A stretch of DNA of 64,000 bases, from positions 65,224,001-65,288,000 of the forward strand of contig CM097887.1 of assembly GCA_044892525.1 (NCBI GenBank). The letters are read 5' to 3'. The notes under the pieces were generated by a model that saw only the letters and a program-made list of their open reading frames with translations, made no database searches and was not told where the DNA came from. Origin of the DNA: Schmidtea polychroa (lineage: Eukaryota). This document shows, piece by piece, positions 1 through 64,000 of the stretch (position 1 is the stretch's first letter; every line of letters starts with the position of its first letter). The translations under genes were made by a program, and so were the position numbers.

Positions 1-337
1 TAAATAATATTTAAATTCTAGAGTATTTTATGGGAATTTGTTCAATACAAATTTGATAATTTTGCTATATGAAAGCCTGAAAGAGATCATTTACTAGTGA
101 CTGTATAGTTAAACTGAATTTAAAACTTTAATTGTAATGTAAACTTTAACTAGTTAATGCATACATTGTCTAAGTTTATACTTTTATGATCTTTTATCAT
201 TAATTAAAAAAACTAAAATTTTTCGATAGTGAATATAAATTCTAAGATTTACTTGACTGTAATTATAAAATATTTAAGTTACTAATAAATATTTTGGTTC
301 TATTTATATTTACCTTTAAATTTAATGTTTGGCACTT

Positions 338-624
338 TAAAAATAAACTCAGGTGATTCCGAATTGGTGGCTTCTGTCTTATATTTTTTAACAGGAACTT
401 GGTTACCATTTTCATCTTTGGTATCATTGATTACTATATGGTTTCTAGCTCTGCTTTTGTCAATATTAAATGGAATGCATATTTCATTTAAACCGTAGGG
501 CTTTAGTGATGCTAAAATAATTATTTCATACTTTATGACAAGTCAGTAAACACATACTTTTCGATACAAAGATCATATTCCGTGACATTTCTATATTTAT
601 TGTTAGATCGTGCAAAAAGTGATG
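338..624 (-). CDS. Possible two exons of an unidentified spliced gene (624-558, 511-338)
   Basis: Two open segments are joined in frame by a 46-nt GTATGT...TTTTAG intron (557-512), giving HHFLHDLTINIEMSRNMIFVSK-TSLKPYGLNEICIPFNIDKSRARNHIVINDTKDENG. No homolog recognised. Confidence 0.3.
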
Positions 625-3404
625 CTAGCAATATATTCAATCCTTCAAAATATTAAAAACATACATTTTAGATATTTAGTACATTAAAAGGAGAAATGTT
701 AGTTATTTAGTTAGAATTTCGTAAGTTAATTAATTTTTAATTTGTTACGAATTTTAAAATATTTCCTTTTAATCTGATAGAAATATTTTATCTATAATGA
801 ATGTTTGATAAATTTCATTTTATTTTATTGAAACCAAATAATTTTTTTTAAATATTTTAAATTCTTTTGTTATTGTCAAGAATATTTAAACGATGAGGTT
901 CATTCAAGTTAAATCGAACTCATTTCCTTAAAAATTCTTTAACCCATTTAAAAATTATATTTATGATAGAAAAAAATACAAATATTTTAGTGGATTCTTT
1001 TAAACACCTAACCCAGAATTAATAATTTCTAATCGAACAAGAATCACTAGTCTCTAAATGATTTCAGTACTGGTTAGATATTGATATTTAGTTATGACAA
1101 TGTAATTTACTGCTTCACTTGTTATTATGGCAAGAACTAAATGAAATTAATTAAAGATAAAGTGAAAAATTGCTAAATTTATTGAGTGTTTCATAAAGTC
1201 AACTATTTAGATATCAGTCATGTGATGCTCCTAAACCTATAATCGAGTTTTTTTTTAACCTTTGTTGGTCACTATAAAAAGTTACTCAACTGAGGGCCAC
1301 ATCAAATTTTCAAATGAAAATAAGAAAATTCACTATTAATAATAATAAAACATGTATATTTATTGTTATAAATGAGATGTATTTACCAATTGTTGAGCTA
1401 GAAGTTATTTTGAGCGCAAGTAGGTGAAACATGACTGAAAAGCGTCGAAACATAGAACACAGCATAAAGTCGGGTAAACCCAAAACACGTCAAAACATCG
1501 ATTAAACAACTCAACAGAATTCATTTAACACTAAATTTATAAACACAAAAGTAAAATAAAAAGAAACAAAACCAAGGGGTATTACACGAAATCAACTCAA
1601 ATAGATACATAAAAGAAGTAAGCAAATTTGAATTAATGGCGATAAGAGTTTTCATAAAGTTTTCGAATACCTTTCTCTTTTCCACACTTGCTGCATAATA
1701 TTCTGCACAAAGTTTAATAAAGGTTTTAAGTTTTGTTAAACTCAACGGTATTTTCGTTAGCTTCATTAACACTTCTACCAATTTCTGAGAATTTGAGTCA
1801 GGTTCTGTTATTAATTTTCTTGCCTTTGCAATAAATATAGTACTCTTTTCACTTTGAATATCAGTTTTAACTCTGCTTCTTGTAACGTCATCAATTTTTG
1901 ATTCATCTTTCCTCAACTTTCGTCCTGTCATCATGTGAGCATCTGTTTCTTCATCTGATTCAAATTTTGCTATCAATTTATTCAATTTTTGATTCAATTG
2001 TTTAACATCGTTCTCAATTTTCTCTCTAAATTCATCTTTCTGAACATAAGCAACGTTATTCTTTGACTGGCTTTCATTTTGAAATGAAATTGTAAGTTTC
2101 AAAATCGGTTTTTGAAATTTATTGGAATTTCTGGGACTGAATCATGCAATATGCCCGTAATTTCTGCACAAATGACATTGAAGTTGCCCATTTAAATTCA
2201 CATTGTCTCTCTGTGGTGATGGTGAAGTTGATGGTGATCTTGATCTTGAAAAACAATTTCTAGAAACATATCATTTTCTACCACAACGATAACATTGTAC
2301 CTCATTAAAATTTGACTTCACATTAGGAATTGCTCTCCGAAAATTTGTTCCTCTATTATCTCTACGCCAATCTGGACTCAATCTCCTGGGTACTCTTTCA
2401 AATTACTTTTAAACTAACACTGGTTTGTATAATGACCAATTTTCTTACAAATATCACATTGAATAACTTTAGCTCTCTGTTCCTGGTGATTTTTGACTTG
2501 TTCTGTTCAAATTATTATCGTTCCCCCATTTGGGTGATGGGCTTTGTGATCGTTGGAATCTATTTCCTGATTTCCAATTGTCTTGAGTTGGAGTTATTGA
2601 TCTTTCTCTTTGAACTGGAATTATTGCAAATACTACAGATTTATTTTTATAGCTCTTTAGGTTCAATTCGATTTTCATAGCCTTTATAACTAGTTCATCA
2701 AAATCGTCATAGTCCACACAGCAGAATGCCGTCTTTATTTCTTTATTTACTCCTGACAAAAATTGGTCATGAATCAGCTCCTGCATTTGTTGGGCTAATT
2801 CTGGTTGTTTCAAATCTTCTTCAAAGGATTTGCTGGCAAGAGTCGATAAATGATACACAAATTCGCTCACTGTTTCAATTGGATTTTGGACTCTATTATA
2901 AATTTTTGAAGCATTAATGTCTTTATATCTCCTCCAATAAGTTTAGCAGCTAATGCATCTTATAACTTGGCCCAATCATTGCTGATTGTTTTCCTGTCGA
3001 TTTGTTGCCAAACCTCTCTAGCTGCCCCTTTAAGATATACGGGTAATCTTTGAATCGTGATTGCTTGAAACCATCCATAAGCCGTTGCATACATATAGTA
3101 ATCACTCATAAAATCAACAAAAATAACTGGATCTCCTCCATATTGTTCTATTGGCAATCTTTGACAACTGGCGAAATCATTATTTTCTTTAACAACTGAA
3201 ACTGGTAAATCTTCACTACTCATTATCACTTCCTTTTTATTTTTGCTACGTAAATAATATCGGTTCACTTTAATAAATTATTTTTTCTAAATTACACAAA
3301 ATCTAAATCTCAAATTATTATTGCAATAAATAATCACTTTAATAATTTAAATTTACCACTTTATTTTCACAATTTTCCTGTCAACAATTTTTTCGCCAAC
3401 TTTT

Positions 3405-3423
3405 GATCACACCGGGCTCACCA
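3405..3423 (-). promoter_or_regulatory. Primer-binding site, tRNA-Trp-like
   Basis: TGGTGAGCCCGGTGTGATC lies 5 nt inside the LTR end CA. It resembles the complement of the tRNA-Trp 3' end (TGGTGACCCCGACGTGAT), with ~3 mismatches. Confidence 0.55.
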
Positions 3424-3885
3424 AAATATGTTGGTTAAATTAAAATTCTTAATCTGATCCCAAGCGTGTCTTTAACTGACGCACAAATAATACTTGACAA
3501 CAGAAATCTTTATTGATAATCACAAATAACTTTCACTTTACACTGACAATCAATTCAACACTCTGTTTGGTGACTATACAATGCTTTTTACAACACTCAG
3601 TGAGGAATAGCACTTGCGTATAACACTGGATTAAAAGATCACAAATTACTGATTGGTTTATCAACTGGGACTTTGAGCTGGTTGTTTTCTTTGACCTTCT
3701 TCACAAATTTATTCAAATACTCAAAGAACTTCTTTTCGTTTTATTTTTCAACTAATTCTTTTCTTCAACTCTTCTCCAATAATTATTCTTCGCAATTATT
3801 TTCTTTATTGTTATTTTTCACAAATCGTTTATCCAACAACGTTTCGTCCGACGTTGTCTAAATTTTTCCAATAATTTTCTCCCAA

Positions 3886-3990
3886 GTTTGTCTCCCAAAT
3901 TGTCTCTCAAATTGTCTCTCAAATCGTCTCACAAATTGTCTCACAAATTGTCTCTCAAGTCGTCTCACAAATTGTCTCTCAAATCGTCTG
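3886..3990. repeat. 12-bp tandem repeat (~8-9 copies) inside the LTR
   Basis: Variants of AAATTGTCTCTC/AAATTGTCTCAC; this repeat explains the SLKL/SHKL ORF 3888-4322. Confidence 0.85.
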
Positions 3991-5199
3991 AATTTGTGTC
4001 CACCAGTTTCCCTTTATATAGTTATTTTATTTGTGGCACTAGCGACAGATTCTGTTTTCCCATTTTCATTTTCTTCTGTGTTCCCCGCTATGTCAGCCTT
4101 ATCTCTGACAGATGTCGAGATTTTTTACTCCTTTTCCATTTTTTCTTAAGCCACCTTCTCCCGGCAATTCCGCTATCTTTGACAATTCCGCTATCTTTTT
4201 CCCATATTTTGTTTTTCTGGAATTTGAAATTCCACCTTCATTTGTACTTCTTAATTAACAATGACCTTTGTTTTAATTTCTTGTTTGTTTTCTTTTCTTT
4301 GATTTATCTTTCTCATTTTTAATTTCTTTTTACTTCCGTTTTCTTTTCTGAGTTCCCATAGATCGTCCCGTTTGTCAATTCGATCTTCCCCCGGGTAATT
4401 TATTTATTTATTATGTTATTTTTCATTTTGGTGTCCTTTACACATTTTAGTTAATTTTTTTTTATTTTTTAATTAAATGTTTTGCTTACTTTTTTGATTA
4501 TTTGGTGTTTTTTCATTATTTTTAATAAACTATTTGCGTTTTTTATGCTACGTTCGTTTATTCCGACAGTCTTACTTTAATTATTACAACTTCTGGCCCA
4601 ACACAAGCTATGAAAAAATACCCAAACCTACTTGTATCAGATAGGTCAAGTTTAACGATAATGTCAACCCTTTTCAACAAATGAAATCAGAAATCATACC
4701 GATTAATGTTATTCAAAACAGCATTATTCGACGAAATTCGATGAAAAGTATACAGGGAGCAGAAGGACGACGCAAAAGAATAAGCAATGGAAGAATTAAG
4801 AACGAGAAAACGATTCACAGAACAAGTGATAACGTCAAAATTAGAATTGGGAATTACACCAACTACAATAATGTAAACAGATAATTAAATCAGGGTTTTC
4901 AACAATGATTCAGATCTCACAAACACGAAGAATTCTTTCCAGATATTTGATTTTTTATTTAAAAAGTTACTCACAAGAATTTAGTGGAATAATTATATTT
5001 ATATTATATTGAATTCTGTTTAGTTATTATTTGATTGTTGTCTAAAATTATTGAAAATAGTTTAATTTTTTAATTATAAATTTATTTTGAATTTTATTAA
5101 TTAAATTAAATTTGTTTTATCAAATTCATTTTATTTGTAAACTTCTTAAATGGTTGAATCTGGTAATTAAGGAATTTAATTAATTTTAAACTATATATT

Positions 5200-8100
5200 A
5201 TGAAAATAGAAAAATGCATTTCTCCAATAGAATGGGATAGAAATTCTGAAGAGAATTCTATGGAAGAAAATGAACATGAAATTCATCCAACCGTATGTTT
5301 TTCAGTCCAAAAAATATTTTTAATTCATGTATTAGAATGAAGTTAAAGAAATTCAAAGAATATGCACTCAGTCATCTCCTAACGTAGACGCGAATTATCG
5401 TTTACCAACGAGAATTAAGTACTTATTCCACGAAGCCAGATATTTTATGATTAAATCCAATAATTTTGAAAACGTATCATTAGCTAAAGTAAGAAATGTA
5501 TGGTCTACCATCAGAGCTAATGAAATCAGACTAAACAAAGCATTTTATGAAACGAAAAATGTATTATTAATTTTCTCAGTTAAAGAAAGTGGCAAATTTC
5601 AAGGTTATGCGCGACTAGCATCACCTTCAAATCCAAAGAAACATATAAATTGGGTCTTACCCAGTCACATGAGTCAAAAACAATTAAGTGGTATCTTTCA
5701 AATTGATTGGTTAAGCAGGTTAAATAAATCTAATATTTTGAATTTTAAATTTGAATGAATTCATTTATTTTTAATATTATATTCTTCATTTAATATGAAA
5801 AATTTCATTAATTTTTCTTTCAATTTAATAGAACATTTACAATTAAATATTTTAGAAATTCAAGATTTTTTATAAGAGAACAAAACATTAATTATCTTAG
5901 TTTGGTATTTATTTTTGAAAAAAATGGTTGATATTAACTTTGGACTAGTAATATTCGTATTTTCTTTTGTTATGTTAATTGAATAGTTATAAATTTAATT
6001 GCATTTGGACATGTAAAAAAATTATGAAATATTTCATCACTAAGATACAAATAATTGTCTTCTAAGTTCTTTCAAAGAAATTTAAGTATATAATAGATAT
6101 GTTTGTTACTAGTCATTTGTTAACTATTGAATTTTAGAGCACACATTTTGTCATACAGATCTTAAGAACCATACAAATTATGTTTTAAATAAATCTATTC
6201 TCTTAAACATTTTTCTGACATTGGTACAAAAAACATACAAAATCACCCAAATACCATATAAATTGATACTAGTAAAAGGACTTTTATTGATATTCTTAAC
6301 ATTAGACCTAATTTGTCTTTTCAGTCAACTGATAATGGTATTCGAAAACTTTATGAAAGAATTATAATGGATCAGAAGTTGTTGCATGGGAGTAAAAGCT
6401 TTTGATGTAAATGTGTACATTTTATTTTGCATTCTAATAGTACAAACTCACCCACAGAAACAATTAACTGTGAAGTACGTCTTTTATCTACTAATCTAAA
6501 AAATGCAATTAAGAAATGTAAAAAAATAAAATATTTTAAGATTTGTCTATATTTTGTAAATTTTATGGTAATGTACGATAACATAAATTTCATGTACTGA
6601 TTGCAATGTTGGCCTATACGTAGATTTTGGTTTTCAAGAATACCACACTGAAAAAAATTTTAACATTTAATAAAAACTTAAATCCAGCCACGGTAGAGAG
6701 TTACTATTTAGTACTATTAAAGTTTAAATAAAGGCAATATACAAAATATTATATAATTTTCATCGAATAATATAGTTTATATTTTCAGAGAAGAAGTTCC
6801 ATTTTCCAAAACAAATCACCTTGTAAATGCATGGAATGAACATAAACCGGTAAAAATTGGTAGAGATGGACAAGTAATAGTTGAATCATTAATCGTGTAA
6901 AATTCCGCTTGACTGATAGGAAATTGAACCGTCATGTGGAGAATTTTTGTGCCGATTATTTGTTCTTGACGAGGATTGCAAATTCAATGAGATAATTGAG
7001 AAAGCAAAAGCCGGTCCGCCCGAATACAGAGATCGCGACTCAAATCGTAACTACCAATCAGATAGCCGCAATCAAGATAATTATAACAACAAACCAGTCC
7101 CATATGGCGAGTCTAGCTACGATGATTATCGATCCCAGTATAATAGCAGCAGATCTCATTCCGATAGGTCAGAAGTTCTACTTTTAGATACATTATGGAC
7201 TAATTTATGGCTCAGTTCCGGACATTATTGGAATCTAATGATGGAAAAATTGTTTATTCCACAAAAATTCAATTGTTTTATTAATCGAAAAACTTTCTAT
7301 AAAAGAAATTTATCGAACTTTTCTTTAAAAAATATGCATTTATCCTTCGATATATTTATATCTCTCTCTCTATCTCTCTACTTGTGACTGAGACAAATCG
7401 ATAACATCGTCTTTCATTGTGATATATATTTTCATTATATTGCCTATCGTTGACAATCGGTTTTTAAGCATCTGAACTTTTTTTTGATATTTTTTGATAA
7501 CTAAGCCATGTTTTTATATTATTATTATTTTTGATAATCATTGTATTGATGAGAATGGTTGAGACAATTTATGAGAAAGATTTTTTTCAAATTTAAGTCT
7601 ATCTGCGCAGTACTATATATTTAATTAATTCGAGTGTGATTTTCTCAATTTTTCATTCATTGCTAAATTTATTATTTGTATTGTATTTATAAAGTGTAAA
7701 TTTTTGTATATAGATCAGTTAAAGCCAATTTTACGAATTGCATAGATCATTCAGCAGGTGTTCATTAAAAATCAATATTTATGTTTTTCTATAAAACCAA
7801 CAAGAAAATCTTAAGAAACTTTCATGAATTTGATTTTTAATTTTAGGAAAAAGGAAGCTTATCTTGAATCTTCCAGATCAAAGGGTAATGTTTTCATTTT
7901 TCCCGATTGGTATTGAAATTGAATATTTAGATCGAAATCGGTATGAAAACAACAATGATGTTTTTTTAAATGGGGTATGGCTACAGTCAGACAATATTTG
8001 GTGTAAATGATTTTTTAATTAGAATTATGAAGATTATCTCCGAGAACAGACGAGTTATAATAGAGTATATAATCAATATTCGGTAAGTATAATATTTTTA

Positions 8101-10570
8101 ATGCTTTGGAATCGGTACTTGTTATCTATTACTCATTTAAGGACAGTTGTATTTCAGCATGTAATAATATTTTAAATGAAAATAATTAATAAAATAATAA
8201 ACTGTGTTTATTAAAGTATTTTTCAAAACTAAGTCATTCCATGTCATTTAACTTTAAATGTATTTTAACTTTAATTAATGTTTAAATAAAATTTTATTTG
8301 AAACCATATGATCTTTCACATTAAATTATTGTTACCATGGTTATAGGGTAAAAATTCAAGTATATAAATTGTTATTCATTAGATAGAGAAAACTATTTTA
8401 AGAAATATTGTCCGATCAGAGCATACTCAATAATCTTATTTTGGGGACATGTAGATTACTATTCAATAGGACACTGTTATCGGTAGTTGCCGGTGTAGAA
8501 CTACGGCCAGCTCCGTGGTTTTGTTGATAATCTCTTTTTAGCTGATTTAGATGGCTAATCGGGAGCCGATTTCACTGCTTTTTCAGCATCTTATATAAAA
8601 TATAGGAATTGATTACGCATATTTCCAATACCCATAAAAATAACTTTCGCCACCATTTCAATGATTTTCGCAAAAACAGATGTATATTGATTGGCATGAT
8701 CAACGCCTCCCATCAATTTAATATTTTTTAGAACTTCGATTGGTTTGTTAACTGCAATTTCAAATAACCACCTCGTTAAAACCGTTTTACTTTAGTCACG
8801 CCAGCATCGCACCAATTTGTTATATTGGTCACAACCAGTGGTGAGCTGTGAAAAAAACAACAAAGGGCTCGCAAAAAAAATTTAGGTGATTTTCGCTCAG
8901 AAAAAAAATGCTTTTTTCCGAATTTGCTTTTTTAGTAAAATATAAAAGCGTCCAGAAAATTTTTTTTTGATATACAAATGCGGTAAAATTGTTTTAAAAA
9001 TGTTTACTACCAAAACAATAGAAATTTTAATTTGAAGTGAAGCGCAAAATCACAGTTGAAAGAACAACAAGGGGCTCGCAAAATTTTTAAAAAGTTAACA
9101 AGGGGCTTGCATGGCTCACCACTGGTCACAACCCATTTATCCTTCTTAGCCAAGATCAAATTTTTTTTCCGATATGCTACTGATTTTTCTTTCCGAATTT
9201 TGGTGTCTAAAGCAATCGGTAGTTCTTTCCGGTTTGTTTGTACTGTGCCAGTCACGTAACGCTTCATTTTAGCTAATTCTAAGACTAGCACAAGACTCGT
9301 ATATTATATCTTTCTGTGAACATATGATGGCCTTGTGTGTCAGGAACAGAATTTAATAGCATTTAATACAAGTTTAATGGAATTCTGATAGTCACCGGAA
9401 GAACAGGTCTTATCAATATTGTTATGTTTCCATAATATGGAAGAATTTCACGGATATATCCTGTTTCTGAATCGCAAAGTGCATAAATCCTAATTCGTTG
9501 GTTTCATAGGATTATAAATGATGAAAGAAAATTTCCCTTTAAATTTTACAACGGACTCGTCGACACATATTTTCGCCAGGAATGAAATTTTCCAAAAATT
9601 TCGTGTTGATTTTTTTCCAAGTAGTTACTAACTCGATGTAAACGAGTTTTTACGTCTGTAGCTCCGGGTGTAATTGTCTTCAAGTGTAGCATCAAAAAAT
9701 TTGGATGAACCTGCCTCGTGTAAAAAAATTGGGAAAAAAAGAATTCGACTATTTCCATTCACCGGCCAATATTGTGCGATATTTGCAAGTGGCATGGTTT
9801 CCATATTAAGGATGACCGCTATGAATGCCCGGAATTCTAGCGATTTTAGTTCTTTTCAGTTTATCCACATAGACTTTTTCGATATTTCTTAATTTATTAT
9901 CTGCATATTTATTTGTTTCAGTTACAATTGCATCAATTAGGTGATCGGTATAAAATAATTAAAAGAAATGCAACGGTTCCGTGACATTGGCGATAACTTG
10001 GGAACCTACAATTTTTCATAACTTCTAATTGCCAAATCAAACTCATCTTCACTGCTACATATTTCATCCTTTGATTTCATTTTTATCACCCTATAAGCGA
10101 CTAAATTTGAAATAATGCAGTTAAAAAGTTCACAACACACTTACAATAACTTTTAATACCATGAAAGTATTTTAAAAAGGTGTAATTCACAAAAAAATGT
10201 TACTTATCAATGCTTTCGCAAAACAGGGTACCAAAAAAATTGTTACGCTTTTGCTAGAAATAAATGCTAAATGAGAATTTACACAGCAAAATTACTTGCT
10301 TTGGAAACAAATACCGTTAATGCAATTATACATGATTACTCATACGATGGAAACGAAAATTAGCAATGAGTGCGAAATTCAAGCTATATAAGATCATAAT
10401 TAATTAATTTTACAAAGAAACGTGACTTATATTGCTATTATTATTACGGTAGCTAATTATGCGAAATCATTTGGTTTCAAATGTACATCAAATTCAAATT
10501 ATTACTGAAAGTACTTTAGTGCTATTTTTACTTGGTCGCATAATACAACCGACTTAGATTACTAATCCAG

Positions 10571-10655
<85 letters not shown>

Positions 10656-13206
10656 AAAAGACAATCACTCAATAGGATTATGATATGATACAATCCGCCG
10701 CAACTAATTATTTCGTTTGATGTTGATTTACAAAGAAAACTATAAATACATAAATAATATACGTATAGTGTGATTTTTCTTATAAAATAATTAATTATAA
10801 CTTATTGTATTTTTTAGAAGTGGTTTTGTATTGAATTATTAAAAGAAAATTAAAAAATAAATGCAATAAAAAATATTAAATGCTTACTGTTTACAAAGAA
10901 TTAAATTTTCGGATAGTGCATCTCATCTTCTAGAAAAATATTTTTTACACACGCTCTGAATGTAATTGTAAAATATGAATAGTTGGGAAAGTATTTGCTT
11001 CAATTTAGAAGCTCTTCCAGTTTTATTTTTATCCCATCTATAGGATCTATAAATTTGTAGTTTACACTTAATTTATGGATCCAATTTTTCTTTTTTTCTT
11101 ATTGATATCAAATTTTTATTAAATAAAATTAAAAATTTGTCTGATATTGACATTAATTAAAAAATAAATAACTATCAGCAATATCTTTTTTTTTGCTTTT
11201 TTAACATTTCATTTATTTTCATTATTGCATTATTAAATGTCATCTATATAATACAAATTTTCGGTACGGCCTATCACACATATTGTTTCGAAGTACTGCT
11301 GAAAATTGACTTCAGGAGAAAATATTTAATCTATAGTAGTAATAAAAATGAATGAAACGTTAAAAGAAATTAATTACTATAATTTTTAAAATAAGTGTAA
11401 TGTGATAATCGTTTGAATTTCTAATAGAAAATTCATTTCGAATTTCGTTGGTTCTCATCAGTACCATGTGTCGTGTCAAAGTTGTTATCACACCAGATTC
11501 GACTCTATGGTGTCTATGGGTTTTTGATAATTATAATCGAGTTGCACATTTGAAAAAATAATCATCCGTAAAGTTAGTCATTATAAAGATACCAAGTAAT
11601 AGTAGCACATACTTTAAACAAGCAGTAGTGGATGATATTTCCTGTCGTAATAGGACCTTATTTCTCTGCAATATCAGAATGGCATCAAGTGAAAGTGGCT
11701 TAATAGACATTCACTATTTATAAAACTATTAGTTATATATGAACACCATTTCTAACTTTCAGGGATTTGGTTCAAAATCTATAGGTAATTTCATCACCAG
11801 GCTACATAAAACACATAATAAAAACACATAATAATAAAGTGGCTTAATAGACATTCACTATTTATAAAACTATTAGTTATATATGAACACCATTTCTAAC
11901 TTTCAGGGATTTGGTTCAAAATCTATAGGTAATTTCATCACCAGGCTACATAAAACACATAATTATTCTGTTCAAATTAAGTATTTAAATACGTTTGACA
12001 TCTTGCAAACTAGGCGTATTATTCTTATGTAATCAAATAAGTGTAAATACAAATAAAGTCTTTCATGACATCCGATGTATTGATATATAACACTTTATTC
12101 GCAAAAAATAATAGAAATTGTTTAATGTTTAACAATACTTTTTCAGCAGCAAATTTTGAAAAATACATATTTCAATCTTAATTTTTCCTTTTAAGTGAAT
12201 TCGATAAAGAAGAAAGCAAATGGAAATCTAATAGTATCAGCTTAGGTGAATATGATGAATGAATAAACGTCCAAATTCAAATGTCTATTTTTACAGAGAT
12301 TGTAATGATAAATGTTGCTTCGAGTTATCTATTGAAAAATATCCTTTTTCTGCTGATAAATTTCAGTTTTTCCAATGTTTCTTCCATACTTATCCAAAAT
12401 TAATTAAACTATACAACATGATTTTCTTGCTGCATAAATCAGCTTCATTATAAACAATCCATATTCGACATTAGTAACAATAAGCTTTAAAAATGGCTCT
12501 TGAATTTCCAGCCGAAATTCGATAAACTATTCGCTTATGTTCAATTAATGCAAATGATTCTCAAAGCTGAATTTCGATATCATTTTTATTACTAAAATCT
12601 CGTGTTGTATCACTTTGCCGATTTTCAATTAGACCTGAGATTCGTTTGTTATGGATTTACTAGTTGTAGGCTCTTCAGGACGTTTATCATCAGTAAAATT
12701 AAAGCCCCATTACGAAACTTTAAATTATTCTCTACAACACCATACCCATATACATTTGAAATCTTTTTAGGAATGATGGGAAAGAATGACAAGTATAATA
12801 ATTATAAAAAGACATTTGAAAACGAGAAGATTTGTAAACTTATAACGAGATTATCATAATGCTGATGCTGTTTATTTAGTCCTTACATGCTGGCAAAGAT
12901 GATTGCGATATAGTGAGTATATTGCATGATAGATAAGATATGTTGTATTCGCTAATTTATTGTTTGTAATCAGATATTTTTATTATTTTATTTCAGTACG
13001 AACAAAGGGTAGATGATTTCCTCCGCAATATAGTGAATAGAGATAGACCGATTCGTAATCATGATAGCAGTTCTGATTATTCTCACAGTAGCAGCAGCAG
13101 TTACAAAAAACGCAGACAACGTTCCAGATCTCGAGATCGAAGATCAGGACATTCTTATAAATATCGTTCAAGGCGTTATAGGTCAGGTTCCAGACATCGA
13201 CATTAA
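5200..13206 (+). CDS. YTHDC1: YTH domain-containing protein 1 (nuclear m6A reader); exons 5200-5292, 5336-5718, 6789-6873, 6920-7167, 7847-7884, 7931-7974, 8023-8082, 12997-13206
   Basis: The YTH domain reads [25 protein letters not shown]...[15 protein letters not shown]...INWVLP...[16 protein letters not shown], with cage tryptophans present. YTHDC1-specific downstream motifs [14 protein letters not shown] and [10 protein letters not shown] are followed by an RS-rich tail. All junctions are GT-AG and phase-compatible. Confidence 0.93.
8560..9960 (-). mobile_element. piggyBac transposase fossil in the last YTHDC1 intron
   Basis: Frameshifted motifs occur in the correct order: [10 protein letters not shown]...[45 protein letters not shown]...[22 protein letters not shown]...INSYILY. 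Boundaries are approximate. Confidence 0.85.
8836..9124. mobile_element. hAT-type MITE inserted into the piggyBac fossil
   Basis: TIR CAGTGGTGAGC / GCTCACCACTG; perfect 8-bp TSD GTCACAAC (8828-8835, 9125-9132). Confidence 0.9.
10572..10653. repeat. (TA)n microsatellite
   Basis: ~40 perfect TA units. Confidence 0.98.
11692..11963. repeat. Tandem duplication, ~144-bp period
   Basis: AAAGTGGCTTAATAGACATTCAC...GGCTACATAAAACACATAAT starts at both 11692 and 11836. Confidence 0.9.
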
Positions 13207-14064
13207 TTATCGTATTACTAATTTCTGTGTCCATGTAAAGTGATATTTGCGTATTTATATAATGGTTAATATTATTGCGGTTTGTTTAAACAATGTGATT
13301 AAATAAATCATTTCATCATCTTCGAGTTTTAATTTTGCTATATTGATAATAAAATGCCAGGAAAAATAATGTTTTGTTAAGTTTATATGCTTTTCCAAAC
13401 ATTTAATTTATTTTGCTGTTAAATCCAAGAGCTGAACATTATTAATGTTTATCGACATTACTTTGAAAATAAATTTAATTAAAATAAATCGATATGATTA
13501 TAATTTTCCATTTAATATATTTAAATAATTAACTTCAATTTAGTAAACAAACATAATCGTCAAGAAAAGGTGGTTATTAATTGTTAAATGACGAATATGG
13601 TCATCATAAGCTGTTAACCTTATAGCATTTGATATTTGATTACAAAAAATGTCATTTTTTTCATAGTTATTAAAAATAAAAAATTAATCACATATATATT
13701 TTAATATTTCCAAGTAGTCAAATTCGTAATTAGTTGGCCGAATTTACCGAAGCGTTACACTTAAAGTTAGGATAAAATGGTTAGACATGTAAGATATATT
13801 TTATCTGTTTTTAATTTTGTAATAATTATTTTGGAATCATAATAAATAGCTCAATAGCTGCTCAAAGATTTATCTATGTGACCTATGTTTGAAAATCTTA
13901 AAATACTATAGCCGCAATATTTTCGAAAAAGTTGAAAGGAAACATTATTGCGGTTTTACTTAAAATTTAAGTTAAAACTTAATAAATTATTGATCCACAA
14001 AAAATTATCAAAGAGCCGCAGTTTGGGGTTCCTGTAATATACCTTTACAATTTTTATCACTTAA

Positions 14065-14262
14065 CCCTTAAACCACTGAAATAAAATTACGAGGACAAAC
14101 CAAACTCAACTAAACTGACCGTTACAAGCAAACCATGTGTTTGATCGTGTTCAAACCTGTAAGTTGTGGTGTGTTTACTGTTTGGAACGCGAAAATGTTT
14201 TGATTTGAATTGAATGGGGTTTTTATGATGACCGACTGTAGACGGTAATAGTGGTTAAAGGG
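14065..14262. mobile_element. piggyBac-type MITE (copy 1)
   Basis: TTAA flanks on both sides; TIR CCCTTAAACCACT / AGTGGTTAAAGGG; homologous inverted copy at 29289-29509. Confidence 0.9.
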
Positions 14263-14970
14263 TTAAAATAAATCTTGTACCATTATAAATTGATATATAT
14301 ATATATATATATATATTCACAGGCATTATATTTGCTATTAGCATTCGAGTTCAATGCTTAGAACTCAGCTATTTTTCATAACATTAATTAAAGATATTGT
14401 TTCTTTTCATGACAAATTGTATAATTTATGCCAGTAAATGAAAAAAGTTAATATTTAATTACACAATATGATTACCGTCCGAAGTCATAATTAAGCTTTT
14501 TATGAATAAACGCGTGTTGACTGTTTATTTTTGCCATAAAGCTAAAGCTCTGTAAAACATTTTTGTATATTTTGATTAAAAAAGTGGATAATAATTATTA
14601 TAATCACCAAAGAATCATCTCATCAATGACAATTTCTACTGTTACCCATAATACATATCACTGCATGCTCTATTATTATTTATACGTCTATTGTCATATT
14701 AATTATTATAATATTCTCGCATAGAATAAAAGTCAATTTGTTGAAGTATTTCTACAATATGACCAAAAGTCTTTACATCCTAGGGTGGATGTTATAAATA
14801 TTTACAAATCCTGCAAAATTCAAACTCTTACAAATATGCAAGTAATGTCATATAAATTATTTAAATTAAAATTTAAAATGATAATTGATTAAAATATTAG
14901 ACGTTTACAAGTCTGCTCTTCAGACAATTAATTTATTAATTAATGTTACATTGATTTAAAATTTAATTAA

Positions 14971-17900
14971 ATGAATGAAACCATTTTGAATATGTATCGT
15001 GTCAATGGCTTGTGTCCAATGAGTCTGAACGGAGGCGGCAACATCAAATCGGAATTGACAGCTACCAATCCCAGCTTTCAGAAATCCGAACATGGTAAGT
15101 TATAAAGTAATAAAGTTTAGTAAAAATTTAAAAATAAATTATATGAAACGGTTTTCAATAGTCATTATTTTAGACATGACAACAGCAACGAAAATTACTA
15201 ACATGAATCAGGTATTGTTGAATTAAATTTTGGCAAATAATAGGGTTTTTTTGTTTTAAAAAAGAGTGATCGAGTGACTATGAAAATAGATGTCTCATAT
15301 ACCGATCATAGCCATGTTATAGGAAAAGGCGGACAAAGTATTAAAGCCATAATGACAGATACCCAATGCCATATTCATTTTCCAGATTCAAATCGTACGA
15401 ACACAATTGAAAAGAGTAATCAAGTCTCTATTTCTGGAATGTCTTATGGTGTTGAAATAGCTAGACAAAAAATACGAGTAATTTAATTTGGACATAATAT
15501 TTACCCGATCATTTTCTTTCCAGGCGATATTACCTTTAATATATTCTTTTGACATACCATTTACTCCATTTAACGTTATTGAACAGCAAGATCGCTTACT
15601 AATGGCTCAGCTGCAGCGGCTTTTGGAAGTAACAATATCATACAAACCAATTGGGAAATTATTAAGCGGTACAACTATATTTGTTAAAGGTATTGTGCAA
15701 AGGGCCAGACAAACTATTAAAGCCGTAAACTTAATATTAAATCATCATTTTGGACAGAATATTGTAATTGTCAATATTTAATATCATTATATTACTAACT
15801 ATTTGTAAGGAACAAGTTCCTGTAATGATGACCATTGAAATTGATCCGAAACATCATTCATTTCTATTAAATCAAGGCGGGCAAAATAGCTTAGTAAACG
15901 AAATTTTTCAGTTAACAAGAGCTACAATAAATTTCCCCGACAATACTTTTTCTTCAGCCCATGCTGTTTTAGCTGCAAACAATCCGATGGGAATATCAGG
16001 TTTATTCAAAAAATCCACTGTAAATATTCTTGGAACTGCTGAAAATACATTCGAAGCCAGGCAGCAACTAATTGTAAGATAAAAACTGTCAAATTATGAG
16101 ATGGTTTTTAAATATTTCCATGTCTTTGGAAAATAAAAAGCCTTTCTCATACTGGATTATTTTTTTATATTGTTTAAATTTGTATTTTTCTAGGGTCGTT
16201 TACCAGTGATCTTGATGTATGATATTACCATTGAAGAAGGGGTTAATTTGGAAATGTTTAATTTAAATTTTATTAATGAAAGATACGATGTTGCAATTAG
16301 TATAAAATTAAAGTTGAAACAATGCACGAAGGTTATTGTTGTATATTTTAATATAATTATATTTATATTTTTAAATAATATCTATATATAAATTTCGTTT
16401 ATTAGCCCGTTCTTGTAATATTAAGTGTCAATTTTTAATTTAAATTTTACAGTGTTAATTTATGTCATTTATTTGTTGACTATATTACATATTCAAACTT
16501 TTATCAAAATTTATATTCACCACTTAATGTACAATGTACACATTTATTATTATAAGAACTTTTATTTCTCTCAATTTCACCACTAATTATTTTTTCCATT
16601 GAATTTATTAAAAAGTTTGAAGGGTATAAGTATACAATAGGGGGGCCNNNNNNNNNNNNNNNNNNNNNNNNNNNNNNNNNNNNNNNNNNNNNNNNNNNNN
16701 NNNNNNNNNNNNNNNNNNNNNNNNNNNNNNNNNNNNNNNNNNNNNNNNNNNNNNNNNNNNNNNNNNNNNNNNNNNNNNNNNNNNNNNNNNNNATATCCTT
16801 ATTTAAAAGATGTTTTAATTAATCTTTAACGTATATATATATATATATATATATATAAATATGAGGCCATGAATTTAAAGCAAATATATGAACTTTCAAG
16901 AGACACACTGTCTTTGATAAGACATTGCCAAAGTGTAGGTTTGTTACGAGCCGATCCAACCTGCGCGACCTATACTGGTGGTCCCCGACGAAACCCAAAT
17001 GCATCTACACCTTTAGCTAGACTGGGACCGTATGTACACCAGTGGGTCCCCTAACCGGCGTTAACACCAATGGAATAGAAGGTTCGTGGGCCTTATGTAA
17101 AAGGAAATTTAAGTATATGTTTGGGACTAGATGTAGCTTCATTCCTTCGTACTTAGATGAATTCATGTGGAGAAGAAGATTTTGTCGAAATGAGCGTGCG
17201 TTTGATGTATTAATCAATCAAATACGTGAAAAATATGATTTTGGTGGTGTTTTAATTACTTTAACTATGTTTTAATTACTTTAATATATTTAAATATTTA
17301 TATCTATATATCTTTATTTATAAAAAAGTGGCCCCCCTATTGTATACTTATACCGTTTGAAGACTATAAATCAGTAATATATCGATGTTTGTTGATACTC
17401 ACGAATTTTCGGCACTGCCTTTTTCAAGTGAATTTTCACTTGAAAAAAAATTCACTTGAAAAAGGCAGTGCCGAAAATTCGTGAGTATCAACCAAGCATC
17501 GATATATCACTGATTTATATCAAACTCTCTTTAATAAATGTACACATTTATTTTGAATTTTTGGTTAAAAAACAGGGAATCTTTGCTTGTTATTATATTC
17601 AGTAATCTTTAATAAATATTATTTCCATCCATCCCAAAGAAAATTCACACACACACAATGTTTGAGAAATGTTTATCCATAAATGACTTAGATTTATGGA
17701 TATCATCTATTTCTTTTTATTTTTGTAATTCCAATTCAGAATAAAATACATCAAGTTTCATTATATAATTTAAATATAAAGACAAAATCAATTTATTTTA
17801 AACTATATCAAAATATATTATTTTTCATTTTCTTTTTTTAACAAATTAAATAGAAAAAGTGTTTACAAATATTATAACTCGTCCACGTCTTAAATGAGCA

Positions 17901-18972
17901 TGTAAAACCACGTAAGTAAATAATGTTCACCTGTCTATGTCATAGCCACGTACGTTAAGTGGTTATTTATTTATTTACATTAAAATAAAACCTTAATAAA
18001 TTTTAAGCTCATACTAAAAAATGTAAATCTGATTATTTATTGTTAGAGATTAAAGAAATTATTGTATGCATTATTATAAGTACTATTTGAAGGTTTTTAA
18101 AATGAACTTATTTTCATATCTAACTTTACCGAAAAATTTATTCATTGGGAGGTCATTAATAAATTGATAATAAGGCTTAATAATTTATATTAGAAACAAT
18201 TCCAAATAAGTATTATTTCTGGTACTTCCGTGTTATCTTACCCACAAAAATTAAATTATAAAACACAATTAAAATAACAATATAAAAAATGAGAGAATAC
18301 ATTATTGATGACGTTATTGAACATTATTGAACATGAATTTATTAAGGCTATCTGTGATTTATGTGATTATGTGATTTATGTGAGTTTATGTGGCGCAAAC
18401 GTGTTCTAAGCAACAATTAAAATAACAATATAAAAAATGAGAGAATGCATTATTGATGATGTTATTGAACATTATTGAACATGAATTTATTAAGACTACC
18501 TGTGATTTATGTGATTATGTGAGTTTATGTGGCGCAAACGTGTTCTAAGCAACAGTGCCGATGTGTTCGACACTATTCTCAACGACATTGTGGTTTTCTG
18601 GCCACCTGGATGACAATTTACAAACTCTTTACAAACATTTGCTGAGTTTGTAACTGATTTAGAAAATAAATATAATAATTATGTGTTCTTTTTTAATTAA
18701 ATTTTTGGGGGTAAGATAACACGGAAGTACCTTATTTCTTATCACAAATTTCAAATGTTTGGAAGGCAATCATAAATCTGTTGATTCTCTCATGTTTAAA
18801 ATTAGTAATATTTCGTCTGAGTTTTGGATGGATTATAGGTAGATTTATTGGATCAAGGTCAAAATCCCCCCCCGGCGGGGGGATTTTGACCTTGTTTAAA
18901 TAAATATTATTAATATTAAATAAATAACAATTAAATAATAAATGAATAATAAATTAATAAAACTATAATAAA

Positions 18973-19021
<49 letters not shown>

Positions 19022-22000
19022 TTATATATAGTATGGTTTATCCGAAAAAGGAATTTGACCCCCCCCCCAAGGGTACTGCTAAGGTATACTGTACACGTAC
19101 ATTTTATGAATATATATTTTTTTAACTATTTTTTATGTTTTTTTATTTTTTTTGTATATTTTATTAATATTTTTACGGGGGGGATTTTGAACTTGTTCAC
19201 AAACCGGGGGGGGATTTTGACCTTGATCCGAATTATTTAACCCTTAGTGCTAACCTATGAAATTATTAGTTTTAAGATCAGGATTGATATTAGATAATGA
19301 GTACATTCTTTCACCAGTTTTCAGAGGTTATCCTATAAATTTCTTTTATATCATTATAAAATCTTTTAATTTTGAATATTTTATTAATAAAGTAATTTTT
19401 ACACTTTTTGACTATAATAATGTTCGTTCTATTAACACAAATTTTGGGACTGCCTTATTTTCCTCGTGTCATTGATTAATTAGATAAGACTTGAAAAAGA
19501 CTGCTGAAAATTAGTGTTATTATTATTATTAATATATTATTTTCCCACAAACATTCTATGCAGTAATAAAAAAACAAAAAAGATTAATATTTAATCTTGC
19601 CGATATCATTTTAAAATAGTTTTGTTTGTTTTCAGTCAGTTATTATAAGAACCACTGAACAAAATGTAAATGCTTTATTTGAAGTAAAAAATATTTTAAA
19701 TAAATTGCGAACTCAATATAAACCAACCATTCAAGCTGGTGTCAAACCTCCGATTCAGTCATGGATGAATAAAGTATTTAACAATTTAACAAATTTATCT
19801 AGTGAAAAATCAAGTGGGATTAGTTTTGTAGACCCTGGTAAGATCTAAAATAATAATAATAATAATAATACTCCTTCAGCTCCAGCTTTTTCGCCTGTGA
19901 AACAAGAGAAATGTGACGATTCCGAGAAACAGAAATCAGCAAACTATGTACTCCTAAACGAAAATGAACCACTATTGACAGATTTTAAGTCTATTACTGC
20001 AATTCAAGGCAACATTCAAATGCACATTGACAATGGAATTGCTATTGGAAAACAAATGAATACGGCCAAAATTTCTTCCTTGTTGTCAGCTTCAAGAATT
20101 CACAATAGTAAGTGTAATTTAGACTCAAAATTTAAAAGGATATTTTCAAATGCTATACGACAAGTATCTACATCAAGCTTGTTTTAACATAAATTGTTCC
20201 GCTGGCCGCACCTAATAAAGTTTAATAATTGTTCAAAAATTGACAAAACATTCATTTTTTAAAGACATTCAAAATAATAATTTTTTATGGCTATCTGTAT
20301 CAAATGTCGATATAAAGTCATACAACTTGTGACCTTTACTAAGTTGGCAGTTCTTTCAACAAGTTAAATTGTATAACGACCGACTTATTATTAAATTTCT
20401 TTGGATGATTTAATTATTTACCAACGCAAATAGCTAAATACTTTTTAATAATTTAGATCATTTACTCATAAATCAACAAACTAATAGTAATAGAGAAATT
20501 GCAAACTGCCCTGCTTTATGCAATGGGGAGTCTACTGCAGTTTCAACGGCCGAGTATGTTCAATTGCGTCAAAATAATTCAATTGAAACCGTTTCAAACA
20601 ATAACATCAATAACTTGGAAAAAGAAATTGTCAACCTAAATATATCAGACTGGCGAGCTCCTGGAGCGGAATATTCTGCAAAACAGAGAGAGTTGAAAAG
20701 GTTTTTGTGCAATTCACCGACCAATTTAATGTCAGATGGATACAAACAAAATGCAGGAGGAAATTTTATGCCGTTAGTTTTTATAAATTTGTTTTAAACA
20801 ACCTATTACTCCGTTGTCTTTAAACGCAAATTTTAAAACAAAACACATTTTTTGAGTGTCTCTAATATTTAGAGATTCTTAACCATTTAGGGGTGGCGGA
20901 GCACATTTGATTTTATAAATTTTCCCGGTGCATCAGAACTAATATATAAATTCCAGTAATTATATTGTTTATATAAAACAATAAAATGATAATTTAAGCC
21001 TTTTCCTGCAAATAATGTATTTAATGAAAAAATTTTCGACTAAGATAGTCCTTGCCAATAATTGAATACTCAAAATATTGAAGTTTTCTTTTGCAGATTG
21101 TTTTAATTATATACATTGTGATTATTTGAAAGTTATTATTATTAAAGGAAATTTAATTAATCTTAATACATTCAATAAGATAAAAGTTGGAAAATTCCAA
21201 TTTTTAAAACATCTTTAACACTAGATTTATGGACTGAGCCAAATTGACTCATTTAAAATTCTATTGCTACATATATGTGATATTAATGTGATATTAATAC
21301 TGATTTATTATTTTTTGAATACATGTTAGTTTTTAGATACATCATGAAATATAGGTAAATATTAATTACTCTACCGACTCCCTCATTTCGCATATCGAAT
21401 TAGGTATACCTATGTTTACGGCTATTTTTACCCTTAAATCTAGTGTTAAAGTAATTATATAAAACTGAAAAATAATCAATGATGACTCATCATTGATGAG
21501 TATAAAATATTATGATTTATATACACTATTCTCATTTTTTTATCAATATAAATGTCATATTCACGAAACATCACTCAAAACTTGTGTCCATTTGTTATTA
21601 TGATGATGCAGATATACCGGATATATTTGGTACTGACTGTATGTTATTAATAATGTCTATGTATATGCAGCAAGCTGTGTACTTTTTTCTACATATAGCA
21701 GATTGAATTTGTAAATGGTGTAAATTTTCTCGAGATACTACACTTTTTTTGATTTTAACCTACTCAATTAATCTAAACTGACCATAAAAATTAACGAATT
21801 AATTAATAAAAACAATTTATACAAATGTGCAAATATTTCATATTTTAAAAATTATATTTTAGAATTCATGATTCAAACGAAATACATGACAATGTGAAAT
21901 ATATTAAAAATGGATATGATAACGTGGAAAAAGGTACTGGAGAATGCATGAAACTTTATGTTAAATTATGACTGAGTTTAGTAACTAAAATTCTTAATGA

Positions 22001-22358
22001 TGAAAATATCTACAAGCAATCAACCTACGAAAATATACTTCATAAAATATCATTGGATATAGACGGAAATTCGGGGAATAATAAATTCGATTTTCTTAAT
22101 TTCAACAGCAAAACAGATTGGGCCAAAAACAGTTCTGAAAATGTTGTGAAGGTTCTAACAAGTCTTGATTTGAGTAGATTTACCGATTGTTTCATTAAAA
22201 ATGAAGTATTGTATATTTGAGTTTTAATTATATTAATGTGATTCTAGGTAGACTTTAACACATTTTGCAGTCTCACTGAAGAAGACCTAAAGGAACTTGG
22301 AGTTAACACTTTTGGGGCTCGAAGGAAGCTAATATTGGCCATAAATGGTTTGAAATAG
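14971..22358 (+). CDS. BICC1: Bicaudal-C homolog (KH domains plus C-terminal SAM), multi-exon
   Basis: KH1 reads RVTMKIDVSYTDHSHVIGKGG...CHIHFPDSNR...EKSNQVSISG. Further KH/KH-like exons lie at 15524-16340 and 19636 onward. The SAM domain is VLTSLDLSRFTDCFIKNE-VDFNTFCSLTEEDLKELGVNTFGARRKLILAI, with stop TAG at 22356-22358. The start codon and middle exon boundaries are less certain. Confidence 0.92.
16623..17354 (+). mobile_element. Internally deleted Merlin (IS1016-like) DNA transposon, in BicC intron
   Basis: TIR GGTATAAGTATACAATAGGGGGGCC; perfect 8-bp TSD GTTTGAAG. The transposase N-terminus (MNLKQIYEL...LLRADPTC) is joined to its C-terminus (TGVNTNGIEGSWALCKRKFK...PSYLDEFMWRRR). The element spans an N-gap. 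Confidence 0.88.
16648..16792. other. Assembly gap (N run)
   Basis: Run of N. Confidence 0.99.
17365..17519. repeat. Fold-back (near-perfect palindromic) MITE-like element
   Basis: TATAAATCAGTAATATATCGATG...CACGAATTTTCGGCACTGCCTTTTTCAAGTG is mirrored by CACTTGAAAAAGGCAGTGCCGAAAATTCGTG...CATCGATATATCACTGATTTATA. Confidence 0.85.
18221..18731 (+). mobile_element. Merlin-family non-autonomous element (second family, copy 1)
   Basis: TIR GGTACTTCCGTGTTATCTTACCC; perfect 8-bp TSD TTATTTCT; residual transposase end EFMWRKRVLSNSADVFDTILNDIVVFWPPG*; internal tandem duplication of ~140 bp. Confidence 0.88.
18850..19229. mobile_element. MITE with GGATCAAGGTCAAAATCCCCCC termini (superfamily uncertain)
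   Basis: Terminal inverted repeats with internal iterations; flanks GATTTATT/GAATTATT (8-bp TSD, 1 mismatch); contains a (TTA)n tract. Confidence 0.7.
21219..21445. mobile_element. TTAA-flanked MITE (piggyBac-like)
   Basis: TTAA-CACTAGATTTA ... TAAATCTAGTG-TTAA. Confidence 0.75.
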
Positions 22359-25300
22359 ATTTCATTTTCAAAATAGTAAACACATATTTGCAAATGAAAA
22401 ATCAAGAAACCTTTTATCACAAAGTTTAAAAATAAATGATAATTGCAAAATAGACATCATATACTAATTTCTATTTTTGGTTTTTACAATTTGTTGAAAA
22501 TATTAGATTACAATTTATCATGAATGGACAGCACAAAACCTTACAGTTTTTCTCAATTGTTTTATTCTTATTGCACATTTTCTGAAGAAAAATATTTTCG
22601 CGTCACAACTACAAATATTGAAAGTTTATGAGTCGGTATTTAAAATACATTTTCTTAAATATTTTATCGAAGTCAACTTAACTGACAATATTTGTAAATA
22701 AAAGAAACCTGATCTGTTAATTTGCGTTCCAAAAAGGATTTCATTAAAATGTTTATCGCACATTTTTTGCTTAGTAAAAAAAGGCCATAAATGTCGAACG
22801 CAAAATAAATGTATATGCTACATTTTTATTGAAAATTTGTAACAAAATGACAAAAAACGTGCTTTCAAAGGTATACTAGATGAAATTACTAGTTTTACAT
22901 TATGAATTGAATGTTTACTCGCCACCAATAAAGGCGCGGCAAAAACATTGCGGGCAATTTATATTGAATCGTGAATTAATTATTTATAGCTAGATTCTAA
23001 AAAAGGCATATAATAAATTAAAAAATATATGGATTAGGTGGAGATATTTTCTTTATTACCTGCCCTTTTATTGTTCGCGACTTTGTTGCGGTAAACCGTT
23101 AAATATTATTGAGCAGTATAAACACTTGATTTAATAATATATTGTTCCATCAAGAATGTGTTTATTAAGAACTATTTTCCAAAATTTTCGGAACACTTTG
23201 GGCATTTTTGAAAGCATAATACAATTTGAGAAACACTAACTTTGGCCCTATAAATTTATTAGCTTATATGAGTACTTATATCTTACAACATTTTCAAATT
23301 AAAAGTGTTATAGGCAAACAATGTAACTTTTTTATGATTTAAAAACGGTCTGGAAATTCACCAAATACCAAAAGAAAACTTAAAGGTGTGTGTCCTTGCA
23401 ACAAGTAGTGTATATACCTTTCTGCTTATAGCATATTGAATTTGGAAATGGAGTATGTATTGGTTGTAATTTGGCACTCAGGTGAAGTGGGCTTCATGCG
23501 TACGTCACGCTTATTTAATAATATATTATAAGATAACGAGATGACACATTTTAGCATTTGATCTAATAAAAACAACCTCGAATTAAAAAATTATTGTCTC
23601 TTTAAAAGTTAACATGGGATTTAAGTGACTAGATATAAAGTTCTGGCTGTCAATATGCTTCAGGCGTTTCTCAAATCACGGTTTCTTGATGCTGACTTTT
23701 CTGATGTTTTATTAATTGTCCTAGAAAATCAATCGTTTAAAAATGGAGGATCATGTTATTGAAATTCATGTTGTTCAGATTTGACCATGAATTTCTTTCG
23801 ATAGTTTTTCAAAAAAAGTTTCCCTTAATTGATAATTTACTTGACAGTTGAATTTCGCTGTATTTTATGTCTTCCTAAGTTTTATTCAGTTTGGCCGTAG
23901 TTACTTTGAATTAGTTCCCTTCTCTTATCGTATTCACAAACCATAATATTTAATTTTCAAATTTCCTATTTGTGTTTATGTAATCTTTTTCTGAATTTCT
24001 TGTTCTTACTGCTTCTTAATATATAAGTCTCTGTGTCTAATATATATTTCTGTAATAATCAGTTAACAAGTTACAATCTTCCGTCTTCTCAATATTTCTA
24101 ATTATTATTTCGTCTTTATATTTTAGCAAAAATTTTCTTCCTTCTATTTTCTTTATTGTGTACGATCAAAAATAGTGTTTAAATATTTGAACATTACAGC
24201 CAAATTCTTCCTTTTTTCGGTAAACTTTGATCGGTATTTAATATTTCATTTATTTTCACTTTCGCAATAAAAAATATTTATTATGTTCAAAACAAGTGTC
24301 TTAAAAATATAAGTAAATATTTTTTACTAACATGCATTAATGTTAAGCAACAAAATATCTTAATTTGGAGGTTTTGATAGAAAAAAGTACTTAAAAAGCA
24401 TCTATTAATTTTCAATACACTAAAATCTTTTTTTACACAAATTTGAAATAAATTTTAAATTTTTTTACACGTTATTTTTGATTTAACATGAATTCCAAAA
24501 AAATTTTTTAAATTATTTACATGATTTTCTGCAAAATAAGACCATGTAAAAAAAGATTTTACTGTACTCCTTTATCACAATCTCCATTTAACGTTGTTTT
24601 GTTATAGACCATTTTTAAATAGTATTTTTATTATTAAAAACGATTCTAAAAATTAGGAAATAACAATGGAGATCAAAGAGGGATATTGAGTTTCGATTTT
24701 GTGTATTCATGCTGATTTTAATCAGTTTTATATTGCACAATTCTTTAATGTCTAAAAACAGTTTTAATACAAAATTCATGCTTTCAAACTAAAATATCAA
24801 TTAAAAGTAATAATAGATTTCAGCTAAATTTTAATAGAAAATACAAAATGAAGAGGAAATAAATTACTCAAAATATTTTAGACAGCAACTTAAATAATTT
24901 AAGAATTTCATTTTATTAAATTTATTTTTGTTTTAATTGAAATAATTTTTTATAAAATTTCATTTAATAATTTATTAATAATTAACGTTTTTAAAAGAAG
25001 ATTTTTTAAACAAAATTTATTTTTTTAGATATTACTTCCAACAATAAAATAATATGATAAATTTGAGTAAATTTTTTTTCTATTTTGAGAAATTATGGCG
25101 TTGGAAACTTAAGATAAAATGGTTAATTTAATTAAAATTTTTATTGTATTAATATTATTATTGTTGGTTATTTTGTAAATGAAAGAAAATTGGATATTAC
25201 TTAAATGTATTTTATATTTGAACGTATTGTTTTATATATGGATCAGTTTAATTATTAGTTGTATATCTGTATGAACGTATATAAATTTTAATATGATATT

Positions 25301-26458
25301 TGGTTGTTAGAATGGATTTAACGTAGCATCTATTCTTATTGGTTTTTATTATAATATTTTAATGTATATAATAATGAAATAATGTTAATGTTATTATGGA
25401 AATGGTTTATGTTAATGTTTTTTTTGAATTGATAACAAATATTATACGATTAACATTACAATTGTATTATTCCTGATATGTTTATGTTTTATATATTTTT
25501 ATTTCGTAATAGTAATATATATATATATGTTTGTAACTTTAGTTGATGATACAGTAATGTTGGATAGGGCATCTGATATTTTTGTTTTCTTATGAAGTTT
25601 AGACAAACTTGGTTTTGTATTGTTATTATAATTATTAAATATATATTTTGTTAAAGACGATTTAACTTGAATTATTTAAATATAACTATAGATAAATGTA
25701 CTAAGACGGTCAAGATGGGTCAAGCAATAATTATTATAATAATTTTAATAATTATAATTATAAAAATAATAAAATGCTTATTGTGTATTAGAATAAATAT
25801 TACAATTATTCCTAATGTCTTTTATTAAATATTTTGTGTTATAAAAAAAATTTAATATTCAAAGTATTTATATGCCACTAAAGGTTAAAAGTAACTTTCT
25901 GTCATATCTTTTGTTTCATCTTCTTGGCTTTAGTAATAGTTTTGTTGAATCTAAATCAGAAATGGAAATTATTATGAAGCAATTGAAATACAATAAAATT
26001 ACGAAAGATTTAACTGATAAATAGTGTTTCGTGGTAGGATAAAATAACGTATGTAAAAAAGTGATAAACACCTATTGGTGGCATTTTGTGATAGAAGCAT
26101 CGCTGGTGTAGCTTCTAGACTAAATGAGATAAACAAAATTTTATAAAATCAATTATTACAGTAAGCAAAAGGTAATACTTGATTTTTTCTTTAATTTTTA
26201 ATAAAACACAAGCTTTTCCTCAACTGAATGAAAATGTTGCTGTGCGGACAATACACATATCAAAAGGGATTCTTAATATAGGGCGTTCATCTTTAGAGAT
26301 GCAAGTTAAAATGAATATATTAAAAATAGTGAAAGAATATCCATATAGAGAAGTAACAGTTACATTTTCTTTAGTTTTTGATGAATTTGGTCGTACTTTT
26401 AATGGTAGTTGAATTTTTTATAGATTATTCATTGTCTAAAAATATTAAATTCTTATTA

Positions 26459-27041
26459 CAGGGTTTCCATGATAAAAAAAACTATTTTCTAAAATAAAAA
26501 AACTATATTATAAAATAAAAAAACTTTTATAAAATATAAATACTATTATATATAGATTTAATATATTTAATTCCATCTATAAACTGCAACAATTAAAACT
26601 AACTTTTCAAAGTTTTTGTGTAAACACCAATATATGAATTTTCAAAATTTAGTAAATTAAATTAAATATTTTTATCAAAAATTAAAATAAGTTTAATCAT
26701 AAAATATCCTTTATAATTCGTTCCAATAATAACTGCGGGTTTTTAAATATATAAATTGATAATTATTTTTTTGGATTTTATTAACCACAAAAAAACAATA
26801 ACACTATTTTATAGAATCTCTTTTTTATTTATTTATATAAACAATATATTTTTAATATCAAAAAATTAAAAAACGTATTGTTAATTTGTTATGTAACCTC
26901 AACTTGTACGATAAAAAGCATTTATTGATATGAATATTTATTTTTTTATATCAATTATATTATAATCCATGTTTTTCCAATTTAGTTTTTTAAAATAGTT
27001 TTTTTATTTTACAATATAGTTTTTTTATCATGGAAACCCTG
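26459..27041. mobile_element. TA-flanked MITE (Tc1/mariner-like)
   Basis: TIR CAGGGTTTCCATGATAAAAAAAACTA at both ends, flanked by TA. Confidence 0.8.
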
Positions 27042-27218
27042 TAACAATGTGATTGTTTGTGCTAGTAGAAATGGGAAATGACATTTATTTATTGCTTTGC
27101 TTAAACTTGTCGTGGATCTCCATTCTTACCGAAAATTTCAAGAACTGACAGAATTTCTTTTTCTCACTGGACACAATAATTAAAATATTTAAATAATCTT
27201 GATATCACAACCAATGTC

Positions 27219-27415
27219 AGAGGAAGAGGAAAGAAACGAAAGGATACTGTTTCTATATTTTGGAATATTATGATTTCTGTGAAGATCAACTTATTTCAGT
27301 TTCAAAGTTAGCCACAAAAATTCAAGATCACGGCATCATAACAACATCATAAACAATCAGCAACCGCATTAAAGAACAAGGATACAAAGTAAGTGTAGTT
27401 CTAAAAAGTCCTTAA
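27219..27415 (+). mobile_element. Tc1-like transposase N-terminal (HTH) fossil
   Basis: RGRGKKRKDT...VSKLATKIQDHGIITTS*TISNRIKEQGYK resembles the Tc1 GRPRKT...VS..TI.RRL.E.G motif. Confidence 0.5.
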
Positions 27416-27589
27416 CAAGCAAGTTACAGGAATTCGGAAAGAATTTGAGAAAATGCTGATTTTAAAGGATATTTTATGACTTTATCATACAACAGGATTG
27501 TAAAATGTATTTAAAATATTATTACATATTCGTATGTTTGTGGTATGTTGAAATTGTATAATTAAATTGTTCAGAATTTTATTTATATT

Positions 27590-28460
27590 TAGTTAAAGGC
27601 TCCGATCACTTCTCCAGATGTCAGAGTAAAAACGTTAGGGTCATCTCCTTCTGTAGATTGCTCGTATTCCTCTCCAAAAGCAGCAATATATCCGGAACTC
27701 CGGAACCTCTGTAGATAACCTTCACAATACTGGTGTTTAAAATGTCCATTTTTTTGACAGTGATTGCATTGAACATTTGAACATTTTGATAGTAGGTGAC
27801 CCACTTCTCTGCTAGCCCAGCATCTCCTCGAACGAGTATCAGTATTTGAATATGAATTCCTTCTATCCTAATTATTAGAATTTCTTGAAATCTACTGTCG
27901 CTTTTCTCTAAACTGTTCATTTGTTTGTTGTCGATTTGGGGATCTTTGTGATTCATATTCTGGTGGTCTAGCATAAAAGTGTTGTTCACTTGTTCCATTC
28001 ATCTGATGTTGCTCTGGGCTTCTTTGATTTTATATTTGATCTTCATTTAACATTGCAGATTTTACATAATTTTTCTGCACATGCTGAATTGCAGCAATAA
28101 TTTCTTTTTTTATTTCTTCGAAGGTTTTCAGCGCCTATAACTTGAAATCTTTCTTTGTTTCATTTTCACTCAATGGCATTTTGAATTAAAAATATTTTCG
28201 GACAACTTTTTGTCAGGTTGAGTTGAATTTTAACTCACTTTTCAATTTTCATTAAAAATTCCATAATTGAATCATCTCTTCGATAAAAAAGCGACATTGA
28301 GATCAGTTGCCAAATTTGATGTTTTTATAAAAGTATTTTGGATTCTCAATTTGTAGTGCAATTCAGAATCTGCTTTGTCAAATTTCCGAGTTGATTTCAT
28401 GGATAAAAACGCTTTGATAAAAAGTCCTATGTGATCTTCGGATGTTTGGGTAAGTTCAAA
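27590..28460 (-). mobile_element. Decayed retrotransposon gag remnant with two CCHC knuckles
   Basis: Broken knuckle CWA...EVGHLLSKC is followed by CNHCQKNGHFKHQYC; upstream frameshifted capsid-like segments are present. Confidence 0.6.
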
Positions 28461-29288
28461 AGATTTGTCCGTTTATTCTATAAATTTTTCCACGTCATCA
28501 CCAACTGCAAATGTTTCAGGTGATCTAATAAATTGCAACATCGGCGTGGAAACCATATTAGAAGAAGATTTTAATTTATTCAAAAGTCGTTTCCAAAATA
28601 TATTATTAAAACAACAACAATTTTCCAATATAATATATGTGGAGAACTTAACTGAATATAAATAATATTCCCAGAAATGTAATTATGCAATTTCAAATAC
28701 CAAAAACATACGAATATATAATATTATTGTTAGATGATAGGGCAGGCCTATGCACATATTCGTATTAACAAGTGATTATAGGACTGGGCCAAACAACTTC
28801 AGGGTGAACGTGTATAACGAAAAAGCCAATCAGTAGATCAAACTAACCAAATTGATCAAACAATTCAGATGAACTCGACAACCCAAATCAGACAGTCACT
28901 TCCAGTCACTGTAAATATTTATCTCACCAAACAAGTGGATTTTTGTATTGTGCTTTAAACGTCATCACAACGCTTCACAATTCAATAATTTGTGATCTAT
29001 ATGACATTGTAGACAATTTATGATTCATTTGATATTTTAATGACAATTGTATTGTATGTGACAATTTTTGGAGAATGTGATTATTACATGTATAATAAAA
29101 ATATTACATACAAAATTATTATATACGGGGGAATACGGCAATCAAAAAAGAAAAAATATAATAAATATTTTCAATAATCAATAAGTATTTCTCAATGTTA
29201 GATTTTCTTAATGTGGATTTTGCCAAAAAAGAAAAAAAAACCTTTGAGTAAACATTGCTAATGACATTTAGCATTTTGAATTTATTGA

Positions 29289-29509
29289 CCCTTTAACAAC
29301 TAAAACCATTTACAGACGGTCATCATAAAAACCCCATTCAATTCAAATCAAAACATTTTCGCGTTCCAAACAGTAAGACCGTTTTACGTCTGTAAAACTT
29401 CACACCACAACTTGCAGGTTTGAACACGATCAAACACATGGTTTGCTTGTAACGGTCAGTTTGGTTGAGTTTGGTTTGTCCTCGTAATTTTATTTCAGTG
29501 GTTTAAGGG
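29289..29509. mobile_element. piggyBac-type MITE (copy 2, inverted relative to 14065-14262)
   Basis: Same internal sequence and TIRs; TTGA/TTAA flanks; ~25-bp extra internal segment. Confidence 0.88.
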
Positions 29510-30699
29510 TTAAGTAACAGTGTAAAACACATAATATTAAATTTTCAAAATGAATTAAATAAATACATATAATAGTAAAAATTTTTTTTTGAATGAATTT
29601 AAAATAAATATATAAATTTCTTAGAAAGATATAACAAAACAAAAATTCCTCGACTGTAAATAAAAGTAAATTAATTTATAAATATTCTCAAAATAAATAT
29701 TTATCAAGTATTTAAGCGCTTAAGAAATTTAGTATAGTGTTGATAAATTTGATTCAGTAACCCAAAAAATTAAGTTGTATAGCTGACCAGTAAATTTTGG
29801 AAGGAAATCCTTCGAAATTTTTTAAATTACGTTCGTACAAAATTTAAAAGATTTTTAGTCGAAGTACACAATACATTTTTTTTGCATAAATAATAAAACA
29901 AGCACCTACTGTCAAACAATACAAAATATATCTGATAAATAAAAGTCATTCAACAATAGAAGCTTGTCATTTTAGGTGAATATTTTTTTATTTCAATAAA
30001 CATTTATAATCAAATTTTGTTGTTAATTGAAAATTTATATATAAGAACCAGTAAGTTGAGAATCTCAACAATATTTTAAATACATCTGACAAGGACAACT
30101 ACCAAAATAAAAATATACAGCTTGAAAAACAAGGGTTTTCTTTGAAAATAATCACATCAATGTCCTTAAATGGCTTTCTCAAAGTCCAGATGTAAACAAA
30201 ATTCATCATCGGTGGTATAATTCGAAACTTTAAAATTAGAGATGGAGGTTTTCATGATTCATTAGTGTATGTTTATTTTTTTGCTGTTTTTTATCTAAAT
30301 GTTTTTACTTGTATACGCAAAGAACGAAAGCGCCAATTTAAAATACGTTTTCACATTCATGTATTGTTCGTACAACCATACCATTCTTTTGTTGAAAAGC
30401 AAAAAAATAACGAAAATTTAAAACTTGCGTGTTTCATTAAACATTTAAGAAAAAATGAAGTGTATATTTTATTTTTTGTGCTTACTGTATTATAATTTGA
30501 GAATACGGTATTCTATTACATATTTTATTATAATATAAAACACAATGTATAAATAAGAAAACAAATATTAAATACAAGGATAAATCTATAAATAATATTA
30601 TGTGAAGGATATCTAACGGGACTGAGAGGGTCAAAAGGGGTCACCTTCCAGGAAGGTTTTGGTATATTGAAGACTTGTATTAAAATACAAATTTCTTAT

Positions 30700-31700
30700 T
30701 AGATAATTTTATGGGGGAGTTGAAGTTAAGGATCACTCTTGGCACAACTGATATGATGTTTTATATTTTTTATTAATCATAATAAGTACATAATGACTAA
30801 TTCTTATTTAAATATATGAATATAACACTAGGTATTTCAAACCCATTGTAACAATCCAGATAAGACTGATGTTTATAACTGGATTTCTCAATATCATACC
30901 TTTCCTTTTTGTTGTATCTGTATTACGTAACAAACTGTAAAATTTTGACCGGAGAAATATTCACTCTTTATAATCAATGCCCTTACTCTCATCCTTAAAT
31001 TTACCAATAACAGAATATAAATGATTACTGTATAATGGACGAATTGGATTTTGAAGTATCCAACAGATTTTCATTGCTCATTTCAGGTATACAATTCTTA
31101 ACTTCGTAAAAACATCTGTATCGTCCATTGATGATAGTTATACAATTTAATTGGTCTCTATATTTCTGTAATTCAGCATGATGTAATTGATACATTCTAA
31201 ATTTTGATAAATCAAGTACAGATTGACCAATATAATTTGAGTTATACTAAATACAATACATCTTCATTTTTTGGAAAGTTGGTTTAGATGTGCACGTAAC
31301 TGTGTTAGTAACACATTACAATAAGCAACTTCAAAGTAATTAAATAATCTGAAACTTATTTTCTTCTTTAAATTTTCTACTGTTATTCCGTATAAACTAT
31401 TGTTCAGCAAAATATAATATTTTTGATTCAAAAAATTTGTTGATTATATCTACAATTCAGTGTTTATATCTACATATTTTTTGAAAACTGGTGTTTGCTT
31501 AAACCAGTGGGAACTACTCGCTCAAACAATTAAATAAATAATGATGCTTTGGTCTTCTTGAAAGAAGATATGTCTCTACTTCGTCTTGGTTCATCATCAA
31601 TTTGAAAATCAATTTCAAAATTAATCAATAAAATATATCCAAAAAATTCTTATTTATGAATAACAAAAGTCAGAAAAAAAATCATAATATTCTGACAATG
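30700..31700 (-). pseudogene. Protein-primed family-B DNA polymerase fossil (Maverick/Polinton-like)
   Basis: Collinear frameshifted motifs: HWFKQTPVFKKYVDINTE, ILLNNSLYGITVENLKKK, VLDLSKFRMY, DDTD (YTDTDS position), LLDTS, LYSVIGKFKDESKG, IFLRSKFYS. Boundaries are approximate. Confidence 0.75.
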
Positions 31701-31747
31701 TAGGTCATCAATTACTTCAGTCAAACAAAATTTAATTAAACATTTAG

Positions 31748-32093
31748 GGTACTTCCGTGTTATCTTACCCCCAAAAATTAAATTAAAAAAGAACACACAT
31801 AATTATTATGTTTATTTTCTAAATCACAGTTACAAACTCAGCAAATGTTTGTAGAGTTTGTAAATGATCATTCAGGTGGCCAGAAAACCACACATCGGCA
31901 CTGTTGCTTAGAACACGTTTGCGCCACAAACTCACATAATCACATAATCACATAAATCACAGATAGCCTTAATAAATTCATGTTCAATAATGTTCAATAA
32001 CGTCATCAATAATGTATTCTCTCATTTTTTATATTGTTATTTTAATTGTATTTTATAATTTAATTTTTGGGGGTAAGATTACACGGAAGTACC
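31748..32093 (-). mobile_element. Merlin-family non-autonomous element (copy 2 of 18221-18731, inverted)
   Basis: Same GGTACTTCCGTG TIRs and internal sequence, without the tandem duplication; near-TSD CATTTA(A)G. Confidence 0.85.
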
Positions 32094-32589
32094 CATTTAA
32101 GGATATCTTCTTTTTGATATATCACCAAAGGATGAAATTTAAAGTATTAATTATTTTGTATTTTATTTATGATTTCACTTCGCAACCATTTTGCAAAAAA
32201 ATATGTTTAGAAATATAATTTTTAAAATAATAGTACATTAACGTGAAGTTCCAAAAGGGTACCTAAGCGAAATACCCTTATAATGGAACGAAAAAAACGT
32301 GTTACAGTAACTAATGAGATTCACAATTTTTGTCATTAATATGGCTAACTCTGCAAATAAGCCTTCGGTTAAGGATATCGCTTCCACAGTTGGACTAAGC
32401 ATGGTCACCTCAACTTAATCATATTGACGAATTTTTGTATAGTTAAATCAAAGTTCAGACCCATGAAAGCATCCAATAATGAAATAACTGCTGAGGGAGC
32501 TTTATCTAATATTTTATCTGAGTATAAAATATATGTTGAACAGTGCCATTGGTTTTGGAGATCTACGCGAAGGTGACTAGAAAAAACAT

Positions 32590-33150
32590 TGAGAAGAGAC
32601 TTTTATTTGATTAAAAAACTATCAAGATATATTTCTTTGTTTTTATTACACAATATCTTCACATGTATTTTAATGTTTTCATTATTTTTAACAATTAAAT
32701 TTATAACTATGAATAACTATATTAATAACTATAACAAACTATTTTACAGATTACGCAAAGACAATGACGAGGCATTTAGTGAATTATTAATATATACCGA
32801 AATAAGATGGTAATCTAAAGGAAATTGCTATGCAATGACTTTTGAATCTTTTTGTTCCAGTTGTTGAATTCCTGGAAAAAAAGGATCCTGTTTTGTGTAC
32901 TTTACTAAAAAGCTAAGAAAAGCACTTTCATTACAGTTCTGATATATTTTCAAAAGTTATTGAAGTCCTTAAAAAGCTGTAAAAATAGAAACGACAATAA
33001 TACAAAGTAGGACAACTACTTTGGAGTTTCAAGAGAAACTGATGTTTTTTGAAAATCTAATGAATCAAATAAAGGTTCACTCTTTCAAAAATATAACAGA
33101 TTTAGAGAAACTAACGGAAAACTTTGGGATGCGAAAGGAAAACAATATGG
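32590..33150 (+). mobile_element. hAT (Buster/Charlie-like) transposase fossil
   Basis: LFYRLRKDNDEAFSELLIYTEIRW*SKGNC...VVEFLEKKDP matches the family's LLLHTEVRWLSKGNCL block. Confidence 0.7.
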
Positions 33151-35750
33151 ATTAAGAAATTAGATTTAAAGATCTAAAGGAGTTGGTTTTTGGCAATATA
33201 GCCAATGAATTAATAGGAGATTGATTTGGTAATTCACGAATAACTTTTTTGGAAGCAAGTTCTTTACATGCCAATGAGCCAGGATATTATTATAACTACC
33301 CAAAAGCTCAGAAGTATGTGAGACCGTTACTGTTAACAAAAAAAGAAATCGAATTGATTAAGAAACAAAAGGAGATGTAATGCCTAAACGGACAAGCTAC
33401 AATGCTGATATTAGTTCAATCTAGGGTGACCACCTTTCCGGTTTCACCCTCAGATCTCCGTTTATCAATAGATATCCTGTCTCCTGTCGTGTCAAGCCAG
33501 TTCTCCGGGTTTTTAATATTAATTCGTTAAAAGTGAGTTAAAATACTTATATCAGAAATTTGAAATTATACATTCATTTAGGTCCGTTGGATATTTCACA
33601 AGAATAATTTTTGTATATTTTGCACCTTTTGCAAGAAGTCAAGACAAAAAATATGTGTTTAAATTTAATAAATAATTTTTTTATTTTAATAAATTCTTTA
33701 TCCAATTATAATCTTGAATAAAATGAGAAAAAAATTAGTCAAAATAAATTATTCGTTTTTTTTTAAATTCTCCGGGTTTCTATGAAAGACTCTCCGGGTG
33801 ATTGTTAGGTTAAGGTGGCCACCTTTGTTCAAACATTAGAAATCATTATTTCATTCATTTCATTTAAATATATATTGTTAAATTATTTTTATTATGTATT
33901 GCGGGTTTTCAAATTTACTTATTTGTCATTCAGGGGATTTTGGGTAAAAGATTTGGGAACCACTGATTTCATTAATACCATGAAAACATTTCAACATTTC
34001 TTTAATACAATCCATATACAATGGTCAAATTACTTTGTTCGTTGCTTCTCCCAATCTGGTCCTCATAATTTTCGCATTCAGGCAGTTTTTTAATTAAATA
34101 TGAAAAGAGTGCAACTTTCAATCGAATTATCCCAATGAACACCGATATATATATACCCAATTCAATAAAATTAAATTAAAGCAAATGTTGCAATCAAAAA
34201 TCGCCAAAATAACAACTTGAACTTGTCAAACTCCACAATCAAAGGTTTACAATTTTATTTGTCGGTGTTGATCTCCACCTACAATTGGGAGAAAATGTTC
34301 GCCTACACAGAAAATAATAATATTGATATTGCCGTGTTGTCAGATTTTGACAAAAACGATTTTCATCTATCAACTATGAGCGAAGTTCTCGCACGTGATT
34401 CGCAAAACTGACCGACACAATTTTTGTTGTGTTTTGTTTGCTTTGATTTGTTATGTAATAGAATTAATATAAATATTAGAATTTCAGTTAAAGGACTTAA
34501 AAAAGTAAAATCCCTATCAATGGGTCATTTTGAACAAATTGACAAATAAGTAAGAGAGATCGCTTACAAAATTACAAGACATAGAGAGAGTGATGGACAT
34601 TTCGATTGCCAATCACAGTAGAGCCCTTGTAACTCGTGTTCATTAATCTCAGCAGGATCCAGATTGGGAGGTTGTCTCTCCCAGCGGTTTCATACGGTTC
34701 TGATGCAGGAATCCATGGATCATTAATTGGATTAACAAGATTCATTCTGTCATTATCTATTAAAAATACATTTAAAATTAATTGACTATTATCTAATAAA
34801 TTAATAAAATTCAGTTAATGAAATAATACACACTAAAGATTTTTTTATATTTTTAATTTTGACTTTTCCCACCATCAGAGTTTTATAATGAATAGAACAG
34901 CCAGAATATCATATTTTACAAATGATTATTTTATTGTTTTTTGTCAAACAAATTGTTTGTTTTAATTTTCCATTTATATAATAAATTTAAATCGTTGTCG
35001 ATTTTTATACCACTTTTATACCTTGACAATTATCAAAATTTGTTATTTGGAATTTTTCGGTATTCCAAAAAATCTTTCAAAATAGAAATCCTCACCATTT
35101 TCCCATGTCGTTTATGAAAATGATTTTGCATCTCATTAAAATAATTAAATATATCGAAATTTTGTATGCATTTCTTACTATCTTTGTGTGCTGCATTTAA
35201 TTTTTCTATCACTTTTTATTTTTTTTATAGTAAAGATTTATCTCATTGAGACAACAATGATTAATATAAAGGTTTATGTTTGTATAATATAAGGTGACTA
35301 TTAATTTCTTTCTTATATTATATAATATTTAAAACACGGTGTACAAGAGGTCCATGAGATAGTGATTAGTTCATGTACATCCATTTATGTACAATTTCCA
35401 CAATGGAGTGTCGTCTACTGTAATTGTAATATTATAATAATATCATATTTTGATTTTAGATTTAAATGATTTAAATTTTAGGTTTTGAATTTAAAATTCG
35501 CATAATTATAAAGCAAGTACACTGAAACCTCAACTTACAAGCATAATTCTTTGCATGTATTCGTCACCACCGCGGTGGTTTTGTAGTCGTTTACTGTCTG
35601 CTACTGCTGTTATTAGTGATTCCTTAGCAATGAATACATATTATAAGTTAAGCAATATTTATTTTGTTCGTATATAACGAGTCAATTTTTTAAAAGTTTT
35701 ATAGTATATCAAAATACTCGTGAGTCGAGTTTTCAGTGTAATTCTATATT

Positions 35751-35883
35751 CAGTGATGGGATTCAATTTTCTTTGGAACCGGTATGCTTTCCAAATTTTT
35801 AATGATTTATAAAATGAAAAATCTAGAACTTATTAAGAACCAGTACGGGCGTACCGGTGCGTAACGGCTGAATCCCATCACTG
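35751..35883. mobile_element. 133-bp hAT-type MITE
   Basis: TIR CAGTGATGGGATTCA / TGAATCCCATCACTG; perfect 8-bp TSD TCTATATT. Confidence 0.9.
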
Positions 35884-36202
35884 TCTATATTAACCTTAAA
35901 TTAATATTAGTAATTTTTGCATATTTTGCATATATTCAACCTCAACTAACTAGTAAAATGAGTATAAGAAAAAATTTTTTAAATATATATTCATCTTTAA
36001 AATCCAAAAAATCAAGAAATGGAGCATATTATAATCCTAGTGCATAAATAAATGTTGTTTTACAAAATTTTCTTTCTTTTTCACCTCTTGGTCCTGGTAA
36101 ATGTGAGGTACAAAGAAATGAATTAAGAAATGAAAAAATAAAAGTTGATGTATACTTTTTAGTAATTTATTAAATTTTATTACTGAAACTTATAATAACT
36201 TA

Positions 36203-36354
36203 NNNNNNNNNNNNNNNNNNNNNNNNNNNNNNNNNNNNNNNNNNNNNNNNNNNNNNNNNNNNNNNNNNNNNNNNNNNNNNNNNNNNNNNNNNNNNNNNNN
36301 NNNNNNNNNNNNNNNNNNNNNNNNNNNNNNNNNNNNNNNNNNNNNNNNNNNNNN
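36203..36354. other. Assembly gap (N run)
   Basis: Run of N. Confidence 0.98.
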
Positions 36355-36645
36355 TGACTAATAATGATTATTATTATTAATGTAAATATTCGGTTCTAAA
36401 TATTATTTAAAAAAACTAATTTATTCAAAATAATAAACACATTCATAGTTTTTATTTCTAACCCTTGATAGCAAAAGTAAACATATTTATAAATTAGAAA
36501 ACAATGCTGCAACTCCACCTGCATGATGCAAACAAAACGGTAAACATTCTCAGTGTGCGTCATGGTGATTTAACGAGCGTGTACTATGTAATCAATTTGA
36601 TGATAAACAATCTCAGCAGGATTTAGTATCAATTTCTTGATTCTT

Positions 36646-36684
36646 ATTGGCTAGTGTGTTGCATCATCGGATATTTGCGATTGG
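36646..36684 (+). promoter_or_regulatory. Two inverted CCAAT boxes upstream of the bHLH gene
   Basis: ATTGG at 36646-36650 and 36680-36684, 60-100 nt upstream of the ATG. Confidence 0.4.
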
Positions 36685-36746
36685 TTGGGACACAATCATT
36701 AGTAGTTTTATTTCGAATTTTAGCATTGAACCCTATTTAATTTATT

Positions 36747-37157
36747 ATGTCAACTGTTGTAGTTAAAAAAACATCATTAACCTTAGTCGAATGTCCACCA
36801 CCTCTTTTGACAGTTAATGGGAAGCGTCGTGGTCGTAAACCTGGTGCAAACAGTACACTAGCTCAAAGAAGTGCTGCAAACTCAAGAGAAAGGTCTCGAA
36901 TGAGAGTTTTATCCAGTGCATTTATCGATTTGAAAAGCGCACTACCATGGGTGCCTAAAGATACGAAACTTTCCAAACTCGACACTCTTAAATTAGCAGC
37001 TGGATATATTGCTTATTTGAAAAGTGTTTTAGTCGACGATTTTTCAGGGACAACTTTACCACCTCCTTGGTCAGTGTATGATATTTATTCTCCATACATG
37101 GTGAACTCATCCAATAAGTGCCCAATACCAAGAGTAGGTGGTCTGATTTCATGTTAA
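36747..37157 (+). CDS. bHLH transcription factor, TCF21/musculin (MyoR) family
   Basis: [52 protein letters not shown] closely matches TCF21/[55 protein letters not shown]. The exact ortholog is not assignable. Confidence 0.9.
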
Positions 37158-38289
37158 ATTATTTATGTTAAATTAATTTAGACATGGTCACCAACTGAGC
37201 ATCAGAACTGTCAATCAAACATAAAAGTTAACTGTCCAACAACTAATTGTTCAGTTTCAAGTAATACATTGCTCCAGGAACTAATTGACATAGACTCCTC
37301 AACTCAGTTAGATTCGGTAAATAATCAGACTCACCATTTCTTTTATCGAAATAATAAGACAAATTATTTTTTATGAAATACAGATTTCGATTTTCAAATT
37401 TTTCTTTTAAAAATTATTTTTAATTTTAGATTAAAATTTTTTAGTAACTTTTTAACAACTTGAATAATTACGAGATATTAAAATTATGCCTAGGATTCAT
37501 CAAGTTGTTAAAAATGTATTTTAGGACGAAATTTTTGATAAAAGCAGATAAGTATTTTTGAAAACACCAGAAATTATTTTTTGATTAATTTTTTTAAAGT
37601 TATTTTACCTTTAAGACTTTTATGACAATATTTTTATTGGTGCTATCCTCTACACCTAAAAATACTTCACTGTATTTACCTCTACCTATTTTTTTTATAA
37701 TTGAATAATCGTCACAAGATCTTTAAAAGTATTTATTAATAAAAAAATGGAAACAATAGAAACGTTTTGAACCGGACAATTATTTGCTGTAATGCAATTT
37801 AGATTATTTCAACTAATAATTAAAGAAATTTATTGAGAAAATGAAATTTTAACTTAAATTGAAATCTCTGAAATAGTTAACAACATTCCATTTTGTCTTT
37901 AACTGCTATCCATATCAGCAAGGGCGCCCGCACTAACGGGCAAGGGAGATCAATTGACTCCACCCTAGAAATCCGGACATTTTTAATGTAATTATTTTCT
38001 CTTCTTTAATTTATCATTAATTTACTAATTATTAGATCATTTGGTGGGTTGGAGATTAGGATACAATGGTTGTCTGTCACACGATACCCGTTGAGTGTTT
38101 AACGTTGGTACTGTATAATGTGGGGGAATACTCACAAAAAAGTGAACACATCCCTGTGCACTGAAATTGGCAAGTATTTTAATGGATCTGACGACTACCA
38201 TTGGAAGGCTTCGCGTATGTCTTTTTATATTGGTTCTTATGTATCTTGAAAGATACAATGAAAATTAAATTATTCAAAGAAGAACTCAT

Positions 38290-38760
38290 TCCTTCAATTT
38301 CATGTACTATTTATTTATAATTGCAAATATTTATACATCATTACGACAAGTTGATGGGTGTTTTACTTTGAGTTCTACTTGTGTTCAACATCTAGTTGAA
38401 GTTCAAGTTCGTGCCTAATTTCATTCACAATTTTCTTTTGTACAATTGAATTTCTAACACTAAATTTTTCGTATGTCTTTCGTATGTCTACATCATCATC
38501 ATCTACGAATTCTTCTCCATTCAAATCAACGAAATAATCATTGTCTTGGAAGTCGTTATTGTCCTCATTGTTGTCAATAATATCAGAATCATAATTTCTA
38601 GATTTATAAAAAGTTTCAACTACTACCAAATGCATTCTGTGACATAAACATAATTGTGATTCGGAAGGACAATCATTTACATACTTAACCATCACACTAG
38701 CACCACCATTTGCGGTACAAAAAATGTCGGTTTGAAATGGCAAATAAAAATTCTGAATGT
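38290..38760 (-). mobile_element. hAT transposase fossil (catalytic region)
   Basis: TANGGASVMVK...QLCLCHRMHLVV...ELELQLDV followed by a broken TRWNS. Confidence 0.7.
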
Positions 38761-40603
38761 TTGGTCACAATTTCTAAGTACGTGAACAATGGCTCTTACC
38801 AAACTTAGATTGTCGCAATTTCCATTCTTAACTTAAGTAATAATAATGAAATTGATGGATGATATATATTTTTATGATAGTATTAATAGTAATTTCATAC
38901 CTACATATAAAATTTTCTTTGTTCCGTGTCTGTCATGTATACCCTATAATCATACATTCAGTCATGCTCATTATTCTCAAACCAATATCAACACCAATCA
39001 AAAGAAAAAATAGAACAACAAAACACGATGAGTACATGAAGATGTCAAACAGTGTATCATCATAACTTTGAGTAGTTTTTCGGCAACATAGGACATCCAG
39101 CTTTATACCGTCGCGATGGTGTTCCTTCTAGTCATACACGGACGCTTTCCGGCACAATTATGTCCTTCGATTGGCATTGTGCGAGTGCAGATTACCTCAC
39201 CTCATCTGAAAGATGGATTAGCTCACTGCCCGTACTCGGGATGGGGTCATTTCGGATCTCTCTCTCTCTCCACACGTGTTAGGTTGCAGATTTCCACGTG
39301 TACGCATGCATTGCATCTCAATTTGAAATCCCGGGTTCCAGGAATTTAGCAGAAATTTTCTCCACGATGTCTTCTAGCTGGACCCTTTTAGGGTCTCGTC
39401 ACCGGTGCATTCTATCTTCAATTATACTCTAACATTATATGATATTCCATTCATTTTCTCATCCTCACAACCACACCATATTGCCAGACTTTACGCAGGG
39501 TCATATAACCGAAATAAGTAAAAATATCTCACTCAACTTCGTAGTGCGTCCTCAGTCCCCTTTAATTTATGACAAAAATACGATAATTAGATAGATATTT
39601 TCTCTGTCATTCTCATTAGCTTATAGCGTCCGACTGAAATGTTCGACCGGCAATCAAGTGTTCGTTAATTCCATTCAGTGTTGTAATGACTGACTAAGGC
39701 GCTATGATTAGCGTGCAATAGCATTTATTAGTCCTATTTATTGTTACCATTAGGGAATGCAAATTTACCGAATTTTCATTTACCGGTAAACGGTAAAAAT
39801 GCTGCAGTTTTAATTTCATGTTTTAAAAGGAAAGTAACGCTATAGCTTTAAAACAAAAATGTCGAAAATATAATTTTAAAGAAAGCACCAAATGCTTTAG
39901 GATTCATTGTTATTATTAAAAGATAAACATTTATAAACACACATTAATATATAAAATTATTATATAAACATTATTCTCAATTCATTAAATAAAAAGGTAA
40001 AAAAATATTTTTACATATTTCTAAATATTTCTGCTTACTAAAATATCCACGTAAAAAAACAAATTGCAAATACTCATCTTAAATCTAATTTGAAATTTAT
40101 GAAATATGCATAAGAATGAATTTAATAAGCCTTGAATAAGAGAAAATAATGTAGGTTCATAAATCCCTTGAACTCTATATTTTATGTATAAATTGTTCTT
40201 TGTTTTAACAGCCTCGGCAATCAGATTCCCAAAAATACTAATGCTAACTTCACCTTACAGGTATTTATTAGGCTTGCCAACTCTTCCGTTTTTGCCGGGA
40301 GTCTCCCGTCTCCCGATTAAATATGACCCGGGAAATGTCTTTCCGTTTTTACAATATTTTACAATTTTTCAAGAAAAAAAGTGCAGTTTTTGAAGTTTAA
40401 ATTTTATTTGATTTCTCTAAAATCACCAAAGATATTGGAATCAGACCGACAAGAAAAAATACAATTTTAAAAACAAACAAAAATAGCATAATTTGTAAAC
40501 TGTACTGTAATTTATAAAAATAATAGTTTTTTTAAAATCTTTATGGTATTAGTCATCATATAGTTAAAATCTAGTTAAATATAGTTAAAGAGTCTAACAT
40601 ATG

Positions 40604-41380
40604 TGTTGTACCCGGTAATTTAGCGGCTTTTGACATTCGGTTAGAAACAGGAACACTTTCATTAAAATATGTCATTGAATCCGCAAACTTTTCTTGCATA
40701 TCACACAAATATAATAGTGAATTTTCCAACGCAATTAATATCACAAATTTCAATATATTTAAAGACAGTTCAATTTTTATACACAAATTAGAAATTTTAT
40801 GGAAAAAGTTCATTTTTTTTGGAATATATAAACAAGCCGGGAAATCTTTTACAAAATTTCTACATATAAGTAAACAAAATTACAAAGAATACAAAATTAT
40901 GTCATTCGATAAAAAAAAACAGATTTTTAAAAATATGTAATTTAAAAAGCTTAACGATTTTATAACGTTCGCGTAAGAATTTCAAATAGTCAATTTCTAA
41001 TAATTAAATGCAGAATAAACAAATTTAGGTTTTATATTATTGTTAGGATTTGTTCCGTATTTCGCGAATTGTAATGGATGAGGGTGTTGGTCTATGAGAG
41101 CCAACACTAAAACTATTGGGAGCCGAATACAGTTTATCTTGATAATGATAACATGGCATCGAATTTGCTTTACTCTTCTGAGATTGATTAATAGAGCCTG
41201 ATTGATAAGTAGAAGTATTAGCTGATCGCACGAATTTTGATTGACTGTTATTGTGTTCTGTTTGGTCCTTAGTCGCTGGTGACCGCGCATTTATATATAT
41301 AATATAATATCGTATAATATAATATAATATAGTATAATAGGTATATAGATATTGTTAAGGCCGTGTAACGGCTCACTACA
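40604..41380 (-). repeat. 3' LTR (777 bp)
   Basis: By eye identical to 47504-48281 except an A9 versus A10 homopolymer; preceded on the minus strand by a short purine tract (GTGGGGCTGA). Confidence 0.97.
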
Positions 41381-41549
41381 TCAGCCCCACGGGAAGTCGC
41401 GGAGCGCACAGGAACTCAAGAATAGAGATTGATGAAAGATCTACTAGAAACAAGATGTAAGTCGAAAAGTAGTGACAATTTATCAAAGGTAGATAGTGTC
41501 TAAAAAGGAAATCGGTGATTGATGAATTAATTGATCACATGGAATAAAG

Positions 41550-44500
41550 TTAAGTGAATTTCAGCATCAGATGTGTCAAGTTTTCATTGGAATAGACTCT
41601 GGCAAGTCTTGGAGGTTTGGAAATGTCTTCCCCAATTTGGCGCACCCAAATCTTATCACTATGTTTCACATTTTTCGCGGTTCGCTGCTTGTCGGGTTTC
41701 GAAACAATTGAGCGAAGATTAAGTGGATTTGTTGTTGCTGAATGTGTATTCTCTGTAGCTAAATTTTCATCGCGTTGGTAGTTTGTGATCATGGTACGCG
41801 CGATTTCGTTTGAGTCCGTGGCCGGTTCTACTGAAAGGTTTTCGTTCGACGTAGTTGAAATGGGTTCGACTGAGACTTTCTCTAAATCAGAGTGAAGTTT
41901 GTCTTCGTCCACGTCATCAGAAATCATAAAAGCCGGTTTAAGTCGGCACAAATTTATATTTTGGGTAACACCGTTAATAACGATGTGAGCATTGTTATCC
42001 TTAATGTCGATCAATTTGTAAGGCCCCGAATATCTCGGTTTGAGACCTGAATCCGTAATATTACGAAGATAAACGTGAGTTGCGTCCTTGAAGGACTTTG
42101 GGACGTACGGTGTATATGAGGAAGCATAAGAAAACTGTGGGTTGCTATCGATCGAAAGAAAATGATCTCTAGCCATATCTAATTCCTCAAAGGTAGGAGC
42201 GTTATCGAAATCAACTAATTCGTTAGGTAACGATGTTGAAGAACCAAAAAGTAACTGTGCCGGTGTAGTTCCGGTAGTCCTGGAGGGTGTGTTACGCCAA
42301 CCAAGAAGGACAAAAGGTAAAGCTTTAGTCCAATTAAGTCTCGATGAAAGTATTCCAAGAGAGGTCTTCAAAGTACGGTGAAATCTTTCGATCATGCCGT
42401 TTGTCTGAGGATGGTAAGCAGTTGAACGGAGGTGTTGTATACCGAGCTTTTCAGTTAGCTGTTGAAATAACTGGGATTCAAACTGAGATCCCCTGTCTGT
42501 GATTATTGATTTCGGAACACCGTATCTAGAAATCCAATGTTGCAAAATTGAATTTGCTACAATTTCAGCAGAAATGTTTTTCAGAGGAATAACTTCAAAC
42601 CAACGCGTTTTCCGGTCAATCATAGTTAATAAGTAAGAAAAACCGCGATCAGAAGGCAAGGGGCCGACCAGGTCGATGTGAAGAATTTCGAACCTATTTC
42701 CGGTCGGATAGTGAATCATCTGTGGCTTAGTGTGTCTAGTTATCTTGTGTTGTTGACAACCGATGCACTGACTCACCCACAATTTAATATCGTGCCTCAT
42801 TGCTGGCCAAACGACATGTGAATGCAATAGGTTGAAGGTAGCCGACGAACCTGGATGATGTAAGTCGTGAATGGAGTGGAAAGCTAATTTCCGTAAGGAA
42901 TCGTGCAAAATCGGTCTTAAAACACCTGATAAAGACGAGTCAAAGTGTACTCCGTCCACGATTTCAAGCTTATCGCCAAAAGCAGCTAGATCTTTTGCCG
43001 AAGGTGGATTGTCGCGGAGGCACTGTACTGGAAAAATCGGATCGTGCAATATAGCGTTGGTACTGTGGGAAAGACAGTCTGCAATAACGTTTTCTTTGCC
43101 GGCAATGTGGCGTATTTCGCAAGAAAATTCTGAAATATAACTGATTTGCCTCTGTTGTCGTGGAGATGGGTCTTTCATTCCAAAAAGATAAGTTAGCGGT
43201 TTGTGGTCAGTGTAGATGACAAAAGGACGACCTTCAAGCAAGTGCTTGAAATGTTTGATTGAAAGATATATGCCTAAGAGTTCTCGGTCGAAAGCCGAAT
43301 ATTTCCGTTGAGCGGAAGAAAGTTTCTTTGAGAAAAACTCTAATGGTTCAGAAATGTCATTATGTAATTGGTGTAATACTGCACCAATAGCAACGTTTGA
43401 TGCATCAGTGGTCAGACTCCAAGGTAAATCAGCATTGGGAAAATGGAGTGTTTGAATTTTCGAAAGTGCCGACTTAGCGTTTTCAAATGCACTGAGTGTG
43501 GTATCGCTCCATGACACTAAAGACTTTTTTGGTTTTGAGACGAGACCTGAAAGAGGTGACAAAATGTCAGAAACCCCTGGAATAAAACGATGACAATAGT
43601 TTATCGTTCCCAAAAAACTTCTCAGTTGTGAAACTGTTTTTGGAAGTGGGAATTTGGCTATGGTATCTAGTCTATCCGGAGGAGGTCGGATTCCATCTGC
43701 GGAAATTAAATGTCCCAGGAAACGAGTCTCGTGTTGGAAGAAAGTACACTTATCGACGTTTACCTTAAGGTTGTATTGCCGAAGTGCTGTTAAAGTTCTT
43801 GTTAGATGGGTTTTATGCGTCTCTAAGTCAGGTGATCCGACTAAAATGTCGTCTATGTAAGGAACTGCGAAAGGTAGGTCCATTAAGACTTGATCAATAT
43901 ACCTTTGAAAGGTCTGTGCAGAATTCCGAAGGCCAAATGGCATATGCACGTACTCGAAAAGTCCGATCGGAGTTATTACGGCTGTTTTTTCTATGTCAGA
44001 CTCTCGCACGGGTATCTGATGGTACGCCTTCACGAGGTCGATTGTGGAGAAAATCTTTGCCTTTGAAAGACGGTGAAGGATATCACTAACAAGCGGCATG
44101 CTATAGGAATCATGTACCGTAATAGCATTAAGGTTTCGATAGTCGCCACACGGACGGAAAGTGCCATCTTTTTTTGGGACCAGGTGCAATGGCGATGACC
44201 ATGGAGATTTAGATCTCCGAATGGTACCCTCATGTAAGAGGTTAGTAAACTCGGAACGTACAAATTCGAGTTTTTCATTCGACAGTGGTCTAATTTTGCA
44301 TCTAACTGGTAAAGATGAAGTTGTGTCGATCGTGTGGCAGTAAAGCGGCTTCGAAACGTCACTTATTGGCGTGTTAAAACACCTATTAATAATATCTAAG
44401 GCTATTTTTGGGTGTTCGATTGTTATAACCGTTTTCGACGGAGTAGTATTTATATCGTCCGTTCCTATCCGTTGTGGATCTTCAAAGATGTTTGAGGGAA

Positions 44501-44915
44501 TAGTGCTGCAGTTTAATTGATTATTTATCCTTAAAGTGCGTCCGCGGCAATCTACGAGTAGTTCGTTAGCGCTTAAAAAATCAGATCCTAATATGGGGAT
44601 AATAACCTCTGCTATATAAAATTTCCACTCAAATAATTGGTCGGACAGAAATGGCAACGAGAAAGCAATTGTCTTTGAACCTAAAGTCTCAACAACACTA
44701 CCGTTTGCGGCCTTCAAAGAAATATCGACAGTGTTGAGGTCTGGAAGGTACTCTTTAGGTAAGATCGACAAGCTGGAACCAGTGTCGACAAGGAATTTTA
44801 GTCTGTTGGAAGGAGACGACAATATATTAAAAGCGTTTGACTCTGCTTCTATTAAAAATAAGTCTGATTTCGATGAAATTTTGCCTCCCACCTCTGCCGC
44901 TAGAAGTGGTGGCAT
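41550..44915 (-). CDS. pol: Pol polyprotein (aspartic protease, RT, RNase H, integrase)
   Basis: FLVDTGSS protease; RPCGDYRNLN, MPFGLRNS and YIDDIL RT; TTDASN...DRELLG...TDHKPL RNase H; HDLHHPG...CIGC, HIDLVGP, TDRGSQF and GMIERFHR integrase. Confidence 0.97.
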   Translation of the reverse strand: MPPLLAAEVGGKISSKSDLFLIEAESNAFNILSSPSNRLKFLVDTGSSLSILPKEYLPDLNTVDISLKAANGSVVETLGSKTIAFSLPFLSDQLFEWKFYIAEVIIPILGSDFLSANELLVDCRGRTLRINNQLNCSTIPSNIFEDPQRIGTDDINTTPSKTVITIEHPKIALDIINRCFNTPISDVSKPLYCHTIDTTSSLPVRCKIRPLSNEKLEFVRSEFTNLLHEGTIRRSKSPWSSPLHLVPKKDGTFRPCGDYRNLNAITVHDSYSMPLVSDILHRLSKAKIFSTIDLVKAYHQIPVRESDIEKTAVITPIGLFEYVHMPFGLRNSAQTFQRYIDQVLMDLPFAVPYIDDILVGSPDLETHKTHLTRTLTALRQYNLKVNVDKCTFFQHETRFLGHLISADGIRPPPDRLDTIAKFPLPKTVSQLRSFLGTINYCHRFIPGVSDILSPLSGLVSKPKKSLVSWSDTTLSAFENAKSALSKIQTLHFPNADLPWSLTTDASNVAIGAVLHQLHNDISEPLEFFSKKLSSAQRKYSAFDRELLGIYLSIKHFKHLLEGRPFVIYTDHKPLTYLFGMKDPSPRQQRQISYISEFSCEIRHIAGKENVIADCLSHSTNAILHDPIFPVQCLRDNPPSAKDLAAFGDKLEIVDGVHFDSSLSGVLRPILHDSLRKLAFHSIHDLHHPGSSATFNLLHSHVVWPAMRHDIKLWVSQCIGCQQHKITRHTKPQMIHYPTGNRFEILHIDLVGPLPSDRGFSYLLTMIDRKTRWFEVIPLKNISAEIVANSILQHWISRYGVPKSIITDRGSQFESQLFQQLTEKLGIQHLRSTAYHPQTNGMIERFHRTLKTSLGILSSRLNWTKALPFVLLGWRNTPSRTTGTTPAQLLFGSSTSLPNELVDFDNAPTFEELDMARDHFLSIDSNPQFSYASSYTPYVPKSFKDATHVYLRNITDSGLKPRYSGPYKLIDIKDNNAHIVINGVTQNINLCRLKPAFMISDDVDEDKLHSDLEKVSVEPISTTSNENLSVEPATDSNEIARTMITNYQRDENLATENTHSATTNPLNLRSIVSKPDKQRTAKNVKHSDKIWVRQIGEDISKPPRLARVYSNENLTHLMLKFT

Positions 44916-47713
44916 TATAAGTTTTTTTGATTGCTTGCTTTAGGTTTTGTGTAATTGGAGCAGCCTTCGAAGCATTTTAAGGCTTTATCTCCAAACCTGT
45001 CGTGGTATATGCACTTGTCCAGTATCTGACAGGATGGTGCTTTATCTCGCCAATTGCAACCTAGATGGCAGAACCGTGCCTTGTTACGAAACTTAAAATG
45101 GAAACGGCACAGGTTCCTGGTTGCAGGGGAAGGTGAACGTTGACGAGTATTTTGCACAAAGTGTGATTTTTGGGCATATTGCCTGTCGTCATTTGTCCGC
45201 CTGGTGGACATGCTATTCTCAAGCTCGCTGATGCGTTTAGTGAGACCTGTAATAGCGCAAAGTAAGGCTTCTTCGGTCGAAGGTTTTAAAGAAGAAGAAG
45301 AAGGTAAAATTTCGGGGTTAGTGCTGCTACTTAACTGCACAGAGCAAGTTGGTTGCGGACCAAGTGGCACGACTTCGTTAATCTTGTCGGCCATCTTTGC
45401 TAGCTCTACCACGTCTGCTGTTGACGAAAGCGCTAAAATTTGTTGTGCGTGTGGCGGTAAAGCAGACAGAAAAAATTGCCTCAAGAGTTTTTGATCCGCC
45501 GCAGCCTCCGGGTGTATTTGCGTTAGTTCCGCCATAGCGTGTTGCAAGAACTGTGATGGTTTTCTGCTGCCCAAAGTTTGCGTCTTAAAGTATTTAGTGA
45601 AGACGGCAGCTGTAGGTTCCTTAAAAATATCGAGGATTGCCGTACGCAATTCTTCATATGGGTTTTTTACGCTAGTAGGCGAAGTGCGAAGGATCACGGA
45701 CGAAAGTTTACTTAATATCGTCGGCGGAATCAACGGCAAGATGCGACAGTATTTGTCTCGTGAACTGGTTACCTCGATTCCCTCGAGTGCTAGTTCGGTA
45801 GCTATCAGCCAAGTAAGTGGAGAGTTATTCTCATCCAAAAAATATTGACATAGGTACGTTGATCGCTGGTTGTTGGACCTACGTTTATGTTTTGCCTGTT
45901 TGGGGTTGCTGCCTGAGTCATTCTCCGAATCGGAGGAACCGCCAGAAAGTGGCAACAAGCAATGAATGACGCTGTATGGTGTCACTCCATAGTCGCCCAA
46001 GGTACGACTGTCGGAAAGGATGTTGCCATTATACGACAAGAGAAAACGGCATTTGTGATTTGTCAATATGCTGTAATTTTTAGAAAGACCTCTAATTGTA
46101 GTGTCTGTGTCAACTGAAACGGTTTGTGTCTTATTTGTTACAGGGTTTTCTATTAATATTTGGAACTTTTTGGGCCCCGGTGCGGCGCTACCCTCTCGTG
46201 TGGGCTGATGCTTATTTAAATAATTTATTATAATTTTATATATGATATTAATAATAATATAAATCAATAATAATATAGTATAATTTAATAATAATATAAT
46301 AATATAATTTAGAGGTAATCGATCTAAGGTACCTGGCGGTGCTGACACGGGCATTGCTTGATTGAGTCTCGATTCGCTGGGAGACGGTTTATTATCCTGA
46401 ATAAATGGCTGTCCCGGTGCACGAGAGTTTAATGTGAAAAAATCATTATTCTGTTGCATTAAGAATTCATTTGGATTTGGTCGAAGCATGATGCGTTGTG
46501 GGGCTGTGTATAAGACATCACTCGTTAGCAATTTGTTATTTGGTATATAATTATTGATCGGAGTCATTTTTTTACGATTTTCAACGGCAATCATCTCAGC
46601 CAATGCTTGCCGGGAAACATTAATCGAATCAAAATCTATATCGGCTGTATCTTTATATTTCTGATCGTAATGTGAATTCGGTTTCTCCGAGCCAAATATG
46701 CGATTTATATCCATTTCGTTTCGATCCTGATACTGACCGTAGTTAAGTACACCGTTGTTGTTTGCCTGTTGATTGATGTTGTGATCGTATGACTGATTAT
46801 TATTATTGTTATTCTTGATTGCGGCGTGGTTTTGAGAATTTAACTGGCAGAAACTTTCCAGCAGAGAATTCGACAAACCAACTGAATTCAAACTGTTCAT
46901 AAATGATTTCTGATCTGAAAGCCGTGACAAGGGAGATGTAGAATTCAGTGTACTGTGGAATTCAGTAATATCATTACCAGCTGAGCTATTGAAAGCACTG
47001 AATAGGGGAAATTCGGATTTAGTATCCGATGATTCAGATTGTAATTGAATACTTTTCTTGATAAATTTGAAAGACGATTTATTTATCGGGTCAGCAATTT
47101 GAAATTGACCATTTGGAATATGATTATTATCTGTGATATTTGCAGGGGTCGAAATGGAATCACCTAGAACGACTACGGGATCCAAAGAATCACGATCTGG
47201 AATTGTCTGAGTTAATTTGATATACTCTTCTCGATTCGATGACAAAAAACAGGAATGAGCAATTATCAATTGATCTATCAGCCTATCAATATCATGGGAT
47301 ATAGGATTAAATTTTGATGAAAGTTTTAATTCAGAAAATATTTTGGAAAGCATATGGAACATATTTTGACGTAATTCCGCTGTTCGTTTATGAGAAACTA
47401 ATATAGATTGTATTTCCTGTAATCTGGATTTAGCAATGATATTAGATAAATAAGTTTCTAATTGTTCAAATCTTGAACATTGTTCTGGCACTTCTGACAC
47501 CAATGTTGTACCCGGTAATTTAGCGGCTTTTGACATTCGGTTAGAAACAGGAACACTTTCATTAAAATATGTCATTGAATCCGCAAACTTTTCTTGCATA
47601 TCACACAAATATAATAGTGAATTTTCCAACGCAATTAATATCACAAATTTCAATATATTTAAAGACAGTTCAATTTTTATACACAAATTAGAAATTTTAT
47701 GGAAAAAGTTCAT
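44915..47713 (-). CDS. gag: Extended Gag ORF1: N-terminal extension, TM-like segment, ubiquitin-like domain, capsid, two CHCC motifs
   Basis: 932-codon ORF. The capsid-like region is NSPLTWL...KYCRILPLIP...NPYEELRTAI...LGSRKPSQFL...DVVELAKMAD. The Ubl spans residues 517-592. The true start codon is uncertain because the ORF opens inside the LTR. Confidence 0.9.
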   Translation of the reverse strand: MNFFHKISNLCIKIELSLNILKFVILIALENSLLYLCDMQEKFADSMTYFNESVPVSNRMSKAAKLPGTTLVSEVPEQCSRFEQLETYLSNIIAKSRLQEIQSILVSHKRTAELRQNMFHMLSKIFSELKLSSKFNPISHDIDRLIDQLIIAHSCFLSSNREEYIKLTQTIPDRDSLDPVVVLGDSISTPANITDNNHIPNGQFQIADPINKSSFKFIKKSIQLQSESSDTKSEFPLFSAFNSSAGNDITEFHSTLNSTSPLSRLSDQKSFMNSLNSVGLSNSLLESFCQLNSQNHAAIKNNNNNNQSYDHNINQQANNNGVLNYGQYQDRNEMDINRIFGSEKPNSHYDQKYKDTADIDFDSINVSRQALAEMIAVENRKKMTPINNYIPNNKLLTSDVLYTAPQRIMLRPNPNEFLMQQNNDFFTLNSRAPGQPFIQDNKPSPSESRLNQAMPVSAPPGTLDRLPLNYIIILLLNYTILLLIYIIINIIYKIIINYLNKHQPTREGSAAPGPKKFQILIENPVTNKTQTVSVDTDTTIRGLSKNYSILTNHKCRFLLSYNGNILSDSRTLGDYGVTPYSVIHCLLPLSGGSSDSENDSGSNPKQAKHKRRSNNQRSTYLCQYFLDENNSPLTWLIATELALEGIEVTSSRDKYCRILPLIPPTILSKLSSVILRTSPTSVKNPYEELRTAILDIFKEPTAAVFTKYFKTQTLGSRKPSQFLQHAMAELTQIHPEAAADQKLLRQFFLSALPPHAQQILALSSTADVVELAKMADKINEVVPLGPQPTCSVQLSSSTNPEILPSSSSLKPSTEEALLCAITGLTKRISELENSMSTRRTNDDRQYAQKSHFVQNTRQRSPSPATRNLCRFHFKFRNKARFCHLGCNWRDKAPSCQILDKCIYHDRFGDKALKCFEGCSNYTKPKASNQKNL
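47489..47502 (-). promoter_or_regulatory. Primer-binding site (tRNA-Leu)
   Basis: TGGTGTCAGAAGTG lies one nt after the 5' LTR and is complementary to the tRNA-Leu 3' end ...CACUUCUGACACCA. Confidence 0.85.
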
Positions 47714-48281
47714 TTTTTTTGGAATATATAAACAAGCCGGGAAATCTTTTACAAAATTTCTACATATAAGTAAACAAAATTACAAAGAATACAAAATTAT
47801 GTCATTCGATAAAAAAAAAACAGATTTTTAAAAATATGTAATTTAAAAAGCTTAACGATTTTATAACGTTCGCGTAAGAATTTCAAATAGTCAATTTCTA
47901 ATAATTAAATGCAGAATAAACAAATTTAGGTTTTATATTATTGTTAGGATTTGTTCCGTATTTCGCGAATTGTAATGGATGAGGGTGTTGGTCTATGAGA
48001 GCCAACACTAAAACTATTGGGAGCCGAATACAGTTTATCTTGATAATGATAACATGGCATCGAATTTGCTTTACTCTTCTGAGATTGATTAATAGAGCCT
48101 GATTGATAAGTAGAAGTATTAGCTGATCGCACGAATTTTGATTGACTGTTATTGTGTTCTGTTTGGTCCTTAGTCGCTGGTGACCGCGCATTTATATATA
48201 TAATATAATATCGTATAATATAATATAATATAGTATAATAGGTATATAGATATTGTTAAGGCCGTGTAACGGCTCACTACA
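47504..48281 (-). repeat. 5' LTR (778 bp)
   Basis: Direct repeat of 40604-41380, adjacent to the PBS. Confidence 0.97.
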
Positions 48282-48556
48282 ATATGTAAACCAAAAAAGT
48301 GAAAAAACACCTGCTATATTATTTCTTAAGCGTTATACGGTTCGAAATTTTATAATCTTCCGGGTTCGAGGTTGTGGGAGTTGGCAACCCTAGTATTTAT
48401 GCAAATTTTCTGTAGATCATTTCTACTTTAATATCCCTCATTTAGGAGTTAAACTAATACGGCATCAAAATCTTTAGTAATAAATCATTATCTACTTTAC
48501 GCTTATAGAATATTACAAATGTTAGGTTCGTATAATGGGACATGAGTCATATGAGT

Positions 48557-48893
48557 CAACGTTCCCTCTAAGCTGCGCGCGTGCGTGCGCGCGCAGCAAA
48601 ATTATTTTCAGCGCAGTATATTTTATTTTTTATTTTATTTTCACCTTCCATTTAACATATTTATTATAAAACATTACGAATTTTTGATACTCAATATTAT
48701 TGTGTGGTTCATTTTGAATATTTAAAAATTTTCAATGTTAATAACCAGATGCATAATAACGGTATATTTCTGTAGTGTCGTTTTAAAACTCTTACAACCA
48801 CGTTATAGCATTTTGACGCTCATTTGTATTTAAAGGCTGCTCAGCGCAGCTGACTTTGCGCGCACTGCTGCTTATGGCTTAGAGGGAACATTG
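48557..48893. mobile_element. hAT-type MITE
   Basis: TIR CAACGTTCCCTCTAAGC / GCTTAGAGGGAACATTG with GCGC-rich subterminal repeats; imperfect ATATGA-containing TSD. Confidence 0.75.
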
Positions 48894-49681
48894 GATATGA
48901 CTAGCACTTTTCCTAACAATCCCTTCTTAATAGTTAACAGGAGAAAGAAAGTAACAAAAAGATTACTGGTGCTCCGCTTTATATGAAATGAATTTATTTA
49001 AGTAAGTGTAAGCAAGTAATAAGACCACTGTAGCGAATTGAAAACACGTAAGAACGAATACTAGACACAATTTATTAGAACAAATTGATGATAAATATCG
49101 GATTTCGAATCTTTTGTGTAAATGTCTTCTTTTTCTTCTTTTGCATTTTAAAAGTACTCTCATAATCTCAATTTAAAAATTTAAACAAATTCTTTTTCCT
49201 AAAATATTTAATTAATTCATTAATAAATAAATTAAATATTTTGTATTGTGCAGGCACTACAGCCACAATTGAATGAGGAATATCACAATAATTTTCAAAA
49301 CCTGGCGTCAATATTGAATAATTTCAATTTATTCAAATTTTGATTCGATAACAATTATAATGTTCTGGGATGGATTACTGCCCCCTCTAATTGATTTAGA
49401 ATTCGAAATTGCGATTTGTAATTTTTAGGAAAATTCTTTTTTGTCAATATTTACGGTTAACTTCTATTAGAGCTAATTATATTTATACTAAATATAGTTT
49501 TCCATAAATAGTAATATTAAATTACTTTAAATCAGGGGTCTCAAACACGCGGCCCGCTGCGTTACATTTGGCGGCCCGCAACGAAAAAACATAGATTTGT
49601 AATTTAACCAAACTTATTTAACAATTAAAATCATAATTGGCTGTATAAATTAAAACTTATCTTTTTAATTATTTTTATTTG

Positions 49682-49811
49682 NNNNNNNNNNNNNNNNNNN
49701 NNNNNNNNNNNNNNNNNNNNNNNNNNNNNNNNNNNNNNNNNNNNNNNNNNNNNNNNNNNNNNNNNNNNNNNNNNNNNNNNNNNNNNNNNNNNNNNNNNNN
49801 NNNNNNNNNNN
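49682..49811. other. Assembly gap (N run)
   Basis: Run of N. Confidence 0.99.
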
Positions 49812-52800
49812 GAGGAAATTTTTCTTAGTCAGACATACGATCTTATGCGTTAGACTCAGACTGGCCCCATCATACATCAAATGACGACATTAATATTCCT
49901 TCATGTGAGCCCGTGGCGATGTTTCCACGTTGGTTCTGCCCACACGGGTTGGAGTTGGTTAACAGGTGAGCCCCTGCCTTAGGACTACTGTTAACCCCCT
50001 CGCAAGGTGCCTTAGAAGGACTTACCCACAATCTCATACATTCTCGGGTCGACCCTGGTCCAAGGGGACAACCTTCATTCAATGTCATATATTCAGTCTA
50101 CCAATCAAATCGGGTGTTTCACTCATCATCCTCGCAAAATAACTCGTTAGATATCAAACAATTATATTAAATTAGATAACACACATTAAATTGCAAATAA
50201 CAAAACCCATTTTATCAAAGTCCGATGCACAAGAATTAGAGAATAAAATGAATGTTCGTCATATACAGGAGAGTCGGCCAATACGAGCGTCCGATCAGGT
50301 AGACAAACACTGTTGTTACCTTGGAATTATCAAAACACCTCACCGTCTGCGAACACTTCGTCAATGTCCACAGGTAAGCGGCGATCCGCGAGATACTTAA
50401 CACCATCGGCCGGTACTACTCGAAATATTTCTTTGGCCGGAATCACATGCGAACTCGAAATTTCTTTGAGTGTGGACTGGGCCACTGATAACGAAGCTTC
50501 CAGTGCTGCCATCGCATCTCGGCGTTTCTGATTCTTGGCGGCTCTGGTTGGCCGTTTCCGTTTGCGAGAAGACAGCTGATTTTTCGCGATAGAGGTGATG
50601 GAGGGTGCTACTAACACAGGGGCCGAAATAGGGTCGGAAGAGCCACCTGCTAACGGCTGATAAGTAGATAATACTGGGGCTGGAATGGGCGGCAGATAAG
50701 AATCATGCCTTGGCAGTTCGATGCAGTTGCTTGAGACGTCTGGTGGTGCAGGGGAAAGACGTTAGTGCTATCCAAGACGGGGAATTCTCGAACCCGTTTG
50801 GTCAGTTCTGCATCCGTGTATACCTTGTGCAGTGCTTCGGACTGTGCTTTAATTGTCAGCCTTTGACAACGGCTCTCCTCCAGCAGGCTGTCCCTGCAAT
50901 GCTCCAACCGGAGGATTTTCTTTCGCTCCTCCTTCATCCGTGGCGGGCAGAACCACGTGCCCTCATAGAGGTCAATGCGTTTCTTTAGAGCCCCGATATA
51001 TAGATGTAATTGGGCAATATCCGCGTTCTTGTCTGCGCAAGAAAAACACGGGCGAAGTTCCTTGGTCGGATTGGATTTTGAAGACATCTAGAAATCCAGA
51101 AGATATATAGTGATTAATAGGTTCATTTACGCGAGGCTTACAAATGTAAATATGAGTGCATTCACCCCATCAATCATTCCACTCAGCAATGACTATCTCA
51201 ATGGTCAACATTCAACATCAAACTTTTATTTTTACCAGCTTTATACCAATAACTTCCAAATTCTGGAGACGCGTATTTTATTCCAAGCCTAACATTAGCA
51301 TTTTTCATTTATTTTTATTTATACTAAGTGTAGTGAATTCTATCGACAAAACAAAATTGTAGGCTATCCATGTCATAGGAAACGATGGGTATTCCTTAAC
51401 GCATTTTACCTTGCACTTAAAAGGCTTTTAGAAAACTCTAATATCCCTTAATTTTCATTAAAAAATTATTTAAAATTCAATTTAAATCGGAGTATGAGGG
51501 TAGTCATGGAAATCCCTGACTCTATCTCCATGTCAACGTGTATTCCTCTCCTGTGTGTGCATGCGGGGATTTAGTCTAATTATGTAAGGAGTGATTGTAG
51601 TTCGTGCCTTGCTATAAACCGTTTTAGTAATCTCTATATCGGATTCTCCGCTATGATATTATCTAATCAGGCACATATAGTCTGAGTGGGTGTAGAGATA
51701 ATGTCATGGCTTATACTCCGCTCTGGCACTGACAGGCTCGTAGGTGTGTATCGTCAGACTTATCGGTCATCGTGCCTAAAATTACCGATGGAGTTTGGTC
51801 AAAAGAAAATCTATAATATGGATTGCGAAATCAATATTCTAATTTTGGAAATTATCTCCACAATGATCGGCTGGACGCTAACTCCCTTATCATCGTTCGA
51901 TAGGCTATATTTACCACAGCTAGTCGTTGACGAATGGGTTTATAAAGTGGTCATTGCCTCCTAATCTATTAGCTGAGCGCTTTCGGAAAACTTCCTTATC
52001 AATCTGTCACCATCTCTTTAAAGGAGAGCCAAATCGCAAGATAAATTCTTACCAACTGGCCGTCATCGAGTTTTCGTCAGGGCTAAAGTGAGTGTTTACA
52101 TTAGTTATCAGGAAGTTTTCATGTTTCGTCTAGATTCGACAGTTATCGACGATAGAGGCCTGACAAGATGGATTGCCACGTCGACTCCACTCAGCGTAAA
52201 GTTGAGATGAGAGATCTATCCGCTAACGTCTTAGCGATGTTCATCCTAAAAGAGTTCGATTTCCAGAAATCTCAAATGAATCTCATGGATAAAATTTTTG
52301 AATGTAGCTTTCTATTATTGAAATATTCGATCATTCGTCTCATCTATCATGGCCAATAGTAGTGAGGAGTTAACGAAAAAGTGATTTGCTGTCGCGTTGG
52401 AAATTCCTACTTCGAAGGTTTTCTGGAATTCTCAGCTGAAGGATTCTCTATATCCCACCTGGATTCGTATCTGTTTATGAGAGAGATTTCGTGAAAACAA
52501 CCGATCATCACTCGGTGGACAATTCTCTCCGTACACAATGACTACTATATCCGATGTCCTCACCCCTCCTGACCCACCTAAGGACGGCAATCATCGCTGC
52601 CACCGTCCCTAGACCGCCAGGAAGGACGATTCGATCTCCTCAACCTCCAATCATCGATTTTCCATAAAAATTATTGTAAAAGTTAAATGGTATAATTAAA
52701 TAGCTTAGTTCTTTATAAAATTTTCTAATATATGAAAAATTATTTATCCGGCGACCACGCCGCCTGAGTCTCGAATATGATGCCATTCCACGATAATCAC

Positions 52801-53783
52801 AATCATTTAACCATTTCTATTTACCGTAATACTGGCTTTATCCAGATTCTCAATATCGCTCCTAATAGCCATTCTCGTAGCTTCTTCCAAAGATTTAGTT
52901 GAATTCCCCGCATCATATTGGATTCCCAGACGACATCGTCGCCAGCACCATAGAGAGAGAACATCTTTGGTAATTCGAAAATGTTTATTAAAATAAAATA
53001 TTTTAACCATTTACACTCATATATAACAATCATAAAATTCATTCATCTTACTATAAATTCGTTCTCGTGAGCGTTGAAAATCGGGTTCAAGTTTTCCTGG
53101 TAAAGTATGCCTTCTTCTTAGGTAATTCTAGTCTCTGTCGGAAATAGTCTGTTACTAAATGTAGCTCCTGTGAAATTGATTCCGGTTGTATTCGGTGCTC
53201 TGTAGAGTTCGAGTTAAGTAACTTGCTGTAGAGTAGCGATTAAAAGTGGTACTCTACAGATTTTCTCATTCTCTATATATTATTCTTCGTCCAATCAGGA
53301 CACGACTCGTTTGTAATATTATTATTTATGTGTTTTTTATTATACTATGTTAGATTTTAATGACTTTTCTTATTTCTATTATTATTTTATTTATTTTCCT
53401 ATTTTTTATTATTTTCCTCCTGTTTTTCCTGCGAATTTATTGTTATTTTATCATAATATAATTTTTGTTTTAATTAGCCTATGCATTTATTTGAGAATTT
53501 CTATTTTATTTTCTTAATTTCTCGTTTATTTCTTAAATTTCTGTTATTTTATTTTTACCTTTTCTTATCATGTGTGTTGGGTAATTTTCTTTTTATCTTA
53601 TTTCCCGTCTTCTGAATTTTATTATTTTTTATTAGCTATTTTATTTCTTTCATATTCTTATTTCTGTTATTGTTATCCGCTTTAATTATTCCTATATCTT
53701 TCCGTGGTTTTAGTGGAAGTTTATTTTATCCTATTTATTCGTTCTTAACCAGATTTTCAACACTCTCACAGTTTGGCCCAACA
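49812..53783 (-). mobile_element. Unclassified nested insertion, probably LTR-element derived
   Basis: The right end reads TGTTGGGCC on the minus strand, the same terminus as the LTR ending at 4603. The interior is markedly more GC-rich than the host, with minus-strand ORFs at 51087-50650 and 50617-50330. The left end is hidden in the gap. Confidence 0.5.
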
Positions 53784-54636
53784 TTATTATTATTATTCTT
53801 AATAATAAAAAAATGTTTTTTAGTTTTGTTGAGTTTTTAATTAAATAAATATTAACGTCGGAGTTTCAGACTCCACATGTTCTGAAAAACAATTATTTAT
53901 GTTGCGGCCCGCCGGCTCATAATACTAGTCTAATGCGGCCCGCAGGCCAGTTTGAGTTTGAAACCCCTGCTTTAAATGCTTATATTTATATATGGTAATA
54001 TTATTCCCATTCACCCGGAACACTAGCACAAATGAAAGTATGGAAAATTGAGAAGGCTGGTTAAAATTGGACTACCATTATCCATATTGCATATTGCATA
54101 TTGCAAATTATCTTGTTTAATTCTTATATTCTATTACATAATTTAATTATATTTAATTATTTTGAAAAAAAAAATTACAAAGAAAATTATATTGCAAGCA
54201 CCCTTTTTCGGTTGGCGCCCATAGGCAGTTGCCTAGGTTTGCCTATTCGTAAAAGCGCCCACGAGTAAGATTAATAATATCCGAATTAATAAACGGAAAT
54301 ACAAAAGAGGAAAGATAAATCAAGAGACAAGAAATAGAAAATAAAAAATATTTACAAATTTGAAACACGAACGAATATAGAATTTGCAACAGGAAATGTT
54401 TTGGTAAGAAAAGAAATTCATTTTAAAGACGACAAATAATAGTGATCAGGAACTAAATTTATTACAATGCATTTCATAAGAAATGTTGAATAGTTGAGAG
54501 AATTTAAAACTATGGGTAAAAATGTGTGTGTGTGTGAGAGATACATCTAATATATTTAAATTTAAAGCTCACAAAATTACAAAATAGTTTATATTCAAAT
54601 AAAACACAAACACTGATAGATAGATAAAATTGTTTT

Positions 54637-57600
54637 CTAATAAGCCCTCATTTCTCCATCCAAATGATGTCTTTCATCACTATTGGGCTCTTTGTTATTC
54701 TTGACACGAAGAAGCACATACCACTAAATTTAGAAATATTTATCAAAGAAATTTTCCAAGCAAAAAATGGCAATGTCATATAAAGTTACAATCCAAAAGG
54801 GGGAAATTGTTTTAATTATAAATAGCTTTTCCTCCACAATTCATCTGTTATATAAGAATTAAATAAAAGCAAATATTGGAGTTTATATTTATATACGGTT
54901 TTAATATAATATTTACTTACATTTTTTTCGATAGATTCCTAAAATAATGTTGAATCATTATATATATGAAGTCGAAAATTTTCTGCGGATTCAAATCACA
55001 ATCGCAAAAAAAACAAATAGATAAATTCAACAACCACTATTTAATAAAACACAATTCTTTTTCAGGACTATGTAGCGAAAATTTATGGCACGCAATAGAC
55101 GATCTTTTTTGATTCCTATATTTTGTTTTGTTGGTTCCGGCACACCGCTCTAAGCCAGACTACCCTTTATTGTATATTATTTTCATATAAACACTAGACA
55201 TCTACTCGGGGTTCATTCCCATTATTGTTTATATTGTATCTCCGAGTCTCAGTGCTCCGATAGCGCATAATTAATTACAGTATAAAATAATAGTATTTCC
55301 ATCTATAACTTTTTAACATATATTTTCCATGATTTAAACGAAAAATTTATATATATATATATTTATAAATATATTTTTTTAATTTTATATATACACCTAA
55401 TTCTGTTTTTACACGAATTTGATTTAACATGAAATAAAAAGAATTTTTTTTCTCTTAACACGATTTTCAATATTCTGAATTTTTTTTGATGTTCTATTAA
55501 TTTTTTTTATTTTCATTTTTCACAAATTATGTATACATACATTTTAACTTCGCATTATATTCTTCAGAATTCAGTTAGATTATGTCGTTTATATGCGTAT
55601 GTTTTCTCTTTGGGTGGGATTTCCCGAAATATACATAAAGTAAAAACATAATGTATGCAATTTAGTTTGGTTTTGAGAATTGAAAAGAAAAGACGTTTAG
55701 TTGTTGTGAATGAATGACGAAGAGGATCATCCTGTTTTAAATGTAACTCTAATTAAAGAAGGCCTTGATCTTGCCAGGAAATTAGGTAATCATTTTGAAC
55801 AACATGATCTCGATGAGGAACGAGCTAAAAAATTTCAACGTGAACTGAAATCATTAATGGCATCTTACAGAGAACTTTATAATGGTTTAACACGAAACCA
55901 AACGCAATCTTTAATAGCTGTTTTCGTTCTAAAAATTTCTGAATTATCAACACACGAGACTAGTGATAATAATACAAAAATATTTTCCCAAGACGATGAA
56001 CAAAATAATTCGAGTGATAGCATTGATATTGCAGTCTTACGCAAACGTATACGTGTGTCAGAAAATGACAATGAATAAAAATTTGTGATGTTTATATTAT
56101 TTTTACTTTTTTTATATTAATGAATTTCTGATATTATTTTCTTTTTTCCAAATCATAATTTATTTTTTATATAATATATTTAATGAATTAAAATGTGTAA
56201 GCACGAAAAATAAATTCTTTTGTGAATTCTAACAAGGATTTTTTTATATTTATTATTATACTTTTGTTTGTTTATTGTACTTTTGAGCGTGTGATATGTG
56301 AAGCAATATTGATAAGAACTTTTAATCCTAAAATCAATGTGCAGAATGCAGTGAATACGTGCGTGTTGAATGTTTTTAATTAAGTTTTTGTATGTTGATG
56401 TACATTGAAAAATAGTTTTGTTAAATAGTTTAAAAAAATAATTAAAATAATATTTTTGATTAATTTTAAAAGTTTAAAATAATTGATTGTTGAAAATTAT
56501 TTTTAAAAATAATTGTTGAAAATTGTTATTTATAATTTAAAAATTTTAAAAATTTATAGATTTTATAATTTTTTCATATATTATCAATAGTTATACATTT
56601 ATAGTTATTCATCCGTAGTGAATGTAGGTAACCTGATGATGATAGTGATGCTATCGAAATATATAGTGAAAAAGATGTACGAATGGCGATTTTTATTAAT
56701 AAAATCATTACCGTACTTTTGTTGCTTTTTTTAGGTATCTACTATTTTTCCATTCAGCCAATATCTTTTTTACACGAATTTTTTAGGAACGTATCTATCG
56801 TGTAAAAACAAAATTAGGTGTACATAGTTTTATTTAATTATTTAAATATAAATTAATATATATTCTTAACAAATTGTTTCTAATTATTTAGACATCCATT
56901 TTAGATATAGAATAAGTATGTAGTTTATAGCAAAAAAAAAAGAAAAAGCAAAAAGCTAAAAGAAAAACAACTATTACTTCGAGGACAAACCCAATTTGTG
57001 GCTTGTTTTTGAGAATGCAACAATGAAGTAAAATAAATTCAAATAATTAAAAGTAGACTAATCGTAGGTCAGAAATTTTGTAAATCTTATTGTACCTGGA
57101 TCTCCAATTACAGTTAACTTGTTATGCTTGTAAAGTGTATCTTTTGATTAAAATAATCATCAAATCAAGTCCTTGTAAAACTGCTTAAAATTTTCAAATG
57201 GGAATTGATATTATTTATTTATAAATAATACAAGTTAATAAAAGAATTTATTTTGAACAAGCTTTATTATATTTATTTATTTGGTGTCAATAGTTTGTGT
57301 TAAGTCAATAATCCCAAATGATTATAATAGATAAAGATAAAAAACTAACATTTAACTTAAATGAAGTGCAATTATATGACAAGGTCAAATGATTAGGAAT
57401 TCTCAGCAAATGGTCATTGTGAACTCAGGAAATATTTCCATGCCTTATTCTTGATTTAATTCCATGTAAATTTATAATATTAAAATAATATTTCAAATGA
57501 GAAAGATTAATTGAACATAAAATTAACAAATAGTAGGGAACAGAATTAATGCAACGAGACAACATTTCCTGTGTTTATACATGTAATAATAAAGTACAAG

Positions 57601-60600
57601 ATCAAATTAAAACCTACCATAACTATGGCTACGACGGTACCACTACCTAGGCCAGCCAGGACATCCGACCAATGGTGTTTATAATCAGATACGCGAGACA
57701 AAGCGCACATTACAGCTAAGCCGATAAATAGGGCCTGCATTAATACTCGTAGAACTTGAAAATGACGCAAATTCCATCGTCTTATCAAGTATATCTAAAT
57801 TTAATAAAATATAATTGAAGATTCGGTACACAACTAGTTCGACTTATTGATGCACTTTTTTATTATATATTTTATTGTATTTGTATGGCACACATGAGAC
57901 AAGTAAAGAATGTATCTGAATTAACTCATAAATCAAAGAATTTGCATGGAAATTATAGAAATCGTTGAATTACAATAACCCCTAAATCCATTAATCTTTC
58001 ACTAATATATTCAATTTTTAGATAAGTGGGCATTAACTAGATATTTCCCCAAAATGTGCTCGATATCAAAAGAATCAACCAGCGATATACGCCAAACTTT
58101 TCATTTATACGAGATACGTTAAAGCCAAAATTATTATATAAACCTTTCACACTGTTGAGTAACAGATTTTCATCCAATATTTAGTAATTTTTAACTTTTT
58201 AATTTAGGAACTCTAAATTGAAGGAAATGAGTTTTCAAATTTATTGAAATCACCGTGATTTCACAAATTCAAACAATCCCAAATAGGAAAGACACAATTC
58301 TTCAGTATAACCATTTTTTAAAAAATGACAACTGACAGTGACTGGTTGAAAATTTTTTTTTGCATGTATTAAAGGTTTTTATTGTAATTTTTTAAATGTA
58401 GTAATCTGAAAGATTATTTATTTAATTCAATATTTAGGAAATAATATAAGATTTTAAATTATTATTACAAATAAAAACTGACAGTTTCTTGGTAGTACCA
58501 TAAATTAAATTAATGTTCTACTAAAAAATTTTTATTATGTGAAAACTTTGATTAGAAAATTGTTTAGTAGAATAGCTCATTGAGTAAAATAAGCAACCAT
58601 TTCCCCTTCAAATTTCAAAATCCCATAATTTAAGTGCCTCTTGGATATCACTGAAGATTACATACCTTTGACTTTATGTTTCTTATCTTTCCATGTTCCA
58701 TAAGAAATTTTCATTAATTCTACATTTTACTCAACAATGTACCATTTTTATTTGTGAAAGAAATAAAATATAAAATATAAATTAATTGTCATAAATAGCC
58801 CAGATAAAATGAAATATTTTCCAACTTATCATGCAATATCAGATAGTATAAGCATACTTGTTAAATTTCTTATTGAGTGAACTGGACTATTTTAGGTCAA
58901 AATATTAAATTTAATAAACACTGCTGAAATGACTTATCGATTTATTGAATTATATTTTTATAAAGAAATTTAAGTTTATTATAATTATTATCATTATGAT
59001 GCTAATAAAATATTTTTTCATGTACATTTATAGAAATCATAATTGTCAAAAAAATCTGTACTTTTTATTCATAATTTATATTTGATTATAAAATAGAAGC
59101 ATCAAGTGACTCACAGTAAACGCAACTGCGCAATAAGCTGAACATGACGAATGACCCGATGGGAAAGACAACCTAAAATGGATAAATATAAAATATTTTA
59201 ATATGTTTTGTAATATTATAAATACATTATTTGAAGTATCAAAATATAAGACAAAACAAACTGATGAATAATGAATCAGCCTGAATTTATTGTATAAGTA
59301 AAAATTGTATAGAAATAACGAATTTTAAAATAAAAATTTTCAAATTATTAATTTTTGAAAATACCAGAATAAAATTTTTTTTAATAAAGTATTAGAATTA
59401 TGTGTTTATTGCATCCACAATCGAAAAAATAATTAAAGTCAATCAAAAGTTCTAGAAATTCCAAAATATGTTAACTTTTTTGAACTTAGTACATAAAATT
59501 CCACTCCTAGCGAACATAGTAAATTTTACACTAGGGATGACAAGTGTTTTTCGTTTAAAGTATCAAGATTATTTTTGAGAAAAGTATAGTTTAAAAATTG
59601 GGGATTACGATTTTTGCTTGTTATTAATATTAATTGGGTCAAAAGAGTTAAACTTAATATAAATTTATTTATAAACCAATACAACTAAGTGTTTTAACAT
59701 CGAATATTATAAATGTAATCGTTTTTAAAGCAATGAAAAAATCTTGTTGGACAGTATTTGAAAACTGTTTTATATCAGGTTCATATTTTGTGTTTTTTAA
59801 AGCAACTCGTGCCGCACTTGTGTCATCACTAGAGCCTATTACGAAGATCAGATTTGATAATATTCATTGTTGAGAAAATAGCCTCACACGAGTAACTGGA
59901 TTAAAAGATAGATAGAATTGCTAAAGCGAGATTTCTCAAGATAGTATGGTTAATTTTCATTGATAATGGAGCCAAAGCTGATAATTCTTTTTGTATATGA
60001 TCAGAAATACAAAATTGTACAATTTTGTGGAATCAGCAGATAAAACTATTGCTATATAAATCTTTACGAATATCCACATCGCATTTGACCATGCTGCTAT
60101 AAGTCGCCTCATGAATACCAGAAGTTTCCATTCCCAAGTTTGATGGCTGGAACAAAGCGTCTGTGCATCTGAATCTTTCATTTCCAAAGGTAATAACTTG
60201 ACAATCTGGTAGTTCTTAACTCTTTTCAAATACCGATGAAAAAGTAGTAGTTTGCATTTCTTGCTCAAAATCAAGAACAATGTAACACAGTTCTTCTTTA
60301 ATATTTCGAACAATTTCTCTTTCGGTTGTAGTTCTAAACCTTCGTTCTGTCAGTATTTCATCAAATAATCTGGCAAATCACTACCGTTCAAATCCATGGT
60401 GCGAATTGCCCCCAGCCAACCCATAACCTTTATAATTGAACTAGAATGCGTCTAACTATCTCCGTCATCATTACCAACATAACTATCTGTTGGACTCATG
60501 CCAATCATAATCACAAAATTCAAAAAAACCCCAAAAAATTTCTAAAAAAATCTATTTTTCTAAAACACTTCCAAAACTGACTTTTTAAAACCAAACAATT

Positions 60601-61868
60601 TAGGTTTCTCAAACACCAATTAAAAACAATCAAAAACAATTACAAACATCAAACTACTCCGCGTGTGCAAAATCATTGTGTGCACACAGACTAAAATATC
60701 TAATTAATATTCAAATGCATGTGACCATTTAGTAAAAATAAGTAAAACAAAACAAAATTTATTTTAAATTGAAATATTTCCACATATTTCATTCTTTGTT
60801 ACTATTCTTTTGTTGCGATTTGTACTCAACTTTACTTTTTACAAGTTTTCGATTTTCACTTGCTATTTTAGCAAAGGACCTTCTTCATGACGCTTAATTA
60901 CACAGAGCTTTTGTTTCAAAGTAAGCAATTTACGATTTTTGTTTATAGAATCACTTTCACTCTTTATTTAAATTTTAATTGTTTAAAAATCGACTTTACA
61001 CTAGAGTTGAAAATAGAAAAAAATACCACACAAATACAACCATATTACAACCACGGACATCATACACATGGTACAGTTAACTGTAAGAAACGAGAAAAAA
61101 CGTGTACGACAAGAATCGACTAAGAAAAACATCAAACTGAGAAAAATCAACCGAAGTTTTGTTACGAGATATTTTTACTGTATATATTATTTTATATAAA
61201 TTTTACAATTAGTTTTCAATATGTAAAATTATGCAAATTTTGTAAAAATTTAAAACCGTACTATAAGAGTTATTCCTGTTCCAAAAACAAAAAAAACATT
61301 TATTTAACCATTTCTTTCGACAGTATTCCTGTCATCGTCAGGTAGGATAGAAAAATTATAAATATTATAGATTTTATGAACAATTTTTATTAATTTTTTT
61401 AAAAATAAATATTTAAAGATTTTAAAATATTTTATGATTTTATTTAATATAACTTATAATTTTTAATTTTAACTAAATTCTTTATTTTTTGATGTTTTTG
61501 TTTTCTTTTAAAATTTCATTTATATTTACGATTATAGATCAAAGACTTCTCTCCTATGTAACACAAATTTTCAGAAATACATTCACTAAATCTTATTAAT
61601 GAATATGATTTTCTTTCAATAAACGAAAAACAGGACCTACTAACCTCATATCCTTTAGTATTTTACTATTTTGTTGAAAGCAATACGTATCATCAATAAT
61701 AACGTAATTGTGATTTGAACAGTTCACTTTACTGAAATCAACTTGACAGGCATTGATAAAGTGCGGACGAAGACGGCCTATCAGAAACTTGCTGCTGTTC
61801 GTAAGCATTTGATCGAATCCAACTCCAAAAAGGAAAACTCCACAAAACATGTAAATGTTGATCACTAC
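54637..61868 (-). CDS. Lipid phosphate phosphatase (PAP2/PLPP/wunen family), 5'-partial; exons 61868-61645, 59172-59115, 57794-57618, 54723-54637
   Basis: All three catalytic motifs lie on in-phase exons: [11 protein letters not shown] (C1), [10 protein letters not shown] (C2) and [17 protein letters not shown] (C3). The terminal exon WYVLLRVK...EMRAY* is inferred. Upstream exons were not identified. Confidence 0.9.
55394..56820 (+). mobile_element. Internally deleted pogo/Tigger-type transposon
   Basis: TIR CACCTAATT(C/T)TGTTTTTACACGA with TA flanks. ORF 55710-56078 ([12 protein letters not shown]...[23 protein letters not shown]...QTQSLI) resembles Tigger transposase C-termini. Confidence 0.8.
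59690..59945 (-). mobile_element. hAT transposase C-terminal dimerization-domain fossil
   Basis: [48 protein letters not shown]. Confidence 0.75.
59951..60511 (-). pseudogene. Intronless, internally deleted actin pseudogene
   Basis: Frame-corrected translation: [14 protein letters not shown], then a deletion, then [50 protein letters not shown]...[59 protein letters not shown]...[18 protein letters not shown]. Confidence 0.92.
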
Positions 61869-64000
61869 CTGAAAGAAACATTGAAATGATTTCAAATAAA
61901 TGCTGTTGTTATTTGATGTGCAAATGAGAGAATTTCTAAATAGGATACAGTTGGGGTTTCAATTAATATAAGATGGTAAAAATAAGTTTATTGGAAGAAA
62001 CTGCAAATGTGTTCTACATTTAAGATTCCATCACCGTTTTACATATACCGATGATACCAAATGAAGATCATTTTTCAACAACAGAAAATAAGTTTTATTA
62101 TCAATCTTGATTTAGATTTTGGGTGCTAGATATAATTAAAAACATAAATTAATTATAATTAACTAATTATTTTACCACGAAACTTGTAAATCCAACAAAG
62201 AAATAAAAATTCTTATCGGGGTTTGAAACTTATTTGCTGTCATTACTTTGTAAGCTTTCAATTACACAATTTTTTTTAAAAATTACTCAGAATACTTACG
62301 ATAGGTAAAACGATAGAGGAAAACTGAGGAAAATAGAGGAATACTATATAAAAGTCCGAGGACAAAACCCTCCCACTTAATGTTTACAATCAAGCGTACT
62401 TATGTATTACGCATTTTCTAATTATTATATAAAAATGTGTGCCTTCTAGCTAGTATTATTAGGCTAATCCTCACTTAACCCTTTAGCTTCCAATAGACGA
62501 TATATGTTTCATGATATTTTCAAAAATTACTGAAACGTTTCAAATACATAATAAGAGTATTACTAAATGCTGCATTGTAGGAATTAACAGCATTGTGACG
62601 CATACGGTGTTATGATTCATACAAACATGTTACAAGACTAATATAAAGACGTTAACTACATACGGATATAATGTGGTCTCTTAAGGTTTTACAAATTTTG
62701 TAGTAGATACTTGTTGCATTTAGTGAATTGTGATTTCAACATCAACAGGTAAGATTTTAAAATATTGTTAATAAAATTGATAGTTTTTTTTTATTTATTT
62801 GCGAAAAAAATGCTGTTATGATCACATGGGATGTGTCCCTTCGGACTTTTTTAGTGGAATGCATTATTGGCTCATTTGAATTTCAGGACGAAAAGAAAAT
62901 TAACTGAGGTGGAATTGAAGGAAGCAGCTTAAGACATATGAGATGAATCCGAAGATAAACAGTGAATCCGAATATCAAACCTAATATAAAATATTAAATC
63001 ATGACGAAAAAAGTCTACGCAAAAGGATTAAGCTTAGAAACGTATATATGTAAAAAATGAAATCACGTATCATTAACTAAGAAATTTATTGCTTTACCAT
63101 ATAAAACATTTTTGTTATTGGCTTCGAAAATTACTTTTTCTGTCTCTCCTAGATGCCAATCAAAATTTCCTAGTTTTCAGAATATGTTACTGTTGTAATT
63201 TATTCATATCTATATATTTCTTGTTAATAAGGATTCTGTTGTGAATATTAACAAAACAAAAAAACGAGCGCACACGTTTTTAAAAAAACATATTCTACAT
63301 CCACATAAATAATCTATAGTATTTCAATGACTGCATGGCGCCTACTTCCACCACATCCAGCTGAATTTGTTTACAATCAAGGTTTTGTTAAACAAAATTT
63401 TTTCTCGAACATATTTGAACTTGAACAAGTCTACAATATTTCCGAGACAAGTTCATCCGAAGAATTGTCAATAACTAACTCTGATCACCAACTGCGAATA
63501 AAAATGTATCAATATTCACATTAGTAGCCAAAATATTTTCTACTAATTTCTTTTACTTTGATCTAATTAAAAGGAATATGCTGCCTAGTCAGCCAAAAAA
63601 ATTGAGAACTAAGAAATCTGCAGTTTGCTTACATTGTGATTCGTTAATTAAGATATCCTTGAGTCAGAAGGACAACTAGAGATTCTAGGCGAAGTCGCAA
63701 AATCTCTTATAAAGAGACTTGATTTTATATACAAAAAAGAATTTGTTTATTAAAATTTCAGAATGAAGCATAATCAGTAAAATCTTGTATTTTTTAATTC
63801 CCTTTCATGTTTTTTATATTTCATTTATTTTTATTATAGCAATAAAAATACTTTGTGTTACATATGCAAATTTATCTGATCTATAATCATAATGAAAATC
63901 AATGGAATATTAAGAATAACTTAAATTGTAAAAATTATAATTTTTAAGCCGTTCTAATAGAAAGCTACATAATTTTCAACCATTGAAAAAACATACGATT

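Follow-up and report, generated by a model that had tools for sequence, protein, structure and literature searches.

The question raised by this locus is whether a run of hydrophobic residues, encoded in the first open reading frame (ORF1) of a retrotransposon, anchors the Gag precursor in a membrane. The window, i.e., the whole stretch of 64,000 nucleotides of Schmidtea polychroa contig CM097887.1 that was analyzed, holds an element in which a very AT-rich tract is followed by a ubiquitin-like domain (Ubl) that ends in GG and then by the capsid. The first-pass annotation described this order within one frame, which was borne out, and proposed that the hydrophobic segment tethers the precursor to a membrane until the capsid is released by cleavage after the GG. 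As outlined below, the main value of the locus lies in the architecture of the leader and the Ubl-GG and in a helix birth that can be traced, not in a proven tether.

The element and its first open reading frame

The element is a Ty3/gypsy LTR retrotransposon of 7.7 kb, located on the minus strand, as are all features given below. Its 5' LTR (47504..48281) and the paired 3' LTR (40604..41380) align over 777 bases, all of them identical, with one gap, and a 5-bp target duplication, ATATG, flanks the element. The pol region (41550..44939), identified from its open reading frame and Pfam, encodes protease, reverse transcriptase (RT), RNase H and integrase in the order that is characteristic of Ty3/gypsy, with a weak match for the protease (E 0.02). 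From the type of Gag, we take CsRn1 as a lead for the clade. No env was found in the 7.7-kb element. Of 220 candidates in a genome search, 40 were scored as matches, with identities of 98-100%, which indicates that the family is young and numerous.

ORF1 (44915..47779, 954 codons from stop to stop) is composed of a leader, the AT-rich tract, the Ubl-GG and Gag. The frame is open already within the 5' LTR, where Met codons are found at 47599, 47575 and 47536, and it reads through a primer-binding-site-like motif starting with TGG (47489..47502) that adjoins the LTR. At the other end, pol overlaps ORF1 in the -1 frame, and the sequence A AAA AAC at 44927-44921 suggests that pol would be reached by a -1 frameshift from ORF1. 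The Gag region (45350..45850) consists of capsid-type helical domains with DUF7041 at its start (Pfam E 2e-5, below the cut-off; all-helical model).

The Ubl (45938..46162) begins 17 residues past the tract, as noted earlier and confirmed from the sequence and Pfam (ubiquitin, E 6e-9, residues 541-609), and it ends with LLPLSGG at residue 614. It is about 30% identical to ubiquitin, where the corresponding end is LRLRGG rather than LPLSGG. A structure model obtained from a 33-row alignment (mean pLDDT 85) assigns pLDDT values of 90-96 to the Ubl, and in a Foldseek search it superimposes on ISG15/ubiquitin with an rmsd of 1.3 Å over 81 columns (1-2 Å among the matches), i.e., Pfam, alignment, model and Foldseek all indicate a beta-grasp fold. 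After the GG, low pLDDT at model residues 138-162 defines a disordered linker, which is followed by the helical Gag domains; because the Foldseek list was filled by ubiquitins, the helical fold of the capsid is that given by the model only.

The Ubl and the capsid display the signature of purifying selection. For the Ubl, there are 11 synonymous and 7 replacement differences in 55 codons (pN/pS about 0.2), and for the capsid 11 and 0, respectively, in 102 codons (0 amino-acid changes at 11-14 synonymous). The corresponding numbers for pieces of the leader are 1 and 8, 0-1 and 3-5, and, for a CNOT4-like piece, 6 and 10, which suggests that these pieces are under little amino-acid constraint and without that seen in the Ubl and capsid; the counts are those of three-copy rows, as some sites of the two-copy rows rest on a single copy. 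No Met is found between residues 476 and 749. Because the Ubl and capsid are under purifying selection and there is no Met near upstream of them, ribosomes must arrive from further upstream, and the tract is probably translated.

An alternative is that the leader and the tract are untranslated, that a non-AUG codon or internal entry near the Ubl serves to start Gag, and that the open frame is a remnant of captured exons. Each of the captured pieces discussed below is naturally open, the leader pieces are little constrained and there are two frameshifts in the leader, each of which is common to 2 of 30 young copies. However, the leader also displays five shared indels that are multiples of three, every rearrangement at the subfamily level leaves the LTR and the Ubl joined by a single frame, and a GG release site would be purposeless if there were no leader to remove. 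We therefore consider the untranslated leader highly improbable.

Composition and splicing of the AT-rich tract

The tract (46217..46318, residues 488-521) is 102 nucleotides in length with 94% A+T. In the frame of ORF1 it encodes LPLNYIIILLLNYTILLLIYIIINIIYKIIINYL, while each of the five other frames contains stops. Of 20,000 shuffles of the tract, 2.7-3.1% give an open frame, i.e., the openness of the tract is above chance. The hydrophobic core (46250..46306, residues 492-510) reaches a value of 2.67 for the best 19-residue Kyte-Doolittle window (KD19). Among the shuffles that are open, 53% (mononucleotide) or 66% (dinucleotide) have a KD19 of at least 1.6, and the observed 2.67 is reached by 4-10% of them. 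The other stretches of the window with at least 90% A+T offer 72 frames, of which 6 are open, and 5 of these 6 have a KD19 of at least 1.6. The membrane-like appearance of the tract is thus largely compositional, which is a general caution since open frames at 90% A+T tend to score as transmembrane segments.

Other properties of the core were also determined. A crude summed insertion score is -3.5 kcal/mol. There are two basic residues on the C-terminal side of the core, while the net charge on the other side is zero. About 430 residues precede the core, and these lack a signal peptide. In the structure model the tract forms a single helix of 34 residues, and the confidence of this helix is silent on membranes.

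The earlier calculation that splicing from a donor at 46332 to an acceptor at 46211 or 46205 removes 122 or 128 nucleotides, respectively, and breaks the frame, was reproduced, and weak in-frame pairs that had been overlooked were found, i.e., 46332-46195 (138 nucleotides, GAG acceptor) and 46348 to 46211, 46205, 46193 or 46166. The RNA data are contigs of three runs (X1-X3) that were taken to be RNA by guess only. One X1 contig spans the tract completely and extends 35 and 43 bases past its two ends, such that the tract is retained there; no joint across the tract was found in the contigs of the three runs, and none from 46332 within 41300-48300. If RNA from which the tract had been spliced locally were reverse-transcribed, genomic copies without the tract would be expected, and no such copy was found in the genome. 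The full-length RNA of the element would be unspliced in any case. Contig depths in X1 (25 for the tract, 162 just upstream and 63 for the Ubl) are unable to rank parts of the gene and are not evidence, and the lack of coverage of the tract in X2 and X3 likewise carries no weight. A fourth run, X4, which is labelled as a different organism, had no matches other than short ones of low complexity.

Long loose ends of contigs begin at 46332 (X1) and 46331 (X2), in two studies and with two different outside partners, and the junctions are absent from the assembly. These ends suggest that the GT at 46332 is, with good likelihood, a cryptic donor that is used toward outside sequences. Such use would divert transcripts rather than cut the tract locally. 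A reading at the level of RNA would go further, i.e., the tract, by its A+T richness, would act as an intron-like signal that activates the cryptic CAG/GT at 46332, many transcripts would be spliced from there to sequences downstream, only unspliced RNA would give Gag and genomes, and the peptide would be a side effect. The loose ends from two studies, with junctions missing from the assembly, and the weak in-frame donor-acceptor pairs are consistent with this reading, but joints confined to the tract were absent from the contigs and tract-deleted copies from the genome. Furthermore, the GT resides within a captured coding exon of a host gene, an intron would not preserve the frame, and the runs used are contigs that were assigned to RNA by guess. 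This RNA-level explanation is therefore quite unlikely.

Host origin of the leader and growth of the helix

Comparison with the host genome indicates that the leader was pieced together from host coding sequences that keep their native frames, with donors found for four pieces, i.e., CNOT4, TRIP12, BTB-Kelch and LRRC47-like. One is a CNOT4-like exon piece (46354..46955, ORF1 residues 276-476), which is 93% identical in nucleotides, and in the native frame, to a host locus (L031) that matches the CNOT4 RRM (PDB 2cpi, E 9e-9); in an older subfamily, other sequence is found in its place together with the same tract. Two pieces match host locus L071. The first, of 23 nucleotides (47465..47487), is identical to it (blastn), and the second (46307..46363), a TRIP12/UFD4-like exon piece that holds the CAG/GT at 46332, is 89% identical. 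This locus has a WWE match below the Pfam cut-off (E 9e-4), and its top match in the atlas is TRIP12 (score 0.90, 167 shared features). In the leader of another copy (L034), pieces of glutaredoxin and of 7tm_2, i.e., true receptor helices, are found.

The 3' half of the tract and the next residues (46196..46265) match a coding helix of host gene L097, which is LRRC47-like (LRR by Pfam; atlas LRRC47, 0.96). This gene is 90% identical to copy L077 over 105 nucleotides and 79% identical to copy L072 over 63 nucleotides, and the helix reads LINDNLYKAIIEYLKK in the host, IIIDNLYKTIIKYLKK in L077, TIIDIIYKTIIKYLNK in L072 and IIINIIYKIIINYLNK in the window. In diverged copies, about 820 extra bases separate the TRIP12-like piece from the 3' half of the tract, and these end in a piece of the host BTB-Kelch gene L075. 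The series suggests that after loss of this intervening DNA, short duplications made NYTIILLLIY and that the youngest group gained a second LNYIIILL, i.e., the core appears to have grown by AT-rich duplications next to the captured TRIP12-like exon. The host gene and the older copies rule out that the tract is a plain (ATT)n microsatellite or an intron remnant. For a 35-nucleotide piece (46182-46216), no donor was found in the genome; the piece does occur in a non-element contig of 1216 nucleotides. Pattern searches of the genome for non-element neighbors gave none, one of them returning only a variant of the element.

A comparison of genomic copies was done with 49 distinct copies (34 young, 15 older) after duplicate loci had been dropped; two of the loci (L042 and L043) are possibly one locus assembled twice, and one (L052) has no tract to score. 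Between fixed anchors, the tract length is a multiple of three in 48 of the 49 (114, 117, 120, 123, 126, 132 or 135 nucleotides), a result that is weakened as a test by the fact that DNA with a triplet period slips in steps of three even in the absence of selection. The exception is one decayed copy with 133 nucleotides, and two copies have a stop within the tract. Frameshifts account for 27 of the 49 indels in the Ubl-Gag region among 19 older copies. The retention of the frame in 48 of 49 copies is contrary to the variation in length with frameshifts that had been named as a point against the proposed tether.

The hydrophobicity of the segment differs along this series. The KD19 is 0.03 for the host helix, 0.3-1.2 for six diverged copies (scored in the 45 residues preceding the linker), 1.6-2.7 for the 15 older copies and 2.5-2.7 for the 34 young copies, and the A+T content climbs from 82% to 95% along the same series. 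The highest hydrophobicity is that of the youngest and most numerous group. One copy (L080) has a KD19 of 1.89 in a wider window, which is owed to unrelated sequence past its junction and not to the tract, and two copies (L074 and L053) are frameshifted at the tract, such that the values obtained for them refer to another frame. In a tree of 29 copies, based on the DNA of Ubl-Gag, the core-bearing copies form one clade (support 96/87) with the youngest group nested inside (96/88), while the six core-less copies are found outside; with a midpoint root, two long basal branches and a single lineage, the order is rough and the tree does not show a cause. Three of the six core-less copies retain LLPLSGG. 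These data indicate that earlier forms replicated without the hydrophobic core.

Distant Gag relatives give a similar picture. Searches for these depended on the method: a word-indexed protein search with ORF1 residues 470-810 gave 0 of 5166 candidates and one with a shorter query gave four Gag proteins, such that the relatives discussed here came from an exhaustive search with residues 477-810 (25-48% capsid identity). A KD19 of at least 2.0 within the 80 residues before the Ubl was found in 1 of 21 relatives with a leader of at least 40 residues, and somewhere in the leader in 7 of the 21, where the protein starts are machine gene calls. The expectation that hydrophobicity is conserved in related elements thus failed (0 of 6 diverged copies, 1 of 21 distant relatives), and with it the idea of a conserved or ancestral anchor, also because the 3' half of the tract is derived from a soluble host LRR protein.

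What may still be considered is an anchor that was newly selected in the two younger subfamilies. Here, the core would be an internal signal-anchor that brings the translating RNA to the ER, where cleavage at the GG would seed assembly. The KD19 of 2.67, the crude insertion score of -3.5 kcal/mol, the modelled 34-residue helix and the stepwise rise in hydrophobicity along the tree would all fit, and the basic bias on the C-terminal side would place the Ubl and capsid in the cytosol. In addition, ribosomes bound by SRP are reported to translate Ty1 RNA, and the assembly sites of Ty1 to be nucleated through ER targeting (PMC3945221). However, none of the six diverged copies has the core, 20 of the 21 distant relatives lack such a segment at this position, and open frames of such composition mostly look membrane-like. 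Moreover, for a long leader without a signal peptide, the usual signal-anchor rules put the C-terminal part in the ER lumen. By these rules, the Ubl and capsid would be lumenal, away from the cytosolic deubiquitinases. We consider a newly selected anchor unlikely.

Proposed release of Gag and comparison with known systems

The feature shared by the distant relatives appears to be the Ubl just before the capsid, not the helix. Of 153 stored proteins, 82 match the capsid; in 37 of them, it is preceded by at least 60 residues. The motif [LIV]xGG is located 14-48 residues before the capsid in 29 of these 37, as compared to 7 of 299 control windows, with the restriction that the Ubl was part of the query, such that matches with a GG are enriched. 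The two glycines (G137-G138) are kept in at least 90% of the 33 aligned rows, and a Pfam scan of 31 Gag-type proteins detected ubiquitin in 10 of them (E ≤ 0.0013). The leaders of the relatives contain, e.g., histone H2A, 5'-nucleotidase, cohesin SA and CNOT1 with Rrp44. The pestivirus-like logic proposed at the outset, i.e., a GG ahead of a released protein, is therefore found in the relatives as well, and cleavage itself would follow by analogy.

The reading that we favor, with a probability of roughly 0.6, is that the tract is part of an in-frame leader, that its helix is a recent and likely incidental by-product and that the Ubl-GG lets host deubiquitinases free Gag. ORF1 is open from the LTR via the captured host pieces, the tract and the Ubl into Gag. 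Translation would begin at a Met codon within or close to the LTR and pass through the tract, and, as expected from ubiquitin biology, host deubiquitinases would cut after the GG, probably while the chain is being made or soon afterward, to yield a fixed N-terminus of Gag. The leader would then need only to stay free of stops, and template switches onto host mRNAs in the native frame would be tolerated. A leader for which an open frame is sufficient would show in-frame captures, weak amino-acid constraint and tolerated hydrophobic drift. The soluble LRRC47-like helix, as seen in the series of copies and with a direction taken from the tree, would have gained A+T and been duplicated to an Ile/Leu/Tyr run.

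Release from a disposable leader would make the core neutral, but the rise in hydrophobicity along the lineage would also be expected under selection for an anchor. Whether or not it is selected, the odds are about even that the young segment binds SRP or inserts into a membrane. It is conceivable, if improbable, that the ubiquitin-GG release site makes the leader a disposable testing ground in a whole lineage of gypsy elements and that, in this family, microsatellite-like slippage converted a soluble host helix within it into a functional ER signal-anchor, which was then selected for holding Gag synthesis at membranes. Every intermediate of such a birth would then still be readable in one genome.

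If host deubiquitinases release Gag, the element would have a means of processing that does not involve its own protease, together with a standing engine for exon shuffling. The series of copies provides a dated, stepwise example of the birth of a membrane-like helix from AT-rich coding DNA, an issue for which studies of de novo genes usually rely on statistics. The anchor by itself is a weak claim; the sharper feature is that many diverged Gag proteins of gypsy elements share a conserved ubiquitin-GG site before the capsid and have leaders composed of host scraps.

Linear fusions with ubiquitin-GG are also formed by ubiquitin-ribosomal protein precursors and polyubiquitin, which are cut by host deubiquitinases. 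There, ubiquitin is N-terminal and near-invariant, while here the Ubl is internal, about 30% identical and ends with LPLSGG. Among the papers listed by the literature searches, none was seen to describe a Ubl-GG that precedes the capsid of a gypsy element, and word searches of PMC6338049, PMC9741609 and PMC13524379 gave none either.

Among retroelements, Ty1 is similar in that it is an env-less LTR element that uses ER targeting of Gag translation for assembly, but it is a copia element in which Gag passes via the ER lumen, and the abstract mentions neither a Ubl nor a captured leader (PMC3945221). The giant gypsy element Burro/GYPSM1 of planarians harbors host-like domains in ORF1, including one that is Ubi2/SUMO-like; it differs in that Gag is N-terminal, the Ubl is found downstream of Gag, an env is present and the protein comprises about 5,000 residues (PMC6431247). 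In the present element, in contrast, the Ubl-GG precedes the capsid, and Gag is not first, no env is located between Gag and Pol and there is no giant reading frame. A close parallel in logic is offered by cytopathogenic BVDV, in which an in-frame host ubiquitin-like sequence is found just before a viral protein and the inserts are mosaics formed by repeated non-homologous recombination (PMC13517609). These inserts are sporadic, occur in an RNA virus and are located ahead of NS3 (PMC13517609), whereas the element described here carries a fixed, diverged Ubl that belongs to the whole Gag lineage and resides before the capsid, while the helix upstream of it is not conserved.

A probable splice site ahead of the tract and the ORF1/pol overlap

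At the CAG|GT site that precedes the AT-rich tract of ORF1 (46331-46332), contigs from sequencing runs of two studies, which were assumed to be RNA, diverge from the element into two different long sequences, and the continuations of these contigs gave no match within positions 41300-48300. This site is likely a cryptic donor joined to outside exons, i.e., a source of chimeric host transcripts. Shortly ahead of the ORF1 stop, a heptamer A AAA AAC is found at 44921-44927 on the reverse strand and pol lies in the -1 frame; the heptamer is a likely frameshift site.

Surroundings of the element

A bHLH gene exon (36741-37157, forward strand; Pfam HLH, E 3.5e-15) lies ~3.4 kb from the 3' LTR. A GC-rich stretch at 50330-51087 on the reverse strand contains overlapping ORFs of 101-145 codons, which have no clear Pfam match, and is probably a piece of another mobile element. 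Two dispersed repeats each form an inverted pair (18221-18529 with 31933-32093, and 14059-14266 with 29285-29515), the members of which are separated by 13-15 kb.

Origins and variety of leader pieces

Three of the four identified donors of leader pieces are ubiquitin-ligase components, i.e., the CNOT4-like (L031), TRIP12-like (L071) and BTB-Kelch (L075) genes, the fourth donor being the LRRC47-like gene L097; this share may be accidental or may stem from biased co-packaging or biased retention. Two further leader pieces, at 46967-47160 and 46182-46216, match long non-element contigs. An LRRC47-like piece is present also in the leader of P0008, a distant relative (capsid identity 42%), reflecting either an old capture held in common or a repeated capture.

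In an older genomic copy (L034:1123-2967, reverse strand), several helices of an adhesion-receptor type (7tm_2) lie in the leader alongside a piece of glutaredoxin, all in one frame with the Ubl and Gag. The leaders of the older subfamily (L034-L038 and L081) carry, at the place of the young subfamily's CNOT4 piece, a Trp/Gly-rich low-complexity piece, which has no Pfam match and which we take to be reminiscent of GW182.

What the first reader, a model, noticed from the sequence alone, without database searches (positions are those of the whole stretch)
45938..46165. Ubiquitin-like domain with intact C-terminal Gly-Gly fused in front of a retrotransposon Gag
SEEN: ORF1 residues 517-592 are exactly 76 aa: FQILIENPVTNKTQTVSVDTDTTIRGLSKNYSILTNHKCRFLLSYNGNILSDSRTLGDYGVTPYSVIHCLLPLSGG. 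They align with ubiquitin without gaps over the C-terminal half, with identities at Q2, I3, G47, L50, D52, R54, T55, L56, D58, Y59, S65, H68, L71, L73, G75 and G76. I44, K48, K63, R72 and R74 are replaced (S, N, P, P, S). Cleavage after GG would release a 340-aa protein (basic KQAKHKRR patch, capsid, CHCC fingers), a normal size for such a Gag. KNOWN: GG is the site where deubiquitinases/Ubl proteases cut linear fusions such as Ub-ribosomal protein precursors, and cytopathic pestiviruses use a captured ubiquitin between NS2 and NS3 as a host-cleaved processing signal. INFERENCE: the element captured a Ubl and uses it as a host-protease-cleavable linker to mature Gag, or as a decoy or conjugatable modifier. 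Loss of the I44 patch and K48 argues against a proteasome signal. I do not know of this architecture in CsRn1-type elements but cannot search to confirm novelty.
Basis: partly seen in the sequence, partly recalled or inferred. Interest (0 to 1): 0.92.

Follow-up and report, generated by a model that had tools for sequence, protein, structure and literature searches.

The report
Ubiquitin-like module preceding retrotransposon Gag
An intact, very young LTR retrotransposon makes its capsid protein (Gag) behind a ubiquitin-derived domain ending in Gly-Gly, and dozens of unannotated relatives keep exactly that Gly-Gly, which suggests the host's own deubiquitinating enzymes cut Gag free.

Summary
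On the minus strand, window 45938-46165 encodes residues 517-592 of a 932-aa ORF1. This is a 76-aa ubiquitin-family domain: Pfam PF00240, E 6.5e-11; AlphaFold pLDDT 90.6; Foldseek TM 0.8-0.9 to ubiquitin and ISG15. It ends in Gly-Gly.

ORF1 belongs to a complete LTR retrotransposon at 40604-48281. The LTRs are 99.87% identical, the target-site duplication is 5 bp, and gag and pol are intact with an A_AAA_AAC slippery site.

The main new result is comparative. An exhaustive search of 1.84 billion protein representatives found at least 36 related Gags, in one clade, with the same layout: a variable N-terminal extension, then a Ubl ending in GG, then Gag.
- The Ubl bodies are only about 17% identical pairwise, yet G75 and G76 are invariant (37/37).
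- L73 is kept in 31/37, and the residue after GG is never Pro.
- GG lies where stand-alone Gags of Ubl-less relatives begin.
- The Ile44 patch is lost across the family.

ORF1 starts in the LTR and reads through the primer-binding site. In relatives the extensions carry fragments of host genes.

The best reading is a host-deubiquitinase-cleaved module that gives Gag a defined N-terminus. Cleavage is inferred, not shown. Ten full-text literature searches found no description of this architecture. I rate it a new variant of a known kind.

The parts
40604..48281 (-). Complete LTR retrotransposon (7678 bp), both ORFs intact
   Evidence: LTR pair found by self-BLAST. TG..CA termini and flanking 5-bp repeat. 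Single copy in the window.
47504..48281 (-). 5' LTR (778 bp). Its last 210 nt encode ORF1 residues 1-70.
   Evidence: 99.87% identical to the 3' LTR, with one indel. ORF1 ATG at 47713.
40604..41380 (-). 3' LTR (777 bp)
48282..48286 (-). Target-site duplication CATAT, upstream copy
   Evidence: Read; matches 40599-40603.
40599..40603 (-). Target-site duplication CATAT, downstream copy
47489..47502 (-). Primer-binding site TGGTGTCAGAAGTG, one base after the 5' LTR and inside ORF1
   Evidence: The same 12-13-mer is conserved in L006, L007, L008, L009, L011 and L012, in different reading frames and with unrelated flanks.
44915..47713 (-). ORF1 (932 aa plus stop): N-terminal extension, Ubl, linker, Gag
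   Evidence: The other five frames of its first 516 codons hold 28-52 stops each; P(no stop) is about 3e-17.
46166..47713 (-). N-terminal extension, residues 1-516. It has a predicted-helical part, a long S/N/Q-rich low-complexity part, and no detectable homologue.
   Evidence: No Pfam family. No hit for residues 71-460 in the 5.8-billion-protein set. No representative hit starts before residue 461 among the best 150. Composition.
46214..46318 (-). AT-rich, strongly hydrophobic I/L/Y/N segment, about residues 466-500, just upstream of the Ubl
   Evidence: Kyte-Doolittle windows above 1.6; DNA. A transmembrane or signal-anchor-like role and a low-complexity insertion cannot be told apart here.
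45938..46165 (-). Ubiquitin-like domain, ORF1 residues 517-592 (76 aa)
   Evidence: Pfam PF00240 E 6.5e-11; PDB phmmer; AF2 pLDDT 90.6; Foldseek TM 0.8-0.9 to ubiquitin and ISG15.
45938..45943 (-). Gly591-Gly592 codons (G75-G76 of the Ubl), the proposed cleavage site
   Evidence: The only invariant columns among 37 Ubl-bearing family members.
45851..45937 (-). Ser/Asp-rich then basic linker, residues 593-621, predicted disordered
   Evidence: pLDDT below 50 for model residues 76-100. Homology to stand-alone Gags starts at residue 622.
44918..45937 (-). Gag proper, residues 593-932 (340 aa): DUF7041-type helical core, long helix, two CHCC knuckles
   Evidence: 36% identical to P0001, a 332-aa Gag lying directly upstream of a pol. 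DUF7041 scores 25.3 bits, below the gathering cut-off of 28. High-confidence helical core.
44960..45109 (-). Two CHCC zinc knuckles (C-X2-H-X9-C-X3-C), residues 869-886 and 901-918
   Evidence: Read. C869 and H872 are nearly invariant in A2. Motif definition from PMC2582038.
44921..44927 (-). A_AAA_AAC slippery heptamer in the gag frame, 3 nt before the gag stop. pol is in the -1 frame.
   Evidence: The same heptamer sits at the gag end in L001, L006, L007, L010 and L011.
41550..44915 (-). ORF2 pol (1121 aa): protease, RT, RNase H, integrase
   Evidence: Pfam RVT_1 1.7e-33, RT_RNaseH 6.7e-30, rve 7.6e-16, Integrase_H2C2 3.7e-13, weak RVP.
41381..41390 (-). Short purine-rich stretch abutting the 3' LTR (putative polypurine tract)
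   Evidence: Read. Assigned by position only; this is an inference.

Best explanation
The Ubl is a ubiquitin-derived processing module built into ORF1 of a clade of CHCC-Gag (CsRn1-like) Ty3/Gypsy retrotransposons.

Proposed mechanism:
1. Translation starts at an AUG in the U5 part of the 5' LTR or in the leader. It runs through the primer-binding site and a long, poorly conserved N-terminal extension.
2. It then reaches a beta-grasp domain whose tail ends in L-x-G-G.
3. Host deubiquitinating or Ubl-specific proteases cut after Gly592, as they cut natural ubiquitin fusion precursors.
4. This releases a 340-aa Gag with a defined, non-Met N-terminus (Ser593) followed by a disordered linker. It also releases a separate 592-aa product, extension plus Ubl.

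The module makes Gag independent of whatever is translated upstream. The upstream region is therefore free to vary and to pick up host gene fragments.

What is shown: the fold, the GG, its family-wide invariance, its position at the normal Gag N-terminus, and the translated leader.
What is inferred: cleavage itself, the enzyme, and the benefit to the element.
For: 1. The Ubl is a real ubiquitin-family beta-grasp domain with a terminal GG.

2. An exhaustive phmmer search of 1.84 billion representatives was run. Of the best 150 hits, 134 are Gag relatives and the other 16 match only the Ubl as multi-copy ubiquitin repeats. Among the 134, 36 carry an extension ending in GG upstream of the Gag core.

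3. In the 37-sequence alignment, G75 and G76 are 37/37 and are the only invariant columns. L73 is 31/37 (plus 4 Ile). Position 72 is R in 24 and K in 5. Position 74 is free. Yet Ubl positions 1-74 are only 17% identical pairwise, against 34% for the Gag core.

4. The residue after GG is S15, A4, N4, M4, G3, T3, V1, Q1, D1, K1, and never Pro. By established knowledge of the ubiquitin-fusion technique, Pro is the one residue in that position that resists deubiquitinases.

5. GG sits 11-48 aa before the Gag core. Ubl-less relatives start with Met 17-27 aa before it. Lengths after GG have a median of 314 aa (340 here), against 300-334 aa for stand-alone Gags.

6. The residues right after GG are predicted disordered.

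7. The L8/I44/V70 receptor patch and K48/K63 are not conserved. What is kept is the fold core plus the tail.

8. Lengths upstream of the Ubl range from 15 to 876 aa and are unrelated to each other. Some hold host pieces: CNOT1 and Rrp44, SCC3, histone H2A, 5'-nucleotidase.

9. All Ubl-bearing Gags fall in one neighbour-joining clade of 46, with 0 of 82 outside it. Ubl divergence tracks Gag divergence (Mantel r 0.61, 0/2000).

10. P0032 has a 68%-ubiquitin module, while its Gag neighbours at 61-65% identity carry Ubls only 21-24% like it. This suggests a canonical ubiquitin can replace the module.

11. These ORFs are contiguous and are followed by pol.
Against: - No protein-level evidence exists. 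Cleavage is inferred from conservation only.
- The window's own tail is atypical for the family: Pro at position 72 (2/37) and Ser at position 74 (2/37). Position 72 is Arg in ubiquitin, so recognition by ubiquitin-specific enzymes may be weak in this copy.
- The Ile44 patch that many deubiquitinases also contact is absent.
- An N-terminal extension in front of a ubiquitin moiety is unusual for natural fusion precursors.
- I could not show that translation really begins at the LTR ATG rather than at a later Met. The last in-frame Met before the Ubl is residue 454.
- Relatives come from metagenome assemblies without organism names, so independent lineages and repeated sampling cannot be fully separated.
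Confidence: 0.65

Rival explanations
1. The Ubl is a permanent N-terminal domain of Gag and is not cleaved. It would act as an integral ubiquitin-like domain, for example docking Gag or its particles to proteasome, shuttle-factor or segregase machinery, or aiding folding and assembly.
For: Integral Ubl domains are common in eukaryotic proteins, and Ubl plus retropepsin is the layout of Ddi1 (PMC7072860 and PMC4962041, listed). Fold-core hydrophobic positions are conserved: L43 25/37, L50 24/37, position 61 mostly Ile.
Against: The only invariant positions are the terminal GG, followed by a disordered linker. By established knowledge, integral Ubl domains generally do not keep GG. The receptor-binding L8/I44/V70 patch is replaced by polar residues family-wide. 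Close relatives make a normal Gag with no Ubl at all (P0001, P0023, P0037). An 876-aa or 516-aa appendage left on a capsid protein is hard to reconcile with assembly.
Confidence: 0.12
2. The point of the module is the released upstream product, not Gag. After cleavage the extension-Ubl, or in short-leader relatives a nearly free Ubl, exposes GG. It is then conjugated by host E1/E2/E3 enzymes, or acts as a decoy that titrates them or deubiquitinases. This is compatible with cleavage and adds to it.
For: An exposed C-terminal GG is what conjugation needs. Position 72 is Arg or Lys in 29/37, and Arg72 is a known E1 specificity determinant for ubiquitin (established knowledge). One relative carries an upstream ORF with a weak WWE-domain hit, a domain of ubiquitin and ADP-ribose signalling.
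Against: The window's copy has Pro72. Lysines and surface patches used in chains and by receptors are not conserved. The Ubl body evolves about twice as fast as Gag, which is not expected for a modifier that must fit an E1, an E2 and targets. The upstream parts are unrelated between elements.
Confidence: 0.1
3. The Ubl is a decaying passenger. A ubiquitin cDNA was captured once by template switching and is drifting. Gag would be matured by the element's own aspartic protease, or initiated internally. In this view GG has no role.
For: The Ubl body is very divergent: 9-27 of 76 identical to ubiquitin in most members. Host fragments are plainly picked up in this region. The element encodes its own protease.
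Against: Two adjacent columns invariant in 37/37, next to columns at 17% mean pairwise identity, are not drift. No in-frame Met lies between residue 454 and residue 727, which is inside the capsid core, so Gag cannot be initiated just after the Ubl. Every clade member with an extension of 60 aa or more keeps GG.
Confidence: 0.05
4. Chance resemblance, or an annotation or assembly artefact such as a host ubiquitin exon fused to a TE ORF.
For: None beyond the low (36%) identity to ubiquitin.
Against: The Ubl and Gag share one uninterrupted ORF inside an element with near-identical LTRs and a target-site duplication. The Pfam, PDB, AF2 and Foldseek results agree. The same junction occurs in dozens of contiguous ORFs from independent assemblies.
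Confidence: 0.01

Closest known systems
Ubiquitin and Ubl-ribosomal protein fusion precursors (ubiquitin-eL40, ubiquitin-eS31; FUBI-eS30/FAU cleaved by USP36: PMC8354635, PMC10611586)
   Same: A 70-odd-residue beta-grasp domain ends in GG and is fused directly in front of a structural protein that must be freed to assemble. A host deubiquitinase does the cutting. In FUBI the Ubl is itself a diverged ubiquitin relative.
   Different: Here the partner is a retrotransposon capsid protein. The module sits in a mobile element and evolves very fast. It is usually preceded by a further N-terminal extension of 15-876 aa, whereas natural precursors start with the Ubl. Cleavage is not demonstrated here.
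Host ubiquitin insertions in cytopathogenic pestivirus polyproteins (PMC8310069, PMC13517609, PMC2850149; BVDV polyprotein fragments also came up in the BFVD fold search)
   Same: A captured cellular ubiquitin lies inside a polyprotein, with viral protein upstream. Host ubiquitin hydrolases then create the exact N-terminus of the downstream protein.
   Different: Those are sporadic recombinants of an RNA virus carrying essentially unaltered ubiquitin, and they are evolutionary dead ends. Here the module is inherited through a whole retrotransposon clade and is strongly diverged except for fold core and tail. It precedes Gag, not a protease/helicase.
CsRn1 clade of Ty3/Gypsy LTR retrotransposons (CsRn1, PwRn1, AgCR, Boudicca; PMC2582038)
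   Same: The CHCC Gag knuckle C-X2-H-X9-C-X3-C (two copies here), PR-RT-RH-IN order, gag/pol overlap with a -1 frameshift, and a metazoan host.
   Different: The primer-binding site is not the tRNA-Trp type reported for that clade. The target duplication is 5 bp, not 4. That paper does not mention a Ubl or a long N-terminal extension of Gag.
2A 'ribosome-skipping' peptides at the N-terminal part of ORFs of non-LTR retrotransposons (PMC3708506)
   Same: A retroelement-encoded device that separates an upstream polypeptide from the downstream element protein within one ORF, without the element's own protease.
   Different: 2A is an 18-20-aa co-translational recoding signal and needs no host protease. 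It occurs in non-LTR elements. It is unrelated in sequence and fold.
Ddi1/Ddi2 (Ubl plus retropepsin-like domain; PMC7072860, PMC4962041)
   Same: A ubiquitin-like domain placed N-terminal to a retroelement-derived protein.
   Different: Ddi1's Ubl is an integral, uncleaved domain of a host protein and is joined to a protease fold, not to Gag. It is not part of a mobile element.

Membership tests
Ubiquitin family (Pfam PF00240), beta-grasp fold | Sequence match above the curated threshold | tested here: met
   42.3 bits for the 76 aa alone and 36 bits within ORF1, against a cut-off of 25.4.
Ubiquitin family (Pfam PF00240), beta-grasp fold | beta-beta-alpha-beta-beta-(3-10)-beta grasp fold | tested here: met
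   AF2 pLDDT 90.6. Foldseek TM 0.8-0.9 and rmsd 1.0-1.9 A to ubiquitin and the ISG15 C-terminal domain.
Processed (type I) ubiquitin-like modifiers and fusion precursors | C-terminal Gly-Gly at positions 75-76, followed by a non-Pro residue | tested here: met
   G591-G592 then Ser. 37/37 GG and 0/37 Pro after GG in the family.
Processed (type I) ubiquitin-like modifiers and fusion precursors | Actual endoproteolytic cleavage after GG by a deubiquitinase or Ubl protease | not testable with these tools
   No protein data. Inferred from conservation only.
Ubiquitin proper (signal recognised by ubiquitin receptors and chain-building enzymes) | L8/I44/V70 hydrophobic patch and K48/K63 | tested here: not met
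   The window has P8, S44, L70, N48, P63. The family is polar at positions 8, 44 and 70.
Ty3/Gypsy (Metaviridae) LTR retrotransposon | Paired LTRs with TG..CA ends, target-site duplication, PBS next to the 5' LTR, gag then pol with PR-RT-RH-IN order | tested here: met
CsRn1 clade | CHCC Gag signature C-X2-H-X9-C-X3-C | tested here: met
   Two copies, at residues 869-886 and 901-918 (definition).
CsRn1 clade | PBS complementary to tRNA-Trp (TGGTGAG/CCCCGT/A in PMC2582038) | tested here: not met
   The PBS here is TGGTGTCAGAAGTG. It shares only the first five bases but is conserved among the Ubl-bearing relatives.
CsRn1 clade | 4-bp target-site duplication | tested here: not met
   5-bp CATAT.
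CsRn1 clade | Placement within the clade in an RT/pol phylogeny with named reference elements | not tested
   No named reference sequences were available through the tools. All relatives retrieved are anonymous metagenome proteins.
Gag of DUF7041 type (Pfam PF23055) | Match above the gathering score | tested here: inconclusive
   25.3 bits against a cut-off of 28 in the window's protein. However, 22/39 close relatives match, identity to P0001 is 36% over 314 aa with E 3e-56, and the position directly upstream of pol is the same.

The most novel reading that the evidence does not exclude
The Ubl-GG module is a general 'N-terminal reset' that has turned the 5' leader of this retrotransposon clade into an open, translated capture site.

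Any sequence that lands in frame between U5 and the Ubl is expressed from the element's own promoter and then clipped off by host deubiquitinases as a separate protein, without disturbing Gag. That includes fragments of host genes such as CNOT1, Rrp44, cohesin SA, histone H2A and 5'-nucleotidase.

This would be a natural, heritable expression cassette for stolen host protein fragments, possibly dominant-negative modulators of host RNA decay or chromatin defence. The module could also be periodically renewed by recapture of host ubiquitin.
Probability: 0.3. Interest if true: 0.9.

Novelty: new variant of a known kind. Interest (0 to 1): 0.8.

Why it matters
Retroelements are thought to mature Gag either by direct initiation or with their own aspartic protease. 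Here an entire clade appears to outsource creation of the Gag N-terminus to the host ubiquitin system. Until now that trick was known from cellular ribosomal-protein precursors and from sporadic pestivirus recombinants.

It would matter in four ways:
- It would be a new way for mobile elements to depend on, and be vulnerable to, a host pathway.
- The conservation pattern (fold core plus R/K-L-x-G-G, everything else free) is a natural deep mutational scan of what a linear ubiquitin fusion needs in order to be processed.
- It would explain how long, fast-evolving, host-fragment-bearing N-terminal extensions can be tolerated in front of a capsid protein.
- It shows that ORF1 can start in U5 and read through the primer-binding site.

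The family is unannotated in public data, so the finding also gives annotators a recognisable signature.

Tried and rejected
1. An exact-sequence look-up of ORF1 in public assemblies found nothing. Neither the host genome nor sister copies could be retrieved, so no copy-level dN/dS was possible.

In hindsight a Gag-based query would have used it better.

3. A word-indexed search with Ubl plus Gag (416 aa) found only Ubl-less Gags of 243-346 aa. The fusion family appeared only in the exhaustive search.

4. A search with the N-terminal extension (residues 71-460) found no homologue, and Pfam found nothing there.

5. Fold searches with the 416-aa Ubl+Gag model, against PDB and BFVD, gave only ubiquitin-type matches and no confident capsid match. 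The Gag assignment therefore rests on sequence homology, synteny with pol, and the CHCC knuckles.

6. I considered that the AT-rich hydrophobic stretch (46214-46318) is an intron. The obvious GT..AG pairs I read give lengths that are not multiples of three, and the frame is open across it. No splice predictor was available, so this stays unresolved.

7. I considered that host-gene pieces in relatives are gene-model chimeras. I rejected this because the proteins are contiguous ORFs on metagenome contigs. For pieces that lie upstream of the PBS (histone H2A in L011, Rrp44 in L009), I could not tell LTR-borne sequence from flanking host DNA. The CNOT1 piece in L009 lies between the PBS and the Ubl, so it is internal.

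8. The host organism could not be named. All that can be said is that it is an AT-rich (about 27% GC) metazoan-like genome with a bHLH gene nearby.

9. phmmer of the Ubl against the relatives, run with a large nominal database size, was too insensitive. I replaced it with alignment-based column counts.


Full report
**1. What is at the coordinates**

The finding lies on the minus strand. The plus-strand translation of 45938-46165 is meaningless. On the minus strand there are two long ORFs: ORF1 at 47713->44915 (932 aa) and ORF2 at 44915->41550 (1121 aa). No other ORF of 150 aa or more exists in the 64-kb window apart from one 193-aa ORF.

The basic patch and two C-X2-H-X9-C-X3-C knuckles (residues 869-886 and 901-918) are present.

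**2. The element**

- Self-BLAST finds a 777/778-bp direct repeat, 99.87% identical with one indel, at 40604-41380 and 47504-48281.
- The repeats start TG and end CA and are flanked by a 5-bp duplication, CATAT.
- One base after the 5' LTR lies TGGTGTCAGAAGTG (47489-47502).
- ORF2 has protease, RT, RNase H and integrase domains.
- The gag stop is preceded by A_AAA_AAC in the gag frame, and pol is in the -1 frame.
- Neither gene has a break.

This is a complete and very young Ty3/Gypsy-type LTR retrotransposon of 7678 bp, present once in the window. The surrounding genome is about 27% GC, against 42-44% for gag and pol. It carries a bHLH gene about 3.5 kb away, so the host is an AT-rich animal-like genome that I could not name.

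**3. The Ubl is real**

- Pfam PF00240 scores E 6.5e-11 and 42.3 bits, against a cut-off of 25.4.
- phmmer against PDB sequences returns ubiquitin chains.
- AlphaFold2 on a 37-row alignment gives pLDDT 90.6 with the beta-grasp order of elements.
- Foldseek puts the ISG15 C-terminal domain and ubiquitin first, with TM 0.8-0.9 and rmsd 1-2 A.
- Identity to a natural ubiquitin taken from locus L003 is 27/76.

**4. ORF1 starts in the LTR and its long N-terminal part is a maintained reading frame**

The ATG at 47713 lies 210 nt inside the 5' LTR, so residues 1-70 are LTR-encoded and the primer-binding site is read as codons.

The first 516 codons have no stop, while the other five frames hold 28-52 stops each. 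From composition, P(no stop) is about 3e-17, and 2000 shuffles never exceeded 176 open codons.

This part has no Pfam family. It has no homologue in the word-indexed search. No match to it appears among the best 150 of the exhaustive search.

It has three sections: a section that looks helical, a long S/N/Q-rich low-complexity section, and an AT-rich, very hydrophobic stretch just before the Ubl. No in-frame Met occurs between residue 454 and residue 727. Gag therefore cannot be started just downstream of the Ubl.

**5. The comparative result**

A word-indexed search with Ubl plus Gag found only ordinary Gags of 243-346 aa with no Ubl. The best, P0001, is 36% identical and lies directly upstream of a pol with the same one-base stop/start overlap.

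The exhaustive phmmer search of 1.84 billion representatives changed the picture. Many top hits aligned from within the Ubl onward. Printing the residues upstream of the Gag core showed the same pattern in relative after relative: a hydrophobic-x-(R/K)-L-x-G-G tail followed by a Ser/Asp-rich linker.

Counts from the 134 Gag relatives:
- All 34 with a full-length extension ending in GG, plus 3 N-terminally truncated ones, fall in a single neighbour-joining clade of 46. None of the 82 outside that clade has it.
- Inside the clade, every member with an extension of 60 aa or more has GG.
- The clade members without it are fragments or complete short-N-terminus Gags (P0001, P0023, P0037).

**6. What is conserved**

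The alignment holds the window's Ubl and 36 relatives.
- G75 and G76 are the only invariant columns (37/37).
- L73 is L in 31 and I in 4.
- Position 72 is R in 24, K in 5, Q in 3 and P in 2.
- Position 74 is free.
- The core positions are moderately kept: L43 25/37, G47 23/37, L50 24/37.
- The residue after GG is never Pro.
- Positions 8, 44 and 70 are polar, and K48 is Lys in only 11/37.
- Ubl positions 1-74 average 17% pairwise identity, against 34% for the Gag core.

The domain is therefore drifting fast, except for what defines a foldable ubiquitin with a cleavable tail.

**7. Position of GG**

GG lies 11-48 aa upstream of the conserved Gag core. Stand-alone Gags begin 17-27 aa upstream of it. 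The length after GG has a median of 314 aa, and is 340 aa here. In the 416-aa model the 25 residues after GG have pLDDT below 50, while the Gag core is confidently helical. Cutting after GG would therefore produce a Gag of canonical size with a flexible N-terminus.

**8. Origin**

Identity of the modules to ubiquitin runs from 52/76 (P0032, P0041) through 27/76 (this window) down to about 10/76.

Ubl and Gag distances are correlated (Mantel r 0.61, 0 of 2000 permutations as high). This fits vertical inheritance from one acquisition.

P0032's Gag neighbours at 61-65% identity carry Ubls only 21-24% like P0032's. This is best read as a later replacement by a fresh ubiquitin, and that in turn argues that the required function is a generic ubiquitin one.

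**9. The upstream region in relatives**

- Between 15 and 876 residues precede the Ubl.
- Pfam finds host-gene pieces there: Rrp44 CSD1 plus the CNOT1 CAF1-binding domain (P0051), cohesin SA HEAT (P0017), histone H2A (P0020) and 5'-nucleotidase (P0021).
- One element has a separate upstream ORF with a weak WWE hit.
- These proteins are contiguous ORFs from ENA, JGI and Logan metagenome assemblies, followed by pol where the contig allows.
- The 12-13-nt primer-binding site of the window's element recurs in L006, L007, L008, L009, L011 and L012. It occurs in different reading frames and with unrelated flanks, and always inside the called ORF1. Starting ORF1 in U5 and reading through the PBS is therefore a family trait.
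- The CNOT1 piece of L009 lies between the PBS and the Ubl, so it is internal. The H2A and Rrp44 pieces lie upstream of the PBS, so they are LTR-borne or flanking. I could not decide which.
- The copy in L012 has its ORF1 in two pieces (one break) relative to L011.

**10. Mechanism**

The simplest account of all this is that host deubiquitinating or Ubl-specific proteases cut after GG, as they do with ubiquitin and FUBI fusion precursors (PMC8354635, PMC10611586) and with captured ubiquitin in cytopathogenic pestivirus polyproteins (PMC8310069, PMC13517609). This would free Gag from whatever was translated upstream.

What is shown: domain identity, GG invariance, the position of GG, the disordered linker, and the translated leader. 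What is inferred: cleavage, the enzyme, and the selective benefit.

The weak points are the window's unusual Pro72/Ser74 tail and the missing Ile44 patch.

The rivals are scored in their own sections: an uncleaved integral domain, a released conjugatable or decoy Ubl, and a decaying passenger.

**11. Comparison and novelty**

The element has the CHCC Gag signature of the CsRn1 clade, but not that clade's tRNA-Trp PBS or its 4-bp duplication. I call it CsRn1-like, not a tested member.

Ten full-text searches turned up engineered ubiquitin-Gag fusions, Ddi1, ubiquilin-PEG10 biology, 2A peptides in non-LTR elements (PMC3708506), and giant planarian elements with ubiquitination-related domains (PMC6431247). 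None described a natural Ubl-GG-Gag retrotransposon. Repbase reports and subscription journals were not searchable, so prior mention cannot be excluded.

**12. Rule compliance**

Every comparison in this report rests on tool-returned sequences (and the L003-derived ubiquitin).

Conservation is given as column counts only. The consensus lines that the alignment tool printed were not used.

Noticed in passing
window 44921-44927 (-); L001, L006, L007, L010, L011 gag 3' ends: A canonical A_AAA_AAC -1 slippery heptamer sits a few nucleotides before the gag stop. It is conserved in 5 of 6 relatives examined, with a one-base stop/start overlap (TAATG) between gag and pol. No downstream stimulatory RNA structure was looked for.
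   Followed up: partly
window 47489-47502 (-); L006:1044, L007:142 and 5218, L008:214, L009:1358, L011:1675, L012:1210: The primer-binding site TGGTGTCAGAAG(TG) is conserved at nucleotide level across relatives and always lies inside the called ORF1, in differing frames. The priming tRNA was not identified, and there is no tRNA gene in the window.
   Followed up: partly
window 36747-37157 (+): An intronless 136-aa ORF with a strong bHLH domain (Pfam HLH, E 3.3e-15) lies about 3.5 kb from the element's 3' LTR. It is a host developmental transcription-factor gene and the only clue to a metazoan-type host.
   Followed up: partly
window 49870-52600: A GC-richer island (42.5% GC at 50001-52000, against about 27% around it) lies just past an assembly gap. 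It has several 60-145-aa ORFs on both strands. The 145-aa ORF (50650-51087, -) has no Pfam match. It may be a remnant of another mobile element.
   Followed up: partly
window 16648-16792, 36203-36354, 49682-49811: Three runs of N (145, 152 and 130 bases).
   Followed up: no
window 47898-48191 (-) and 40571-40813 (-): The LTR holds a 97-aa ATG ORF starting next to a TATA-like TATATATAAA motif. The 3' LTR repeats the first 70 codons of ORF1 as an 80-aa ORF running into flanking DNA. Significance is unknown.
   Followed up: no
window 46214-46318 (-) and LTR 48200-48250 (-): The hydrophobic I/L/Y/N stretch before the Ubl is encoded by ATT/TAT-type low-complexity DNA. It resembles an AT-rich tract in the U3 part of the LTR. 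It could be a microsatellite-like expansion kept in frame, a membrane anchor or an unrecognised intron.
   Followed up: partly
L010:411-1724 (+): In one relative a separate 437-aa ORF lies between the 5' LTR and the Ubl-Gag ORF and slightly overlaps it. It has a weak WWE-domain match (21.9 bits against a cut-off of 21.1), a domain linked to ubiquitin and ADP-ribose signalling.
   Followed up: partly
L003:1213-1926 and L005:699-1418 (+): Metagenome contigs carry a canonical ubiquitin followed in frame, right after GG, by an extension of about 160 aa of unknown identity. This is another natural ubiquitin fusion, unrelated to the element. L004 has a ubiquitin embedded in a longer ORF followed by a Myb-like stretch.
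   Followed up: no
L007 (10324 nt) and L006:9871-12567: L007 shows the Ubl-Gag/pol unit twice in tandem with a period of about 5.05 kb, which is either a tandem element or an assembly collapse on the LTR. L006 has a protein-primed-type DNA polymerase B gene (Polinton/Maverick-like) about 4 kb downstream of the element.
   Followed up: no
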